Below are positions 1-64,000 of a stretch of 64,000 bases of DNA, in pieces (within the stretch, counting starts at the first letter, position 1; each line of letters starts with the position of its first letter). The DNA is from a virus (lineage: Duplodnaviria > Caudoviricetes), in IMG/VR virus record IMGVR_UViG_3300010965_000007, positions 2,602 through 66,601 of that record; one strand, written 5' to 3'. Made by a program: the position numbers and the translations under genes. The notes under the pieces were generated by a model that saw only the letters and a program-made list of their open reading frames with translations, did not search any database and was not told where the DNA came from.

Positions 1-306
1 ATATAAAATACTTTCGTCAATAATTGCATTTGCCAAATAATAACGACCACTAGAACCTTCTAATTGTTCGCCATTTGCAATATAAACAAATTCTCCTACT
101 TGATTTACATCTCCCCTTATGCAATTTAAACGAATATGAAAATCATCGGTTTCAATTGTTGTAAATATATCGTATGTTTTTTGAGAATTTTCATTTGGAG
201 GTAATTCTTCGGCATTGAAATCTTTTTCTAATAAATTTGTTCCATACTGGCTATTGTAAGCACTAAGTGCTATTTGAATAATGGATTTTATTTCTGAATT
301 TATCAT
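1..306 (-). CDS. Hypothetical protein, runs off the window edge (MINSEIKSIIQIALSAYNSQYG...)
   Basis: Hand translation gives ATG at 306 and 102 open codons to the window end. It lies just downstream of the 353-400 hairpin. Not in the supplied ORF track. Confidence 0.7.
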   Translation of the reverse strand, partial: MINSEIKSIIQIALSAYNSQYGTNLLEKDFNAEELPPNENSQKTYDIFTTIETDDFHIRLNCIRGDVNQVGEFVYIANGEQLEGSSGRYYLANAIIDESILY

Positions 307-352
307 ATTTTTAAAACCCCGTTTTAAAAAACAAAAAAAAAGTTTAATCTCG

Positions 353-400
353 CAGAGACATTCGACCCCTGACCATATCATTGGGGGTCGAATGTCTCTG
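353..400 (-). terminator. Intrinsic terminator-like hairpin after the gp68-picA-gp70 block
   Basis: 17-bp inverted repeat cagagacattcgacccc / ggggtcgaatgtctctg; a T-run follows a few nt downstream on the minus strand. Confidence 0.7.
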
Positions 401-413
401 TTATGTAGCAATT

Positions 414-1676
414 TTAAATTGACAAATTATTCCATTGCGCATTAAACGGAGGCTGCAAGGATTGATTATAATTTTGTTGATTATATTGTTGTTGAGGGTG
501 TGAATAGTTATTATATTGTTGCTGCGGATTTGGATAATTCATATTTTGATATCCATAAGGAGGAAAAATTGCCGATTGTTGCATTAATTGATTATGTAAT
601 GGATTTGGCATCATTTGCAAATATGGCAAAGATTGTTTTAATGAGTCAAAATCGATTCCTCTAGATGTTTTTCTTAATTCAGGAGGCTGTGTTTGGATTT
701 GTTGCGTTGGCGGATATTGCGGAGTAGGATATGAAAAAGCTGGAGCTTGCAGCGGGGGCGCTATTGGCTGCGGAATTTGATTATGCGCTGGCTCAATTGG
801 GAGAGAGCCTTCATTGCCAGCTTGAAGAGGAATTTTCCTAATTTCTGGCAATAGTGCATCTAAATTTTCAAAATCGGTTAACCAGTCTGATTCAAATGTA
901 ATTGCATTTGGGTCTTCAATGTAAGTAGAAAATAGTTCAACTAACATATTAATTCTACTAGCTATATTAGCTGCGGATTTCATTAGGGCTTCTAAATATG
1001 GAGCAGTATTTGAATTTGATCCGTAGTTATATTGCTCTGGCTCTTGAATAAGAGGAAACATAAATTCAAATAATTCTATAAAAGCTTTTTTATCTTTAAT
1101 TCGTAATTTTGTTGAAATTATTTCTTGCTTTTCAGATTTAAGATCTTTATAGAAAGGCCAAGTTACTATGCCTGCCCTGAAATAGCGTTTTTCATGAACC
1201 TTTCCTCCTTTGTTCAAATAAATGTTAACAAATAGTCTATCTGGATATTTTTTCATTCCATTTATTAATGCATTAATGAAATTCTTTAAAGTCGTTTCGT
1301 CAGCATCTTTAACTGCAATTAATAATTCAGTTTGTTCTGGCTTTAATGATGAATGAAATTCAGCAGAAGCTATCACGTTTATAAGGGTTTGGGCTACAAT
1401 TCCAATTGCAGAATTTAACCTAATATTTATTTGTTTCCTTAATTTCTCTATTATTTCAGATTCTCCTCTCATTATATTTTCGACTAATGGATGGAAAATA
1501 ATTTTTAGTTCGGGTTCTGGCTGCCTTAAATGATTCTGAGTTGGCAGAACCACTCTTTTTCCATTAATTAGCCAAGGTTCCAATTGATCGTATAAGTCTA
1601 TAGAAGCATACCCTTCTTCGTTTGCAGTAACTCCTGCAAATTTTAAAATATGCTCATATAAGGGTATCAAGGACAT
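414..1676 (-). CDS. Conserved chimallivirus core protein (phiKZ gp70-like) with Q/N/P/Y-rich C-terminal tail
   Basis: 420 aa. Lies directly downstream of the PicA-like gene, as in the phiKZ gp68-69-70 order. Low-complexity tail seen directly. Confidence 0.6.
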   Translation of the reverse strand: MSLIPLYEHILKFAGVTANEEGYASIDLYDQLEPWLINGKRVVLPTQNHLRQPEPELKIIFHPLVENIMRGESEIIEKLRKQINIRLNSAIGIVAQTLINVIASAEFHSSLKPEQTELLIAVKDADETTLKNFINALINGMKKYPDRLFVNIYLNKGGKVHEKRYFRAGIVTWPFYKDLKSEKQEIISTKLRIKDKKAFIELFEFMFPLIQEPEQYNYGSNSNTAPYLEALMKSAANIASRINMLVELFSTYIEDPNAITFESDWLTDFENLDALLPEIRKIPLQAGNEGSLPIEPAHNQIPQPIAPPLQAPAFSYPTPQYPPTQQIQTQPPELRKTSRGIDFDSLKQSLPYLQMMPNPLHNQLMQQSAIFPPYGYQNMNYPNPQQQYNNYSHPQQQYNQQNYNQSLQPPFNAQWNNLSI

Positions 1677-1693
1677 GAGGGGCTCCTATTTTT

Positions 1694-3193
1694 TTAGATG
1701 GAATCATCAAACATCTGATTAGATACTAAAGAAGAATTTCCATTAGCATTTAATCCATCGGCGCAGTTTCTAATAATTTGTTCAAAATCAGACGACATTG
1801 AGTTAAAATGATCCATGGAGTTGGTTATTATTGGAACTGACAAATTATCACAAAAACTAGGGGTGACATAATCTACCGCCGGATTATTTCCTAATGTTAT
1901 TTTGATCCATGTTTCTCCAAATAGATCTACACTCATATCTAGTAAATAAGATTCTTGATTTCCGTATGTCAAGTCAAATATAACTTCTTGCTCTAGTCTT
2001 CTTTTAAATAATTCGTAATTTTGAGTTAAATCTGCGTTCGTTAAAGAATTTGCATAAGAAATAACGGTGGACATTTGAACACCGTGAGAATAATTAGTGG
2101 AACGGAATATTATTTTTGAAATTAATAATTCCATCATTAACGCAGGAACTGCGTGGCTAAGAATTGTTGCTACCACAGTTTCAATAGTAGAACCGTTCCA
2201 AAATTCTGTTTGGCCGGCTCTATGCAATTGGGTTTGTTGTGTAACTCCTTGAATAATAAAGTTTGTTACATTGCTTGTGTTGTGGTCTATTGTACAAAGC
2301 TGTGGGTACGTAAAACAATGAGAAATTGCTATTCCATTGGAGTCGGAAATTGCTCTAATGAATGGATTATCATAAGCCGAGTTTTCATACAGATTATTTT
2401 TTGCTAAGGAGTATATGTCTTGATCTGATTGCCCAAAAGGAACCTGTAGAGTGGCTGCAATGTAAGTGTCTAAAACTTTTGCTATATAGTTTGTTCCAAT
2501 ATTATTTGAACGAGTGGATCTAACAGGATCTTGTTTTATGAAATTTCTGGTGTCTAAGAAAGCTCCTGGAGAAGTATGATCAATTGCCGCCCCATAGTGT
2601 TGGCTTTGAATTCCCACAATTAAGTCGTGTGGTCTTAAAGATAGTTTTCCTTGGCGTTGTGCTATATTAGAATTCCAATCGTGATCTGACAAGAGTTGGA
2701 CTGAATCTACAACCCTGTCTTGTGTTATTGTTCCAACGGGAGTTACTTGTGTTAATTGAGTAATGGTTGTAATTGAATTTATGAAAAAATTCATTCTAGG
2801 ATCAATTGCATTAGACGATGTTATTCCATCATAGTCTGTATAGCCTTGTATATAGTAAGTCAATGAAGACCCAGTGCTAAATAAAGAATCTACAATTAAT
2901 ACAAACCTGATACGAGGGTTTTCCCATCCATTAGGAATAATTACTGGGCCCTCTGGAGTAGCGGCCGGAGATATTACGTTCACCGCAGCTCCTGCTAACA
3001 ACGATCCGTTTATTCTATCTCCATTATTATTTTGCACTCTGTCCACCAAAGCAGACATTGAATGGCCGTCGTAGTGTGTTTGATACGGCCGAGAAAAAAG
3101 TGTATTGAATGTTCCTGTTTGTTGCATTAATAACTTTCTGACAGTTAGCCGAGTAAGCTGTCTAGGAATTTCTACAGAAGGCATATTGAGCAC
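1694..3193 (-). CDS. picA: Phage-nucleus protein importer PicA/Imp1 (phiKZ gp69-like)
   Basis: 499 aa, located between the gp68-like and gp70-like genes. The PNGWENPRIRFVL...YIQGYTDY segment resembles this family from memory. Confidence 0.7.
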   Translation of the reverse strand: MLNMPSVEIPRQLTRLTVRKLLMQQTGTFNTLFSRPYQTHYDGHSMSALVDRVQNNNGDRINGSLLAGAAVNVISPAATPEGPVIIPNGWENPRIRFVLIVDSLFSTGSSLTYYIQGYTDYDGITSSNAIDPRMNFFINSITTITQLTQVTPVGTITQDRVVDSVQLLSDHDWNSNIAQRQGKLSLRPHDLIVGIQSQHYGAAIDHTSPGAFLDTRNFIKQDPVRSTRSNNIGTNYIAKVLDTYIAATLQVPFGQSDQDIYSLAKNNLYENSAYDNPFIRAISDSNGIAISHCFTYPQLCTIDHNTSNVTNFIIQGVTQQTQLHRAGQTEFWNGSTIETVVATILSHAVPALMMELLISKIIFRSTNYSHGVQMSTVISYANSLTNADLTQNYELFKRRLEQEVIFDLTYGNQESYLLDMSVDLFGETWIKITLGNNPAVDYVTPSFCDNLSVPIITNSMDHFNSMSSDFEQIIRNCADGLNANGNSSLVSNQMFDDSI

Positions 3194-3207
3194 CGTATTG
3201 GCTTAGG

Positions 3208-4821
3208 TTAAGACCAGGTTCTAGATCCAATTTCAATAATTAGCTTTGCTATATGTGTTTTTAAATCTCTTACAGTCGGCAGCCTTCTATTGATTGCTGA
3301 ATTAAATACATTTATTAAAAAATCATCATCAGCAGTTGCGACCCACGCACATAACGATAGTTTGTTGGATAGGTTGTCCACAGCCAACATAGCTGGATTT
3401 ACAAAAGCCGCCGTTTGTCTTTTTACAGAATGGTCAACTAAACTTAATTCATTTTGTAAACGATTTTGTTTTTTTATGGACAAAGATTTTGCATAAGGGT
3501 ACAATTCATTTAAAGCGTTTACCATTTCTTTTGGCAATTTGGTTCTAGTATCCATTGTTACCAGACATTCTTCTTCGTCTTGTAAACCAGTGTCGTTATA
3601 ACTAGTAGCCATAATGGATAATAAATGGTGGCCTCGAGCCCACAACACGGCTTGTGTAGCCGCCAGCACATTAATTATTTGTTTTTTTTGCAAATAAGCT
3701 AAGCCCTTAGGTGAGACAATAGGACTAAATACCCATTGGGCTAATATCATTTGAGGGTCTATTATGATTTTATCTTGCAATTGTTCCGAAGTTGCTAAAG
3801 CTCTTTCTAATAATGAATCTGACATTCTGCTAGATAAACGAAATGCGCACTTTTTTACATCTGAAACAACGTGTTCTATTTCAGATATTTCGCCTATTGC
3901 GATTGTGTATTTCCCTTTAAAAGCTTCTAATACAGAAAGCTTTGAATTAGGATCATTTTCATCTACATTTTTTTTAACTTTGAATTTAATAGTTGTATCA
4001 AGATTAGCGCTAGTTTTTAATGTTTTTTGCTTTATTAATTGAAACATATAAGCTACTAAATGTGATTTCGATTCAACGCCTCTAATATCTCCTACGCACA
4101 ATCCTTTTACAGCTACTGCTGCTAGCAGCCATACTGGGAAATCTTCACTAGAAATTCCTCTAATTATCATAAATGAATTTGGTTCTATTCTTTCCAAATA
4201 TTTATCAATATACAAACGCAACTTTATGAATGCGTCTGTTTCTAATAAGGGAGAATAACTTATTAACTGAAGAGCGTAGTATTCCTTAAATTCAGTTCCT
4301 AATTCTTTTCTATATCTTGTAATATATTCGCCCCACACTGGAATAAGGGTTCTTAATATTAAAGCAAGCGTTATTAATTTTTGATAATCGGATCTAAGAT
4401 ATGTTTGCTCTCTTGTCCAATCTCTATCAATGTCTTCTACATATTCTTTTTCAAATGCAGGAGGTATTTGTATCGTAGACTTAAACAATATCCAACGATG
4501 AACTTCTTGAAATTCATGAGCCTCTAATAGCTTTAAAACATATTTACTTAAAACTCCTTTTAATGTAGAATTATCCCAATTAGAATTAAAAGTTTCTAAA
4601 ATACTTTCGTATAAATTAAAGATGTCTTGTTGTTTTTCTGGAGTTAATTGCGCCCAATACTCATTAAGTTCTTTGAACATTGGGAAATCACTAAATGTTG
4701 GTCTTCCAAAACAAGAAATGATAAACCTAAGTTCTTTTGTATTATTACTGATGTCGGTATGAGTTATTTTCACTTCCGGTATTGAAGTGGGAGTGTGAAT
4801 ATTAATAACTTCTGCTTTCAT
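3208..4821 (-). CDS. Non-virion RNA polymerase specificity (sigma-like) subunit, phiKZ gp68-like
   Basis: 537 aa; motif TREQTYLRSDYQKLITLALILRTLIPVWGEYI; synteny upstream of picA. Confidence 0.75.
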   Translation of the reverse strand: MKAEVINIHTPTSIPEVKITHTDISNNTKELRFIISCFGRPTFSDFPMFKELNEYWAQLTPEKQQDIFNLYESILETFNSNWDNSTLKGVLSKYVLKLLEAHEFQEVHRWILFKSTIQIPPAFEKEYVEDIDRDWTREQTYLRSDYQKLITLALILRTLIPVWGEYITRYRKELGTEFKEYYALQLISYSPLLETDAFIKLRLYIDKYLERIEPNSFMIIRGISSEDFPVWLLAAVAVKGLCVGDIRGVESKSHLVAYMFQLIKQKTLKTSANLDTTIKFKVKKNVDENDPNSKLSVLEAFKGKYTIAIGEISEIEHVVSDVKKCAFRLSSRMSDSLLERALATSEQLQDKIIIDPQMILAQWVFSPIVSPKGLAYLQKKQIINVLAATQAVLWARGHHLLSIMATSYNDTGLQDEEECLVTMDTRTKLPKEMVNALNELYPYAKSLSIKKQNRLQNELSLVDHSVKRQTAAFVNPAMLAVDNLSNKLSLCAWVATADDDFLINVFNSAINRRLPTVRDLKTHIAKLIIEIGSRTWS

Positions 4822-4840
4822 GGGGCTTTTCCTTAATTAT

Positions 4841-5155
4841 TCATTGAGTGTTTTTATATTGTTTTAAATAATTTGAAACAGAGGCTTGGCTAATAATTAA
4901 TAAGCTTGCTATTTTTATTTGAGACCATTTGTGATCGCGCAATTTGAAAACGGTTTCTATTTTTTTATTTTTATCTAAAGAAGAAAAATCAAATGGCGTT
5001 ATATTTTTGGTTGTTTGGTTATACTTATAGCGTCTATAGTCCACTTGGTTTTTGTTTTTTATCTCTATTAGGCACACATCTTCAGCCACTGAGATTGTAA
5101 TGTCATCAGGAAGATTTGGATATAGCAACCCACTTAAAGCTTCAAGAAGTGTCAT
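4841..5155 (-). CDS. Small helix-turn-helix DNA-binding protein
   Basis: C-terminal WSQIKIASLLIISQASVSNYLK HTH pattern; has its own promoter-like motif at about 5181. Confidence 0.6.
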   Translation of the reverse strand: MTLLEALSGLLYPNLPDDITISVAEDVCLIEIKNKNQVDYRRYKYNQTTKNITPFDFSSLDKNKKIETVFKLRDHKWSQIKIASLLIISQASVSNYLKQYKNTQ

Positions 5156-5250
5156 TTATTTTTCTCTCCATTAAAATAAGTATATGTGTTCTTTTCTTTA
5201 TTTGTTAACTAACAGTTGCCGCTAATACAGCAACTGTTAGAAACCTGTCA

Positions 5251-5955
5251 TTAAAATACGTCGTCAAATACAGTCTTGTCAATTGGTTTATTTACATCTG
5301 AAGTTGGTTCTGACGACCAATCGGTTACGTTTGCATTTGTTTCAGATTCTTGTTTAAATGCTTGTCCTTTTCCTAAAAATCCTTCGGCTAAGGCTACTGA
5401 ATAGGCAATTCTTAATGCTTGTATTGTAGCAATTGCTGCTATTTGAGATCCTTCCGACGGAGTGGCAGTTGAACCGTCGGCTTTGATAATTTCATGCCAA
5501 TCCGACACTTGAAATACAAATTTAATTTTTGGTCTATTTGGAGCAATTAAAGATATCCATACCAAACCTTCTGAGTCTTTTCCAAACCAAATTTCACTCA
5601 ATAGTATTTTTTGTTTTGTTTGCACTCCGTTTTCCCATCTCAGCGTAGAGCAGCTTATTTTGTGTTTGATTTCCTCTAAACTCATTGCTGATTTTTCCAA
5701 TAAATTAAGCAACGCTAATAGAGTAACGTTGTCCATAGGCGCCGGTATAACTCCATTAATAATTCCAATTCCTATATCGGCAGGGTCATTTGTAAACACC
5801 GTTAGTCGCGGGTTTCCGTTACGAATGCCCCAAGACAATTTTGCACGACGGCCTTCTGCCGTAGGAGACGGAGTCCACATTACCAGATGAGGATTTTCAA
5901 AAATTTTGATTTTTCCAGTGGGAGCGACAGGAGCATTAAAGGTTGCTTCGGACAT
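5251..5955 (-). CDS. Probable ChmC-like nucleus-associated nucleic-acid-binding protein
   Basis: 234 aa with a beta-rich core and disordered ends (acidic tail ...TVFDDVF). Sits just upstream of the gp68-like/picA block, where chmC lies in PhiPA3-like genomes. Inference from synteny. Confidence 0.5.
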   Translation of the reverse strand: MSEATFNAPVAPTGKIKIFENPHLVMWTPSPTAEGRRAKLSWGIRNGNPRLTVFTNDPADIGIGIINGVIPAPMDNVTLLALLNLLEKSAMSLEEIKHKISCSTLRWENGVQTKQKILLSEIWFGKDSEGLVWISLIAPNRPKIKFVFQVSDWHEIIKADGSTATPSEGSQIAAIATIQALRIAYSVALAEGFLGKGQAFKQESETNANVTDWSSEPTSDVNKPIDKTVFDDVF

Positions 5956-6095
5956 TTACTTTTACCTTAGGTTAATGGAAATAAACTGCCTAGATAGTAT
6001 TCTATTAGTGTAGTCTTTAAATAAAATTAACTATCCATGTTATTAACATAGCTAATATTTTTTATTATTTTTTACAAAAATAATCAATTAATGGT

Positions 6096-6395
6096 TCAAA
6101 TTTTTTTACTTTTTTTATTTTTCCATTTTAGAATCGCATCATCTACATTTTGTTTTTGATTGGGAGTATGGTGCATTTTAGGCAATGGGCAAAGATCTTT
6201 ACGCATTACTTCTACTGCCAGTCTTACAAATCCTCCTTTGCACATTAATTCATCGGAGTCTGGGATTGAGTCTATTGAATCGTATTTTTTTAATAAGTCT
6301 AATAATCCATTTTCAATAGCCTTCTGAAAAATATCATCATCTATTCTATTTGCACAACCTACATTACGCATCTCAATAATTTCTTGTAAAGTCAT
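6096..6395 (-). CDS. Hypothetical protein
   Basis: 99-aa ORF starting 2 nt after the stop of the upstream gene; no motif recognised. Confidence 0.6.
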   Translation of the reverse strand: MTLQEIIEMRNVGCANRIDDDIFQKAIENGLLDLLKKYDSIDSIPDSDELMCKGGFVRLAVEVMRKDLCPLPKMHHTPNQKQNVDDAILKWKNKKSKKI

Positions 6396-6396
6396 T

Positions 6397-6900
6397 TTAG
6401 CTACCTATTTCGTCATTTTTTAAGGAAGGATAAAACCCACGTAAATTTCTATTTCTGAATAATGTTCCTTGACTGTAAAATTTATCTATTGTAAATATAG
6501 GATAATGATAAATAACTTGATTGTCTTTTAATATTTTACAAAGAATTTCTAATAAAGCCGGATGGCTATCTATTAAAACATGAGCAATAAATGCTTCAGA
6601 AATTGCACTTAATAAAACCTCATCTGTAGCATCTGCTATTGGTAGATCTCTATCTACGCCTGTTCTCCATTCTTTTTCCATAAAAAGTCTTATTAATTTA
6701 AGTTTCCATGGCATAACAAATTCTTTAAATATTAAAAACGCTTTTTTAGTTAAATAAGATTCTGAATCTTTTCTTAATAACAAAACTTCGTCTACGCTAA
6801 TTAATTTTTCAAGTAATTTTAAATTTTCAACATTTACTATGTCTGTATTAAGTAAACTGCCATTTATTATATTTTTTGTAAGATTTAATATAACTGCCAT
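6397..6900 (-). CDS. Paralog family A member 5 (ILNLT family), most diverged
   Basis: Likely start MAVILNLTK at 6900 (the track begins at 6924). Shares ILNLT...EFVMPW...HVLI...GF+P pattern with four neighbours. Confidence 0.75.
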   Translation of the reverse strand: MAVILNLTKNIINGSLLNTDIVNVENLKLLEKLISVDEVLLLRKDSESYLTKKAFLIFKEFVMPWKLKLIRLFMEKEWRTGVDRDLPIADATDEVLLSAISEAFIAHVLIDSHPALLEILCKILKDNQVIYHYPIFTIDKFYSQGTLFRNRNLRGFYPSLKNDEIGS

Positions 6901-7013
6901 TTTGTCTTCTCGTTTAGTAAACACTAAGTTATTATAAGTATATGTGGCTATAAAAAAGTAATAAAAAAATAACTTTATTTACGCTGCTTTAACAGCGTAA
7001 ATAAAAAATCACA

Positions 7014-7511
7014 TTATTCTAAAGGAGGCCAGTACCCACAGAATACAATTTCCTCGCTTTCAAATATAACTGCATCAGGTATTATAATGTCTTTTTTAAT
7101 AACCTTTATTAATTTATCATGGCAGATTATTCCATTAGGATATAATGTCTGCCTAAGCACATTTAAAAGAGACTGTTGGCACCCCACTAGCACATGTATT
7201 TCTGCTCTTTTTGAAAATGAATTAGCAAATTCTCCGGCTAAAAGACAGTACATTCTGCTTTTATCTATATTATGTTTTTGAGCTTCTTCCGTTAAAACTT
7301 CATTTATTACAAGGTCCCTCCATGGAAATACAAATTCTCTCATAATAGCCAATGCTTTTTCTTCTAAATATTGTTTTCCAATTTTTAATAGGATATCGGG
7401 GTCAACATCTAACAGATCGTATAACCTATTTACATCGTTTACTTCTATTAGACCATTTGCATATTGAGTGTCTGTTCCAATACTGTTTGTGAGATTTAAA
7501 ATTTTAGGCAC
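7014..7511 (-). CDS. Paralog family A member 4
   Basis: MPKILNLT...EFVFPW...HVLVG...FCGYWPP; GTG start after a GGAGA RBS. Confidence 0.8.
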   Translation of the reverse strand: MPKILNLTNSIGTDTQYANGLIEVNDVNRLYDLLDVDPDILLKIGKQYLEEKALAIMREFVFPWRDLVINEVLTEEAQKHNIDKSRMYCLLAGEFANSFSKRAEIHVLVGCQQSLLNVLRQTLYPNGIICHDKLIKVIKKDIIIPDAVIFESEEIVFCGYWPPLE

Positions 7512-7630
7512 GTTGCTCTCCAGTCAAATTAAGACACTATTACTATTATAGTAAGTTTATGTCATAATAAGTATATATAGCTATAAAAAAATTAGCTTAT
7601 TCACGCCGCTAATGCGGCGTGAATGCAAGC

Positions 7631-8134
7631 TCAGATCTTTTCTAGAGGAGGCCAGTAACCGCAGAATATGACATCCTCTTCTACTTTGACATCCCCGTTT
7701 GGCTCAAAGTAGTTGCTTTCCCCCGTTGTAGTAAGAGCATAATGGCATACAATGTCGTGGGATTCAAAAATGCGTTTTAAAACAGGAGTAAGTATTTCAT
7801 CCCCCCCGATCATAACATGCATTTTTGTCACTTCATTAAAGGCACCAAGCATTTCGACAAGTGGCAGATGGCAACGCCCCTTTCCATCCAGATACCCCTG
7901 CATATATTCCTCTTCAAGAAATTTCTTTATGTGGGCGGCTCTCCATGGAAATACAAATTCAATTAAAATGTTATTTGCTTTTTCTACCAAGTAGCCTTCT
8001 CCTAAAGCCATTAAATCGTAAACGCTTACATCGAGCAGTTCTTTCAGCAATGCTTTGTTTTTTACATTAACCAGACCATTAAGTCTTTGGTTGTCTGTCC
8101 CATTGCCATTTGTAATGTTTAGAATTTCAATCAC
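7631..8134 (-). CDS. Paralog family A member 3
   Basis: MIEILNIT...EFVFPW...HVMIGG...FCGYWPP. Confidence 0.8.
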   Translation of the reverse strand: MIEILNITNGNGTDNQRLNGLVNVKNKALLKELLDVSVYDLMALGEGYLVEKANNILIEFVFPWRAAHIKKFLEEEYMQGYLDGKGRCHLPLVEMLGAFNEVTKMHVMIGGDEILTPVLKRIFESHDIVCHYALTTTGESNYFEPNGDVKVEEDVIFCGYWPPLEKI

Positions 8135-8281
8135 GTTGCTCTCCGGTTTGGTTAAGGCATTTTTACTTAATTAGTAAAGTTATACCATATTTGATATGTG
8201 TGATTATTTTTAATTAAAAAAATTACTTATTTTTTTGCTCAATGCGCTATTTAAGTGGCGCATTGAGCAAAAAGTCAGTAA

Positions 8282-8830
8282 TTAAAACACCGGAGGATAA
8301 AAACCAATGTGTTTATAAGCAGTTTCAACGGCAGAGCTTTTATCGTCTCTCGTTGTTGAAACAAGTAACTTTCTCATCAAAGCCGTGTGCCAAATTATTC
8401 CATGGTTACTGTAACTTTCCTTTAAAACATCCATCAGATTTGGTTCTCCGCCAATCATAATGTGAACATTTAGCATTCTTCTACGAATTTGGATCGCATC
8501 GTCGTTTCTAAAAACTTGCGCTGATAAAGGATACTCGGCCGACCATTTTTCCAAAAATCTTTTAGTGTTTTCAGCTATCCAAGGAGCAATAAACACGGTG
8601 AATATTTGGTAGGCTTTTTGTTCGAGATAATCTTTTTCCATGTCTAAAAGAACATCAACATCAATATAAAGACACTCCCTTAATCTAGGAATATCGTACG
8701 CGTCCACAACACCAGCTTCAATTTGCTCCTTTGTGGAATCAAAACCTGTCAGATTCAGGATTTCGATTTTGTAGTCTTTAAAAAAATCATTCATGGTAAT
8801 CTCCAGTAAATCGTTAGACATTTTTGCCAC
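8282..8830 (-). CDS. Paralog family A member 2
   Basis: IEILNLTG...EQIEAGVVD...FIAPW...HIMIGG...HIGFYPP. Confidence 0.8.
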   Translation of the reverse strand: MAKMSNDLLEITMNDFFKDYKIEILNLTGFDSTKEQIEAGVVDAYDIPRLRECLYIDVDVLLDMEKDYLEQKAYQIFTVFIAPWIAENTKRFLEKWSAEYPLSAQVFRNDDAIQIRRRMLNVHIMIGGEPNLMDVLKESYSNHGIIWHTALMRKLLVSTTRDDKSSAVETAYKHIGFYPPVF

Positions 8831-8931
8831 ATCAGCAAAGTTATGTCATATTTAGTATATGTGATTATAAAAAAATAAAAAAAATCTTTACATTTGCGCG
8901 CCACCTAAGTGGCGCGCAAATGGCATTACAG

Positions 8932-9432
8932 CTATGTATTTATGGCTGGATAAAAAGAAGCGTATCCTTCAACTGGGTCTTTGTATTTCTTTTCTCCGGA
9001 TGATTCTTCAATGACACTTAACATTCCCATATAGTAGTGGTATGTAATTCCGTTTGAATTGAGTTTTGATTTTAAGACATCCATTAGAGGCCCTCTTCCA
9101 TCGATTAATACATGGGCCCTAATTGCTTCCGATAATTTTTCTCTTGATTCAATTTTGATGTAACCAATGCTTCTGTGAAATTTATTTTTAGATTCTAAGT
9201 CTAATCTTTCTTCCAAAGTAGTTCTGACATTGCTATCTCTCCATGGCAGAACAAACTCAGACATTATTCTATTTGCTCTTATAATTAAATAATTTTCTCC
9301 TTTTTCTTCTAGAGTTCTGGTATCTAATGTTAATATTCTTCTTAAACTTTCTACATCGCTTACATCCACCACGCCTGCTATTATCTGATACTCTGTGGCG
9401 GCACTTTGAGTAAGATTCAGTATTTTTTGCAT
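8932..9432 (-). CDS. Paralog family A member 1
   Basis: MQKILNLTQSAATEYQIIAGVVD...EFVLPW...HVLIDG...SFYP. Confidence 0.8.
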   Translation of the reverse strand: MQKILNLTQSAATEYQIIAGVVDVSDVESLRRILTLDTRTLEEKGENYLIIRANRIMSEFVLPWRDSNVRTTLEERLDLESKNKFHRSIGYIKIESREKLSEAIRAHVLIDGRGPLMDVLKSKLNSNGITYHYYMGMLSVIEESSGEKKYKDPVEGYASFYPAINT

Positions 9433-9528
9433 GTTAGTCTCCAGTTAGCTTAAACATTTTCATCGGCTTGATGAAATTATGTCATATTCAATATATGTAA
9501 TTAAAATTTTATTCAGTTTAAATTTATG

Positions 9529-10152
9529 TTAAATTTCTTTTGCCGCCAGAACTTCATCAAAATGCCTAGAAAGCAAAATTAATTCTCCAATCTCAAAAAC
9601 GATTTCATGTTGTTCTGTAGATGTTTGCAAAACAAACTTACGTTGATCTCCTTCTAAGAAGCTACCAACTATATCGCAACTGCATATAGGCAGAATTTCT
9701 CGTAAATATACAATTATTGGATATATTAATGTAGAATCGCTATCTTCGCTATCAAATTTAAGTGAATTGAAAAAGTTCTTAGCTGTATCTTGGCTACAGT
9801 AAGACGGTATTAAAGTTTCTACGGGCTTTGAAAAAGCGTTAATTGTAAAAAATGTTAGATTTTTTGAATTTTCTATAATCGCACTTCGTTTAAATATAAA
9901 TTCAAGTTTATATGAAAATTTAAAAGTTTCTTCTGATAATGAAAAATCAACTTTTACATCAATACAAGAACGCCAAGAAGAATGCATTGAGCATACGGCG
10001 TCTATAGTTTCATAAATAGCAGGTTGCGATTTTATTATAAGTTTAATGCCCTTGTTAAAAAATCTTTTTAGTGTTTCTAATATTTCTAAAATTCTGCTAG
10101 CTTCTCCTTCGATTTCGTTAGCAAAAATTCTTTCTTCAAACCTTTTATGCAT
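9529..10152 (-). CDS. Hypothetical protein, paralog of 34360-34947
   Basis: Shares C-terminal RKFVLQT..HEI with RKFILRT..HEI of the 34-kb gene; similar length. Confidence 0.65.
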   Translation of the reverse strand: MHKRFEERIFANEIEGEASRILEILETLKRFFNKGIKLIIKSQPAIYETIDAVCSMHSSWRSCIDVKVDFSLSEETFKFSYKLEFIFKRSAIIENSKNLTFFTINAFSKPVETLIPSYCSQDTAKNFFNSLKFDSEDSDSTLIYPIIVYLREILPICSCDIVGSFLEGDQRKFVLQTSTEQHEIVFEIGELILLSRHFDEVLAAKEI

Positions 10153-10160
10153 TTTATTTC

Positions 10161-11018
10161 TTACAGTTTTTGGAACATTTCTAAAAACGTAGCCGAAGGA
10201 AAGTCCTGTCTTAATGTGTAATTAATTTTATCCATTGTTGTCATCGGAGTCCATTTTCGATTAGTAGCAATTTCCAAAATTTGCTTTCTTAATGCTAGCG
10301 ACATTGGCGCAAATGTTATATGGTCTCCAAATATTTTTAACAACTTTCTATCAAAAGGCAATGAATTAAGAGTTTGATTAGGAACAGAGTAATATTTTGT
10401 ATACCATAAATTTCTTAATTTTAAAACTCCTGTATAGCTTTCCAATAACGCTAACGATTTAAAGTAAGGCCAGCTTAAAAGATCGTAAGGAATATGAGTA
10501 AGCATTAATCCTTTTAACATAGAACGCTGATTATAAGTATCTGGAAACCACGAAATATCGTGTAAGAGTTTTTGCTTACATAATTCTAATATTCTATTGA
10601 CTTTTTGAGACATTTCTAATTTAGCAGGAGTATTGGCTAAACGCAGCTCTACCTCTAACGGGTGTTGTTTATTCCAAACGCTGCTATAACCGCATTGATA
10701 AAAAGTAACTTTATTTTTATTACGGCCTTCTATTTCAAATAGGGATTTTATTATAACCATTTCTTGATAAATTTCAGAAACATATTCTTGTTCTGTTACT
10801 AAAACATATTGATTTTTATCTAAACTGGCTATCATGTTTCTTAAAATAGTGCTAATATTAATCCACACTTCGTCATATTTAACGTCTGGCGGCTGTGCTG
10901 GAATTATTCTTAATGGGTCATAAGGAGCCAACCTTCCCTTAAATATAGTTTCCAGAGCTAAAGACGTTCCGATGGATAAAGGAAAAGCTGAAATAGCCCT
11001 TTTGGCTAAAATTGACAT
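10161..11018 (-). CDS. Conserved jumbo-phage core protein, possibly 5'-nuclease/FEN-like fold
   Basis: 285 aa, N-terminal FPLSIGTSLALE and C-terminal KIFGD. Sits in the SbcD-like block. The fold assignment is tentative. Confidence 0.45.
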   Translation of the reverse strand: MSILAKRAISAFPLSIGTSLALETIFKGRLAPYDPLRIIPAQPPDVKYDEVWINISTILRNMIASLDKNQYVLVTEQEYVSEIYQEMVIIKSLFEIEGRNKNKVTFYQCGYSSVWNKQHPLEVELRLANTPAKLEMSQKVNRILELCKQKLLHDISWFPDTYNQRSMLKGLMLTHIPYDLLSWPYFKSLALLESYTGVLKLRNLWYTKYYSVPNQTLNSLPFDRKLLKIFGDHITFAPMSLALRKQILEIATNRKWTPMTTMDKINYTLRQDFPSATFLEMFQKL

Positions 11019-11503
11019 TCTGGATCTGCTTCCTGGATTAATTTTCGGTAATCTTCAAAATATGAAATTAACCAAGCATACTTTTTAGAAAGGTCTATTA
11101 CTTTTTGACAGGACCCAAAACCATATACATAATAATGAGCAAAAGGCAAATAACTAAGGATTAAAGATTGATAGATATTACGATGGCATTTAAGTTTTAA
11201 ATCTAACCCTTCTTTAAATTTTTTTTCAAAATCATCTAGATGAACTTTTTTTATTATTTTTGATTTAGACTTTGCCTGATGCCCTGTAAGGATTTTAAAT
11301 TCATCATGACAGCATCCAGTGGCTAAGTAATGCCAATACCCCTCTAGGCATAAAAATTTTCCATATAAAGGATGGGTTATTGGTGTTATTGCAAAATTTG
11401 ATAGTAGCCGGCCAAGCAGGGTTTTCCCTTGTGAATATATGTTAATGTGACAGAGCCCATCTTCGTCTGGATTAATTGCTTTTTCTACTAAAATTTTTGT
11501 CAT
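11006..11503 (-). CDS. NADAR-family protein (T4 gp30.3-like ADP-ribose hydrolase fold)
   Basis: HINIYSQGKTLLGRLLSNFA.TP...GKF.CLEGYW matches the LSNFA..PF...G..F..LEG pattern of T4 gp30.3-type NADARs. Confidence 0.65.
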   Translation of the reverse strand: MTKILVEKAINPDEDGLCHINIYSQGKTLLGRLLSNFAITPITHPLYGKFLCLEGYWHYLATGCCHDEFKILTGHQAKSKSKIIKKVHLDDFEKKFKEGLDLKLKCHRNIYQSLILSYLPFAHYYVYGFGSCQKVIDLSKKYAWLISYFEDYRKLIQEADPECQF

Positions 11504-11508
11504 TATAT

Positions 11509-12630
11509 TTAGATAACTTCTTTTAGTTGGGCTAAAAGCATTTCACTTTCCTCGATCGAATAAACTTTCTTTTTTGTAATAGGTTCGATTAACAAACTAA
11601 TGATGTTTTCTTTTGTAATTGTGAAAGCTTCGTAAAAATTATTTTGTAATAAATTAGTTGAAATGTCGCTATTCGTATTTTTAACATCTTTAGTTAGTTT
11701 AATATCGATAAATCGTTTTTTTAATTCTTCAAACGATGAAAAAATTATATGTCCTTTTTTTGCACGAAGACGGCAATTAGAATTTTTTGGCCATTTTTGG
11801 GTCTTTTTACTTATTAAAGAGATAACTTCTTCTATTGTTTCTACTTTAATATTTATTGTTTTGAATATTGCGGCACATTTGTTTTCAATAAATCTAAATC
11901 TCGATAATTCGGTTGGATGAATATTAAAAAGCACTCCTCCTTTTGGTTCTTCTTCTCCATGAGCGTGTCTGTCAATAGATCCTTGTGCAACAATTCTATC
12001 AAAAACACTAAAAGTATGAATGTGGCCAATTGAAATAAAATACTTTACTATAGACAGCCATTGTGTTTCTGAATGCGCAAAGTTTTTTACGCTAGCAAAT
12101 GGAAGTTGGTATGTGAATAAACCATGCATTATGGCAATGTCTGCATGCGTTATTCCAAAATCAGCTAATTGTTTTTTTGCTTGTTGAAATGTTTCTTCCG
12201 AAGATTCTGACCATTCGTCCGGAACGTAAATTATGTATAAATTAAAATCTGGCATATGTTCAATTGAAAGTTTATCGATATAGCGAACATCGGCTTGAAC
12301 TGGACTAAGTAAATTTATTGTTTCAAAAATCTTCGATTGTTTCCAATCGTGGCTAGGAGTTCCTTCGAGCACTCGTAATTTAATAGAATATTCTCTACAA
12401 AAAGAAATTATTCGATGTACCCAGAATATTATTTCAGTGCTATCTGGAGACGGAAACTCCAATAGCCTTTCAAAAACATCTCCAGCTAAAAATAGAATAT
12501 CTAATTTATGTGTGTTTTGATAATTGTCAAAATAAAGTAATAAATTTTTTATAATTTGAGAAGCTTTATTTTGACAAGATCCTAAATGTATATCCGAAAT
12601 TACCAGATAGTTAATAGGTTTTTTTATCAT
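11509..12630 (-). CDS. SbcD/Mre11-like metallophosphoesterase nuclease
   Basis: Five calcineurin-like motifs: SDIHLG, GDVFE, GTPSHD, HG, GHIH. Confidence 0.9.
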   Translation of the reverse strand: MIKKPINYLVISDIHLGSCQNKASQIIKNLLLYFDNYQNTHKLDILFLAGDVFERLLEFPSPDSTEIIFWVHRIISFCREYSIKLRVLEGTPSHDWKQSKIFETINLLSPVQADVRYIDKLSIEHMPDFNLYIIYVPDEWSESSEETFQQAKKQLADFGITHADIAIMHGLFTYQLPFASVKNFAHSETQWLSIVKYFISIGHIHTFSVFDRIVAQGSIDRHAHGEEEPKGGVLFNIHPTELSRFRFIENKCAAIFKTINIKVETIEEVISLISKKTQKWPKNSNCRLRAKKGHIIFSSFEELKKRFIDIKLTKDVKNTNSDISTNLLQNNFYEAFTITKENIISLLIEPITKKKVYSIEESEMLLAQLKEVI

Positions 12631-12640
12631 TTAATAAATT

Positions 12641-13252
12641 TTAAACCTCGTCGCCATCGTCGTCATATATTAAATCTTCAGGAGAATTTAATATTTCTTT
12701 TTTTTCGAGTTTTTTTGATACTTTATTATACCTTATAAAAATTTCATTCCATCTATCAGAGTATTCTTTTTGTCTAGAACCCTTACTAAATATAGCATCT
12801 ACTTTGTCTGCAATTTTTGTATTAACAAACTCCTGCCCTAAAGACGGAGTAATGCTCGCTTTTAATTGATAAAGAGATAATAATTCAGAAAAAGAATCAG
12901 AGTCTAGTTTATTTTCAATATTTATTAAAGATGTATCAAATAGCGGAGGAACATTAAATAAAAAATCTCCATTTAAATCAATGATTGATACTTCTCTCAT
13001 TGGAGATCCGGCTATTGCTATCCATTGCAAATATAATTCATTATTTTCCCCAATAGGCATTTCCCCACAAAAATAAGGCAAAAATTCTGATACAAATAAG
13101 TTTTCTGGCAATTGATGATAAATTATCTCATCTTCAGAAGCTAATTCTAAATAAATTTCCTCTATTTGTTCTTTTAGCTGTTTTTCTTTTTGGGTAGTTG
13201 TTAATTGAATAGTTTCTCTTGCTATTGTTTTTTGCTCTTCTTGACTAGCCAT
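12641..13252 (-). CDS. Conserved hypothetical jumbo-phage protein
   Basis: 203 aa, tightly packed in the core block upstream of the SbcD-like gene. Confidence 0.6.
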   Translation of the reverse strand: MASQEEQKTIARETIQLTTTQKEKQLKEQIEEIYLELASEDEIIYHQLPENLFVSEFLPYFCGEMPIGENNELYLQWIAIAGSPMREVSIIDLNGDFLFNVPPLFDTSLINIENKLDSDSFSELLSLYQLKASITPSLGQEFVNTKIADKVDAIFSKGSRQKEYSDRWNEIFIRYNKVSKKLEKKEILNSPEDLIYDDDGDEV

Positions 13253-13717
13253 TTAAGTGCCTATGGGTGTTCCGTCGTTTGATAGCTTTACTATTGAATT
13301 AAGTTTTGAATTCATTAAGTTGACTAATCTTCCTAGGTTAACTGCTTTTCCTTCGTTATCAACTATTTTTAAAAATAAAGTAATTGCGGCATTATTGCTA
13401 TTTGAGTCTTTTGTTGATTCTGTTATTTCAAGATCTACATAAGGAAAATATCTTCTAAAATATGTGTTTAGCGATTGTGTTAGGCTTGCTATTATTTCAA
13501 GCATATTGCCTCTATGCTCTTGGAGTATCCATGAAAAAGAAGTTATGTGGCCAGTATACAACTGGCTTTGGCTGTAATCCGATAGAAAAAAATGACTAAA
13601 CATGTAATCTACAATAACTGAGCTATCTACGACCCATCCATCTTCAGACAGGGTTGGAAAAAAAGTTTTCAAAGTCTTCATTTTTTGCCTTTGTTTAAAA
13701 ACCTTTTCTAAATGCAA
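13253..13717 (-). CDS. Conserved hypothetical jumbo-phage protein
   Basis: PTLSEDGWV motif; the true start may be the internal MKTLKTFF. Confidence 0.6.
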   Translation of the reverse strand: MHLEKVFKQRQKMKTLKTFFPTLSEDGWVVDSSVIVDYMFSHFFLSDYSQSQLYTGHITSFSWILQEHRGNMLEIIASLTQSLNTYFRRYFPYVDLEITESTKDSNSNNAAITLFLKIVDNEGKAVNLGRLVNLMNSKLNSIVKLSNDGTPIGT

Positions 13718-13771
13718 TTCTTACCATATTTAAAAATGGTAAGAATTGCATTATTGTTAATAGACGTATAT

Positions 13772-14383
13772 TTAAAGAGAACCGCCAAATGGATTTGTAG
13801 GATCTTCTCCTGCTTTAATAAAGCCTTTTATTACATCCCATGTACTTAATATATCATACTTATTTCCAATTGTTAATGGTAAATCATTTTCCATTAATTC
13901 GTCCGGATAAAAATTAACAAACCAACCTTCGTCTTCTGTTTCTTGAATTACGCCATCCATAACTAGTCTATAATCATAATGGTACTTTCCATGGTCTTTT
14001 GGAAAGGTATTTAAATAAGTATCCGCATATCCATAACATATTTGATCATCGTATAATTCCCTTAGTTCTGGGGCCGCCATAATCCATCTCTGCATGACTG
14101 GAGACGCAGTTTGAATATCCTTTAATTCATTTAGTGCCCTTATTTGATTTGGATGGGAAAGTCCTTTAGCCGACTGTATGGCAGCTCTGGCCGCCATAGC
14201 TGCTTCACTGCTTGTCATTTCTTGATAGACGTGTTTAGCTCCCTCAATAAACCTTCTGCCCACATCATTAAGAGTGTCGTTAAAATTTTGAAATTGTCTT
14301 TCAATGTATGATCTATTTACAGAACTTAGTTCTGGATATATTACACTATCAAATGCGTTTACCCCTCCTGTTATAATATTCAT
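13772..14383 (-). CDS. Conserved hypothetical jumbo-phage protein
   Basis: 203 aa, GGVNAFDSVIYP...HYDYRLVMDG; core-block position. Confidence 0.6.
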   Translation of the reverse strand: MNIITGGVNAFDSVIYPELSSVNRSYIERQFQNFNDTLNDVGRRFIEGAKHVYQEMTSSEAAMAARAAIQSAKGLSHPNQIRALNELKDIQTASPVMQRWIMAAPELRELYDDQICYGYADTYLNTFPKDHGKYHYDYRLVMDGVIQETEDEGWFVNFYPDELMENDLPLTIGNKYDILSTWDVIKGFIKAGEDPTNPFGGSL

Positions 14384-14384
14384 A

Positions 14385-14687
14385 TTAATTCTCTTTTGGA
14401 TCTTCTATTACTTCTTTAATCAAAATACGATGTCCATGGCCTTGTAAACAAATAATGTCTTCTAAAAAACAAATAGGAAAAGACGAAGAAACTAAGCTTA
14501 AATGAGGGGCTTTATTTTTTTCTAGCCATTCTATTGTAGGAACCGGAAGTTGTAAAATAATGGTTTTTTCCGCATTGTTTAATTTCCATTCTGGATTTTC
14601 TTTAAATATCTTTCCAATTAATGAATTTCCTCCAAATGTTTCCATAAACCCGTAGTTTAGTTTTACTACTATCGCATCGTCTTTCAT
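14385..14687 (-). CDS. Hypothetical protein
   Basis: 100 aa; promoter-like motif at about 14721. Confidence 0.6.
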   Translation of the reverse strand: MKDDAIVVKLNYGFMETFGGNSLIGKIFKENPEWKLNNAEKTIILQLPVPTIEWLEKNKAPHLSLVSSSFPICFLEDIICLQGHGHRILIKEVIEDPKEN

Positions 14688-14810
14688 AAGGATTCTCTTT
14701 TTTTGCTAATGCTTATAAAGTATATATGCCCATTAAAAATTAAAAAATTAAAAGCCACTCAGTTAGACTTTATCCAAAGCATTACTTGGATAAAGTCTAA
14801 CCAGTTAAAA

Positions 14811-15080
14811 TTATTTGCGGCGACTTCTAAATCTATCGCGTAATGTAGTTACGTCAATGCAATTTTTTCCATTAGCCATAGCAGAAACGTTATCCAGCGT
14901 ATCCGCAATATCTGGAAATTCTGTTAGCCATTGACGATGCTCTGCGCTCCATGTTCTCCATCTTTCAAGTTCTTCCATTTCTTTTTTAGCGACTAGCCAC
15001 TTTATTCGATCTGAAAAGCTCATAAGGCACCTAATGAAGGAAATAGTTTGGTAATGGCGCTTGATCATACTCCTTAACAA
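14811..15080 (-). CDS. Hypothetical protein
   Basis: 89-aa ORF followed by a hairpin at about 14762-14801. The true start may be internal (MSFSDRIKW). Confidence 0.55.
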   Translation of the reverse strand: MLRSMIKRHYQTISFIRCLMSFSDRIKWLVAKKEMEELERWRTWSAEHRQWLTEFPDIADTLDNVSAMANGKNCIDVTTLRDRFRSRRK

Positions 15081-15645
15081 TAAAATCGTGATATGTATCG
15101 GGATCTTTACGAAAGCTTTCTAATCGAATTTGTTCTAAATCATTATACACCTTATCCGGAAAAAAGTGAATTGTGTTTTCATAAAATGTTCCAGTTTTTA
15201 TATTATAAACAGCCATTCTGGGATGTAATTCTCGTTTTTCTATATAGTCTGTTATATAGTCTAAAAACTTCCAATAATAGTGATACCTTATTACATTTAT
15301 AAGCCAATTACATAATTCCAGTGGCTCTATAATTATAAAAACAGGTATTTTTGAACAATCTCGACATTCAGTTGGTTCATATCTCCAATCGTTAAATATA
15401 TCGCTCCATACATATTCATACTCGTCTCTTAGATATCTATACCCACCGCACGATTTACAACACGCCCAGTGACCAATTTTAATATTTAAAAAATAAACAC
15501 GTTGTTCTTTCTCCCATAGTTTTTTATTATACCAAAATCTTACACGCATTAGCGTTCGAAATGCGCGTAAAATTATTCTTATTAAATCAATGACAGCGTT
15601 AATTGCCGCCGAGCACATGCTAGTAAATATCATTAATGGGTTCAT
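15031..15645 (-). CDS. Hypothetical protein with two CxxC motifs
   Basis: CKSC and CRDC motifs; hydrophobic/basic N-terminus. Confidence 0.6.
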   Translation of the reverse strand: MNPLMIFTSMCSAAINAVIDLIRIILRAFRTLMRVRFWYNKKLWEKEQRVYFLNIKIGHWACCKSCGGYRYLRDEYEYVWSDIFNDWRYEPTECRDCSKIPVFIIIEPLELCNWLINVIRYHYYWKFLDYITDYIEKRELHPRMAVYNIKTGTFYENTIHFFPDKVYNDLEQIRLESFRKDPDTYHDFIVKEYDQAPLPNYFLH

Positions 15646-15660
15646 GGTACACCTCGTTGG

Positions 15661-17127
15661 TTATGCTTCTTCAAGCAATAAGAATTTATTGATTGTGTCT
15701 TCTGTTACAATTCTGGGCTGTGAATCAGAAAGCCAATTAGCAAATGTTGCTATTACGGTTTTTGGCATACTTATGTTTCTAGAGAATTGTCTTGGTGAGT
15801 CCAATGTCATAATGTTTTTATGCGGAGATAAATTATACCATAGTTCCCGCATTTTGTTATCAATGGCTAGTGTGAAGTTATAAGAATCTCCATCAAAATC
15901 TCCATTTGGTGCTCTTATGATTAAAATGGATATTCCTACAGTTAAATCTCCTGGGTCGGTTTTTACTTTAGATATTCCTACTAATTGAGCTGATCCTTGC
16001 AATAGAGAAGGATTACGTTGAACAATGCAAGGTATTCTTCCAACTTCAGATTCAGAAATTAATTCTTTAAAAAGATCATCTAAAAGTGGATGATATTCAG
16101 TTACATGCGCATATAGAAAACCAATGGCTTGATTATAGTTATAGCCTAATTTTAATAATTTATTCATTAAGTGCGGTCTAAAAACAGTTGCCCCCACACC
16201 CCATGGGATATGAATTTCGTCATAAAAATGTGGTTTTGTAATAGACGTTACTACTGTTCTAAAACTAAAATGGGCTCTTGATCCAAATATATGCTTTCTA
16301 AGTATTCCTAGTTTTGTTGATAATTTTTCTTTATGAAAATACTCATAATAAGATGCTAATTTTGATATGGCTTTTACCGTTCTATTTTCTTTTTCTGTTA
16401 ATTTTTTTCTAGAGTCCAAATCTACTCCAGTCATTAATCTAATTGCATCCATTGCAATTAGTATTCCTTTATCTATATACACTCCTAAATTTGTTTTTTG
16501 AATAATAAGTAAAGCCCGATTTGGCATTGGTATATATTGGCTAAATACACAATTCATGTTATATATAATTAAATCATACAGATAATCTCGTTTTTTTCCT
16601 TTTAGACGAAATGCTTTTAGTTGAAATAAAAAAGATATTATTTCTAAAAAATTTGTTACAAAATTATTATATCCTCGTTTTATATCTAAGGCGATTAATT
16701 CATCAATTATTTTTGGTTTTTTAATGTTCGATCTATAAGACGTATCGCATATCCATTGCAGAATGCTAAATCCATTTACGCATAATCTGTCTTCTAACAT
16801 TATCCAAACTGTAGGATTTATTAAAGCAATTATTCCTTCTGGAGCTTTAAACCAAATTAATGGATCTATTTCTCCAGCAATAATTGGTTTAACATCGCTA
16901 TAGCATTCTCTACAGTGCTGCCCGATTGAATACCCCCCGCTTAATTTTCCACAATTGCATGAAGGAAGCGCACTTAATGTATCTCCAGTAAAACGCACAC
17001 GAACAAATCCGTCTATTACATCTTTTTCATCTAAAGAAGAATCTAATAAATTATTCAAAATTATTGGTGAATTTTTTAATTGCGAAACCATTTCATCAAA
17101 ATTTATTAACTTTTGATAAACTGGCAT
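15661..17127 (-). CDS. Non-virion RNA polymerase beta' N-terminal (catalytic) subunit, phiKZ gp55-like, uninterrupted
   Basis: N-terminal Zn-ribbon cysteines, RKHIFGSR, QRNPSL, and the catalytic APNGDFDGD motif. Adjacent to chimallin. AGGAG RBS at 17138-17142. Confidence 0.92.
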   Translation of the reverse strand: MPVYQKLINFDEMVSQLKNSPIILNNLLDSSLDEKDVIDGFVRVRFTGDTLSALPSCNCGKLSGGYSIGQHCRECYSDVKPIIAGEIDPLIWFKAPEGIIALINPTVWIMLEDRLCVNGFSILQWICDTSYRSNIKKPKIIDELIALDIKRGYNNFVTNFLEIISFLFQLKAFRLKGKKRDYLYDLIIYNMNCVFSQYIPMPNRALLIIQKTNLGVYIDKGILIAMDAIRLMTGVDLDSRKKLTEKENRTVKAISKLASYYEYFHKEKLSTKLGILRKHIFGSRAHFSFRTVVTSITKPHFYDEIHIPWGVGATVFRPHLMNKLLKLGYNYNQAIGFLYAHVTEYHPLLDDLFKELISESEVGRIPCIVQRNPSLLQGSAQLVGISKVKTDPGDLTVGISILIIRAPNGDFDGDSYNFTLAIDNKMRELWYNLSPHKNIMTLDSPRQFSRNISMPKTVIATFANWLSDSQPRIVTEDTINKFLLLEEA

Positions 17128-17161
17128 TAATTTAAAACTCCTAAAAAAACTTTTAAAAAAA

Positions 17162-17203
17162 AGACACCGGCAACTGCTTTTTTAATAGCAGCGCCAGGTG
17201 TCT
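17162..17203 (-). terminator. Terminator-like hairpin between the minigene array and the RNAP beta' RBS
   Basis: Imperfect stem agacacc-ggc..ctgct / agcag-cgcc-ggtgtct, followed on the minus strand by a T-run (A-run at 17155-17161). Confidence 0.65.
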
Positions 17204-17239
17204 AGTAGTAGGTTTTTTATTCTAATGGTGGCTAATATT

Positions 17240-18181
17240 TTACTGGGGCGGCATAGTTGGCACCTATCTATATTTGGTTATTTATTTTTACTAAAAATGA
17301 GCTTTTTACTCCGGCGGCATTGTTAGCACCTACTTAATGGCATTTTTAATGTTTTGGCATTCATTTAGGAGAGGCGGTTTGCTGGTATTTTGAGCGCCGG
17401 CCAATAAGGGCGGCTTCTCTTAGCAATGCTGATAACGCACCCGTCCTAGTCTCTCACTCGGTATCCAACCGGACCTAGTGAGGCTCCAAAATGTTTTTTA
17501 CTCCGGCGGCATTGTTAGCACCTACTTATAACTAATGTTTTTTTGGCTTTTTCATTTATAAGGGTGTTGAGACATAAGGGCCTTTTAGTCTAGCCGCTTC
17601 TGGTCTCTAATGTGTTTTTACTTCGGCGGCATTGTTAGCACCTACTTATAACTAATGGCTTTTTAGAGGCAAATTATCAGGGTGTTGAGACATAAGGGCC
17701 TTTTAGTCTAGCCGCTTCTGGTCTCTGATGTGTTCTTACTCCGGCGGCATTGTTAGCACCTATTTATAACTAGTTATCTATATTTTTAGGTATGGGATTT
17801 TTCGCTATGAGCATTGGCTTGCGTGCTTAAGTCGCTATTTTTAAAGATAGCTGCTTTTAGCGGCAACGCCGTTTGCTTTTTGCGGCCTTTTAGCGAGCAC
17901 TTAGGCTCTAAAATGTTTTTTTACTTCGGCGGCATTATTAGCACCTATTTATTACTAATTTAATTTTGGAGAACAGAAACTGCGAAGAGGTCAGGCTTTA
18001 CGTATCTATCGCAGCATGTTAGCGATCTATGCGCTATGGACTCTAAAATGATATTCTTACTGGGGCGGCATTTTTAGCACCTATTTAACGGCATTGTTTT
18101 GGAGATATATTATCGAAGCTGCCTTTAGGCGAGCACTTAGGCTCTAAAATGTTTTTTATTGCGGCGGCATTTTAGCACCTT
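17240..18181 (-). repeat. Array of 8 repeats, each an SD-like AGGTG plus an ATG-CCG-CCS-VAR-TAA (Met-Pro-Pro-X-stop) minigene
   Basis: Minigenes at 18156-18170 (MPPQ), 18057-18071 (MPPQ), 17921-17935 (MPPK), 17736-17750 (MPPE), 17618-17632 (MPPK), 17498-17512 (MPPE), 17306-17320 (MPPE), 17240-17254 (MPPQ). ATG-to-ATG periods are 99, 136, 185, 118, 120, 192 and 66 nt. Confidence 0.9.
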
Positions 18182-18230
18182 TTTAAATATTGATACAATT
18201 TTAATTATTACAAAATATTGCTATATTATA

Positions 18231-20135
18231 TTACTGGCGCCATTGACGATTATTGCCAACAAACATTCCTGGTGTGAAATTAGGTTGCCCAAATGCCCCA
18301 CCGGGATTAAAGAATCCTTGGCCAGGAGCAATTAGCGCCGAGTTGACAAAGTTTGCCACGCCGCGCTGATTGTTGAAATCGCTAGTATTCAATGGTGTCA
18401 TTATTCTGACATTTGGGTTAGCGTCTCTTACGCTTTTGCCTAATGCGTCCATAAATGCCGATGTAAATGTGATTCTTTGAGCAAATCCAGTAAATTCCGC
18501 AGAATCGCCAGATAACCCCAAAAGCATTCTTTTTCTTTGAGCCAATCGAACATTAAGCGGCCCGCATTCTGGCACCCATGTGTCCGACCAATCTCTGATG
18601 AAAGTTGGAGACGTTTCGCCAAAATAATTCACGACAGCCAAATAATCAAAATCTCTCAAGTCTCTTTTCTGACCTGACCGATCTGTCCAATGCCCAAGAT
18701 GCACTCTGTTTCCAATATCGGTAAAAATAGGCATTCCTTCTGCAAAATATCTTGAGAAATGACCGTTTGTCAATGTGTTTGCTGCATTATAAATGGCCAT
18801 GTACGCTGGATGCGGATCTTTTCCAATTGACGCAGCCAAGAATACTGACGAATACCAGGTTTGAGGGCCGCATTCTGGGACATCGAGAGAAACGATCAAG
18901 CCGGGCTGAATCAGCGCTCCAATGTATTGCCCTAATTCTTCCATTTTAAACTTGTCATTTTTGACATCGACTCTTGTTCCAAACAGCCCTGGCTCCCCTT
19001 TCAAATTGGCGTCTATGTTGAGCGCTCCAATGTCATGCGGATCAAAACCGTCTCCGCTGGTCATTGTCGGCCTAAAAGATTGTATCCAATTGTTATTTTC
19101 TCGCGCAGCCAATGCTGTCGAAAGAGTTAAAAGCACGCTTCCAAGAGTATAAGATGCGCTGCTAGCAATATTGGTAATTACCATACGAGGAGCATAAAAA
19201 TAAGACGGCATTTGATTTTGCTGAGGATAGCCGTTCATTGCCTGGAAACGACCTTGGAACCCCTGCAATGCGCGATTTTGAATATATATTAAATCAATGA
19301 ATGCCGACATCGAGCTAATGACGCTTTCTCTGGCCCCGGAATTTATTGACACTTGGCGATTCATTTCTCCTCTGGCGGCTTGAGAAGTAAACTGCACCAA
19401 AACATCGCTTCTCATTGGCGACCCGCAAGCATCGGCAATTTGTTGGCGGTTAAATGCAATATTTACAACCAGATTGGCATCGCGGCCGCTAACAGTTGCC
19501 AAATTCATATCCACAAAATCAGGTTTGTGGAATTCCAATTCGTTTCCAGCGGCCAAGCCGGCATTCAAAGCCAAATAATGCACCGACGTTTTGTCTTCCG
19601 GATTGAATTCCCTGGGGACAACGCACCCATCCACCATATAGGATGGAGTATTGGGATAGATTCTCGATACGGCTTGAGAAGCCACCTCAATCAATTCCCG
19701 ATCGAGAGCTTCGCCCGTAACTCTGTATATTTCAATTTGTTGGTTATTAAATGTTTCGTACACCGGAGGAATTTTTTCTCCGGTTGCTTCAATGATAAGG
19801 ACATGCCAAGCTGCGCCTTGAGTTGGTGCAGACCTCATACGAATGCAAACCACAATTGCGGAAAATGCCAGTTTTTTAATGTTTTCTCTATCGAGACATA
19901 TGAGTGTAATTTCTGCATCTGGATGTGCGGTCTTATAGACTTCTTCGAGTTTATCTCTGATCTTCGTTAGAAGTTCAGACCCCACGGCCCCAGAAATCGG
20001 AGCGCCGAACAATCCAGACCCGGTCAGAGACCAGGTTGGGCCAGACGAAGATACATTCGTGACAGGCGGAACAGAAGAATTAGGAGTCTGATTAGAATTA
20101 GGTTGTTGGGAAGTAAAAGCGTCATTAACTGCCAT
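18231..20135 (-). CDS. chmA: Chimallin, major nuclear shell protein
   Basis: Likely start MAVNDAF at 20135 (GGAGC RBS). Blocks such as DACGSPMRSDVLV, DIGAL...RVDVK..KF, VHLGHW...KRDLRDFDYLAVVN and FTGFAQRITFTSAFMDAL align with the 201phi2-1 gp105 sequence as recalled. Adjacent to nvRNAP beta'. Confidence 0.9.
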   Translation of the reverse strand: MAVNDAFTSQQPNSNQTPNSSVPPVTNVSSSGPTWSLTGSGLFGAPISGAVGSELLTKIRDKLEEVYKTAHPDAEITLICLDRENIKKLAFSAIVVCIRMRSAPTQGAAWHVLIIEATGEKIPPVYETFNNQQIEIYRVTGEALDRELIEVASQAVSRIYPNTPSYMVDGCVVPREFNPEDKTSVHYLALNAGLAAGNELEFHKPDFVDMNLATVSGRDANLVVNIAFNRQQIADACGSPMRSDVLVQFTSQAARGEMNRQVSINSGARESVISSMSAFIDLIYIQNRALQGFQGRFQAMNGYPQQNQMPSYFYAPRMVITNIASSASYTLGSVLLTLSTALAARENNNWIQSFRPTMTSGDGFDPHDIGALNIDANLKGEPGLFGTRVDVKNDKFKMEELGQYIGALIQPGLIVSLDVPECGPQTWYSSVFLAASIGKDPHPAYMAIYNAANTLTNGHFSRYFAEGMPIFTDIGNRVHLGHWTDRSGQKRDLRDFDYLAVVNYFGETSPTFIRDWSDTWVPECGPLNVRLAQRKRMLLGLSGDSAEFTGFAQRITFTSAFMDALGKSVRDANPNVRIMTPLNTSDFNNQRGVANFVNSALIAPGQGFFNPGGAFGQPNFTPGMFVGNNRQWRQ

Positions 20136-20150
20136 TTTATGCTCCAGGAG

Positions 20151-20189
20151 TTTAAACACATCCTGTTTTTAAGACAGGATGTGTTTAAA
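20151..20189 (-). promoter_or_regulatory. 16-bp perfect hairpin directly upstream of the chmA ribosome-binding site
   Basis: tttaaacacatcctgt-N7-acaggatgtgtttaaa, ending 15 nt before the ATG. Confidence 0.55.
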
Positions 20190-20322
20190 AAGAAGGTGTG
20201 CTTTATGCACACGATTAATAACTCGTTGTTTCAAAATAATAGTAAACTCCCGCCTGTCCTAGACGAGGCGGCATTTCCTACCAATTAATAAACCATCGAA
20301 GTATTTTTTTATTTAAATGCAA

Positions 20323-20790
20323 TTAGGCGGTTGTCGTTTGAAGTCCTGGTTTCAATGGCAATGTTGGCGTTTCGTTTTTTTGATTTATTTCACTAGGATC
20401 AATTTTAAGATTCATTAGAGCTGTTAATATTTCGATTTTAATAGTTTTTTCAATTATAGAAATTCCGCATTTAAGTAAATGTTCTCTCATTTTTTCATTT
20501 ATTACAACTTCCAAGATTTCTGGAAAATCAGCATATCTTTCAAATATTATAGCTAAATAACCGCCTCTATAACTTATGATTAAAAATTGCCTACGGAAAT
20601 TGGATATTGTATATCTGTAATCAAAAGTAAGACAATCTGTTTTAACAACATCGTGTGTTTTTTTTAAATAAGCTATTAGATTTTTGTCTTCTGCATTTGG
20701 AACTCCTTCGATTATTTCTATCGGCAATTGATAATCGTGAATTCCTTTTTTGCATATAGATTTAAAGTTATCTACTAAACTATTGTCCAC
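20323..20790 (-). CDS. Hypothetical protein upstream of chmA
   Basis: 155 aa, GTG start; promoter-like motif at 20841. Confidence 0.65.
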   Translation of the reverse strand: MDNSLVDNFKSICKKGIHDYQLPIEIIEGVPNAEDKNLIAYLKKTHDVVKTDCLTFDYRYTISNFRRQFLIISYRGGYLAIIFERYADFPEILEVVINEKMREHLLKCGISIIEKTIKIEILTALMNLKIDPSEINQKNETPTLPLKPGLQTTTA

Positions 20791-20835
20791 TTTTTTGGCC
20801 TTTCTTAAAAACGATAATATTATTTATGTATTTTA

Positions 20836-20860
20836 TAAAGTATATATAACTGTTTTTTTA
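20836..20860 (-). promoter_or_regulatory. Representative early-promoter-like motif (plus strand aagTATATRTRRY...; about 20 copies)
   Basis: Cores at about 5181, 6939, 7572, 8856, 9492, 14721, 20841, 23091, 32349, 32878, 33423, 33960, 35506, 36215, 36935, 60853, 62013, 62623, 63180 and 63931. All are intergenic and upstream of minus-strand genes. Confidence 0.7.
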
Positions 20861-20905
20861 TTGGAGGCGTTTTTTACTTTCAACCTTTTATAATGGAAAT
20901 AATAA

Positions 20906-21994
20906 ATGTACAACCTTTTTGAAACGCAAAGTAAAATTCAATATCCAAAAACAATTCCTCCAGAGTTTAACTTTTTACAAAGAAGTTATAGACAAGAGTT
21001 GATAAAAATAATTAGCTATTATCAAGAAAGAAATTTTTCATTACCAATGTCTCATTTATTATCTAAAATTTTAACAAATGCCAGTGTATCTAGAAACACT
21101 CCTTTGGAAATAGCTATTGAGGCTGTATATTCTCGAAGTGACGCGGTTGCTAGAGCAATGAATATTTCTTCTCCATTATCGGCCGGCAAATTGTTTAATG
21201 GGCCTTTTTATGGAGAATCTAGCGATGAGTTTATTCTTCATTCGTCTTTCAAAGAATGGCCTGAAAAATTTATAAACAAATGGAAACAGCTTTCCCCAGT
21301 TTCTATTTTATTACATCCATTATCCAATATGTCTTTGCTACAGCCTATTGGTAAAAAAGTAAATACGGAGGAAGGAATTTCGATTTTTTCAATAGACATT
21401 GTATTGCTGGTTTTTCAATACCGTTGTTTTTTAATCGAACAAGACAAAATTCAACAAAGGAATGACGCTTCGTTTTCTGCTCCTTTATTTATTAGAAAAT
21501 ACGTATTGCCAAATATGTTATATCAACAAACAGACATAGTTATTATTAATAGATTGATGAATTTATTTTACGGTGCCCCAATGGGAGCCGCTTTATTTCG
21601 TTATCCGTTTCCTATTGACAATTATCAATTGAAAATTGATTCTTTATTAGGTAAAGTTATTAAACATATTGAAAATAAAAAAATGCGATATGAAGCAATG
21701 TTGCAACAAATTCCTTGTATAACAAAAGAAAATGCTCAAACTACTTTAATGTTGCCGGAAATAGCTCCAACAAGACAAATTTATTGGTTATTAATTATAA
21801 GTAGGTTATCCATAATTAAATTTTTAATAGACATTGGTGGAAAAAACGCTATAGTTACAAATAGAGATGAAATTGTTAGATTAAAAAGAACTTTAAGAAT
21901 TATTAGTATTGAAAATCAATGGCCTTCAATGATTTCATCTGATATTTTATATAATGTTGAAAGTTTAATTAAAGAATTGCTGGCTGTTAATTAA
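20906..21994 (+). CDS. Conserved chimallivirus core protein, divergently oriented next to the chmA block
   Basis: 362 aa MYNLF... family recalled beside chimallin in phiKZ-like phages; function unknown. Confidence 0.6.
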   Translation: MYNLFETQSKIQYPKTIPPEFNFLQRSYRQELIKIISYYQERNFSLPMSHLLSKILTNASVSRNTPLEIAIEAVYSRSDAVARAMNISSPLSAGKLFNGPFYGESSDEFILHSSFKEWPEKFINKWKQLSPVSILLHPLSNMSLLQPIGKKVNTEEGISIFSIDIVLLVFQYRCFLIEQDKIQQRNDASFSAPLFIRKYVLPNMLYQQTDIVIINRLMNLFYGAPMGAALFRYPFPIDNYQLKIDSLLGKVIKHIENKKMRYEAMLQQIPCITKENAQTTLMLPEIAPTRQIYWLLIISRLSIIKFLIDIGGKNAIVTNRDEIVRLKRTLRIISIENQWPSMISSDILYNVESLIKELLAVN

Positions 21995-22006
21995 AAAAAA
22001 CATTAT

Positions 22007-22038
22007 CTTTAGGGCGCTTTTGTAGGAGCGCCCTAAAG
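22007..22038. terminator. Hairpin between convergent genes
   Basis: ctttagggcgct-N8-agcgccctaaag. Confidence 0.7.
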
Positions 22039-22050
22039 CTATACCGCTAT

Positions 22051-22377
22051 TCAGTAAGCGTTTAATAGATATTCGATTAACCTGTCCTTATCGTGAAATT
22101 CATTCAACCTTCCTGGCCGTTCATCTTTTCTTTGCACTGAGCACCCGCCGTCTTCTCGGCATGTTATTATTATTCGATCAAATTTAATTTCCAAACACAG
22201 TCCGGCTTCCTTGACAGTCGCCTCTTTATCAAAGTTATGCCTTATTCTGGCTAACAAATCTAGCGTTTCTTTGACAAAAGAGCGCTGGGTCTGTTCTGGG
22301 TTGATTTTCTGCATGATGTTCTCTATAGGTGAGGTTGTATTAGCCGTTATTTCATTATAACGGCGGCCGTTAGGCAT
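22051..22377 (-). CDS. Hypothetical protein
   Basis: The probable start is the internal MQKINPEQ at 22314. Confidence 0.55.
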   Translation of the reverse strand: MPNGRRYNEITANTTSPIENIMQKINPEQTQRSFVKETLDLLARIRHNFDKEATVKEAGLCLEIKFDRIIITCREDGGCSVQRKDERPGRLNEFHDKDRLIEYLLNAY

Positions 22378-22601
22378 TCCATTACCTTTTGAAAACTGTG
22401 AAGCGTTACCTTTGCTTTTTCTTTAGTTTCCAAAATATAAATTGTATTTCCAGCTTCCTGCAATTCATAGTTAATAATTCCATGCTCCGTTTGAATAGAC
22501 GCTTTATCATTTGAATGCACTGTAACAAAGGCGTTTTCATCAATTTCGTCTTTAATTATTTTTAAATCTTTTTCAAGCTTGGTTTTTTTTTCTTTGGCCA
22601 T
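22347..22601 (-). CDS. Hypothetical protein
   Basis: 84-aa ORF in the minus-strand gene run. Confidence 0.55.
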   Translation of the reverse strand: MAKEKKTKLEKDLKIIKDEIDENAFVTVHSNDKASIQTEHGIINYELQEAGNTIYILETKEKAKVTLHSFQKVMECLTAAVIMK

Positions 22602-22626
22602 TTGCTTTTTGTCTGCTTTTTTACTA

Positions 22627-23046
22627 TTAGACGCAATCTTCGATTACTGTCCCCCAGCTATGTTCATGAACTTTTATCACCGCCATTACAGCGGTTATGG
22701 AAGCTCCAGATTCTTGCACTACTTCTTTTAGCGGGCGCTCTTCTAAATAATATTCTTTCAAAATAAAAATGACTAAATCACTTGTCATTTTTACTCTGCT
22801 TTTCCAATAGCAATTTTCTTTAGAGAAATTTTTATTTGAATCATGCCTTGATAGGCATGTGTTTATTGGTTTTCTTCCCATGTCCCTTATAAAATTTTCA
22901 ATTTCGCGCCATTCTTTACATACTGTTATTCCGATTTTACCACAGCTATTGTAGGATGGTTTGTCTTTATTATAACAAGACCCCATCATGCTTGCCCATA
23001 TGTGGTAGAGAGGGTGGTTTGATAAACCATGACGATCGTGTTTCAT
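22627..23046 (-). CDS. Degenerate HNH-endonuclease-like protein with C-terminal HTH
   Basis: HGLSNHPLYHIWASM..SCYN...GITVCKEW..FIRDMG matches a common phage HNH family. The usual SLDRIDN..GNY...NCRW site reads CLSRHDSNKNFSKENCYW here. Confidence 0.65.
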   Translation of the reverse strand: MKHDRHGLSNHPLYHIWASMMGSCYNKDKPSYNSCGKIGITVCKEWREIENFIRDMGRKPINTCLSRHDSNKNFSKENCYWKSRVKMTSDLVIFILKEYYLEERPLKEVVQESGASITAVMAVIKVHEHSWGTVIEDCV

Positions 23047-23117
23047 AATTGACGCCTCGTTATTAATAACAATTGATGAATCAAAAAAAGTATATATAAC
23101 TGTTTTTTTAATCGTTT

Positions 23118-23666
23118 TTAAATATCTCCTCCTAAAAATCTATCATAAAAAACAGTTATAGAATTTGGATTTTGTAGATTAAAAATAGGTATTGAAAAAT
23201 AGGACGCAATTGCAATTGCAAGCCCTGTGCCTCCAGTTCTTGCAGTTCTGTCTTTTTTATCTTCACATCCGTCTTGTGTCCAGCAAACTATAAACTTTGA
23301 TGGAGTTTTTAAATCGTAACCTAAAACTTGGTGTGCATTTCTGGCCATTAAAGATTTTACCGGAGCGGACAATCTGTCCCATACCGGATGAAATTTTGAA
23401 GAAAGTTTATATGCTTCTGAAGTTGGTTTAACAAATGTGCTTTCATTATCTCTAAACTTTGGCCAAGGTAAAAAAATTTCTGATCTTTGCGACCCTTTTT
23501 CAAACGCAGAATCTGCTCCTTCGGCTCCTCCTGATCGCAAAGTAAAACCTCTATGGAAAAGATCTTTTGCAATGTCTTCCATTAAAAATAAAAAACGCTG
23601 CGGAGTTTTTTTGCTTCCGATTCCAGCGTACGCCTTGTAAATTAAGGTAGGTTCTTTGTTTATCAT
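23118..23666 (-). CDS. SLOG/DprA-like Rossmann-fold protein
   Basis: YAGIGS..TP, LRSGGAEGADSAFE, and GGTGLAIAIA motifs. Confidence 0.75.
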   Translation of the reverse strand: MINKEPTLIYKAYAGIGSKKTPQRFLFLMEDIAKDLFHRGFTLRSGGAEGADSAFEKGSQRSEIFLPWPKFRDNESTFVKPTSEAYKLSSKFHPVWDRLSAPVKSLMARNAHQVLGYDLKTPSKFIVCWTQDGCEDKKDRTARTGGTGLAIAIASYFSIPIFNLQNPNSITVFYDRFLGGDI

Positions 23667-23672
23667 AAAAAT

Positions 23673-24137
23673 TTACCAAAGCACACAAAGAGTCATTTCT
23701 ACATTGGACGGAACGCTATTTTCAATAATGTTTTCTATAATTGCCCAATTACCTCCTCCTAATGATGCTCCTATTTTGTGAAAATATAACGGAAGGTCTA
23801 AAATTAACGCCATGTCTGAGGCGGTTTTAAAGGCCATTTCAATTGCGTCATAAGAAACATATCTTTTGCCTTCGGCCCTTCCATAAAACTCCTGTGTGAT
23901 GGCATTTGCTATGTAGAATTTTGGTGTGATTTTTGTCCATAGCACTAACCCTAATAATCTATGGCGTTCATTTTTATTAGTTCTATTAATTAAATTTATA
24001 TAGTCTATAAATATCCTAGGATAGCGTTTTCTTAATTGTAAAGCTATTCCAGCTCCCATAACACCTTGGGCATTGCAACCGTGAACAATTATTCCTTCTT
24101 TTATAGATAATAAATCTTTATTAACTTTGTTTATCAA
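23673..24137 (-). CDS. Macrodomain (ADP-ribose-binding/hydrolase) protein
   Basis: IVHGCNAQGVMGAGIA and KIGASLGGGNW macrodomain motifs. Confidence 0.9.
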   Translation of the reverse strand: MINKVNKDLLSIKEGIIVHGCNAQGVMGAGIALQLRKRYPRIFIDYINLINRTNKNERHRLLGLVLWTKITPKFYIANAITQEFYGRAEGKRYVSYDAIEMAFKTASDMALILDLPLYFHKIGASLGGGNWAIIENIIENSVPSNVEMTLCVLW

Positions 24138-24220
24138 GGTTACCTCGGCATTTTTTATTTTTGGTTAAAAAAAATAGTTAATGTTTTTTTACTAAAGACG
24201 CCGTCCTTGGCATCTAGCAA

Positions 24221-24574
24221 TTAGGCGTTTATCAAAGCAAAGCTTCGATTTTCCGGCTGCCTAATTAGTAAACGTAAACCTATTACGATTTTATCTTTTT
24301 TAATTGGAAAAACTAGGTCACCTCCCGTTAATATAAATAACTCTCCGCAGAAAAATGTTACATTTAAAATTCCAGGATAATAAATTACATTTGTCATTCG
24401 ATTTTCGTCTTTATTGACGAGCGCTGGCACATAATTCAAAGAGTGTCTTTTATCAACTACTTCTTTTGTTATGCGGCAGTCATCGAATGTTGTTATTTTT
24501 ATTACTTTGGAACTTAAAGTGGTTTCAATAAGTTTTGCTATTTTTTTTATTTCATTCAGATTTACTCTCATCAA
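24221..24574 (-). CDS. Hypothetical protein
   Basis: 117 aa; overlaps the stop of the upstream gene. Confidence 0.55.
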   Translation of the reverse strand: MMRVNLNEIKKIAKLIETTLSSKVIKITTFDDCRITKEVVDKRHSLNYVPALVNKDENRMTNVIYYPGILNVTFFCGELFILTGGDLVFPIKKDKIVIGLRLLIRQPENRSFALINA

Positions 24575-25182
24575 TAATGGCGCGATATGTGTCTATCACT
24601 AAACACAAGAATTTCGTCGTTGTTAGCAACATTAGACGACTTTTTATTATCCCAGTATTCTTCTTCTGGGCGAAACACGCATGTTCTATCGTCTGTTTCT
24701 TCGGGTATAAAACCCAGCTTTTTGATTCTCTCTAATTCATTAGCAATTTTGAAATTTTGGGCATTATGCGACCACGTTTTTCTTTGAGAATACCCTACAA
24801 TTTCATTACTTGTGCACGAACCTTTCATCATTTCTATTGCGCTATCGTCAATTGCTTGATCAACAAAAATTTCAATGCCATTTTCATTTGGGTCGATTTC
24901 TTTATGAGAATCGGTTTTTTCAACATCAAAATTTGGTTTTTCTTTTTTAACCCTATACGTTTTTATTGGACTGTGTTGGGTTAAGTTAATTAAACCAGTT
25001 TCCTGTAGATGATTTAGGACGGAATAAATTGTAGGCAACGATATTTTTGAGCCTTTTAATGTTTCTGTTTTTTGTAATATTTCCTTGCAATTTGGATCAG
25101 AGATTTGACTATTTCCTATTTCTTCTACCGCCTGATATACATATTTTTGATTGGGGGTTAATTTTTTTGCTTGAACGTTCAT
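24571..25182 (-). CDS. Winged-helix (Fur-like) DNA-binding domain protein
   Basis: KISLPTIYSVLNHLQETGLI resembles the Fur/wHTH recognition helix and wing. Confidence 0.6.
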   Translation of the reverse strand: MNVQAKKLTPNQKYVYQAVEEIGNSQISDPNCKEILQKTETLKGSKISLPTIYSVLNHLQETGLINLTQHSPIKTYRVKKEKPNFDVEKTDSHKEIDPNENGIEIFVDQAIDDSAIEMMKGSCTSNEIVGYSQRKTWSHNAQNFKIANELERIKKLGFIPEETDDRTCVFRPEEEYWDNKKSSNVANNDEILVFSDRHISRHY

Positions 25183-25276
25183 ATATTTTAGCCTACTTTG
25201 TTAGTTTGAAGTTTAAACAACGATTAATTCACATCATTGCAAAATTAATATATAGAACTATATTAATTTAGAATAA

Positions 25277-26005
25277 CTATTTTTGAATAATATGATTTTT
25301 TAATAAATCAGAAATAATTAAATCCCTTATTGAAATAGCGCTTTTTAGTTTTTTATTTTTTTCGTCGTAACACTCAATTTCCGAATGAATTTCTGCTATT
25401 GCATATGTGTTGTGGCTATTAATTGACTTATATAAAGATAAAGATTCTTCTTGTAAAGCTATGTTTTTTTCATATTCATCGAGCGGAATAGATCCGGCAT
25501 TTTGCAAATTGCTTCTGCTAGCAAGTAATTGCCTTAAGATTTCTATTGGCACGGATAGGAAAAATTGAATATCGGCTACAGGCATAGCGTTTTGAACCAT
25601 TTCTAATGTAGTAATGTGACTTGCTACAATTCCAGATATTTTATCAGACACAATAGGGACTTTGTTTGACCAAAGCTTTGCTTCAGCAGAGCCGTATGCA
25701 ATCATAGAGGTAATGTATCTATCGCATATAACAATTTTTCCATCAATTAAATCATTATACATTTCATCCCTGGCAGCTAAACGATCATTGGCAAATAATG
25801 CAATTTTTGTAAATAAATTTTCAGACTTAGTCGTTAATATTTTTTTTATTTCTTTTCCAGTCGGAGTATTATATCTAGGGAATGAATAAATAACGCATTT
25901 ATGCCCAAACCCGTCGAGTGCTTCTTTTAATAAAAGCGACTGAGTTTCTTTTCCAGACCCGTCAGCCCCTTCTATAACAATAAGTTGTCCTTTTTTAAGT
26001 TTCAT
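25277..26005 (-). CDS. tmk: Thymidylate kinase
   Basis: P-loop IVIEGADGSGKETQ, FPRY, and DRY motifs; likely start MKLKKGQ at 26005. Confidence 0.9.
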   Translation of the reverse strand: MKLKKGQLIVIEGADGSGKETQSLLLKEALDGFGHKCVIYSFPRYNTPTGKEIKKILTTKSENLFTKIALFANDRLAARDEMYNDLIDGKIVICDRYITSMIAYGSAEAKLWSNKVPIVSDKISGIVASHITTLEMVQNAMPVADIQFFLSVPIEILRQLLASRSNLQNAGSIPLDEYEKNIALQEESLSLYKSINSHNTYAIAEIHSEIECYDEKNKKLKSAISIRDLIISDLLKNHIIQK

Positions 26006-26080
26006 GAAAAAACCCTTTGTAAAAAGTGGCGGCACATTATATGAATTAAATGGTTTTGTGCCGTAGTTACTGGAGCAAAA

Positions 26081-26899
26081 ATGAATATATTATCGAAGGC
26101 TGTTGCCGAAATAAAGTTTACTATTCCCAGAGAAATATTAGAAGCAGCATTCAGAAGCAATAACGGAAGTTGGAGAGAATCAACAATTGGGCTTGATGAA
26201 AAAATTTTATCAAAAGTAATTCGGCCTCGTGTATTGGTAGACTGCGACAATGTTGGAGGCCGGATGGTTATGATACCTGTTTCCGGTTTGACCCCATTGG
26301 AAGCAGACCAATCCATGGTTGTTTATACAATTCCGAAAGAACTTACTGGAAACAGATCAATTATATCGGCGTTATCAATGACTTATTTGCCATACGCGAG
26401 CGGTTATGGAGGAGCAGGAATTAACTATAGTGTGTTTAACTCCTATGGTGTTAATTCAGTAATGACTGCCGCTCAACATGTATCGGACGCAGTTAGTGAC
26501 ATACCGTTTATTTCAACAGGGTATGTTGAATTAATAGGAGAAAATACGGTTTATTTTAGAGATGTTTTTCGCGCTGGAGCTGCATATTTCTTAAGATGCA
26601 TACTAGGAAATGAAGAAAATCTTAATAACATTAGCCCGCGCAGCTATTATAATTTTGCAAAATTGTGCGAATATGCTATAAAGTCATATATTTATACAAA
26701 ATTAATTATTTTAGTTGATAAAGCTTTTTTACAGGGAGGACAAGAACTAGGATCGTTTAAAAATGTTTTAGACTCAATGGCGGATTCTGAAGAATTATAC
26801 GGAACTTATTTGCAGGAGGTATGGAGAAAAGTCGCATTCATGAACGACACCGAATCCTATACCAGATTTATCAAATCGCAATTTAATACAGGGATTTAA
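26081..26899 (+). CDS. Conserved jumbo-phage protein convergent with DNA polymerase (possibly virion-associated)
   Basis: 272 aa, KAV.EIKFTIP.EIL...KVIRPRVLVDC family pattern; 4-nt overlap with the end of the polymerase gene. Confidence 0.55.
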   Translation: MNILSKAVAEIKFTIPREILEAAFRSNNGSWRESTIGLDEKILSKVIRPRVLVDCDNVGGRMVMIPVSGLTPLEADQSMVVYTIPKELTGNRSIISALSMTYLPYASGYGGAGINYSVFNSYGVNSVMTAAQHVSDAVSDIPFISTGYVELIGENTVYFRDVFRAGAAYFLRCILGNEENLNNISPRSYYNFAKLCEYAIKSYIYTKLIILVDKAFLQGGQELGSFKNVLDSMADSEELYGTYLQEVWRKVAFMNDTESYTRFIKSQFNTGI

Positions 26900-29025
26900 T
26901 AACCTAGTTCAGTTAATGTTGAGTCGTTTCTTTTATAAAAACCAATTGACTCAAGTATAATATAATGGGCTTTCATTAAATCTAAAACAACGCGCTTTGT
27001 ATCTAGAACAGATTTAAATTCTTCAATTAATCCATTTCCTTTAATAAAGTCAACTGATATATAAAAAGTAGGTAAAGACACTTTGTTAAATTTAATGCAC
27101 CAATTTTTAGCTTTTTCAGCTACTGAAGCATCTTTCATGCTTAAAAACCAATTAGCTAATGCCGTTTTATTAATAATGTTTGTTGGCAATTTGATAACGG
27201 AATAAGGAGGAGGGCTGATTAACCCATACTTTTCTTCAAATATTTCTCTCCAAAAATGATATGCTTGATATGGAGATTTTGTATCATCTAACTTGTAGGA
27301 AGCCCTGTCTTTAATTAAAGCTTTTCTGTAAAAAGTTAGTTCCCCATCAGTTAAAGATTTAACAATTTCTCTTTCTAATTCTGCTGTTTCTTTTAAAAAA
27401 TGTATTAATGATATTTTTTTTCCTCCCACAACAATTTTACTAATTTCTTCAATTAGCCTAGTTGCTTTTTTAATAATATCTCCTCCAGTAGAGGAATTTT
27501 TTAGATGGACTCCTTTAATTTCTAATTCTGGTTTTTCAAATACATTTCCTTCTTGAACAACCGTTAAAGCGTAATAATGTTTTGCTACATTTGTTGGGCA
27601 CATCATGGCCCATGTGAATTCATTTTTCATAGAAATTTCATGTAGGTAAGATCTTTTAACCCCCATGTTTGCAGAAAATATTGCAAGAGTGTGGGAAATA
27701 GTTTCTGCCGCTAATGTCATCACTCCAGCCGATATAGCCATAGAGCAATCATCAAAAATAATACTTCCTCTATACCACTGAATCCATTCCTGGTAGCTAG
27801 CACATGTTGAGTCTGTATCGCTTACAACCACAGACCTTCTAATCATATTTTTTAAATAAGCTAAACTAGGAGGTATAGATTTAGATAAAAAGAAGACTTT
27901 AATAAATAAACTATAATCTTCAAAAACTTTTCTAATATTTAATCCAGTTGCTACTAATGTATTTAATACTCCAGCGGCTTCTAATTTATCCAAATTATTT
28001 TTTTCAAGCCCTTTTATTTCATCATAGCAAATGTGGTATGCAAGATTTAACTCAATGTCTCTTAATTTTTTAATTTTTTCTTTAGGATTGTCAATTTGTT
28101 CTACTCTTTTTTCACTTAAAGAGGTTAGAAATTTTCTAATAAATTCTGAATTATGCTTTCTTAAATGCCATAAATCGCCGGTATAAACAAATGCCGCCTT
28201 TTGAATGGGAGTTAATTTTTTAACAAATAGTAATAATTTCTGTATTTCTAATTCATTTCTCCAATATAACAACGATGAACGAAGGACGCATTCTATTACA
28301 TCTTCTGAACTTATTGCAGCTAGCTGAAAAAACTCCATAGCTTCTTCAAGTTCAGCAAAATTTGCATTATCTATTATTGAAAGAATGTTATATAAAGCAA
28401 TGTCCGGCGACCAATAATGTCGGTTTCCTGCCACTAACCGTTCGTTGGTTACATTTCCTATGGAACTCACGGTGCGTGTAGTGCTAGTTAATGTAGAATG
28501 TCCTGTTGGATTATGTAAAACACACCCTTCTGTACAAAATGCTCCTGATACACTATTATTGCTGAGTTTCATATTTGTTTGTTCATTATTCTTTATAATG
28601 TATAAAGGAATATTTTTCTGAGCTTTATACATAAAAGCTTCTTTTTTTGCTTTTACACGTAAGTTTTTATTTCTTTCTACAAAATCGCTCATATGAGATC
28701 TAAGAATTTCCGGAGGTAAATAACAGGTAAAAGAGGGAGCAAGAATATAATTTCTATTATTAATATCTTTAATATACTGACTTAATCGAATATAAGATTT
28801 AATTCTATCTCCATTTTGCTGTCTTTCAAAATATACAACCACTGGATCTCGTGTTTCATTTATTTTATCAGTCTGCAATGTTTTTTTAATAAAATTTATG
28901 CAGTCATTAATATTATCCCCGGTCATAATGTGTAAATATAAAGCAGATTGGCGCAAATAATCGCTAATAGGATTAATTTGGCGCTGATAAAATGAATCAT
29001 CTCTAGAAAATAAAAATTCTGTCAT
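26896..29025 (-). CDS. Divergent family-B DNA polymerase (phiKZ gp50-like)
   Basis: 709 aa; motif B-like KLSNNSVSGA, motif C VSDTDS, and KHYY and KGVHL motifs. Confidence 0.88.
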   Translation of the reverse strand: MTEFLFSRDDSFYQRQINPISDYLRQSALYLHIMTGDNINDCINFIKKTLQTDKINETRDPVVVYFERQQNGDRIKSYIRLSQYIKDINNRNYILAPSFTCYLPPEILRSHMSDFVERNKNLRVKAKKEAFMYKAQKNIPLYIIKNNEQTNMKLSNNSVSGAFCTEGCVLHNPTGHSTLTSTTRTVSSIGNVTNERLVAGNRHYWSPDIALYNILSIIDNANFAELEEAMEFFQLAAISSEDVIECVLRSSLLYWRNELEIQKLLLFVKKLTPIQKAAFVYTGDLWHLRKHNSEFIRKFLTSLSEKRVEQIDNPKEKIKKLRDIELNLAYHICYDEIKGLEKNNLDKLEAAGVLNTLVATGLNIRKVFEDYSLFIKVFFLSKSIPPSLAYLKNMIRRSVVVSDTDSTCASYQEWIQWYRGSIIFDDCSMAISAGVMTLAAETISHTLAIFSANMGVKRSYLHEISMKNEFTWAMMCPTNVAKHYYALTVVQEGNVFEKPELEIKGVHLKNSSTGGDIIKKATRLIEEISKIVVGGKKISLIHFLKETAELEREIVKSLTDGELTFYRKALIKDRASYKLDDTKSPYQAYHFWREIFEEKYGLISPPPYSVIKLPTNIINKTALANWFLSMKDASVAEKAKNWCIKFNKVSLPTFYISVDFIKGNGLIEEFKSVLDTKRVVLDLMKAHYIILESIGFYKRNDSTLTELGY

Positions 29026-29444
29026 TTGTTTTCCTTATATTCTAAATAGCTTAATTCCCATACCAATGCACTATAACGAAATTTCACAATTCGCTTAAAT
29101 GATTCTTCTTTACAAATTTTCTCCCAAATACTTTCTACATGACTCAAAACTTCTTTAAATGGCCCCTGCATTCTATTTCCTATATCTTTTATTCCTTTAC
29201 CTGTGGATATCCATGAATCAAATGAATTAGGATAGTCTTCAAAAATTGTAATTTGCCCTCCTGGTATTTTAGCTTCTGCTCTTATTAACATCCTTTTTTC
29301 TTTATTTGTTTTTTTAGTATGTGGATTCTTAATACCCCCAGACTCTATTTTAGATTCGTCTTCATTATTAGATTTTAAAATCTTTAAAAGTTCTTTTCTA
29401 AAATTTTCAGAACACGGAATAAACTCTATTTCCTTAGTTTTCAT
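29022..29444 (-). CDS. Hypothetical protein
   Basis: 140 aa, coupled to the polymerase start. Confidence 0.6.
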   Translation of the reverse strand: MKTKEIEFIPCSENFRKELLKILKSNNEDESKIESGGIKNPHTKKTNKEKRMLIRAEAKIPGGQITIFEDYPNSFDSWISTGKGIKDIGNRMQGPFKEVLSHVESIWEKICKEESFKRIVKFRYSALVWELSYLEYKENK

Positions 29445-29454
29445 TTCTTTTTAC

Positions 29455-29853
29455 CTAATAAAGATAGTGGTTGGTGATTAATGAAAAACCAGCTCTTTGT
29501 AAGTCGTTTTTAAATATAACTAATTCATCAATTATTTTGTCTTCTGATTCTTTTTTCATAGCATCTATAGCTATGCAATAAGAATTCTCAAAGAAAGAAA
29601 TAAGTTGATTCCTATCTAATTTATTAGCAACCAGCCTGTTGCCTATTAGTCTGTGGCTTGTATCTGGATGTAATGTAAATATAGCTCCTTTGGTAAACAC
29701 AATTGACTTTATAGAACCTTCAAATAATAAATCTAATAAATGCTCGGATTTTATTAAAGACTCCTCGTGTGAAATGGCCTCGTAAGTTTTTAACTCAGTT
29801 ACTAATTCACGAAGAAAAGCATTTGTAGTTACTTCAAGAATTTTTTCAAACAC
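29455..29853 (-). CDS. Hypothetical protein
   Basis: 132 aa, GTG start. Confidence 0.6.
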   Translation of the reverse strand: MFEKILEVTTNAFLRELVTELKTYEAISHEESLIKSEHLLDLLFEGSIKSIVFTKGAIFTLHPDTSHRLIGNRLVANKLDRNQLISFFENSYCIAIDAMKKESEDKIIDELVIFKNDLQRAGFSLITNHYLY

Positions 29854-30010
29854 GCTGCACCTTTTAGATACATAATTCTAACCTTCATCTCTCATATTAA
29901 CTGCCTTTAGTTTAAAAAAATAATGTCATTGTTGCATGGCGGCTACGCCATGCAACAATGCCGTTAGATTTTTAGAAGTAAATATATATTGGCATTAGCA
30001 GTTTGTTTAA

Positions 30011-30286
30011 TTAATCTTTATTTTTTTTATCTGTTGCAAATGTTTCGGAAAATAATTTGTCAATATACTCATCGGCCTTTTCATTTATTTTAAGTCTTAA
30101 CCAAGACTCACTGATTGACACTGTCTCCACTTTAATTCTGTTTTTCGGTAAATTTTCAGTGTCTGCAATTCGGCATGTCGGAGTCAGATCTGTATTAACA
30201 ACTGGCTTATAGATTACCGATTTTGAATCAGTGTTGAACTCGGAATTCAGCATGGCCTGGACTAGATCAGAAATTGTTGTTGCCAT
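30011..30286 (-). CDS. Hypothetical protein
   Basis: 91 aa; followed by a hairpin at about 29927-29960. Confidence 0.6.
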   Translation of the reverse strand: MATTISDLVQAMLNSEFNTDSKSVIYKPVVNTDLTPTCRIADTENLPKNRIKVETVSISESWLRLKINEKADEYIDKLFSETFATDKKNKD

Positions 30287-30366
30287 TTTCGATGCTCTTG
30301 GTTGGTAGTTAAAAACACGGGTTGTTTGTTGTTTATGATTTTATTTATGTAAAAATTTATTGTAAA

Positions 30367-31377
30367 TTAATCAGATCTGTATTCTATAATAGCTGAGTAA
30401 GATTCTTCCAAAATAATTTCATTTATTACGTAGTCATATGCAATTATGATTATTGAATTGTACCATTCTGAACTAAAAGACATAACACAATATTCTAAAT
30501 TGTAATTAGAAAATTCTTTTGGGATTATATTAAATTTTGGTTTTTCTTTTAAAAGGAAAGGGCTAACAGTTGTTGATTTTACCCAGGTATTAGATTCTAA
30601 TTCTGAATCGTAGAAGTAATTGTAAATCAATATACTAGGTTTATCATTTATACAAGATTTGCAACAAATAGTGATTTCTACTCCAGATTTATCAAATAAA
30701 ATGCAAAAAATATCTTTATACCAACGACTTTCAATAAAAATAGTTTCTGGTTTTTTTCCTTTTTCACAATACGCAAGCTTTATATTTTCACCTATTTGAT
30801 AACTAAAAACAATGCTTTCTCCGTTTTTATCAATTGAGATCATTTTTCCTATGCTATTTATAGATTTTATTTCTTCCAAATTTTTATCACTAAAAAGTTC
30901 TTTTTTTGTTAATTCATAAGACGGAGGTGTAATTGAACCATCTATGCAAAATGCATTTTTATAAACAAAGATTGCTCCAGAATTTTGTTCATGCGATGGG
31001 TTGGAAATGAATAATAAAGAACCATCGGAATTTAATGCTAATGAGTATCCAAATAGCGAATTTTCATTGGATGCCGAAGGACAATATAGTATTCTAATTG
31101 GGCTCCACTTGCTATCTCTGTTTAAAAATAGCAATACTGTATTTTTATGAATTAATTTACTACGTTTTTCAGGTCTCAAAGCTATTGCGGCAAAAAGATT
31201 ATTTTCTGAAATAGCAATTTTAAATAAATTATGGCTTCTTGTCAAGCTTTTAATTCTGGCAGAATCTAAATAAAAATCTTTTTTACTGTTAATTTCATTT
31301 CTTGATTCAATTGCTTTATTAAAATACTCTGTTAATTGTTTTAATTCATCGTCATAAGTAACATTATTTTCTATCAT
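30367..31377 (-). CDS. FG-GAP-like beta-propeller protein (degenerate), paralog of 31451-32302
   Basis: LFGYSLALNSDGSLLFISNP...GAIFVY blade; shares IAIS..LA..L.P.K.S...H.NTVLLF with its neighbour. Confidence 0.7.
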   Translation of the reverse strand: MIENNVTYDDELKQLTEYFNKAIESRNEINSKKDFYLDSARIKSLTRSHNLFKIAISENNLFAAIALRPEKRSKLIHKNTVLLFLNRDSKWSPIRILYCPSASNENSLFGYSLALNSDGSLLFISNPSHEQNSGAIFVYKNAFCIDGSITPPSYELTKKELFSDKNLEEIKSINSIGKMISIDKNGESIVFSYQIGENIKLAYCEKGKKPETIFIESRWYKDIFCILFDKSGVEITICCKSCINDKPSILIYNYFYDSELESNTWVKSTTVSPFLLKEKPKFNIIPKEFSNYNLEYCVMSFSSEWYNSIIIIAYDYVINEIILEESYSAIIEYRSD

Positions 31378-31450
31378 TTTTAAATTTGCCTCTAACCAAA
31401 AACCTTTAAAAAGAATTATTTAAAATCTGTTTTTATTAAATGCATTAGTA

Positions 31451-32302
31451 TTATAAAGCATCAGGTATTTTTTCAATTAAGATAGTTTTTTTTATTCTCC
31501 AAATTTTAGAATCTAATTCTCTTTCTTGTTTGTAGATTAAAATAATCAAATTATCACTTAAGGCAGAATGGCAACTGATAGCTAAATATTCTTCATCTGA
31601 AATAAAAGAAATTTCAAAAATTTTACAATATAATTTATAATTAATAAAAATAGGTTTCCATAAATTATTTAATTCACAATAAACAATTCTTTCAACTCCT
31701 TCAATATTGCAACTGGCGACCATTTTACTACCAGATTTATTTATGGTTAATAAATTTCCAAATTTACTTAATGAATAATTTGGATTTTGTAAGTTATCAG
31801 CCTCCCAAAAATAACTATTTAAATTATCCACTATTTGTTTTCCTGTTATTTTGTTAACAGGGTCTTTTACCGAACCTAATAAAAATTGATTTTCATATAC
31901 ATAAATACATCCTTTACCACCAAGGACTGATGGATCAGAAATAAATAAAATCGTCCCATCTGAATTTAATGCCAGCGCTTTTCCAAATTCTGGTTTTTCT
32001 ATAAAACAATCAAAAGGAGAATTGATTAGTCCAATGGCTTTCCAAAATGTTTCTTTTTTTACAAAAAGCAAAACTGTATTTTCATGCAAAATTCTGCTTT
32101 TTTTTCCAGGTTTTAATGAAATAGCTAAATGGCAATTACTGTCAGAAATAGCGAATGTGTAATAGGGATTTGAATTAGTAGCTATTTTTATATTTTCAGA
32201 ATTTAATTCAAACTTAAAACGCTTTTTTTCTTTAACAACCTTATCAAAAAACGCATTAAAGGCTTCTACTTCTTCTTCATACGTTTTGTAGATGTAGTTC
32301 AT
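31451..32302 (-). CDS. FG-GAP-like beta-propeller protein (degenerate), paralog of 30367-31377
   Basis: FGKALALNSDGTILFISDP...GCIYVY and FGNLLTINKSGSKMV blades. Confidence 0.7.
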   Translation of the reverse strand: MNYIYKTYEEEVEAFNAFFDKVVKEKKRFKFELNSENIKIATNSNPYYTFAISDSNCHLAISLKPGKKSRILHENTVLLFVKKETFWKAIGLINSPFDCFIEKPEFGKALALNSDGTILFISDPSVLGGKGCIYVYENQFLLGSVKDPVNKITGKQIVDNLNSYFWEADNLQNPNYSLSKFGNLLTINKSGSKMVASCNIEGVERIVYCELNNLWKPIFINYKLYCKIFEISFISDEEYLAISCHSALSDNLIILIYKQERELDSKIWRIKKTILIEKIPDAL

Positions 32303-32444
32303 AAACTCATTTTCTCTTAATAAGAAGTTTATTATCTTTCATATTAAGTATATGTGGTTATTTTTTTTATTATGCTAAAAAAAATATTTAAATAGCTTCC
32401 AAATTAATGGAAGCTATTTAAATAAAATGCGACGTTGTTTCTAG

Positions 32445-32834
32445 CTAATCGTCAAAATAATCGTTGTTTTCTTTTCTGAGAAACTCTGCTTCTTTTTCTT
32501 CATTTTCATTGTACTTCGAGAGACACGGCTTGCATATTTTGTAAACCGGCCCACTCATTCCTTCGTCCAAATCCCGATGCCAACGAAGTTCCCCTCCTTT
32601 ATGACACCAATCGCACATTCCCCTCATTGGTTCCTCGTTTTGTATTAATTCCTTTTCTTTTTTGTAACAATCTAAGCAATAGTAGTAATACTCGGCTCCG
32701 AATGAATCCGTGTCACCTTGTATTCTCCATTCGGCTTTTATTTCTGGGTGGTTCTCACAATGCTCAGTGCACGAGGCATTAAGACGGCGACAATCTCCAG
32801 GCAATCCGCTCATTTTGGCATCTCTCTCTGTCAA
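32445..32834 (-). CDS. Cys/His-rich probable Zn-binding protein
   Basis: CENHP, QGDTDSFG, CLDC, CDWC and CKPC motifs. Confidence 0.65.
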   Translation of the reverse strand: MTERDAKMSGLPGDCRRLNASCTEHCENHPEIKAEWRIQGDTDSFGAEYYYYCLDCYKKEKELIQNEEPMRGMCDWCHKGGELRWHRDLDEGMSGPVYKICKPCLSKYNENEEKEAEFLRKENNDYFDD

Positions 32835-32975
32835 TTAAAAAAATGGCATCTATAAAAATGCCGGCTGTCATTAAATATATATGTAACTATTATTTAATGG
32901 AAAAAATAATAAAAAAATTAGAACATGTTTATCTACGAGAGTGTCTCTAAAAACACTCTCGTAGATACTTTTACA

Positions 32976-33362
32976 TTACGCCAGCCCTTTTAAAATCTCG
33001 GTTAAATCCATGCAGAAGTATTCGAAGTTTGGGTTATCATCAAAATAATAGGGCTCCGGGTGAAAATCGTATTCCCGCATAAAGGCTCGTTTATTCAGGG
33101 CCTTTACATATTTGATAATTAGTTCTGGATCGCTATGCTCATAATAGATTATTTGCCAATTTCCTTTTTCTTTATTTCCAGATTGCCAGTGTGGCGATAA
33201 AACAAAACACCCAGGACTTCTGTTTTTTTTGAAAACTATTATTTCATACTGATTTCTTATAGATTTATATTTCCAATTTCTAAAAAATTCATCTCCTTCT
33301 GCACTATGGCCCGCCGGCGCAAATACATTATCGGTTCCCAAAAATAATTTGGAATCAGTCAT
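32976..33362 (-). CDS. Hypothetical protein, paralog of 33513-33890
   Basis: Shared D.VF....EG..F...WK...GCF.LSP...W...YYE...P.YF pattern. Confidence 0.7.
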   Translation of the reverse strand: MTDSKLFLGTDNVFAPAGHSAEGDEFFRNWKYKSIRNQYEIIVFKKNRSPGCFVLSPHWQSGNKEKGNWQIIYYEHSDPELIIKYVKALNKRAFMREYDFHPEPYYFDDNPNFEYFCMDLTEILKGLA

Positions 33363-33434
33363 GTTTTTCTCCAGTCAGATTGAGACACTTTTACCGTTAT
33401 GATAAGGTTATGTCTATTTATTTATATGTGGCCA
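33360..33434 (-). repeat. Copy of a shared ~75-bp promoter + 5'UTR + RBS cassette
   Basis: Near-identical to 62560-62634 and 63868-63942; a more diverged copy is at 7509-7583. Confidence 0.85.
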
Positions 33435-33512
33435 TTTTAAATAAAAAAATGAGTTAACGGCCGTTATTTGCATAACGGCCGTTTTATTTTTGATTTGTTT
33501 TATTTCCGATTA

Positions 33513-33890
33513 TTAAAACAATTTTTTAACTTCTTCTATTATGTCCAATATTTGCAGTATCTCCATATAAATATATCTGACATTGTCTTTTAAAATAAAA
33601 TACATTGGGTCAGGTTTCCAATTTTTTTCTATTTTATATTTGTCTTTATCAACTGCATTTTTAAAATCTAAAATTCGGCTAGGGGTGTCATCCTCGTAAT
33701 AAACAAACGCCCATTGAGACTTAATTTCTCCCAGTTTTGGGCTTAATAAAAAACACCCCTCTTCGTTATTTTGTTTTCCAATAATTAATGATTCGCTATC
33801 TGGTATTCTTATTATTTTCCATTTATTGGTAAATTGAATTCCTTCATTTGTTTCATTTTTTCCAAATACATCTTCATCAGAAATAATCAT
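33513..33890 (-). CDS. Hypothetical protein, paralog of 32976-33362
   Basis: Same shared pattern; own promoter motif at 33960 and terminator hairpin at about 33457-33484. Confidence 0.7.
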   Translation of the reverse strand: MIISDEDVFGKNETNEGIQFTNKWKIIRIPDSESLIIGKQNNEEGCFLLSPKLGEIKSQWAFVYYEDDTPSRILDFKNAVDKDKYKIEKNWKPDPMYFILKDNVRYIYMEILQILDIIEEVKKLF

Positions 33891-33986
33891 TTTCAGTACC
33901 TTATATTTTGATTATATTTAAACATTCTTACTATTGTAGTAAGATTATGTTACATTAAGTATATATAGTTATTCTTGAGTAAAATG

Positions 33987-34358
33987 TTAATTCAAACGAA
34001 CTAAATACCAATCAACCACGTGCTCTGGCGGCAACTTATTTTTTTCTTTTAATATTAAAACTGGCAATTCTTCAAATGTTTCAGTATCATTTTTATTATC
34101 TTTACGAATAATTCCAATTGCCATTTCTATTGCTATTTCGTTATTTTCTAAGGTAGTGATTTTAACCATTGTGGTTTGGATGACCGTAAAAGGAGTTCCT
34201 CCTTCGCAATCAAAAGGAACGGCTATTGTGGCTTTTCCAAAAACTTGTTTTTTTATTTCATCTGCATTACCAATTACCCCTTGGTCTTTCTCCTTAAATA
34301 GTTTTGTTACACAATCGGGAGGATCAAGATCAAAACCCGTTGCAATATAAATTCCCAT
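33987..34358 (-). CDS. Hypothetical protein
   Basis: Likely start MGIYIATG at 34358, immediately after the upstream stop. Confidence 0.6.
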   Translation of the reverse strand: MGIYIATGFDLDPPDCVTKLFKEKDQGVIGNADEIKKQVFGKATIAVPFDCEGGTPFTVIQTTMVKITTLENNEIAIEMAIGIIRKDNKNDTETFEELPVLILKEKNKLPPEHVVDWYLVRLN

Positions 34359-34359
34359 T

Positions 34360-34947
34360 TTACTTTTTCTCAGTGTTGTTAAAGGTTTGAACCCAGGTAT
34401 AAAAAGCGCAATTAGCTTCAATTTCGTGAGTTGCGAGTTGTGTTCTTAATATAAACTTTCTAACATTTCCATTAAATGCATTTATAGATACATTACTACT
34501 AGCGTAATTTATTAAAGAATTAATATAAGCAATGCACGGCATTAACGGCCCTCCATAACCGTCTTCTTCTGTTTTAATACTTCTATAAAACTTCTCCAAA
34601 AAAAATCTATCCAATTTTGAAAATATAATGCGTTCGTTTTTTTCTATAGTCATCCTTGCTTTGAAAAACGCCGGGTGTTTACATTCACTTTTTATAAAAG
34701 AATTGTTATCGCATCTTATAATGAGATTTATTTGATGCTGCTCTACTTCAAAAATTATTGAAAAATCTAAATGCAATAAAACTGAATCCCTCATTTCTTT
34801 TATTTGCTCAATTGTTACTAAAAATGGATATAAATTTACATGATCTTTAAAGTCTTTTGGTAGATTTTTTGAAAATGAATTGGCGTAATCTCTAATTCTT
34901 TTAATTTTAGCAGCATCTTTTGATTGGTCAAAACGTTTATTGTGCAT
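34360..34947 (-). CDS. Hypothetical protein, paralog of 9529-10152
   Basis: PCIAYI..L......NVRKFILRT....HEI similarity to the 9.5-kb gene. Confidence 0.65.
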   Translation of the reverse strand: MHNKRFDQSKDAAKIKRIRDYANSFSKNLPKDFKDHVNLYPFLVTIEQIKEMRDSVLLHLDFSIIFEVEQHQINLIIRCDNNSFIKSECKHPAFFKARMTIEKNERIIFSKLDRFFLEKFYRSIKTEEDGYGGPLMPCIAYINSLINYASSNVSINAFNGNVRKFILRTQLATHEIEANCAFYTWVQTFNNTEKK

Positions 34948-34995
34948 TAATATTAAAAATGTTTATAATTAGAAGTTTGCTGAATCGTTATTTTT

Positions 34996-35424
34996 TTAAT
35001 AGGAAATAAGGTGATGTCTTTGTGGCTCTTCTTTACATAACGAATCTTCATATCTGCCCCATAATGCCAACGCAGCCAAAAAAGACTTTTCTAAATAAAT
35101 TTCTCCTTGTTTTGTTAATTTATACATTCTTCTGCGAGGCCCAGTATGATTTTGAAACATTTCTTTTTCTGAAGTCAAAAGACCAATTCTTTCTAACTTT
35201 TTTGTAATTGCCCAAACATTATAAAGTACCTTTGAGGTTCCTCTAACTTCATTAAGCCAGTTTTGGATCATAGAGCTATGGGCTTCTTCTTTAAGTATTT
35301 TAACAGCTACAAGAATTTCTTGCTCTGTTACATTAATATCAAACGATAACGCATGAAAGTTCATGTAGTTCTCTTTTAAATAGCTGTATAATTGCATAGA
35401 ATGCTTTTTAGGCGACTTTCGCAA
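34996..35424 (-). CDS. PadR-like winged-helix regulator
   Basis: LY...TKKLERIGLLTSE...GPRRRMYKLTKQGEIYL is the PadR wing motif. Confidence 0.75.
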   Translation of the reverse strand: MRKSPKKHSMQLYSYLKENYMNFHALSFDINVTEQEILVAVKILKEEAHSSMIQNWLNEVRGTSKVLYNVWAITKKLERIGLLTSEKEMFQNHTGPRRRMYKLTKQGEIYLEKSFLAALALWGRYEDSLCKEEPQRHHLISY

Positions 35425-35601
35425 TACTAAAGCATAATTAGATTAACACTTTACAAAAGCTGCTAGCGGTCTTCGTACGAGGTTTAACACCACAATCATA
35501 ATAAGTATATATAGCTATAAAAAAATCTAAAAAAAACATTTTTCAGTCCGGCCATCGTAGCCGGACTGAAGCCATTATGGCCAAACTGAAATAGTGCGAT
35601 T

Positions 35602-36147
35602 TTAGCCCTTAATCCTTTTTAAGGCCAATAACACCAACAGCGTTCCTAATCTGCATGCTATTATAGCAGTTGTAAATGCAGACCTTATTGCTATTTCAGG
35701 CCCAGTTATGGCCGCGGTGCATATTCCTATTGCAAAGTTATTCTTGGTTATATTTGCAATGAAGTCTAAAGATTGACTGCTGTAGGTTTTAATGGACCAT
35801 ATTAAAAGTGTCGCCACAAGAAATACGATTGGCCATAAACCAACTTTTGAAGCTGCCACCGAATCGGCTTCGGCCTCGTTCAAGCAATCTCTGAATGGAT
35901 TAGAAGACGCCTTATGCCCAAGGGCTAAGTGGCCAACTTCGTGCCATAGCAACGCTCCTGTGAATGCGTTTCCTTTACCAAGAAGCTTTTTGTGCAGGAC
36001 GATTGCTTTGCTCCCATTCAATTCGCAGGCATACCCTCCGCCAGTTAACCTGAGGAATCGTTCATCTTCAGTTGTATAAACTGGAAATGGCGCATCGGCT
36101 TCCATTGCTTGGAGATCGTTTAGAAAGAAAATCGGTGAATTAGACAC
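35602..36147 (-). CDS. Zincin-like metallopeptidase domain protein with hydrophobic C-terminus
   Basis: LLWHEVGH (HExxH) plus a downstream EAEAD third-ligand motif. Confidence 0.7.
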   Translation of the reverse strand: MSNSPIFFLNDLQAMEADAPFPVYTTEDERFLRLTGGGYACELNGSKAIVLHKKLLGKGNAFTGALLWHEVGHLALGHKASSNPFRDCLNEAEADSVAASKVGLWPIVFLVATLLIWSIKTYSSQSLDFIANITKNNFAIGICTAAITGPEIAIRSAFTTAIIACRLGTLLVLLALKRIKG

Positions 36148-36298
36148 GGCGGCTCTCCGAGTTGATAGGTGAACTTCGACATTTTAACATCGAAGGATAG
36201 TAATTCAATTTTTTTATATGTGACTGTTTTTTTATTCAATAATTCTCAAAAAATTGAATTAGTTGCCCGCTCAGTGTTGTAACACTGAGCGGGCGGCG

Positions 36299-36895
36299 CT
36301 ATAGCTGATCAACCAATGTTCGTTGAATCGCAAGTTGTCTGCCATATACACGCACATATATTCCTGGGAAGCGAGCATAACCTCTTGATCCGTATTTTTC
36401 TTTTAAATAACGGATTGCGTCCCTTACAGCATCTTTATTATTTTTTCCAAGGGAAATATGATAATTTATAGAACGCACTAAAAGCTTTTGAATACTTCCG
36501 GGACGCTCTCTGTCCGCGGCCGACATTAGTTCTGATAAGGTCGACGAAAACTTGCCGACGTAAGTTGAACGATGTTCGCCACACGCCTTTGCAACAAATT
36601 CGCGTTCATAGATTGTTAATCTAGAAATGAACGGACACTCCGTAGTCATCACCCACTTATGCGCAAGTAAATGATGATTTTCACGTGACCAGGCGAATAA
36701 GTCATGAAAATAAGCCACGAGCATTATGTGCAGCGGTTCTTGATGCAAATCGAGCACTTCGTTTATTTCATTTCCTGTATCTTCAACATTACGAAAATGT
36801 TCAATGAGGTGAGAACTATCGTTTAATTCATAATTTCTTTTATATTTGATAATCAAATCATTACGAAGTGCCGCAATGTTTGTTGAGTGGCTCAT
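36299..36895 (-). CDS. HD-domain phosphohydrolase
   Basis: H..EH, AYFHDL, CGEHR and SAADR metal-ligand pattern. Confidence 0.8.
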   Translation of the reverse strand: MSHSTNIAALRNDLIIKYKRNYELNDSSHLIEHFRNVEDTGNEINEVLDLHQEPLHIMLVAYFHDLFAWSRENHHLLAHKWVMTTECPFISRLTIYEREFVAKACGEHRSTYVGKFSSTLSELMSAADRERPGSIQKLLVRSINYHISLGKNNKDAVRDAIRYLKEKYGSRGYARFPGIYVRVYGRQLAIQRTLVDQL

Positions 36896-37022
36896 GCCAA
36901 ATTCTCCAGCTTATTTAGAATATGTTATTATAAATATATGTGGTTATTATTTTTATATAAAATAATAAAAAAATAACTATTTGTACCGTGACCACCGAGT
37001 TATAGGTGGTCACGGTACAATC

Positions 37023-37622
37023 TTAATTGTGCCTTTTTTTACGCGCCATTACAGGGGTCGTTACTGCTTTTTCTACAGACCAATTAAGATTTTCTATTCT
37101 ATTAATAATTAGTGATTTGCTATTGCCACTTAAATTAGACAATTGTCTTGCTGTATATTCTTTTCCATAATAAATGTAGATTTTTTCGGATGCTACAGGT
37201 GTTCTTATAATTCTACCAATTGGCCAACCCATTTTAATTCTTCCATAAACTACCTGCCTAGTCACTCCTATATAAGTGGCCCATTCTGAAAGAGACAGTG
37301 TTTTTCCTCGATATGTGTATTTTTTGTTTTTATAGATTTTGCCTTTTGTATTTATAGCATCTTCTACTTTTTTTCCTGTTTTTATTCTCTGATATAATGC
37401 ACATTTATTGATTTCGGATATGGCGGCTAGTTCTTTTAATGTATAGTCCTTTCCTTCGTATTTATATTTTTTTGGAACAACGGCGGCTTTTTCAACAGAG
37501 TCCGATACAGTCCATCCTCTTTTTAATCTATTGTAAATTACTGTTCTGGAATGTCCAGATATTTTAGATAATTCTGAAATGCTGTGTTCTTTTCCGTTAT
37601 AGGTATATTTATTCATTTTCAT
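37023..37622 (-). CDS. Protein of four tandem HTH DNA-binding repeats (homing-endonuclease-type DNA-binding module, no nuclease domain)
   Basis: 4 copies of about 47 aa: Y.Y.GK..(S/T)..EL+..(S/I)G.....+Y.R+..GW.+...+.(K/T)P. Confidence 0.75.
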   Translation of the reverse strand: MKMNKYTYNGKEHSISELSKISGHSRTVIYNRLKRGWTVSDSVEKAAVVPKKYKYEGKDYTLKELAAISEINKCALYQRIKTGKKVEDAINTKGKIYKNKKYTYRGKTLSLSEWATYIGVTRQVVYGRIKMGWPIGRIIRTPVASEKIYIYYGKEYTARQLSNLSGNSKSLIINRIENLNWSVEKAVTTPVMARKKRHN

Positions 37623-37657
37623 TGCCCTATTAAGTTTTAGCAGGTTGTTTATTTATG

Positions 37658-38125
37658 CTAATCTTCCCAAGTTATTTCTACTACATATGGAGTTATTTCT
37701 TTTGTAGTCAAGAAATTAACAACTGATTCTGTACCTATTAATTTATTTCTATATCTAAAATCAAAAGTCATTTGTATGTATGGATTATTTCCATTTATTA
37801 AAGACATTAGTATTATTCTTTCGTATAGTGGGGTTATTAAACTAATTATTTTGCTAATTCCGTGATTAGCATTGATGCATAAAGATTTTTGAATAGTAGC
37901 TGAATGTTTTGAATCTAGATTTCCTTTCGAAAGCATGTCTGAAATTATTGATAAGTTATTTGTTAAATCCCCAAATAAAAACCAACTTATAAATGGAGAG
38001 ATGTCGTTTATAAAATGCAATTCCTTTATTGGATTGCAAAATGAAATTAAACCTTTTTCGAGTACATCTATATTGTCTGTTTCTATAATTGCGTATCTTA
38101 ATTCTGATCCATTATTAGGTTTCAT
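37658..38125 (-). CDS. Hypothetical protein
   Basis: 155-aa ORF. Confidence 0.6.
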   Translation of the reverse strand: MKPNNGSELRYAIIETDNIDVLEKGLISFCNPIKELHFINDISPFISWFLFGDLTNNLSIISDMLSKGNLDSKHSATIQKSLCINANHGISKIISLITPLYERIILMSLINGNNPYIQMTFDFRYRNKLIGTESVVNFLTTKEITPYVVEITWED

Positions 38126-38132
38126 TTTTTAA

Positions 38133-38351
38133 CTACTTGTAAAAAGTTACCCAGAGAAAACGAAAAATAATTCTTTTTAATAAAATAATTGAATTAGTAG
38201 GAAACCACCAAATAACTAAAAACCAATAACGCACTGGGTTTCTTTTTTTAAAATCTTGCATGGTTTTTCTATGATTAATTTCTAATTTTTTTAATTGCTT
38301 TTCAAGCTCATCAATTTCTTTTTTAAGATCGTCTGTTTTTTTTGGATTCAT
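38133..38351 (-). CDS. Small coiled-coil protein with a hydrophobic C-terminus
   Basis: Likely start MNPKKTDD at 38351; the longer track version overlaps tRNA-Leu. Confidence 0.55.
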   Translation of the reverse strand: MNPKKTDDLKKEIDELEKQLKKLEINHRKTMQDFKKRNPVRYWFLVIWWFPTNSIILLKRIIFRFLWVTFYK

Positions 38352-38441
38352 AATGAGACCTGCTTTTTGTTTTTTATTTGTAATCATAAAAAAAGAATTT
38401 ACAAACACGCTTTTTATCGCGTGTTTGTAAATTCTTACGAT

Positions 38442-38526
<85 letters not shown>

Positions 38527-38718
38527 GTTATATACAGCTATTTATCAATTCTGTCCTTGTACAAAGGAGGAGCTTCTCTGTTTTTTTGAATTTTATTCCG
38601 CAGCTCTTTCCATTGGCTTTTGATTTTATCTAAATAAATTAAATACATAGCGATTACTTTTTCAACTTGTTCTTCAACAAAAGCTTTCATTTTTTAGTTC
38701 TACCAAAAGAAAGAGAGG

Positions 38719-38795
38719 TGGAGCCCGCGGTCGGAGTCGAACCGACGACCTGCTGCTTACAAAGCAGCTGCTCTAACCAACTGAGCTAAACGGGC
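38719..38795 (-). tRNA. tRNA-Thr (anticodon UGU)
   Basis: GCCCGTTTAGCTCAGTTGGTTAGAGC, GCTGC-TTTGTAA-GCAGC, GGTTCGACTCC, encoded CCA. Confidence 0.92.
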
Positions 38796-38804
38796 TTAAT
38801 TAAA

Positions 38805-38880
38805 TGGTGCCCCCAGAAGGATTTGAACCTACGACCAAAGGATTATGAGTCCTCTGCTCTAACCGCTGAGCTATAGGGGC
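38805..38880 (-). tRNA. tRNA with CAU anticodon (Ile2-like or elongator Met)
   Basis: GCCCCTATAGCTCAGCGGTTAGAGCAGAGGA-CTCATAA-TCCTT...GGTTCAAATCC...CCA. The body resembles bacterial tRNA-Ile2. Confidence 0.88.
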
Positions 38881-38946
38881 TTTGAACTGAATTTTTAAAT
38901 GACTTTTATTCGTTTCATAAGATAACGCTGCTGTATTTTTTTATTA

Positions 38947-39231
38947 TTAATTTGCGGGGCTAAATGAAACTGCACAGTCTTTTAAATAATTTCCAATTCT
39001 TTTCTTTAATTGATCTACAATATCGTTGCCTGAAGATTTTGTTTCTGCCCATTGTGAGTATAGTAATAGAAAACGAATTTGCTTAATTTCACTCTCAGAA
39101 AGTTTTATAACGGTTTTCACTCCTTCAAATTCAAAAAAATCATCAAGAAATATTTGATATGTATTTAAAGCTATTGCATTTTCATCTACTTTTATTTCTG
39201 CTCCATCTTCTTTTTTAGCTGTAAGTTTCAT
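38947..39231 (-). CDS. Hypothetical protein, tandem paralog of 39256-39543
   Basis: Shared K.DG....V.......Y..F+.DFF.F.G.......E.K.+RFLLLYS.WA. Confidence 0.7.
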   Translation of the reverse strand: MKLTAKKEDGAEIKVDENAIALNTYQIFLDDFFEFEGVKTVIKLSESEIKQIRFLLLYSQWAETKSSGNDIVDQLKKRIGNYLKDCAVSFSPAN

Positions 39232-39255
39232 AATTTTTACTTTTGTTTGGTTTAA

Positions 39256-39543
39256 TTAGTTGCTTATAGTAATTCTAATAGTAGCATTTTGTTCTAAATA
39301 TTTTGTTATATGTCTTTTAAATTCAATTGATTCCTTATTATAAGTGCAAGGATCTCGAGCCCACTCTGAGTAAAGCAATAAAAAACGAACAGCTTTTCGT
39401 TCTTCGTTTGTTATGTTTAAATGAATTGGAAATCCTTGAAATTTGAAAAAATCGTAAATAAATGCTACGTAGTCGTTTTTATTTAAATTGGCATCTGAGA
39501 CAAGCGCATTTGTTCCGTCTTTTTTAGTTGTTGAATGGTGCAT
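39256..39543 (-). CDS. Hypothetical protein, tandem paralog of 38947-39231
   Basis: Same shared pattern. Confidence 0.7.
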   Translation of the reverse strand: MHHSTTKKDGTNALVSDANLNKNDYVAFIYDFFKFQGFPIHLNITNEERKAVRFLLLYSEWARDPCTYNKESIEFKRHITKYLEQNATIRITISN

Positions 39544-39555
39544 TTTTATTTTACC

Positions 39556-39999
39556 TTATGCGTTTGTTGTAGTTATTTCAATTGAATTATACCCTAAAGC
39601 AATTAGACCCTGCCGTACAATTTCAACGTCGTTTAAGATTACATTGTTTATCCTTACATTAAGATTTAAACTAACAACTAATTGAACAGAAAGTTCATCG
39701 ATCCATGGCAAGGCTATTATATTTTGTGTTCTGTCTGGTTTTGTATAAAGTACAAAACTGTAATCGTTTAATAGTTCTGGAGTTCCTGCTGGTAATAATG
39801 GAAAAATAGCATGATGCAATTGTTCCAAATTCATTGTTGAATAAACAGTGGAAGCAGACGTTGGCCTGATTTTTACCATTGTGGACGCTGCGGAATAAGA
39901 TAGCACTGCGTCTATTCTGGCTCTTTCTATAGTGGCTCCCAAGAAAGCAGACGCTAATGTAGAAAAACGATAAGTGGCTCCAATTGTAGTCGGATACAT
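39556..39999 (-). CDS. Conserved jumbo-phage protein, probable virion structural
   Basis: IGATYRF...LG......Y.AA...H..+FPLLP.GTP....Y......+A.PWI pattern recalled from phiKZ-like virion proteins. Confidence 0.55.
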   Translation of the reverse strand: MYPTTIGATYRFSTLASAFLGATIERARIDAVLSYSAASTMVKIRPTSASTVYSTMNLEQLHHAIFPLLPAGTPELLNDYSFVLYTKPDRTQNIIALPWIDELSVQLVVSLNLNVRINNVILNDVEIVRQGLIALGYNSIEITTTNA

Positions 40000-40406
40000 T
40001 ACATAGTGTCCTCTGAGAAAATGGTAAAACCTAACGCGTCGTTTTTAACAAAATTAAGAATACAAGCGGAGCAACCCCTGTAAAAAGGCCAGTCCATTAA
40101 ATTAAAATAAACAGCGGTTCCCAATGAAATAATTCCTTTTTTAAATAAATCCCTAATGGATGGATTATTTTCAAAGTATGTATTCCCAAGAAACAAATGG
40201 AAATCTGGTTTTGTTTGCAAACAATCTTGGAAAATTATAAAATCTTCGGTTAAACAATCGAATATTTGACGAATTGTTTCTTCATAAATAGAATCAATAG
40301 TAAAAGGATTAAAAAATACAGGATCAAGATAGCAAAGAATGGAAAGACAGTTTGTATAGTAATACGTTTCATGTGGGCTAATTGTGATGATGTATTTTTG
40401 TTCCAT
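39999..40406 (-). CDS. Hypothetical protein
   Basis: 135 aa, translationally coupled to the next gene. Confidence 0.6.
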   Translation of the reverse strand: MEQKYIITISPHETYYYTNCLSILCYLDPVFFNPFTIDSIYEETIRQIFDCLTEDFIIFQDCLQTKPDFHLFLGNTYFENNPSIRDLFKKGIISLGTAVYFNLMDWPFYRGCSACILNFVKNDALGFTIFSEDTM

Positions 40407-40412
40407 AACTTT

Positions 40413-40847
40413 TTAGTTAAATCGTTTAAAAACTAAAGAATCGTCTATAACAATATCTTCATTAAATAATTTTAACATAAGACTATTTTCATCTAACCAT
40501 TTATAAAATACGTAATCGTATTCTGTTTCTCCAGGCACGTTAACATAAATCTTTAATTGATAATAAAGATGCGCCAATATTCTTTCAAACAATTTATTAA
40601 GCTCAATTACCGATAATCTATTAGCTTCTTCAGTTGAAAACCTTTCATCAATGTCGCTCCAAAATAATTCTTCTAAATTAAACATTAATAATCTATGCAC
40701 ATTAACTAAACTTGAGCTGGCCATTAATTTTTGAATAATATCGTTAACTGGTAATTTATCAAATAACTCAGGGTACGATTGTTTAATTATTTTTCCCCAA
40801 GCTACGTCTAGTATAATATACATTGGAGGATCAGTCATAATCTTCAT
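40413..40847 (-). CDS. Hypothetical protein
   Basis: 144 aa in an operon-like run. Confidence 0.6.
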   Translation of the reverse strand: MKIMTDPPMYIILDVAWGKIIKQSYPELFDKLPVNDIIQKLMASSSLVNVHRLLMFNLEELFWSDIDERFSTEEANRLSVIELNKLFERILAHLYYQLKIYVNVPGETEYDYVFYKWLDENSLMLKLFNEDIVIDDSLVFKRFN

Positions 40848-41526
40848 CTCCTTTACAAAATTTTTTTGGAAATATCGGGTCAGTTAATTGGTTAGATTCT
40901 ATTAATTGATGATAATAGTAAACACGATAATCGCACGTTTTTTTTATAATAATATCAACATTATTTAATTCTACAAAATACAAATGCCATCTATCATTAT
41001 TTATTAATTCTTCTATTGAGTTATAGAATGCACTTATTAAAAAATCAAAAACACCATCTTCGTAGGATTTAACTCCTTCGTCTGTAAGAATTGTTCCTAG
41101 CTCGTTTGTAGAAGATAAACGATTTGGAACTGTTGCATCAGAGATGTAACAGTCGATATCATATCTGATTAATTTTAATTCCTGTATTGGCATTTTTGGA
41201 ATATTTGTTAAAAATTGTTCTTGTTTTTTTATAGTATATTTTGTTATTATTGTTTTTCCTGTTTTATCAACAATAGCTCCCTCTTCATTTATTAATTGAA
41301 TAATGGGTGTATTTGATTCAAATGATTTTTCTGAAAAATAAGGCTGCCCCGTTTTTAGTATAGGAGAAGTGGCGTTTGTAAAATAAACTCCTTCAGGAGG
41401 AGGTAAAAATAAAGAAGCCCATTTTGAACGCAATTTTGTTGCGCATAAATATGCGTCAATTATTAATATAGCAGAAGGATCTAGTAATTCTTGGATAGAA
41501 GGATTTTTTTTATACATTTCTAACAA
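40831..41526 (-). CDS. Conserved hypothetical jumbo-phage protein
   Basis: 231 aa in an operon-like run. Confidence 0.6.
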   Translation of the reverse strand: MLEMYKKNPSIQELLDPSAILIIDAYLCATKLRSKWASLFLPPPEGVYFTNATSPILKTGQPYFSEKSFESNTPIIQLINEEGAIVDKTGKTIITKYTIKKQEQFLTNIPKMPIQELKLIRYDIDCYISDATVPNRLSSTNELGTILTDEGVKSYEDGVFDFLISAFYNSIEELINNDRWHLYFVELNNVDIIIKKTCDYRVYYYHQLIESNQLTDPIFPKKFCKGDEDYD

Positions 41527-41863
41527 TGAATAAATCGGTGTAGGTTACTAACACTTTAATTAATGAGCCTTTTTTCAAAGCATTAATCAAGAATCCACAT
41601 TTTGGTTTTAAGTATTTTTCTATCACTTCTCCTATTGATCCTTTATGCATTTGATTTAACGAAATATCGTAAGCAATGCGGTAATGTTCTTTTCCAATTC
41701 TTTCATTTAATAACTCGTCGTCAAACCAGTGAAACTGAATTCTTACATTTAAAAAACGCTCAACCGCCTCTTTAACGCTCCAGTCAAAAAACTCTTCTGA
41801 TTCGCATTCTCTAATAAAGCCATTTTCCCAAAGCTCTATTATTCTTAGCCTAATAAATAACAT
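41510..41863 (-). CDS. Hypothetical protein
   Basis: 117 aa; first gene of the leftward run. Confidence 0.55.
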   Translation of the reverse strand: MLFIRLRIIELWENGFIRECESEEFFDWSVKEAVERFLNVRIQFHWFDDELLNERIGKEHYRIAYDISLNQMHKGSIGEVIEKYLKPKCGFLINALKKGSLIKVLVTYTDLFIVRNV

Positions 41864-42120
41864 CAGTTCAGTTATTGAAATAATTATTATAAACTGATTG
41901 TTATCTAAAGGACAGCTCCAGTTTTTATCTATAATAATTTTTAATAACCTCGTTTTAAAAATAATAAAGTTAACTTATATAAAATATATATAACCATTAT
42001 TCAGTTGAAATCACAAAACTTTATTAATGCGTTGATATCTTCTCTATATCATTATTTTAGTTATTTTTAAAATATTTTATAATCTCACCGGAGCTATTAG
42101 AGTTGTATTATTATTATTAT

Positions 42121-42164
42121 TTTAATTTATTAGGTTTTTTTTAAAAAAAACCTAATAAATTAAA
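42121..42164. repeat. Perfect 44-bp palindrome in an AT-rich divergent intergenic region
   Basis: tttaatttattagg-T8-A8-cctaataaattaaa is self-complementary with no loop. Confidence 0.9.
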
Positions 42165-42366
42165 TATATTTTATAAATTTTTAAGGTGGGAGATTCTTTT
42201 ATACTAAAAGAATCTCCCCCACTTTATTAGTAAATTGCAGTAAAAAAATATTAGAATTTCTATATCACAAGGCAATTTATTATTATTGTGCATGTTATTT
42301 TTTTTAGTCGGCCAATCAAATGAGGGCACCAGTTGACTACAGTTTGTAATAAACCCAGGATCAAAA

Positions 42367-42978
42367 ATGACAACTTACGCAATTAGCAATCAAGAAGCGA
42401 AAGATGCTTCCGAAGAATCAACTCAAGTGGAAAAAAAAGAAGAACAGTCTTTAAACAAAGAAACGGAAAAAAAAGAACCCCAACACCTAATAATAGAAAC
42501 GTCCGGGTCTCTTGGTGAAGTTTACACCAGAGCCTTAAATGTTGTTTACGCAAATGATAACCCTATTAAGCCAGAGGAGCAACAAGATAATTTTAGTAAA
42601 ATAAAAGCAGTTAGTAAAGAATCGGCGGCTAATGACCATCCTTCTATAGCGGAAAAAGCAATAATTAGTAATGATATAAAAGAACACGATATGCAAATAG
42701 GCGAACCAAAATTATTTGTTTATGCGACAGATTCAGAAAAAATAACCGAAGGCCCAATTAACGATATATTTGACAACTTAAGAGATATAGCAGAAACAAA
42801 AAATAATCAAAGCATAGTAGTTATAGAAGGAAATAGACACATATCAAAGAATCAGGTTGTTTTAGAAGATTTCTTAAATGAAAATAAAATACCTATTTAC
42901 CACCAAAGAAAAAGTGCAATAGCTGGAATTATTAAAAAAGCAATAATTATAAAAAACAACTTAACTCGCAAAGAATAA
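42367..42978 (+). CDS. Hypothetical protein, probably virion-associated
   Basis: 203 aa, acidic; first gene of the rightward terminase operon. Confidence 0.55.
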   Translation: MTTYAISNQEAKDASEESTQVEKKEEQSLNKETEKKEPQHLIIETSGSLGEVYTRALNVVYANDNPIKPEEQQDNFSKIKAVSKESAANDHPSIAEKAIISNDIKEHDMQIGEPKLFVYATDSEKITEGPINDIFDNLRDIAETKNNQSIVVIEGNRHISKNQVVLEDFLNENKIPIYHQRKSAIAGIIKKAIIIKNNLTRKE

Positions 42979-44214
42979 ATGAAAACTATACGCAGTGTTT
43001 TTGACGAACAGTTTCCAAATTTAATAGCTGATAAAAAATTAGCAGAAGAACTACATCGTTTTCGCATAGCTTTTGCTAATAAAAATAACGATCATTTAGA
43101 ATTTTTTGGAGGTAATCTTACTGGAGTTCATGTAATTAGATTTTCGGATAAAGACTTTTCTACTTTTTTTAATGAAATTCTTAATATAAATATGACATCA
43201 TTGGCTGCTGAATTAAAAAAAGTAGAGGCGATAGATGCAAACTGGAAAATTGCATCAGATGTGTTCAATCTAACGTGCATTTATTTGATACATGTTTTTT
43301 TAGTATCAAAGCAATTAACCCCGGCTCAAAGAGAAGAGGCCGCTATTAACATAGGAATAATTTTTAATTATAGATGCATATCTGCTTTGATGAATTATTA
43401 TTTTAAATATCCTATTGACAAAAAATTAGCGGAAGCAGTTTATTCAACATTAAGCAAACATTTTTTACTAAAAAGATTAGGCACATGGCAAGATGTGATG
43501 GTCTATCGCGCAGAATCAATTATATCCAAAACTGGAATTCATAGGAAAGCGTTGGAAAACTTTGATAACGATGCTTCTTTGATAAATGTTATGAACGATA
43601 GTCAAGGAAGAATTAGAGATACAATGAAAAATTATTATAAATATTTTATCAAAGTTCATTCGTCTGGAGATCGTTATTCTACTTCAACATCTGTTGGCAT
43701 GTCAACGGATGGAACATTGATAATAAAAGACAGAATTAACGGTCTTTCTATTTATTCTGATTACATTTATTCAGTGTTAACTGACAAGCAATCTTTTATA
43801 AGACAAGAGTTGCTAGACATTGTTGTAGATATAATATACACTGTTCAGCTAAAGCAGTTTATCATAACGCTAGAATGGCTATCTGATAATTATTATGTCC
43901 ATGAGAATGCGTCGTTTGTTGATTCTATTATAAAAAAAATTATGGTTCATAGTTATCATTATTTAATTGATAATAGGTACATTTTAAATAATAAAAAAGA
44001 CATAGCGGGATTGCTAACTAGACTAAGAGGAATTTATACTTCTAGCCGAAGTAGCGATTCTGATTTGTTAGAACTAAGAGTTCTTGGAGATAAATTGGTA
44101 AAATTAGCTATTGGAGATATTACTGCTCAAGCAACATCGTCAATCAGAACGAGTGTTTTTTTATACATCTCATTAAGGGCATACACAAAAAGCTATTACA
44201 CAGGAAAAGAGTAA
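42979..44214 (+). CDS. Conserved phiKZ-like virion structural protein
   Basis: 411 aa, KN.DH..FFGGNL.GVH.IRF family motif; lies upstream of terminase. Confidence 0.7.
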   Translation: MKTIRSVFDEQFPNLIADKKLAEELHRFRIAFANKNNDHLEFFGGNLTGVHVIRFSDKDFSTFFNEILNINMTSLAAELKKVEAIDANWKIASDVFNLTCIYLIHVFLVSKQLTPAQREEAAINIGIIFNYRCISALMNYYFKYPIDKKLAEAVYSTLSKHFLLKRLGTWQDVMVYRAESIISKTGIHRKALENFDNDASLINVMNDSQGRIRDTMKNYYKYFIKVHSSGDRYSTSTSVGMSTDGTLIIKDRINGLSIYSDYIYSVLTDKQSFIRQELLDIVVDIIYTVQLKQFIITLEWLSDNYYVHENASFVDSIIKKIMVHSYHYLIDNRYILNNKKDIAGLLTRLRGIYTSSRSSDSDLLELRVLGDKLVKLAIGDITAQATSSIRTSVFLYISLRAYTKSYYTGKE

Positions 44215-44264
44215 TTTTTTATATTTAATATCTTTTATGGTTCTAAAGAGGAAGTCCGGTAAAA

Positions 44265-44708
44265 ATGAGTGATCTAAAAGAAGATTCTTCTACTTCTACA
44301 AATTTAATTAAATTGATTTATAGAAAAATAATGCTATATTTGACTAGGAAATTCATTCAAATCATTGGAGTTAGATTTTATAAATCTGTTAAATTAACAA
44401 TGATTAATGAAAACGCGCAAGTTGTGATTAGAGGAGTGAAAGGGGAACAAATAACGTTTCGATTTTTTAAAGAACCTGTCGGATATTTGTTATATAGAAG
44501 AGGTAAAATTCATTTACAAAAATTTTCCATATTTATGATAAACGCTGAATTCTCAGATTCTCTTCCGAATAGGTTAAAGAATTTTTCTAACATTAGGTTA
44601 TTTGCTAAGAAAAAATTTTTATTCCATGACGATTCAATCACATTTGAGGTTTTATTAAAAGTATATTTAGATTTTATTGAAAATATTATTAAATTGGAAT
44701 GTGAATAA
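44265..44708 (+). CDS. Hypothetical protein
   Basis: 147 aa between the structural gene and terminase. Confidence 0.55.
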   Translation: MSDLKEDSSTSTNLIKLIYRKIMLYLTRKFIQIIGVRFYKSVKLTMINENAQVVIRGVKGEQITFRFFKEPVGYLLYRRGKIHLQKFSIFMINAEFSDSLPNRLKNFSNIRLFAKKKFLFHDDSITFEVLLKVYLDFIENIIKLECE

Positions 44709-44746
44709 TTAATAAAAAGTTTTTTTAAAAAACAGGGGAATTTTTT

Positions 44747-46909
44747 GTGATTTTATTTAAAAAAGACTGGGATAGATATCCAAAAGCTATAATTGACACC
44801 GATACAAAAAATAAAAGCTTTGTAAGATTATCAGCTTTATATAGAGAAATGGGAGTTGAAAATCATTCTTTTATTTTATCCTTATTAAATCCAGCTCTTC
44901 AAGGAATAGACCCGCATAGAGCAGATTTGGGAAAAGAAATTTATTATGCAATTGCATTAGAATGTAAAGAAAACTTCTTTTATTTCTTAAGAGAAGTTGT
45001 AAGAATACCAGGTAAATCCAGTGTAAATCCTGTTTTGTTTAATGCTAACAGAGGGAATATTGCGTTATTTTGGTTATTTTTTAATCATGTTGAAACTATA
45101 TTAGTTCAAATAAGGCAAACTGGTAAATCCATATCCTCAGCTGTATTATTGGATTATTTATTAAACATTCGTTGTGTTAATACTGAAATAAATTTATTAA
45201 CAAAAGGAGATGTTAACAGAGCTAAAACTCTTGATGATCTGAAAAAAATAGACCAAGAGTTTCCATTTTACCTTTGCCAAAGAAGAAAAGACGACATTGC
45301 TAATACAGAACAATTATCGGTTCGAAGATTAGGCAATATGTTTAAAGCTCATGTTCCAAATGCTTCTCCAAAAATGGCTCTTGGAAAAGGCAGAGGGTTG
45401 ACTAGCGGAATTTTTGATATAGACGAAGCGGCTTATATTCAGAACATAGAAATAACATTGCCAGCAGCCTTAGCTGCCGGGATAGCTGCGAGAGACATTG
45501 CTCGGCAAAATAACGAACCATATGGAACAATGCTTACAACGACGGCTGGAAAAAAAGACGACAGAGATGGCCGTTATGTTTATAATTTGTTAATTAATTC
45601 TGCTGAATGGAGTGAAAAATTATTTGATTGTAAAAATAAAGAACATTTAGAAGAAGTTATAAGAAAAAATTCACCTCAAGGGAGATTTCGTGTAAACTGC
45701 ACTCTTAATCATAGGCAATTAGGTTACACAGATGAATGGCTAAAAAGAGCAATTGAAGAATCAAATGCTGTTGGAGACGATGTAAAAAGAGACTTTCTTA
45801 ACATATGGACGTCTGGTTCACAGACCTCTCCATTAACAATTGCATTGGCTGATAAAATAAGAGCATCTGAAAGAAACGTAAATCGATCAGAAATATCTGT
45901 TCCAAATGCATACATTATAAGATGGTATTTTAGTGAAGAAGAAATAAAAAACAGACATAATAATGGACATTTTATTATATCGTGCGATTCGAGCGATGCT
46001 GTTGGAGCCGACGACATAGCGTTTCATTTTAGAGATATTAAAACTGGGGAAACATTGGGAGCTGTAACAATTAATGAAACAAATTTAATTTCTGTTTGTG
46101 AATGGATAGTAATGATATTAACAACATACTTTAATTCTACAATCATTATAGAACGACGCTCCTCTGGGGCATACATTATTGATTACCTTTTGAGAATGCT
46201 TCCTGCCAAAGAAATAGATCCATTTCAAAGACTTTATAATCGAGTTGTTCATGAATTAGATGAATTCCCAGCTAGGTATAGAGAAGTCGCTAGTTCTCCT
46301 TTATACTCCAGAACTGAAGAGTTTTATTCTAAATATAAAAAATTATTTGGTTTTGCTACATCGGGTGGAGGAATTTCTAGCAGATCTGAGCTATATAGTA
46401 CCACATTAACAATGGCTTCTAAAGTAACTGGCCATGTGGTTTATGATAAAAAAACAATAGATCAAATATTAAGTTTAATAATTAAAAACAATCGGGTGGA
46501 TCATCCTGACGGAGAACACGACGACAGCTGTATTGCGTGGCTGTTGTCTGCATGGCTGCTATTTAGTGGAAAAAATTTAGAAAAATATGGAGTAAATAGA
46601 TATCATGTATTATCAAACAATATTACCGGAAGAACAAAGGAAGACATTGATCTTCGAATAGCAACAGAAGAGCAACAATTAATAAGAAAAAATATTGAGG
46701 ATACAGTCAAGCAAATTTCAAAAGAACATGATCGTTTTATTATATTGCGATTAGAAAATGATTTAAGAATATTAGCTAGAAAAGTAATTTTAACAGAAAA
46801 CGAAACATTTTCTGTGGATGATCTTCTTAGAAAAATAGACGAAGATAGAAAAACCGCGCGATTTGCAGAAAGCCAGCGTTTTTACAGTCCGTATACTCAA
46901 CGCTATTAA
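44747..46909 (+). CDS. terL: Terminase large subunit (phiKZ gp25-like)
   Basis: 720 aa; Walker A RQTGKS, Walker B DIDEAAY, TTTAG motif, and nuclease acidic motifs DSSDAVG and HDDSCIAW. Confidence 0.92.
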   Translation: MILFKKDWDRYPKAIIDTDTKNKSFVRLSALYREMGVENHSFILSLLNPALQGIDPHRADLGKEIYYAIALECKENFFYFLREVVRIPGKSSVNPVLFNANRGNIALFWLFFNHVETILVQIRQTGKSISSAVLLDYLLNIRCVNTEINLLTKGDVNRAKTLDDLKKIDQEFPFYLCQRRKDDIANTEQLSVRRLGNMFKAHVPNASPKMALGKGRGLTSGIFDIDEAAYIQNIEITLPAALAAGIAARDIARQNNEPYGTMLTTTAGKKDDRDGRYVYNLLINSAEWSEKLFDCKNKEHLEEVIRKNSPQGRFRVNCTLNHRQLGYTDEWLKRAIEESNAVGDDVKRDFLNIWTSGSQTSPLTIALADKIRASERNVNRSEISVPNAYIIRWYFSEEEIKNRHNNGHFIISCDSSDAVGADDIAFHFRDIKTGETLGAVTINETNLISVCEWIVMILTTYFNSTIIIERRSSGAYIIDYLLRMLPAKEIDPFQRLYNRVVHELDEFPARYREVASSPLYSRTEEFYSKYKKLFGFATSGGGISSRSELYSTTLTMASKVTGHVVYDKKTIDQILSLIIKNNRVDHPDGEHDDSCIAWLLSAWLLFSGKNLEKYGVNRYHVLSNNITGRTKEDIDLRIATEEQQLIRKNIEDTVKQISKEHDRFIILRLENDLRILARKVILTENETFSVDDLLRKIDEDRKTARFAESQRFYSPYTQRY

Positions 46910-46938
46910 ATGTTGAGTCTGAAAAAGGTAAAATAACT

Positions 46939-48867
46939 ATGTCAAAGTATTTGGATGGGCCCACTATTAGAGTTAATGAACCCTATATTTACGACATTAG
47001 TCAGGGTGGAACCGGCGAAACAAATATCGCCAATGTTATTTCAGCTTTCGGAATGATACCAGTTGAGGAATTGGGAAATCAAAACGGCGTTCTTGGTTTA
47101 GACAAGGACGGTTTTATTTCAAAATCCATTATAATAAATTCTTGTCTTTCCGGAGATTCCATATCTGGAAATTTAACTTTAGCAACTAATGTCACTGGAA
47201 CTTACACAATAACAGATTTTGATAGTAGAAAAAGCTATCAAGTATATTGCACAAACGGGTCCGTGACATTAATTGACGATACAATTACTTACGTTGCTCC
47301 AGCGAGCGCCGGCATTGGTGGATTTACCATTAACACAACTTTCTTTCCAATAACAATAACCGGTAGCGGCGTTGGACAGCCAGCAATAATATCTCCACCA
47401 AGCAGTAATGGAATAATAAAAGCAAAAGTTATATTTGTATGTTCTGCTTTTTCATCAACTAGCCCAACAGACGCTCATTTATCCACTACATGGCAATTAT
47501 CGAGAAGGAGCGATTTTTCTGTAATCGATAAAGAACTAGCAGGAGCAACTGGAAATAATTTATTGTCTTGGACAATATTAGATCTTCTTGAAAGTTCTGT
47601 TTATTACGCCAGAGTTAGGCACAATGGAAGTATATCCGGAAATAGTATTTGGAGCCAAACATTAACGTTTTCTACCCGTATTTCATTTTGGCCAAGAATA
47701 GAAACTGCCGCAATTAATTCTCCAGACGGAAGAACTGGAGATAATTTTGGGTATGGAAACTGCATTAGTAAAGACGGATCTCTTATAGTAATAGGGGCAA
47801 ATACAGATTCAAATTCCGCTGGAATTAACTGTGGTTCTATTTATATATTTTCAAAAAATCAAGCTGGCCAATGGACTCTTTTACAGCAGTTTTACCCGAC
47901 AGATCCAACTTATTCAAAACTGTTTGGATCTTCAATATCTATTAGCGCAGATAACAGCACTATTGCAATTGGGGCTCCTGGCGACAACGATTATGGGGCA
48001 AATGCTGGGGCTGTTTATGTTTACATCAAATCAGGAACTTCCTACGTATATCAAGCAAAAATAAAAACAGCTAATGTGACACAAAATTCTTGGTTTGGAT
48101 ACTCTATAGCCTTAACCGCAGACGGAAATGCGCTAATGATAGGCGCCTATGGATGGTACAATACATCTAAAGGAGCGGTTTATCACTATAAAAGAGACAC
48201 CTCTGGAATATGGGTGTACATTCAAGGAATTAATGTAGCTAACGCACCAGACAATGCGTGGTTTGGCTTAACGCTGGACTTGTCTTCAGACGGCTTGACT
48301 ATGATAGTCGGGGCCCCAGGCGTCAATACCGCATATTTCTATACAAGAACATCAATAACGGCTAATTGGGCGGCATTTACAACATCTATAGTGGGACCGC
48401 CAGGAGTTGGTTATGCTAGAATTGTTAAATTAAGCGGGGACGGAAATTACGCTTTAATAACGGCATATTCTTCTTTAAATTCAAGAGCTGTTTCTACAGG
48501 AGCCGCGTTCTTATATCAAAAAACAGGCGCCACTTGGCCTCAGGTTGCAAAACTGCTTCCTAGCGACGGAGCCCAAGGCGATTTGTTTGGCCAACAGGCT
48601 GTCATAAATTCTGATGGAAAAATAATTGTTGTTGGAGCCATTTATAACTCAGGAAGGGCTTCGCGTGCTGGCGCTGCTTATGTATTCATTAAAACTGGGG
48701 CGACCTGGCCTGAACAATCAAAATTGCTTGGAGCAAATACGGCTTTAGATGGAGACAATTTTAGCCGATTAATGAGCATGGATTCCACTGGTCAATTATT
48801 GCTAGTGGCCTCGCAAAATACTATTGGAAATTCGTCTAATGTTGGCGGGGTGCATGTTTTCGAATAA
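46939..48867 (+). CDS. Tail-fibre/adhesin-like protein: fibre-type N-terminus, Ig/FN3-like domains and an FG-GAP beta-propeller
   Basis: GGTG and NGVLGLDKDG fibre motifs, VYYARVRH..WS FN3 pattern, and about 7 FG.S+.+S.DG..+.+GA blades. Confidence 0.7.
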   Translation: MSKYLDGPTIRVNEPYIYDISQGGTGETNIANVISAFGMIPVEELGNQNGVLGLDKDGFISKSIIINSCLSGDSISGNLTLATNVTGTYTITDFDSRKSYQVYCTNGSVTLIDDTITYVAPASAGIGGFTINTTFFPITITGSGVGQPAIISPPSSNGIIKAKVIFVCSAFSSTSPTDAHLSTTWQLSRRSDFSVIDKELAGATGNNLLSWTILDLLESSVYYARVRHNGSISGNSIWSQTLTFSTRISFWPRIETAAINSPDGRTGDNFGYGNCISKDGSLIVIGANTDSNSAGINCGSIYIFSKNQAGQWTLLQQFYPTDPTYSKLFGSSISISADNSTIAIGAPGDNDYGANAGAVYVYIKSGTSYVYQAKIKTANVTQNSWFGYSIALTADGNALMIGAYGWYNTSKGAVYHYKRDTSGIWVYIQGINVANAPDNAWFGLTLDLSSDGLTMIVGAPGVNTAYFYTRTSITANWAAFTTSIVGPPGVGYARIVKLSGDGNYALITAYSSLNSRAVSTGAAFLYQKTGATWPQVAKLLPSDGAQGDLFGQQAVINSDGKIIVVGAIYNSGRASRAGAAYVFIKTGATWPEQSKLLGANTALDGDNFSRLMSMDSTGQLLLVASQNTIGNSSNVGGVHVFE

Positions 48868-48891
48868 TATCAAAAAATAATTTTGGTGTTT

Positions 48892-48927
48892 GTATGCCAG
48901 TTGGGCTGTTTAGCCCAACTGGCATAC
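48892..48927. terminator. Hairpin between convergent genes
   Basis: gtatgccagttgggct-N4-agcccaactggcatac. Confidence 0.75.
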
Positions 48928-48938
48928 TCAAATGTTTT

Positions 48939-50612
48939 TTAATTTGTTACCAGCATTCCGCTCATTGAGAGATTCATATCACCAGTGGCAGTTCGTTTAA
49001 TAAATCTAATAAATAAAGTGGAATAAAGAGGAAGAACAAGCTGCGTGGTGAGAACTCTATTCCATTCTGATACTGTATATTCAACTGCCGTATTCTCATA
49101 TCTTAATTCAAAATGGGTTGGCATTGGCGGGGCCGCCTCAGTTTGCCTATTTATTAATGGATAGGTATTCAAATAAAGTTTCCTAATCCAATCTGTATAA
49201 TTTGCACATGAGCAGTGTATTTCTACAGTTCTATTAACAGTATTTGATATTGCAAATATATTTTCTCCATATACAGCATTCCCTGCGCCCATTTCTTGCA
49301 AGACAGTCCACGGAGTTTGTCTTCCGTCGGGCTGCCTCATTAAAACAATAGAAAAAAATTGTGTATGTAAAAAAGGCCGAAACACAGGAGATACGGATTG
49401 AAGATTTACAATAATAGCTTTTTCTTGCAAATACCCGTAGCCCTTTGGATTGTAGGGCCCAGTATTTTCTGCAAATCGAACATGTTGCGTAACATCAAAG
49501 AATATATTTCTATCCAAGTTGAATAGGAACCAGCGCATTTCATAACCAGCGGTCTGGCTAATCCAAACGGGATATCCAACAACCTTTACAGCGATTGTGT
49601 TATTTGCCTCTGTAATTACTAAGCGATATGGCGTGGTAATACAGCCATTTTCAGCCGCCTCAATTCCATAGGCTGCTTCGTTAGCTGCCAGTTGATAACT
49701 TAAGACCAATTCTATTTCTTGTCCAATAATAGTAGACAATAAATGATCCAAACCGAACATTGAAAATCGTGTTCCGTTAACGGGAAGTTTTAATAAAGTT
49801 CCATCAGAATAGTGTATAACGCCAATTAAATTAAGTGCGTTGATAGGAGTATTTAATGGAAATTCTATAATGCTATCTAACGTGGGCGATAAGAAAGGAG
49901 ATTCTAAATTGATAGAAACTATATATTTTTGAGAGACAGTTTGCCCTCTTATAAAAGCTGTATTTTCAATTAATAATTGCCTTTTTGAAACCACGTGCCC
50001 TTCTGGAGTATAGAAAACCGCTGTAACTAATTCTCCGTCAATCAGTGCAACATTGGTATAACACACTCCTGGTATTTTAACTGCTAGATTATTATCATAC
50101 ATTGTAGCAACAACTTCAAGCGGTATGGCGTCAGTTAAAACATTTCCACTGGCGTCGTACAGTCTTGAAATAATGTTGCCAACAATTGATACGTCAGCTC
50201 CTTTGAATAACTTCATATAAGCCGACATTGATCCATTTATTCTCAATCTAGCATCCACTGCTAAAATATGGGGGGTAACCGATTGATCTAAATATACTCT
50301 GTATGTGTCAGATTGTGTTCCTGGTCCTACTCCAAATAAAATATCTGTATCTGCAAAATCATAACTCATATTAGCTGGTCTTATTACTCGCAATCTAGCT
50401 ATCAAAGTTACAGGATCGATATGTTCAACTATCCATGTTGTAAATGTATCTGGATCTATTACATAATCATGCAATTTTGGCACATATCGCCTAGCTCCAA
50501 CTGTTCCTACATATATTTCACCAATGGCCCAAAAACACCATCTAGCTGTTGGATCGTAAACTGGCACTACGCCATCAATCCCAGCTACACCAATAGTTGA
50601 TATTTCAGTCAT
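48939..50612 (-). CDS. Virion structural protein (phiKZ gp26-like)
   Basis: 557 aa; conserved position between terminase and tail sheath. Confidence 0.7.
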   Translation of the reverse strand: MTEISTIGVAGIDGVVPVYDPTARWCFWAIGEIYVGTVGARRYVPKLHDYVIDPDTFTTWIVEHIDPVTLIARLRVIRPANMSYDFADTDILFGVGPGTQSDTYRVYLDQSVTPHILAVDARLRINGSMSAYMKLFKGADVSIVGNIISRLYDASGNVLTDAIPLEVVATMYDNNLAVKIPGVCYTNVALIDGELVTAVFYTPEGHVVSKRQLLIENTAFIRGQTVSQKYIVSINLESPFLSPTLDSIIEFPLNTPINALNLIGVIHYSDGTLLKLPVNGTRFSMFGLDHLLSTIIGQEIELVLSYQLAANEAAYGIEAAENGCITTPYRLVITEANNTIAVKVVGYPVWISQTAGYEMRWFLFNLDRNIFFDVTQHVRFAENTGPYNPKGYGYLQEKAIIVNLQSVSPVFRPFLHTQFFSIVLMRQPDGRQTPWTVLQEMGAGNAVYGENIFAISNTVNRTVEIHCSCANYTDWIRKLYLNTYPLINRQTEAAPPMPTHFELRYENTAVEYTVSEWNRVLTTQLVLPLYSTLFIRFIKRTATGDMNLSMSGMLVTN

Positions 50613-50650
50613 TCTTAACTCCGGTTTAATTCATTATAATTAAAAAAATA

Positions 50651-53275
50651 TTAATTTATAATTGACAAAAACGGGGATATTTCTACTAATCCTCGGCAGT
50701 ATAATCCAGCTACACGTCTAATAAATTGATATTGTTTTGCAGAAACATCTAGTGCATTATAATGGTTATGTGGGTGAATTATAACGTATCTAGGATCAAC
50801 TCTACATTGAATTTGAGTAGGGTCAAATCTTAACCAATCGTTATAAGGATTGCAAATATTAATGATATCGTTATCATTTAATGGGCTGTCAAATAAAGTC
50901 TTGTCTAAATGTTCTGTAAAAACATCATATATTATTTTACATAAAAATGGACTAAAAATAGCATATCTATTTTCAATAGCTGTAACATTTGGCCTCGGCG
51001 GCTGAGGTAAGAAATCTGTTAAATAAGATGAAATTGCTGAATCTATAACGATGGCTTCTTGATAGGCGGCCATTGTTTGATTTGGATAATCGCGAAGGGG
51101 CACAATAATATCGGATATAGAGTAAGGTTTGCCATTTACTGCATTGATTGTAGAGACCCCGCTATGTTCTTCTGAAAATAATAAATCGGATCTGTGCAAT
51201 AGAGACCCATCTACAACAATTCTTAATACTTTATCGTCTCTTATATCGAACCGATTGTTATTAGATAGGAAACCATGTTCAATAAACCCAACATCACTTG
51301 CGATGTTTCGTTGTAAATTTTGATCACAAAAACCAGTAAATCTAATAGTTACTTTTTGATAATTGGTATTTGGTGGAGAAATTAAATACTCTTTATTAAC
51401 AACTACCACTTCTGGAAAAATAATAAAATAATCAATTGATTCAATCATGGCTTTTCCATTTAGAAAAATATCTAATTTTCCCATTGGAACAGGAAGCACT
51501 TCGTTATTTATTGGAGTTGGCGTAACGTTGTTAAAGCCTGTTCTCTGTTCATATTCGGATAAAGAGAATCTAAGATTTCCATCTGTGGGAGCAATGTTTA
51601 AATCATAAGCTAAAAATGTTGAATTGTCGCGAACCATTAAGTATGCTGTATCGTCACTTATTAATGTAATTAATCCATCAATAACTGAGTATTCTGTAGT
51701 ATCAGTTATGTCTCTCCAATTGTTATCCAGTTCGTTTTCAATAAAATGGCAACGATATATTCTGTAATCCGATCCTATCGGAATTGGAACAAGGTTTCTT
51801 CCAAATTTTACAGACGGAGTATATGTTCCATTTCCTGAAATAACCTCGACTAATCTTGTGTTGTCATATAACGCTGTATAAACCTCGCCATTGGGATGGT
51901 GGGCTATGCCAATAAGATGGCCTTGCTCGTCGTATTCATAGCCCGTAGAGTTGATTTGAAGCCCGCATGGAAGGTTTATGGTGGGCCTTAATGAAACTAT
52001 TTGTGTCTTTGCAGGAGTTTGCCCTAATATTTCGCTTAAAGAATTATAACCGTATGCATTTTTAATATTTGGTAAAGTTAATTGAGATAAAGAGGCTCCC
52101 ATTAATGAACTATAAGCGCTGGCTTCAAGATGACTAGCTGTCCAATGAGGAACTGTCGAATTAATTCCAACAAGAGCTTGTACAAGTTTATAATCTGGCA
52201 ATTTATATAATTCATGAATTTTATTAGCTTCGTGAATAAGGCGCCTGGAATAACCCGAATTTCTAATAAATACTAAAATTTTAAGCCCGCTTGTAACTGG
52301 TGGAGTTTCAACATGAAGGCTAATAAGTTTATTTGCATAATGCGAAACAAAGGATACAGGCAAACTATAATCTCTATGGGTTACCATCCTAGTAGCCACT
52401 GGTGCGTTTCTGTGGTAATACAGCCCTGTAAATGATAAAGAATTTAAGGTGTCCGTTACATATATTTCAATATCGTCAATGTAACAAATTTCATTATAAA
52501 TTGGAGTAGGGTAGTGAATTAAATATTTTAATCTGCTGTCTAATTCGCTTAAAAAACTTGGCAAAGAACTTATAAAAAAAGTAACAATTGCTTTTATAGA
52601 ACTGTCGTAAACAAGTTCTATGCAGTCCCCTACGTGTGTATTTAATAAACTTATTCCTTCTTTTAACCAGCCGTTTATAAACGCGGAGCAATGGCCAGGC
52701 AGAGCATTTAAAGATTGGTATGTGGACTGCCATGTTAAAATTTCGTCAGGCACTCTTATTGTTGCCCCAGTAACAATTATGTTGTTTAAATTTACATCAC
52801 TTCTAATAGATTGAAAATAAGCATTGCTGTAAAATCTTATATAAACTGGTTGCTGATTAAGATTTACTGGAATAATTGGGTTTTCTTTAATTGCAATTAT
52901 TAAATTTCTTTCTGGGGTAAATGTGTAATATGCATCGTGTTTTGGAATGGATAGACCAATGTCAGTATAAATATCAATAATGGCTTTTTTTTGATTGCAG
53001 CATGTGCTTATTCTTATCCATCTATCTCTTTGAAAACTGGTATCAAAAACAGATGGATCAAATAGTAAACCTAAAAAAGCTGGGTTTAATTGTCCTATTT
53101 GAAATAAAAAATATTTTTCATTTCTTGTAGGAAGTGTTAAATTTCTTTCCATTGTAAAAAAACTATTAACTGACGAGCCTGTTTTTTGCAACGGAGCTGG
53201 CTTAATAATAAACTGTCTATCTTGTGATGGGTTGCACCACACATTATCAAGTGCGTGTTTAATTATGCAATTCAT
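50651..53275 (-). CDS. Virion structural protein (phiKZ gp27-like)
   Basis: 874 aa, ...NVWCNP.QDRQ N-terminal motif; conserved position. Confidence 0.72.
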   Translation of the reverse strand: MNCIIKHALDNVWCNPSQDRQFIIKPAPLQKTGSSVNSFFTMERNLTLPTRNEKYFLFQIGQLNPAFLGLLFDPSVFDTSFQRDRWIRISTCCNQKKAIIDIYTDIGLSIPKHDAYYTFTPERNLIIAIKENPIIPVNLNQQPVYIRFYSNAYFQSIRSDVNLNNIIVTGATIRVPDEILTWQSTYQSLNALPGHCSAFINGWLKEGISLLNTHVGDCIELVYDSSIKAIVTFFISSLPSFLSELDSRLKYLIHYPTPIYNEICYIDDIEIYVTDTLNSLSFTGLYYHRNAPVATRMVTHRDYSLPVSFVSHYANKLISLHVETPPVTSGLKILVFIRNSGYSRRLIHEANKIHELYKLPDYKLVQALVGINSTVPHWTASHLEASAYSSLMGASLSQLTLPNIKNAYGYNSLSEILGQTPAKTQIVSLRPTINLPCGLQINSTGYEYDEQGHLIGIAHHPNGEVYTALYDNTRLVEVISGNGTYTPSVKFGRNLVPIPIGSDYRIYRCHFIENELDNNWRDITDTTEYSVIDGLITLISDDTAYLMVRDNSTFLAYDLNIAPTDGNLRFSLSEYEQRTGFNNVTPTPINNEVLPVPMGKLDIFLNGKAMIESIDYFIIFPEVVVVNKEYLISPPNTNYQKVTIRFTGFCDQNLQRNIASDVGFIEHGFLSNNNRFDIRDDKVLRIVVDGSLLHRSDLLFSEEHSGVSTINAVNGKPYSISDIIVPLRDYPNQTMAAYQEAIVIDSAISSYLTDFLPQPPRPNVTAIENRYAIFSPFLCKIIYDVFTEHLDKTLFDSPLNDNDIINICNPYNDWLRFDPTQIQCRVDPRYVIIHPHNHYNALDVSAKQYQFIRRVAGLYCRGLVEISPFLSIIN

Positions 53276-53282
53276 TATATTA

Positions 53283-54230
53283 TCAACTTATTCCGCTTTC
53301 TTCAAGAAGAGCATTAAAAGACAAAATATATTCTTTTGTTCCTTTTCCCTTTCCAAATGTCTCTGAAATTTTAGTTAGCGCTGAATGCCGATATGTTTTT
53401 TCAAATATCGCCATATAAACTAAAGTAATCCATGTCGGAGGATGCTCCAGTGCTACTGCGAGCATTTCCTTAGCATTTAGGCCATACCATGAATTTCCAA
53501 TAATAGTAATAAGCAATCCTGAATTTAATGAGGATAATCTAGGATTTTGAATAATTTTTTTTACTGTATCGCAATATTCATTTATTGTTCCTATGGTTTC
53601 TATTTGATCTAATATAGGAAAAATGAATTCAGGAGTGGCCCTGGTGGCTTTTGTTGTTTGAATAACAAATTGCTGTTTTTTATCCTCAGTTAAAGTATTT
53701 CCTGTGAAAAAAAGATTTTGGTAATAAAGATGACTAATAACAGATAAAATAAGTTGATCTTTTGGATCAAGTGCAAATCTTCGTGTTAAAGATCCACTAA
53801 GCCAATTAGAAAAAACAAAACCAGCCAATGGAAAAGCATTTTTTATTTCTAATGTTCGGCCGCTCACCCACAACATATTGATGGCGGTCCTTGCTTTATT
53901 CAGAGTATATTCTGTCTTGTTTTTTATCTCAATTCCATTTTCTAAACCGTCTTCCGAATTTGCTCTAACAATTTGCCGCATATCTGAACATATGTATTTT
54001 AAATTAGAAGATGTATTTAATAACAATGGATGATTAAACAAAGGAATATTTGACTCAGACGCAGTTTTTCCAAGAACAAACACTGGTCTATATGAAAAAT
54101 CAGTACATAAATCTAGATCATTAAGATAAATCATGTCGTGTATAAAAGATTCTTTTATAGCCTGTTGAATTTTTAATACATTTACTGCTGATCCGACTGT
54201 AGTATCGTAGGCACTATTAAAAACAGTCAT
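53283..54230 (-). CDS. Virion structural protein (phiKZ gp28-like)
   Basis: 315 aa, AYDTT and ALEHPPTW motifs; divergent from the sheath gene. Confidence 0.7.
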   Translation of the reverse strand: MTVFNSAYDTTVGSAVNVLKIQQAIKESFIHDMIYLNDLDLCTDFSYRPVFVLGKTASESNIPLFNHPLLLNTSSNLKYICSDMRQIVRANSEDGLENGIEIKNKTEYTLNKARTAINMLWVSGRTLEIKNAFPLAGFVFSNWLSGSLTRRFALDPKDQLILSVISHLYYQNLFFTGNTLTEDKKQQFVIQTTKATRATPEFIFPILDQIETIGTINEYCDTVKKIIQNPRLSSLNSGLLITIIGNSWYGLNAKEMLAVALEHPPTWITLVYMAIFEKTYRHSALTKISETFGKGKGTKEYILSFNALLEESGIS

Positions 54231-54256
54231 GGTTTTGTTTTTTCCTTAGTTTAGAA

Positions 54257-56356
54257 GTGGTGGAGATAGACGACATGTTTATGGCCAATGCAGCTCCAAT
54301 GGTAATTGATCTTGGCACACAAGATCTTAGCACAACGCCCGCCATCAGAACCCCAACTCAAATTCCGCAACATCTTCCAAAATTTTATTTATATACGCAA
54401 AAAGGGCCAACCACTCCTCAATTGGTAGTTGGCGCCGAACGGTCTTTAATGTATGGTGTGAATTCATTTGACCTTCGTAGCCCGTGGGCAAATCACGCAA
54501 CTGTGTTTGCAAACGGAGTCAACGATCAAGGCAATGCGTGCATGATTCAGCGCGTGGTGCCAAACGATGCCGGCCCAAATTCCAATATGCTATTGTGGTT
54601 GGATGTTCTGCCGTGCCCGGTGGACTTATACCAGCGCAATACCGATGGCAGCATAACTATTGTCAATGGGGCGCCGGTGGTCACCGGAACTACTCAAGGC
54701 TATAAAGTTAAATGGGTGGTGACTCATTATAATACAGTTCAATCATTGAATAACAATTTTGGAAGAGCTGCCATTACAGCTGGCGATCAGGTTTACACAC
54801 AGGGCGCCACCAGCGTACAATCGCAGAGATACCCGATATATGGATTTAAAGGGGCATTTATTGGAGGTTATGGGAACCTTTGCGGTCTTCGGATCTGGGC
54901 TCCTACAAAATTAACAAGCACCGCAATGCCAACAAAATTGATGGCCAAGGAAAGAGCATATCCTTATAATGTTCAATTCATAAGGCAGACAGATCCCAAT
55001 ACAACTCCTGTTATTGTTCCGACAATTTTTGCCGACCAATTTACAACAGTGGTATCAAAAGAAGCAACTATTGACCCAAGCACAAATAAGGAAATTTTTA
55101 TTGGAACAGTTCTTCTGAATAACTATCAAAATCTTACTGATACTTTATACCCCCCAGTTTACGGGGATTTTTCCACAATGGAAATTTATCAAAACAATGT
55201 TGATTTATTATTAGGTCTTTTTCATCAGGCAGAAGCCCCCCACATTGATATATGGTCAGATTTCTCTGCCGCTGTTACAGACAAGCATTTATTCAATTTT
55301 GTATCCGGAACTTCTTCGGAAGGCGTTTTATATCACAGCTATCAATTTGTCGATGCGTCCAATGCCGTTAGGCTAACAGAATATACAAATATATTTGCAG
55401 ACGGCGGGCAAGACGGAACAATGACCGACGCCAATTTTGCTGTTTTGGTGGGGCAGCAATTAGATAGGTATATAGATCCGAACGATCCACTGCAAGAAGA
55501 CGCTGTGCATGTGGAAAGCGTTTTCTATGACAGCGGGTTTCCGTTAGAAATTAAATATAAGCTTGCTTCTTTCATTGCGGCTAGGAAGGATACATTTGTT
55601 CACCTTTCTCCACATGATGTGAATGAAAGAATAATGAATGCGTCAGAAGAGCATTCCATTGCAATTGCGCTACGTACCAGATTGCAAATGTACCCGGAAT
55701 CAAGTCACTTCGGCACGCCAGTTATGCGCGCCATGATAACAGGCCGTTGTGCCAAAATTAGAAATAGTCTTTATAAGAAATATCTCCCGTTAACATATGA
55801 AATTGCAATAATGTCTGCAAAATACATGGGGGCTGGAAATGGCCGCTGGAAGCAGGGGTCCAATTTTGATGGAGCCCCCGGGCATATTGTCACCACAATG
55901 TATGACATTAGCATTCCTTGGGTGCCGGCCACTGTTCGAAACCAAAATTGGGATGTTGGCCTTAATTGGGTACAGCAATATGACAGGGAGCTGTTCTTTT
56001 TCCCTTCTTATAAGACTGTATACACAGACGACACCTCTGTGCTAAATTCCTATCTTACAGCAATAGCTATTTGCCAACTCGTAAAAATTACTCACGCGGC
56101 GTGGAGAGAATATGCCGGCGTATCTCATTTAACAAATGACCAATTGATTGAACGAGTGAATAACTTCATCAAAAACAGAACTTCTGGCCGATTTGATGAA
56201 CGATTTGTGATAGTGCCAGCAACAGTTGTCACTGACGAAGATGCCCAGCGCGGATATTCGTATACGTCCGTAATTAAAATCTATAGCGCTAACATGAAGA
56301 CGGTAATGACCGCCTATATTGAAGCTCATAGATTGGACAGCATAACAACGGCATAA
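54257..56356 (+). CDS. Tail sheath protein (phiKZ gp29-like)
   Basis: About 690 aa; PQHLP, YDSGF and sheath-like C-terminus RFD..F.+.P....T..D..RGYS. The true start is probably 54275 or 54281. Confidence 0.88.
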   Translation: MVEIDDMFMANAAPMVIDLGTQDLSTTPAIRTPTQIPQHLPKFYLYTQKGPTTPQLVVGAERSLMYGVNSFDLRSPWANHATVFANGVNDQGNACMIQRVVPNDAGPNSNMLLWLDVLPCPVDLYQRNTDGSITIVNGAPVVTGTTQGYKVKWVVTHYNTVQSLNNNFGRAAITAGDQVYTQGATSVQSQRYPIYGFKGAFIGGYGNLCGLRIWAPTKLTSTAMPTKLMAKERAYPYNVQFIRQTDPNTTPVIVPTIFADQFTTVVSKEATIDPSTNKEIFIGTVLLNNYQNLTDTLYPPVYGDFSTMEIYQNNVDLLLGLFHQAEAPHIDIWSDFSAAVTDKHLFNFVSGTSSEGVLYHSYQFVDASNAVRLTEYTNIFADGGQDGTMTDANFAVLVGQQLDRYIDPNDPLQEDAVHVESVFYDSGFPLEIKYKLASFIAARKDTFVHLSPHDVNERIMNASEEHSIAIALRTRLQMYPESSHFGTPVMRAMITGRCAKIRNSLYKKYLPLTYEIAIMSAKYMGAGNGRWKQGSNFDGAPGHIVTTMYDISIPWVPATVRNQNWDVGLNWVQQYDRELFFFPSYKTVYTDDTSVLNSYLTAIAICQLVKITHAAWREYAGVSHLTNDQLIERVNNFIKNRTSGRFDERFVIVPATVVTDEDAQRGYSYTSVIKIYSANMKTVMTAYIEAHRLDSITTA

Positions 56357-56436
56357 ATTAAAAAATATCATACCGCCGGTTTTTACACGACGCCAACTGT
56401 AATAAACCGGCTGCCCCTTTTCTTTGCAGTCTAAGA

Positions 56437-57339
56437 GTGAGCAAAAAAATGAGTCGTGTAATAACCGATTTAATTTTGAATAAAGACGAAGGATTCTCAA
56501 AGGGAAAAGCAAAACAAAATATAATAGACATTAGAAAAGGAGGCCAATTTGGTTTCTCCCCAAATTTATCAGAGTGGCGGTCAAATCAGGCATATATTCC
56601 TAGGCACATAATTCCAATACTGTTGGAAGCTCCGCAATTTTTTCAGTTAATGCCTAACCCTCCGTTGTGGGTCGGAACATTAAAAGCGCTAATAGAATTA
56701 CATTGTCAAACTATCGAAGGGTTAAATGCCGGACTGACCGTGGAATGGTCAGATCACCCGGTGGGCGGGGGCGGAGAACTACAGCAAGAGCCGTCTGATG
56801 TAAAGCAAGACAGGACAGAACCTGTCTTTACTTTTACAGAAAAATCCGGGATGCCGATTCAAACATTTTTATATAACTGGATTATTTATGGCATAATGGA
56901 CCCGAATACGAAAACTTCGATGTTAGGAACACTGGAAAAAAATAGCATTCCTCCAGATATGTTGCCATCTTGGTACACCATGACGTGCATGTTCATTGAG
57001 CCTGACATTACTCACACCAGGGTTATGAAATCCTGGATTGTTACAAATATGATGCCAAAAACAACCGGTGAAATAACTGGCAAAAGAGATTTAACTGCTG
57101 CAATGGAAACGCTGCGGTTAACTATCCCATTTTCTGGCATTTCTCAATTTAGCTTAGGAGCCAATATAACGGCTCAAACAATCTTAGACGGAATAAATAC
57201 TAAGGGCGCAAACCCATATCTGCGCAGCGCTTTTTATCTTCGTAATGATTTAACAGCTGGCAAAACCGACCCCGATGTGAGTTCTGCCGATGTTGGTTAT
57301 GCGGCAGGAGCAGCAAAGGCCGCGTCTGCATCTGTTTAG
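56437..57339 (+). CDS. Probable tail tube protein (phiKZ gp30-like)
   Basis: 300 aa immediately after the sheath gene; GGQFG..PN, EPD.TH and G.RDLT motifs. Confidence 0.75.
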   Translation: MSKKMSRVITDLILNKDEGFSKGKAKQNIIDIRKGGQFGFSPNLSEWRSNQAYIPRHIIPILLEAPQFFQLMPNPPLWVGTLKALIELHCQTIEGLNAGLTVEWSDHPVGGGGELQQEPSDVKQDRTEPVFTFTEKSGMPIQTFLYNWIIYGIMDPNTKTSMLGTLEKNSIPPDMLPSWYTMTCMFIEPDITHTRVMKSWIVTNMMPKTTGEITGKRDLTAAMETLRLTIPFSGISQFSLGANITAQTILDGINTKGANPYLRSAFYLRNDLTAGKTDPDVSSADVGYAAGAAKAASASV

Positions 57340-57383
57340 TTTTTTTTGCTAAACATTTATTTTAAATTACTAAAAAAAATAGT

Positions 57384-57418
57384 GCAGACCAAGCCCCCGC
57401 ATTAGGGGCTTGGTCTGC
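57384..57418. terminator. Hairpin between convergent genes
   Basis: gcagaccaagcccc-N7-ggggcttggtctgc, flanked by an A-run and a T-run. Confidence 0.8.
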
Positions 57419-57442
57419 TTGCATTTTTTTATTAATGCGCTA

Positions 57443-57910
57443 TTAAAGCATGCTTTTTACAGCCAATTCTGAAATTAATGTTCGGACTTCCTTTAAAAGC
57501 GGGCTGTGCTTTCCTGCCTTAACAGAATAGTCCACAAAAATATGTCCTTTTTTAATTACTGGTTTATTACCATGAAAATGGTCGGTTCTTTCCCTGGACC
57601 TAGATACTAAATATTCAGCTTTATCATTTTCTCCCATCTTTACCACACCAGAGACTTCCACAATTTCTTTGTTTTCTGCCATGGCCTTAACTGCCACAAC
57701 GCCGACTGCGTGGGCCGCAATCGGTACAAAGCGTGCATTGTAATCCGCAATTTGATTGACTACTGAAACAGTTACTCCTTCTGGGAGATGTCTTGCATAA
57801 ATGTCGCCCGGGCTTTTTTCGGTAATTGAGTTATTTTCACTTAATACCAAAGCCTCAGAGATTTCTTTCGACAGGGCCAGATCTTTCTCGGTCATAGTTG
57901 ACTTTTTCAT
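57443..57910 (-). CDS. Hypothetical jumbo-phage protein
   Basis: 155 aa; GAAAGAGA RBS-like site and a structured leader. Confidence 0.6.
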   Translation of the reverse strand: MKKSTMTEKDLALSKEISEALVLSENNSITEKSPGDIYARHLPEGVTVSVVNQIADYNARFVPIAAHAVGVVAVKAMAENKEIVEVSGVVKMGENDKAEYLVSRSRERTDHFHGNKPVIKKGHIFVDYSVKAGKHSPLLKEVRTLISELAVKSML

Positions 57911-58030
57911 GTGAATGTCTCTTTCAGAGGTTTAAAGGCGAATAGCTGTTTGGCTGCTATTGTTGAACGGCGTTGAAAACATTGTGGTATTCACACGCCA
58001 TAAAAATACCGCAGTATTTATTTTTTTACA

Positions 58031-59155
58031 TTATAAATTACATATATAGACCGTATTTGATAAACCATTTCTGGAAGTTTCGCTTCCTACTAGCAATTTG
58101 CTTCCGTTATTCGATGAACATATTTGATTTCCAAAATGATCGTCGATGTTTCCCCCAGGAACATGCATCGTTTCATTGGATTTATAATTGTCTCTTTTAT
58201 GATAAACTAAAACTGCTCCTTGCGATACCCCCATAATTCTGTGAAAAGGAGCTCCTACGAACAGAGAACTTCCGCTTCTATTTAAAGCTAATGACGATAC
58301 AAAAAGCTTTGTTTCTGATTTATGTGCGTGGCCAATTTCTGCGCTTTTTGACCACCCTTCGTCGTTTTCTGAAAAAATTAAAACACAGTTTGCATTATTA
58401 CTAGAAATAGCCACAGTTGTTCCATCGTACGAAATAGCCATTGCTGGCTTTTTATTTTGCCTAACATTTTCTATTTGATTTGTTTTTAAAATTTGTACTT
58501 TTTCTTTTTTCCATCCTTCGTCTGTTTTTGTTATTATTTGCAAAGCCAATAATTCACAATTTGGAGCTTTGAAACAAAATGCAAATCTTGACCCATTTCC
58601 AGCCATTACCCCTTCAAGAAGTTGGTATGTTTTTGGCAATACAAATCTTCTTTTTTCAACTGGCTCTTCTTCTACAGAGTATAAGCTGATACTAACCTCT
58701 TCGTTATCTTTTCCGCCAATTAATAAATCATCTCCTTTGCCTGACATCGCTATAAATAAAGGGTACCCACAGCAGTCTTCGCCATCTTGGGATATTTTAA
58801 AATTTTCTTCCCAATCGTTTTCTTTTCTCGTAAAATAATATACTGCTCCTTTTCCTCTTTTGTCGCCCCTAGCAATTACGGCGATGCTATCGCCCTGTTC
58901 TGAAACACAGATTTGGCTTCCAAATAGCGCAAATTGTGTTTTATCTGACGCTGTTTTCGACAGAATTAGTTTGTATGAGCCGTTATCCAATTGATATATT
59001 GAAATGGCTCCGCATTGTTCAACTTCATCTTCTGTATGCCTTGGAGATCCAATTACACAAATTCTTTCATCCAAACTTAAAGCCAAAGAATTTCCAAACC
59101 CACTTTCCATATGGGCTATTCTTTCTAAAGAAGCAAAAGACATTTGTGCAGGCAT
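58031..59155 (-). CDS. Stand-alone FG-GAP-like beta-propeller protein
   Basis: About 7 blades, e.g. FGNSLALS.D..ICVIGSP, FGSQICVS..GD.IAV, and SLALN.SGS.LFVGAP...GAVLVY. Confidence 0.75.
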   Translation of the reverse strand: MPAQMSFASLERIAHMESGFGNSLALSLDERICVIGSPRHTEDEVEQCGAISIYQLDNGSYKLILSKTASDKTQFALFGSQICVSEQGDSIAVIARGDKRGKGAVYYFTRKENDWEENFKISQDGEDCCGYPLFIAMSGKGDDLLIGGKDNEEVSISLYSVEEEPVEKRRFVLPKTYQLLEGVMAGNGSRFAFCFKAPNCELLALQIITKTDEGWKKEKVQILKTNQIENVRQNKKPAMAISYDGTTVAISSNNANCVLIFSENDEGWSKSAEIGHAHKSETKLFVSSLALNRSGSSLFVGAPFHRIMGVSQGAVLVYHKRDNYKSNETMHVPGGNIDDHFGNQICSSNNGSKLLVGSETSRNGLSNTVYICNL

Positions 59156-59232
59156 TGGAATCTCCGGGTTTTGTGGGCAGTGGTTAATTTAACAGCAAAG
59201 GTTTAGCTGTTAAACGGATAGGTTTGGCAGCG

Positions 59233-59433
59233 TTAAGTTTTATTTTTTTTATTTTTTTTACAAGAAGTTAAAACAAGTGATCTTAGATAGTCTTCGATTG
59301 TTTCATTTTGTTGGTCCGCTGTTTCTTTTAAAGTTTCATATTCGTCTTCTTTTAATCGAAACTTAACAACCATTACTCCTAGTGTTTGGTCTGCCGTTTT
59401 TTTTTCTTTGCTTTTAATTACCTGAGTTAACAC
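59233..59433 (-). CDS. Ribbon-helix-helix DNA-binding protein
   Basis: VVKFRLKEDEYETLKETADQQNETIEDYLRSLV is an RHH pattern. Confidence 0.7.
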   Translation of the reverse strand: MLTQVIKSKEKKTADQTLGVMVVKFRLKEDEYETLKETADQQNETIEDYLRSLVLTSCKKNKKNKT

Positions 59434-59477
59434 TTTTTACTCTCTTTTTTGAAAGATTAAAAATGCAATTATTAAAA

Positions 59478-60089
59478 TTATGAAAAACTTTTTAGATTGG
59501 AAGGAACTCCTAGTTTAATAAGTTTGTTATAAAGTTGCCATGCAATATTGCTATCATCAAAATCAGAAAGCAATTGAATGTTATTAGGTGGATATAAAAT
59601 GTATATTGCTGTGTCGTCTATTGATATTTTACCGAGCTTATTAATGCAGAATGCATGATTAGTTATTTGTAAAGTAATTGAATTTAACTCTTTAAATATC
59701 AAAAAGAATTTATTTGTTTTAATACAAGATTCCCATATTTGACTGGCTGGTAAACTACTAGATATATTTATTATATAAACTTTTCCATTTTTATTCATAA
59801 ATTCAAAAGCTTGGTCTTTTTGTTTAATATATGCAATTTCTTCTAAATTTACTACCCAAGTTTGATTTATACAAACTCCCATTTCCATCATTGATCTAAT
59901 ATCGTTTCTTACTTTAAATGCATTATTAAAACCACAATGGTTTTTTACATCATCGTAACTTTCAATTACTCCGTCTTTATAATATATACAAATTGTGCTG
60001 TCAGAGCAATTGATGGCTTCGATAGATTTTGGATTTATTATTTTTTTATCATTGATAGAATATAAATGCATTGGGACTATTTCACTCAT
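59478..60089 (-). CDS. Three-repeat beta-rich protein (LytTR-like?), paralog of 60168-60788
   Basis: About 65-aa repeats with +N...I..+ cores; shares FMNKNGK.Y / FVNKNGK.Y with its neighbour. Confidence 0.6.
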   Translation of the reverse strand: MSEIVPMHLYSINDKKIINPKSIEAINCSDSTICIYYKDGVIESYDDVKNHCGFNNAFKVRNDIRSMMEMGVCINQTWVVNLEEIAYIKQKDQAFEFMNKNGKVYIINISSSLPASQIWESCIKTNKFFLIFKELNSITLQITNHAFCINKLGKISIDDTAIYILYPPNNIQLLSDFDDSNIAWQLYNKLIKLGVPSNLKSFS

Positions 60090-60167
60090 TTTGGGCTTAT
60101 CCTTGTTAATGGCGCTTTAACATTTTTTGCATTAAAACGCTATATGGTTTATTTAGAGGCCGCCTAT

Positions 60168-60788
60168 TTAAGAGCTTTCTGTTTTGCTGTTTAAATTGCG
60201 TAAAGCGCCGTAAAGATTTTTTGCATCAATGTCTAAATCATAACAAATATTTTGTGAAAATTCTTGTTTTTCAAATACATATTGAATTTTATTATCTTTA
60301 CAATAGGTTATTTCTTTTATATTTTTTACATTAAATAAATGGTTTGCTGTTAATTTTTTGAGTTTTGTATTTATGGAAGAACAATAGTCTAAAATAGTGT
60401 CCGAATAACTGCCTTTTTTAAGATCAAATTCATAAGTTTTTCCATTTTTATTTACAAATTTAATAACTTTTATAGTTGTTTCAACTATGGCAATATTTTT
60501 CAAACTAATAATAATGTTATTTGCAATAAATATTGGGCAGGTCATTAATTCATAAATTTGCTCAAAGGTTTTTTTTCCAAACGATCCTAACTTTATTAAA
60601 ATTGTATCTCCATCTACCCATTGAATAAATAAAAGCTTTTCATTAAGCAACATCGCGTATTCAACATTGTCTGCATTAATAGATAGAGAATTGGTTACTT
60701 GAATCATTTTTGTCAAGGTATTAGTTATTTGAGATGTGCTGCTTTTTTCTACAGATTTTTGCACGTCGTTTTCAATCTGGTCATTCAT
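60168..60788 (-). CDS. Three-repeat beta-rich protein, paralog of 59478-60089
   Basis: Same repeat organisation; promoter motif at 60853. Confidence 0.6.
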   Translation of the reverse strand: MNDQIENDVQKSVEKSSTSQITNTLTKMIQVTNSLSINADNVEYAMLLNEKLLFIQWVDGDTILIKLGSFGKKTFEQIYELMTCPIFIANNIIISLKNIAIVETTIKVIKFVNKNGKTYEFDLKKGSYSDTILDYCSSINTKLKKLTANHLFNVKNIKEITYCKDNKIQYVFEKQEFSQNICYDLDIDAKNLYGALRNLNSKTESS

Positions 60789-60882
60789 GGCGTTAACTCT
60801 TAAAGTGATGATTTTAGAATTTTATAACATGTTGTTATAAAACCATATTAAGTATATGTGTCTATAAAAAAGTTTAATAATT

Positions 60883-61428
60883 CTAAGTTTCCTTAATAGT
60901 AATGAAAAAATCAGTTCCTTTTTTTTCAACATTGATTGGAAAATAACTAAGGATTTTGTAAAATCGTTTTACATCTAACGGAGATACAGAATTAGAACAA
61001 TAATCATCCATAGAGTTTCCTTCGCTTACCCAATCGTACATTAATTCTATTAACATTTCTCCTGACGATACTGCCAAAACACATTTTTTTTTGGGTAATA
61101 TTTTTTTTGAGGAAACAAGTTGCCCTTCAAAAATAGCTACTGAATATTTTTTATTTCTTAAGAAAACACCAAATCTATTTTTAATATCAAGAAACGATAC
61201 AGCTAACGAATCTTCATTTATAATTCCTCTTTTTAAATCGCAATTTTCCACAGTTAATGAATTATCCCCACACGTCATGGAACCTAACCAACCGTTTTCC
61301 GATATCCATTCTGGTTTAAATTGAATTATTGGTAATGCGGTAAATAACGCCATTAATAGTTTGTAAGTTTCTTCTATATCTTTATTTTTTATTGGATTGA
61401 GTTTTTTGGCAGTTGGTTCTTTAATCAC
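60883..61428 (-). CDS. Paralog family B member
   Basis: LP.I.F.PEW...R.GVFL.N....A+FE...F.KIL..FPIN. Confidence 0.75.
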   Translation of the reverse strand: MIKEPTAKKLNPIKNKDIEETYKLLMALFTALPIIQFKPEWISENGWLGSMTCGDNSLTVENCDLKRGIINEDSLAVSFLDIKNRFGVFLRNKKYSVAIFEGQLVSSKKILPKKKCVLAVSSGEMLIELMYDWVSEGNSMDDYCSNSVSPLDVKRFYKILSYFPINVEKKGTDFFITIKET

Positions 61429-61513
61429 AAAGTTCTCCTGATTTTATTACTAAAAAAACAACTCTGTGCGCGGCTATTAAACCGCGCGCGGTTATTTGAA
61501 ATTGCAACGTTGC

Positions 61514-61951
61514 CTAACTTATGTTAATTGGAAAACACTTTAGTATTTTAAGAAAATTGTCGTCGTCCAATTCCCTTGAAGCTGGAGATACATATTCAGC
61601 GTTTTTGTCGTTTTTACTTAATTCATTTTGAAACCCTATATCCATGTCTTTTGATATAGTTGCATGCAAATAACATCCTCCCGCGCTAGGAAAATTCTCA
61701 AAGATAACTGCCGAGCGAGTTCCATTTCTTAAATAAACGGCGCATCTTCCACAATTATCAACAAACGCAGCGGCAGCAACAGCGTCTCTACACAAAGCTC
61801 CAGCTGTTCGACACTGTTCAATTGTTAAAACCGATTTGCCGTTTACCATATTTTCAAAGGTCATAGAGCGATTTATCCAATCCGGATCGAATTTTATAGT
61901 TGGAAGTTCATTAAAAAGATCAAAGAATTTTTGATACGCTTTGTTGCTCAT
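61514..61951 (-). CDS. Paralog family B member
   Basis: LPTIKFDPDW...GRCAVYLRNG..A+IFE...FLKILKCFPIN. Confidence 0.8.
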   Translation of the reverse strand: MSNKAYQKFFDLFNELPTIKFDPDWINRSMTFENMVNGKSVLTIEQCRTAGALCRDAVAAAAFVDNCGRCAVYLRNGTRSAVIFENFPSAGGCYLHATISKDMDIGFQNELSKNDKNAEYVSPASRELDDDNFLKILKCFPINIS

Positions 61952-62094
61952 AGTTTTCTCCAGGCAAAGTTCAAATGCTCTTATCGTATTAATAAGGTTA
62001 CATTATGTAAAATATATATAGCTATTTTACATTAGGGCAATTAAAAAAAAACAGCAGCGCACGCAGCCCAAGTGCTGCGTGCCTACGGCTGGTC

Positions 62095-62562
62095 TTAGTT
62101 GACGCAGATTGGAAAAAACCCCAGGATCTGAAAGAAGAAGTCGACACTCAATGGTTGTTCTAGGGTTGGAGGCGAATAAACGCCTTTATTTTTGTTTTTC
62201 CAATATTCTTCCAATGCTGTATTCATGCTGTCGGATAACGAAGCACACAAGTCCAGCAATTCGCCGTTTGTATAGTGCTCGTATATAACCGCCGCATAAT
62301 TGCCATTTTTCAGGTAAACTCCACACCGACGATGGCTGTCGATAAACGACAAGCACGCCGCATTGTCGCGGCACAGTGCTCCGAGACTCTCGCATTGAGC
62401 CATCGTTAAGGCAGATTCTCCATTCACCATGCCGTGAAATTCCAAGGAATTCTCGGCCCACGCTGGGTTAAACCTGACTGTGGGTAATTCTCCGAAAAGA
62501 TTAAAAAACGTTTGATACGCTTTATTTTCGGTGTGGTCAGAATTTTCAGTGCAGTCGGCCAT
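62095..62562 (-). CDS. Paralog family B member
   Basis: LPTVRFNPAW...RRCGVYLKNG..AVIYE...FFQILGFFPIC. Confidence 0.8.
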   Translation of the reverse strand: MADCTENSDHTENKAYQTFFNLFGELPTVRFNPAWAENSLEFHGMVNGESALTMAQCESLGALCRDNAACLSFIDSHRRCGVYLKNGNYAAVIYEHYTNGELLDLCASLSDSMNTALEEYWKNKNKGVYSPPTLEQPLSVDFFFQILGFFPICVN

Positions 62563-62634
62563 GTTGCTCTCCGGTCAGATTGAGACACTCTTACCATTAT
62601 GATAAGGTTATGTCTATTTGTTTATATGTGACTG
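62560..62634 (-). repeat. Copy of a shared ~75-bp promoter + 5'UTR + RBS cassette
   Basis: ctctccggtcagattgagacactcttaccattatgataaggttatgtctatttgtttatatgtgact (plus strand). Confidence 0.85.
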
Positions 62635-62742
62635 TTTATTTTTAGAATGCTAAAAAAATTAACAACGCGCAATGGCTAGGCCAGCAACATTATTAATTTT
62701 AATTTTAATAGATTTCTAATTATAATTGCGAATGGTTTTTTG

Positions 62743-63117
62743 TTACAACAGAACGATTGTGTTTGTTAAAACCTCCTGAAGTGTCCATTGAGGCTCAAGC
62801 ATTTCAATCCGATCATACTGAGAAACGATGGGATTGCTTCTCAGAGCTTCTCTCGCAACCCCTTTAAGATAAGCCTGAACTACCAGCTTATCAAATAGTA
62901 GGTTGTTGGGGTCGGAAAGAATTAGCGGGGCAGAAGGCCCAACAGGTTGTTTTGGCGAAGGAGCAGGAGTGTTTCCTGTACCTTCGTTTAGTATTTCTTT
63001 GCCAAACTCGCACGCCGGAATAAGCTCCGACATTCGGAAAGCCAGAATCGCTTGGATGCCTGGAGCAATGTCATCCAGGAGTTTTGCGAAATATACGATA
63101 TTGCCATCTGCTATCAT
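62743..63117 (-). CDS. Hypothetical protein
   Basis: 124 aa; promoter motif at 63180. Confidence 0.55.
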   Translation of the reverse strand: MIADGNIVYFAKLLDDIAPGIQAILAFRMSELIPACEFGKEILNEGTGNTPAPSPKQPVGPSAPLILSDPNNLLFDKLVVQAYLKGVAREALRSNPIVSQYDRIEMLEPQWTLQEVLTNTIVLL

Positions 63118-63303
63118 AAAGCCCTCTTTTTGGTAGTTAACGGGAAACAGTTTAGTTCTATTTAAAGAACCATAATAAGTATATATAACTGTTTTTTTAT
63201 TACCAAAAAAAATATTATTTTTTTTAATTAATTTTTTATAGTTTAGCGAACAGTGAAAGCATTTAATCCTTTTAATGCTTTCACTGTTCGCTAAACTACG
63301 CGG

Positions 63304-63870
63304 CTATTCCGGATCAATGTCTATGGGAAAGAGTTTCAAGATCTCCAGGAGGCCGTCGAAGGTTATTTCGGATGCCACCGGAGAACAGAAATTCATACGG
63401 TCCGGATTTTTCACTCCCGCCTTTTTAGCTTCGTTTTCCCAGTTGAAAAACAGGGCGCGCACGAGTTCATCGCAGCTATTAGATACCAGCCTATAGCTGT
63501 CCTCGCCGCTATAGCGTTCAAATATAGCTATTCTGATTCGGGCAAAGTATTGAGAGCTTTGGTCAAAGCACAAAGGAGAGCCGTCTTTTTCTTTTTCCAG
63601 ATAAACCCCTCTTCTGCCGTCGTCCGTTATAAACGACGCAGCTACAGTCACTTCAGCTGGCGTCGTTTCCTCGTTTCTCAAATACATGCCGCCCAATGTG
63701 GCGCAGTCGGCCGTATTGAGAGACGAAGGGCCGTTGATTATTCCGTTCATGTAGCCAGTGCCGTTGTGCCACTCTTGCATGAAAGGGATTCTAGGCAAGA
63801 CTTCGTGAAGAATTACGAACTGCGCATGAGCTCTTTGAATCGGGTTTAGTTGTTTGATTGTGCCAGCCAT
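63304..63870 (-). CDS. Paralog family B member
   Basis: LPRIPFMQEW.NG...GRRGVYL...IAIFE...LLEILKLFPID. Confidence 0.8.
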   Translation of the reverse strand: MAGTIKQLNPIQRAHAQFVILHEVLPRIPFMQEWHNGTGYMNGIINGPSSLNTADCATLGGMYLRNEETTPAEVTVAASFITDDGRRGVYLEKEKDGSPLCFDQSSQYFARIRIAIFERYSGEDSYRLVSNSCDELVRALFFNWENEAKKAGVKNPDRMNFCSPVASEITFDGLLEILKLFPIDIDPE

Positions 63871-63942
63871 GTTTCTCTCCGGTCAAATTGAGACACTCTT
63901 ACCATTATGATAAGGTTATGTCTATTTGTTTATATGTGACTA
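63868..63942 (-). repeat. Copy of a shared ~75-bp promoter + 5'UTR + RBS cassette
   Basis: Differs from the 62560 copy at only a few positions. Confidence 0.85.
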
Positions 63943-64000
63943 TTTTTTTTTGCAAAAAAAAACAATATTGGCATCTGGACGCCAGTAATGGCGTCCAGAC

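Follow-up and report, generated by a model that had tools for sequence, protein, structure and literature searches.

Eight SD-led Met-Pro-Pro-X minigene units downstream of the chimallin gene in an uncultured giant phage

The array and its locus

We have analysed a stretch of 64,000 nucleotides, hereafter the window, from an uncultured freshwater nucleus-forming giant phage. On its minus strand, the chimallin gene (chmA) is followed by a gap of 1.1 kb, the largest non-coding one in the window, and then by the gene of an nvRNAP subunit (Table 1). This gap is occupied by an array of eight repeat units. Its GC content is 0.37-0.45 (in segments of 300 nt) compared with 0.34 for the window overall, the sense strand is A-rich, and the strand asymmetry within the array is strong, with the AT skew reaching -0.32. 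An intrinsic terminator with a fold of -28.9 kcal/mol (z -2.47) lies after the last unit, 26 nt before the start of the nvRNAP gene.

Table 1 Features of the chmA-nvRNAP locus, in the order of the minus strand.
Feature	Position	Strand	Details
Nearest upstream early-type promoter	20825..20870	minus	A/T-rich run + YAYATATAYTT core
chmA ORF, alternative start	GTG 20159	minus	gives 642 aa
chmA (chimallin)	18231..20135	minus	634 aa from ATG 20135; PF25677 1e-33, phrog_4795 1e-87
Whole non-coding gap / inferred array RNA	17154..18230	minus	putative chmA 3' extension
Unit 1 core	18156..18186	minus	AGGTG 18180-18176, ATG 18170, MPPQ, TAA ends 18156; spacer 1 nt shorter than in other units; SD/anti-SD -6.3 kcal/mol
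Unit 2 core	18057..18087	minus	ATG 18071, MPPQ, CCC CAG; SD/anti-SD -6.1 kcal/mol
Unit 3 core	17921..17951	minus	ATG 17935, MPPK
Unit 4 core	17736..17766	minus	ATG 17750, MPPE
Unit 5 core	17618..17648	minus	ATG 17632, MPPK; extended SD UAAGUAGGUG; -9.0 kcal/mol
Unit 6 core	17498..17528	minus	ATG 17512, MPPE; extended SD; -9.0 kcal/mol
Unit 7 core	17306..17336	minus	ATG 17320, MPPE; extended SD; -8.9 kcal/mol; 66 nt from unit 8
Unit 8 core	17240..17270	minus	ATG 17254, MPPQ, CCC CAG; downstream box variant TTAGCCACC
Intrinsic terminator	17154..17203	minus	GC-rich stem 17203-17162, 8-U run 17161-17154
nvRNAP subunit gene	15661..17127	minus	488 aa, phrog_2987 1e-143; start ATG CCA

An earlier note on this DNA had described eight SD + Met-Pro-Pro-X-stop units downstream of chimallin at 17240-18181. 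We have found all of them on the chmA strand, and the span is right within a few bases, as the cores cover 17240-18186; the setting is also as described, according to the profile matches of chimallin and of its nvRNAP neighbour (Table 1). The consensus of the units reads AGGTGC(T/C)AA, 1-3 nt, and then ATG CCG CC(G/C) (C/G/A)A(A/G) TAA, with a gap between AGGTG and ATG of 5 nt in unit 1 and 6 nt in units 2-8. That is, every unit carries an SD-led ORF of four sense codons followed by UAA, which places all eight in the 2-8-codon range of bar-type minigenes. The ATG, the frame and the TAA are intact in 8 of 8 units, and the spacer sequence varies and carries an indel.

With at most two mismatches allowed, a degenerate pattern of 19 nt has 7 matches, whereas 0.00 are expected according to 100 dinucleotide-shuffled sequences. 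Unit 1 escapes this pattern solely on account of its spacer, which lacks 1 nt. The upstream half of the unit, TARRTAGGTGCYAA, is found in all eight. Within the core of 31 nt, 22 columns are invariant, and the mean pairwise identity is 0.88, compared with 0.45 and 0.44 in the flanks. In addition, two conserved elements were absent from the earlier description, namely a downstream box, (A)CATTTTAGAG(C/A)C, conserved in six of the eight units, and an upstream TAAGT or TAAAT, through which the complementarity to the 16S 3' tail is lengthened. Conservation spans about -28 to +33, which is wider than a ribosome footprint, in part because of recent duplication: units 4 and 5 form a tandem duplicate of 118 nt with 95% identity over 99 nt. 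Units 1 and 3 have 40 nt in common.

Transcription and distribution of the array

The same gap measures 35-430 nt in ~40 relatives, and in most relatives read the terminator comes directly after chmA. Here the terminator comes after unit 8, and we therefore read the array as the 3' part of a longer chmA transcript. This reading is also supported by the orientation of the array, which is that of the flanking genes, and by the early promoter motif of the phage, for which there are 23 matches, with the next downstream one at ~14728 and none inside the array. A scan of the array for sigma-70-type promoters gave nothing convincing. The earlier note had put the array on such an extension of the chmA message; its position between the chmA stop codon and the terminator supports this, and co-transcription with chmA is what we infer. 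The unit itself as a phage promoter is ruled out, as the early promoter is a different motif and the unit motif is found nowhere else in ~107 kb of the phage genome. In chimalliviruses, transcription is enclosed away from ribosomes and is physically separate from translation. We have rejected a ribosome-coupled attenuation of the terminator for this reason.

As to other possible contents of the gap, it holds no tRNA or tmRNA gene (the only tRNAs of the window are at 38442-38880), a search of Rfam at permissive thresholds gave no match over 16500-19000, and the small plus-strand ORFs in the gap match no Pfam family. Antisense complementarity between the array and the rest of the window is limited to chance-level AT-rich matches.

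The region is present in RNA, in line with the earlier note. Contigs of three metatranscriptome libraries from one study, which carry no strand information, cover 17212..18108 with 99-100% identity, i.e., units 2-8 including their unique spacers, and the lower end of this cover abuts the minus-strand terminator. From contigs, there is a hint that the array RNA may be more abundant than the chmA mRNA. Furthermore, the array is 100% identical in independent assemblies from several samples and studies, which rules out an assembly artefact. All retrievable copies of the locus are either identical or cut inside the array, and no strain variation is seen among them. In the same three RNA libraries, no contig lies on the nvRNAP gene and the chmA coding region is covered only at 19903-20153, in one run, although contigs cannot show absence.

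As eight direct repeats that lie in the window's largest non-coding gap, the units could also be DNA-level sites for a phage DNA-binding protein, serving as an iteron-like origin, in packaging or partition, or for a regulator of nvRNAP read-through; direct-repeat arrays are typical of origins and terminase-binding regions. We regard this as very improbable. The periods of the units are irregular (66, 192, 120, 118, 185, 136, and 99 nt) and show no helical phasing, dyad symmetry is lacking, and an asymmetric core of 31 nt is long for a DNA site. The strand-biased composition points in the same direction, as does the place of the array within a terminator-closed transcription unit that is present in RNA libraries. 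In addition, a motif that is confined to this locus within ~107 kb of the genome is not a general promoter.

No homologous array has been found in any collection searched. GenBank phages gave no match by blastn, strict and loose minigene patterns gave only single, scattered matches in IMG/VR, and a 42-bit pattern gave two single matches in GTDB genomes, both inside coding regions and about as many as expected by chance. With a profile of the unit, nhmmer detected no further copy, not even a degenerate one, in the window, in the relatives, or in ~43 kb more of the genome obtained by contig walking. The chmA loci of ~40 relatives (no more than 53% identity) have neither an array nor an analogous repeat family. 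The closest cultured chimallin by tblastn, that of Burkholderia phage FLC9, shows 38% identity, and the corresponding gap of 165 nt is without the array. Genes of Pth and EF-P are absent from the 66.6-kb record, but this record is just 24% of a genome.

The confinement of the array to one lineage would fit a recent amplification without function, in which a gene-start-like fragment (SD + ATG CC...) was multiplied by unequal recombination and has stayed passively in the chmA 3' UTR. Several relatives have nvRNAP genes that start with ATGCCN, one of them with AACAATGCC at its start, and the duplicated units 4 and 5 together with the stretch common to units 1 and 3 also suit such an origin. We nevertheless consider it quite unlikely, since identity between the units has dropped to ~45% in the flanks and is still 88% in the core, which points to purifying selection or conversion on the core only. 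Moreover, the array is identical in all assemblies read, from several samples and studies, and an insert of 1.1 kb packed with strong ribosome sites, on a transcript that is highly expressed, would presumably come at a cost if it served no purpose.

Ribosome binding, codon choice and folding

The SD/anti-SD duplexes of the eight units range from -6.1 to -9.0 kcal/mol, compared with a median of -4.15 kcal/mol for 74 genes of the same window, as calculated with the standard 16S tail, from which that of the host may differ. Units 5-7 are outranked in this energy by just one gene of the window. The extended SD of unit 5 matches the perfect complement of the 16S tail at 9 of 10 positions. The conserved upstream UAAGU lengthens the match to 9/10 positions of UAAGGAGGUG, which explains the conservation outside the AGGUG core. 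The units therefore score as strong initiation regions in comparison with the genes of the phage itself, which supports the pairing of AGGUG with the 16S anti-SD proposed in the earlier note. According to a rough estimate, a random conserved 31-mer might combine an SD, a well-spaced ATG and an in-frame stop in ~1-3 of 1000 cases.

The codon choice of the units is also distinct from that of the phage. As many as 23 of 24 sense codons in the units end in G or C, compared with a GC3 of 0.26 for the phage. The start codon is followed by CCG CCG or CCG CCC in 8 of 8 units, and both codons are minor in the phage (CCG 16%, CCC 7%, and CCA or CCU 77% of Pro codons), although host usage may differ. For any sequestration, the relevant quantities would be the rarity of these codons in the host and the amount of its tRNA-Pro(CGG). 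CAG, AAG and GAG likewise make up 13-19% of their synonymous sets in the phage. The phage-borne tRNAs, which are for UUA, ACA, and AUG/AUA, give a hint that the host may be GC-richer than the phage.

The variation among the units had been taken as a sign of selection on translation, and this argument is weak. There are only ~3-4 independent substitutions, which give little power, and the chance of 4 random changes in 15 positions all sparing ATG and TAA is ~0.13. Units 2 and 8 probably represent one event, because CCCCAGTAA and a nearby AATAT are common to both. Similarly, the absence of T from the first position of codon 4 says little as a sign of selection, since a T there would merely shorten the minigene. 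A small hairpin between the SD and the Pro codons (GGUGC with G-CGCC) accounts for the invariant bases just as well.

This hairpin is the consensus structure predicted by RNAalifold, with 5 bp and -4.1 kcal/mol. Its stem is invariant with zero covariation, and the variable positions belong to the loop or come immediately after the 3' side of the stem. In the ensemble of the whole RNA, the SD is mostly paired (unpaired probability 0.05-0.45), and no special accessibility of the cores is seen in per-unit, local, and whole-RNA ensemble folds or with RNAalifold. These models suggest that the conserved bases might serve RNA structure, and that the initiation sites might be partly closed. The downstream box is able to pair with the SD/AUG segment, a pairing found in the MFE fold of units 1 and 6. 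The folding z-scores of the units, from -0.9 to +0.5, are not significant, and a long hairpin is inconsistent across the units. Units 1-6 have predicted hairpins within ~20-30 nt of the stop codon, which vary from unit to unit and likewise lack significant z-scores.

Based on such folds, the array can be read as a non-coding RNA with repeated modules that bind a protein or another RNA, in which the mini-ORF would be incidental. The element would be a hairpin or a linear motif (GGUGC, loop, GCCGCC + ARUAA + the CAUUUUAGAGCC box), and the candidate binder a phage or host RNA-binding protein, e.g., one associated with the nucleus, or a translational repressor with an operator that resembles an initiation site. 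Besides the invariant hairpin and the pairing of the downstream box, this would account for a conservation wider than the ribosome footprint, for the raised GC of the array, a common property of functional RNAs where the genome is AT-rich, and for the region being found in RNA libraries. We hold it to be possible, though somewhat unlikely: the stem positions show no covariation, the z-scores are not significant, the long hairpin is inconsistent, and Rfam gives no match. The strong fit to an initiation site, the in-frame stop and the extended 16S complementarity would also be left unexplained.

Proposed mode of action and comparison with known minigenes

Overall, we favour the reading of the array as ribosome-engaging minigene modules on a transcribed RNA, to which we give about an even chance, and the interpretation in the earlier note is partly supported. 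According to this minigene reading, the gap would encode a chmA-strand RNA that ends at the terminator, most simply as a longer 3' end of the chimallin transcript. It would display eight ribosome-loading modules, each with an extended SD, an AUG 5-6 nt on, CCG CCS, one more G-ending codon, UAA and usually a hairpin after it. In the cytoplasm, the sites would be occupied by 30S subunits, and fMet-Pro-Pro-X would be made from them. On ORFs of such shortness, tethered to an SD and with Pro-Pro at the start, ribosomes would be expected to linger, to begin again on the RNA they have just read, and to lose peptidyl-tRNA. The RNA would work via ribosome engagement and not via a peptide product, and the likely outcome would be that tRNA-Pro, EF-P or Pth capacity is trapped and/or that the RNA is protected by ribosomes. 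Against this reading, a starvation of tRNA-Pro would hurt chmA too, as CCG or CCC are used for 13 of its 37 Pro codons.

Since transcription and translation are separated in chimalliviruses, a ribosome-engaging RNA would have to act after export, and it would there affect either the translation machinery of the host or what becomes of the chimallin mRNA. If translated, the array would give a giant phage a simple RNA-based means of acting on the pools of tRNA, EF-P or Pth, or of making a key early transcript more stable.

It is distinctly unlikely, in our estimate, that the array acts as a multi-copy CreT-like trap on an RNA that is among the most abundant of the phage, in which the eight minigenes tie up tRNA-Pro(CGG/GGG), EF-P and/or Pth and starve the G/C-ending codons of the host. 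The AT-rich phage might then keep translating, with 77% of its Pro codons being CCA/CCU and with its own tRNAs for UUA, ACA, and AUG/AUA. To our knowledge, codon-selective host shut-off by RNA has not been described for any phage.

Among known RNAs, the CsrB/RsmY/RsmZ protein sponges and the ToxI RNAs of type III antitoxins resemble the array in having repeated short modules that overlap an SD-like sequence, and those RNAs, which are abundant, titrate a partner. Csr/Rsm sponges need GGA in hairpin loops, and in ToxI-type arrays exact repeats of 34-45 nt follow one another head to tail beside the toxin gene. A Csr/Rsm sponge is rejected here, as GGA occurs in 3 of 8 cores (GGAG, at codon 4 of units 4, 6 and 7) and outside the predicted loops. 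A ToxI-like or CRISPR-like array, for which a constant period and an adjacent toxin or cas gene are expected, is rejected as well, with periods of 66-192 nt and with chimallin and an nvRNAP subunit as the neighbours.

Single minigene RNAs that act by translation are known, namely lambda bar, CreT, and start-stop sites. We know of no tandem minigene array described in print, and of none in a nucleus-forming phage. The likeness to known minigenes proposed in the earlier note is confirmed at the level of architecture, which matches CreT (PMC8501985) and bar-type minigenes (PMC2490762). Lambda bar and the engineered minigenes of 2-8 codons (PMC2490762) are like the array in being SD-led ORFs of few codons and a stop, phage-borne in the case of bar. 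In bar-type minigenes, rare codons lead to peptidyl-tRNA drop-off, tRNA starvation and Pth dependence, and the effect is stronger in shorter ones, as both drop-off and the recycling of ribosomes on the mRNA increase when minigenes in the range of 2-8 codons become shorter (PMC2490762). By definition, expression of a toxic minigene of this type leads to a build-up of peptidyl-tRNA and an arrest of growth, which Pth or the cognate tRNA relieves. Lambda bar consists of single two-codon units (AUG AUA stop) whose effect is seen in Pth-defective hosts and whose natural role is unclear, whereas the array has four codons, Pro-Pro, and eight copies on a presumably very abundant early transcript.

CreT is the RNA toxin of CreTA modules in Haloarcula (PMC8501985 and the Science 2021 paper cited therein). 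It is a small RNA that acts through being translated, not via its peptide, and the cognate tRNA is sequestered. According to mutagenesis, its action as a tRNA-sequestering toxin depends on four elements, namely the strength of the SD, the efficiency of the start codon, a pair of minor codons directly behind it, and a stem-loop downstream (PMC8501985). The array shares with CreT the strong SD, the efficient start, and a stop within few codons. The two codons after the start are minor in the phage and may be so in the host, and the hairpins predicted after units 1-6, together with the terminator after unit 8, are candidates for the stem-loop. No CreA or Cas partner is found in the gap, which has a single repeat family, nothing like a CRISPR repeat, and no Rfam match, and thus the array is CreT-like at most and not a CreTA module. 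CreT is a single unit with AGA AGA or AUA AUA, cellular and archaeal, and is repressed by the CRISPR-derived CreA guide with Cascade. Unlike CreT, the array has eight tandem units with CCG CCS, where Pro-Pro would add an intrinsic EF-P-dependent stall, and it is located in the chimallin transcription unit of a lytic giant phage.

Array anatomy and genomic setting

We have found eight direct repeats on the minus strand at 17240-18186, downstream of the chimallin gene (chmA), and the array that the earlier note had described is therefore real. All units read AGGTGC(T/C)AA, 1-3 variable bases, ATG CCG CC(G/C) (C/G/A)A(A/G) TAA. With a 19-nt degenerate pattern, seven units are recovered and nothing in dinucleotide shuffles; the upstream half of the pattern fits 8/8 units. 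In the 31-nt conserved core, 22 columns are invariant and mean pairwise identity between units is 0.88, versus 0.44-0.45 for the flanks, which bears out the claim that ATG and TAA are invariant while the spacers have diverged. Two features go beyond the earlier description: a downstream box, (A)CATTTTAGAG(C/A)C, in 6/8 units, and spacer parts common to units 4 and 5 and likewise to units 1 and 3. Some copies are thus recent duplicates. A recent amplification with no function at all, with these shared spacers on one side and the gap between core and flank identity on the other, seems improbable to us.

The source contig (IMG/VR, 66.6 kb) is estimated to be 24% of a genome. The same phage was found in several freshwater assemblies, and in each the array was identical or the contig ended inside it. 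Among 5.8 billion database proteins, the closest chimallins reach 53% identity at most, and the closest cultured phage by chimallin is Burkholderia phage FLC9 (38% identity). The gap between chmA and the nvRNAP subunit gene, 1103 nt, exceeds every other non-coding gap of the window by a wide margin; in ~40 related loci the distance from chmA to the next gene is 35-430 nt. A strong intrinsic terminator just past the chmA stop opens the gap in nearly all relatives' loci read. In this phage, folding of the gap gave no hairpin after the chmA stop, and a terminator follows unit 8. That is, the array lies between chmA and its positional terminator. In several relatives an insert follows the chmA terminator: a small ORF of roughly 50-100 aa, provided with an SD and lying ahead of the nvRNAP gene. 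Insertions specific to single lineages therefore seem to be concentrated in this gap.

Current databases yielded no homologous array, and nothing comparable is described in the transcriptome papers on phiKZ and 201phi2-1 or in a 2026 jumbo-phage review. The array matches no tRNA or Rfam family and, at the stringency used, mimics no cellular sequence among 185,579 prokaryote genomes. Its periods of 66-192 nt rule out a CRISPR-like or ToxI-like array, and a Csr/Rsm-type sponge is ruled out by GGA in 3 cores only.

Upstream of chmA, three hairpins separate it from a 155-aa gene; two are terminator-like and one, perfect, immediately precedes the chmA SD. Relatives also carry short tandem DNA repeats near chmA, and in one related chimallivirus about 560 bp of GC-rich DNA, mostly outside long ORFs, are duplicated in tandem (86-98% identity) and may represent a structured RNA present in two copies.

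Features of the window and of stretches of relatives' DNA around chmA (L handles)
Feature	Position	Strand	Details
chmA	18231-20135	minus	PF25677, phrog_4795
nvRNAP subunit gene	15661-17127	minus	phrog_2987
Unit ATGs (position of A), units 1-8	18170, 18071, 17935, 17750, 17632, 17512, 17320, 17254	minus	MPPQ, MPPQ, MPPK, MPPE, MPPK, MPPE, MPPE, MPPQ
Intrinsic terminator	17203-17154	minus	after unit 8; -28.9 kcal/mol, z -2.47
Three hairpins upstream of chmA	20160-20270	minus	
Terminator-like hairpins	20267-20249, 20212-20196	minus	
Perfect hairpin	about 20190-20160	minus	
Early-promoter motif examples	63187, 60860, 35513, 32356, 23098, 20848, 14728, 7579, 6946	minus	regex
Early-promoter motif examples	20841, 23091, 63180	plus	regex
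Small-gene set	62095-62562, 63304-63870, 32976-33362, 7014-7511, 7631-8134, 8932-9432	minus	
tRNA cluster	38442-38880	minus	Leu(TAA), Thr(TGT), Met/Ile2(CAT)
Relatives' gap ORF inserts	L054:6785-7025; L071:6794-7166; L041:6764-7051; L052:4433-4862		
Tandem duplication	L020:9566-10420		contig shared with L049; about 2 kb downstream of chmA
Tandem repeats	L071:4865-4951		12-nt period; 5' end of chimallin ORF
Tandem repeats	L048:1372-1678		39-nt period; about 3.2 kb upstream of chmA

Evidence for transcription of the array

One freshwater study supplied three small metatranscriptome libraries whose contigs, 99-100% identical and carrying no strand information, jointly cover 17212-18108, that is, units 2-8 with their unique spacers. 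The lower end of this cover adjoins the minus-strand terminator, which fits sense-strand RNA terminating there. In the same libraries the nvRNAP gene and most of chmA are without contigs; contigs cannot show absence, and this is only a hint that the RNA of the array is longer-lived or more abundant than the coding part. In addition, the sense strand has an unusual excess of A (AT skew down to -0.32), and GC of the array, 0.37-0.45 per 300 nt, is above the window average of 0.34; both fit a strand-specific constraint at the RNA level. Direct repeats might also be sites acting on DNA, but beside this RNA cover and strand asymmetry we hold that to be very improbable.

A general promoter is rejected, with the unit motif nowhere else in ~107 kb of this phage genome. 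The phage's early promoter is a different, sharply defined motif in which a YAYATATAYTTAWTATGAC core comes after an A/T-rich run; it lies 5' of many small genes. Its regex has 23 matches in the window, none within the array; the nearest on the minus strand are at ~20848 and ~14728. Of these matches, 17 on the minus strand resemble promoters, two of them overlapping at about 32885; several plus-strand ones are reverse reads of these or lie inside genes. The motif presumably marks the early (virion RNAP) gene class. One set of small genes (about 125-190 aa), grouped by size and upstream region, shares this promoter, a conserved 5' leader with the hairpin GACATAAC-CTTATCATAATGGTAAG-AGTGTCTCAAT, and a GGAGAG SD; the leader could serve these genes as a common regulatory element in the 5' UTR.

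Nucleus-forming phages enclose transcription in a compartment that excludes ribosomes, and ribosome-coupled attenuation at the terminator is therefore implausible.

Predicted initiation sites, codons and structure

Scored against an assumed standard 16S tail, the SD/anti-SD duplexes of the units reach -6.1 to -9.0 kcal/mol, versus a median of -4.15 for 74 window genes and -2.5 over all ATGs. Only one of these genes surpasses units 5-7. Between SD and AUG, the spacer differs among units in its bases and by a single nucleotide in length, always remaining 5-6 nt. Conservation upstream of AGGUG, which the earlier note had left unexplained, is accounted for by UAAGU/UAAAU, which lengthens the 16S match to 9/10 positions of UAAGGAGGUG. 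By quantitative score, the units resemble genuine sites of initiation.

Of the sense codons after ATG, 23/24 end in G or C, versus a phage GC3 of 0.26. CCG (16%) and CCC (7%) are the phage's two rarest proline codons, and CAG, AAG and GAG are likewise less common than their synonyms. Pro-Pro is an intrinsically slow, EF-P-dependent step. The anticodons of the phage's tRNA cluster read the codons it uses most: UUA, which makes up 50% of Leu codons, ACA, 45% of those for Thr, and possibly AUA, 41% of those for Ile. This hints that host codon usage is GC-richer.

On the other hand, variation within the array is a weak argument for selection on translation, contrary to what had been proposed. Within the 15-nt ORF only positions 9, 10 and 12 vary. 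Units 2 and 8 have CCCCAGTAA and a nearby AATAT in common, so these probably reflect one event, leaving ~3-4 independent substitutions; four random ones would all spare ATG and TAA with probability ~0.13. Moreover, RNAalifold finds a single consensus element, an invariant 5-bp hairpin (GGUGC paired to G-CGCC) whose loop contains the AUG; the variable positions fall either in that loop or immediately outside the stem. This hairpin explains the same invariant bases without translation, and it would suit a platform for an RNA-binding protein. Across all eight units, however, no covariation supports the hairpin, and no further analysis of structure was decisive: z-scores of the unit folds lie between -0.9 and +0.5, a longer hairpin in which the downstream box closes off SD and AUG is optimal in units 1 and 6 only, and in the predicted ensemble cores are no more accessible than spacers, with SDs mostly paired. 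We regard the platform as doubtful, though less so than the other alternatives.

Extended SD, spacing, AUG, in-frame UAA and minor codons together are hard to obtain otherwise (by rough estimate, 1-3 in 1000 random conserved 31-mers), and we therefore prefer the minigene reading. With about even confidence, we read the array as transcribed into RNA, probably as a 3' extension of the chimallin mRNA, and as bearing eight ribosome-engaging Pro-Pro minigene modules. Such engagement might trap tRNA-Pro, EF-P or Pth and so place a codon-selective tax on host translation; alternatively, the ribosomes may protect the RNA. The tax would fit the AT-rich codon usage of the phage and its own tRNAs for UUA, ACA and AUG/AUA, but is weakened by the 13 CCG/CCC codons of chmA itself.

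Comparison with known minigene RNAs

In engineered and lambda bar minigenes of 2-8 codons led by an SD, shorter ORFs cause more peptidyl-tRNA drop-off and more ribosome recycling on the same mRNA, and selectively inhibit synthesis of proteins using the trapped tRNA's codon (PMC2490762). CreT RNA toxins depend on four elements: a strong SD, a start codon used efficiently, a pair of minor codons immediately after it and a stem-loop downstream. They work by tying up the cognate tRNA and not via the peptide (PMC8501985). The array units have the first two of these elements, the third by phage codon usage and the fourth loosely, as predicted hairpins. Since the array lacks a CreA/Cas partner, its units are not CreTA modules; their Pro-Pro adds a slow step of its own to the CreT-like design.
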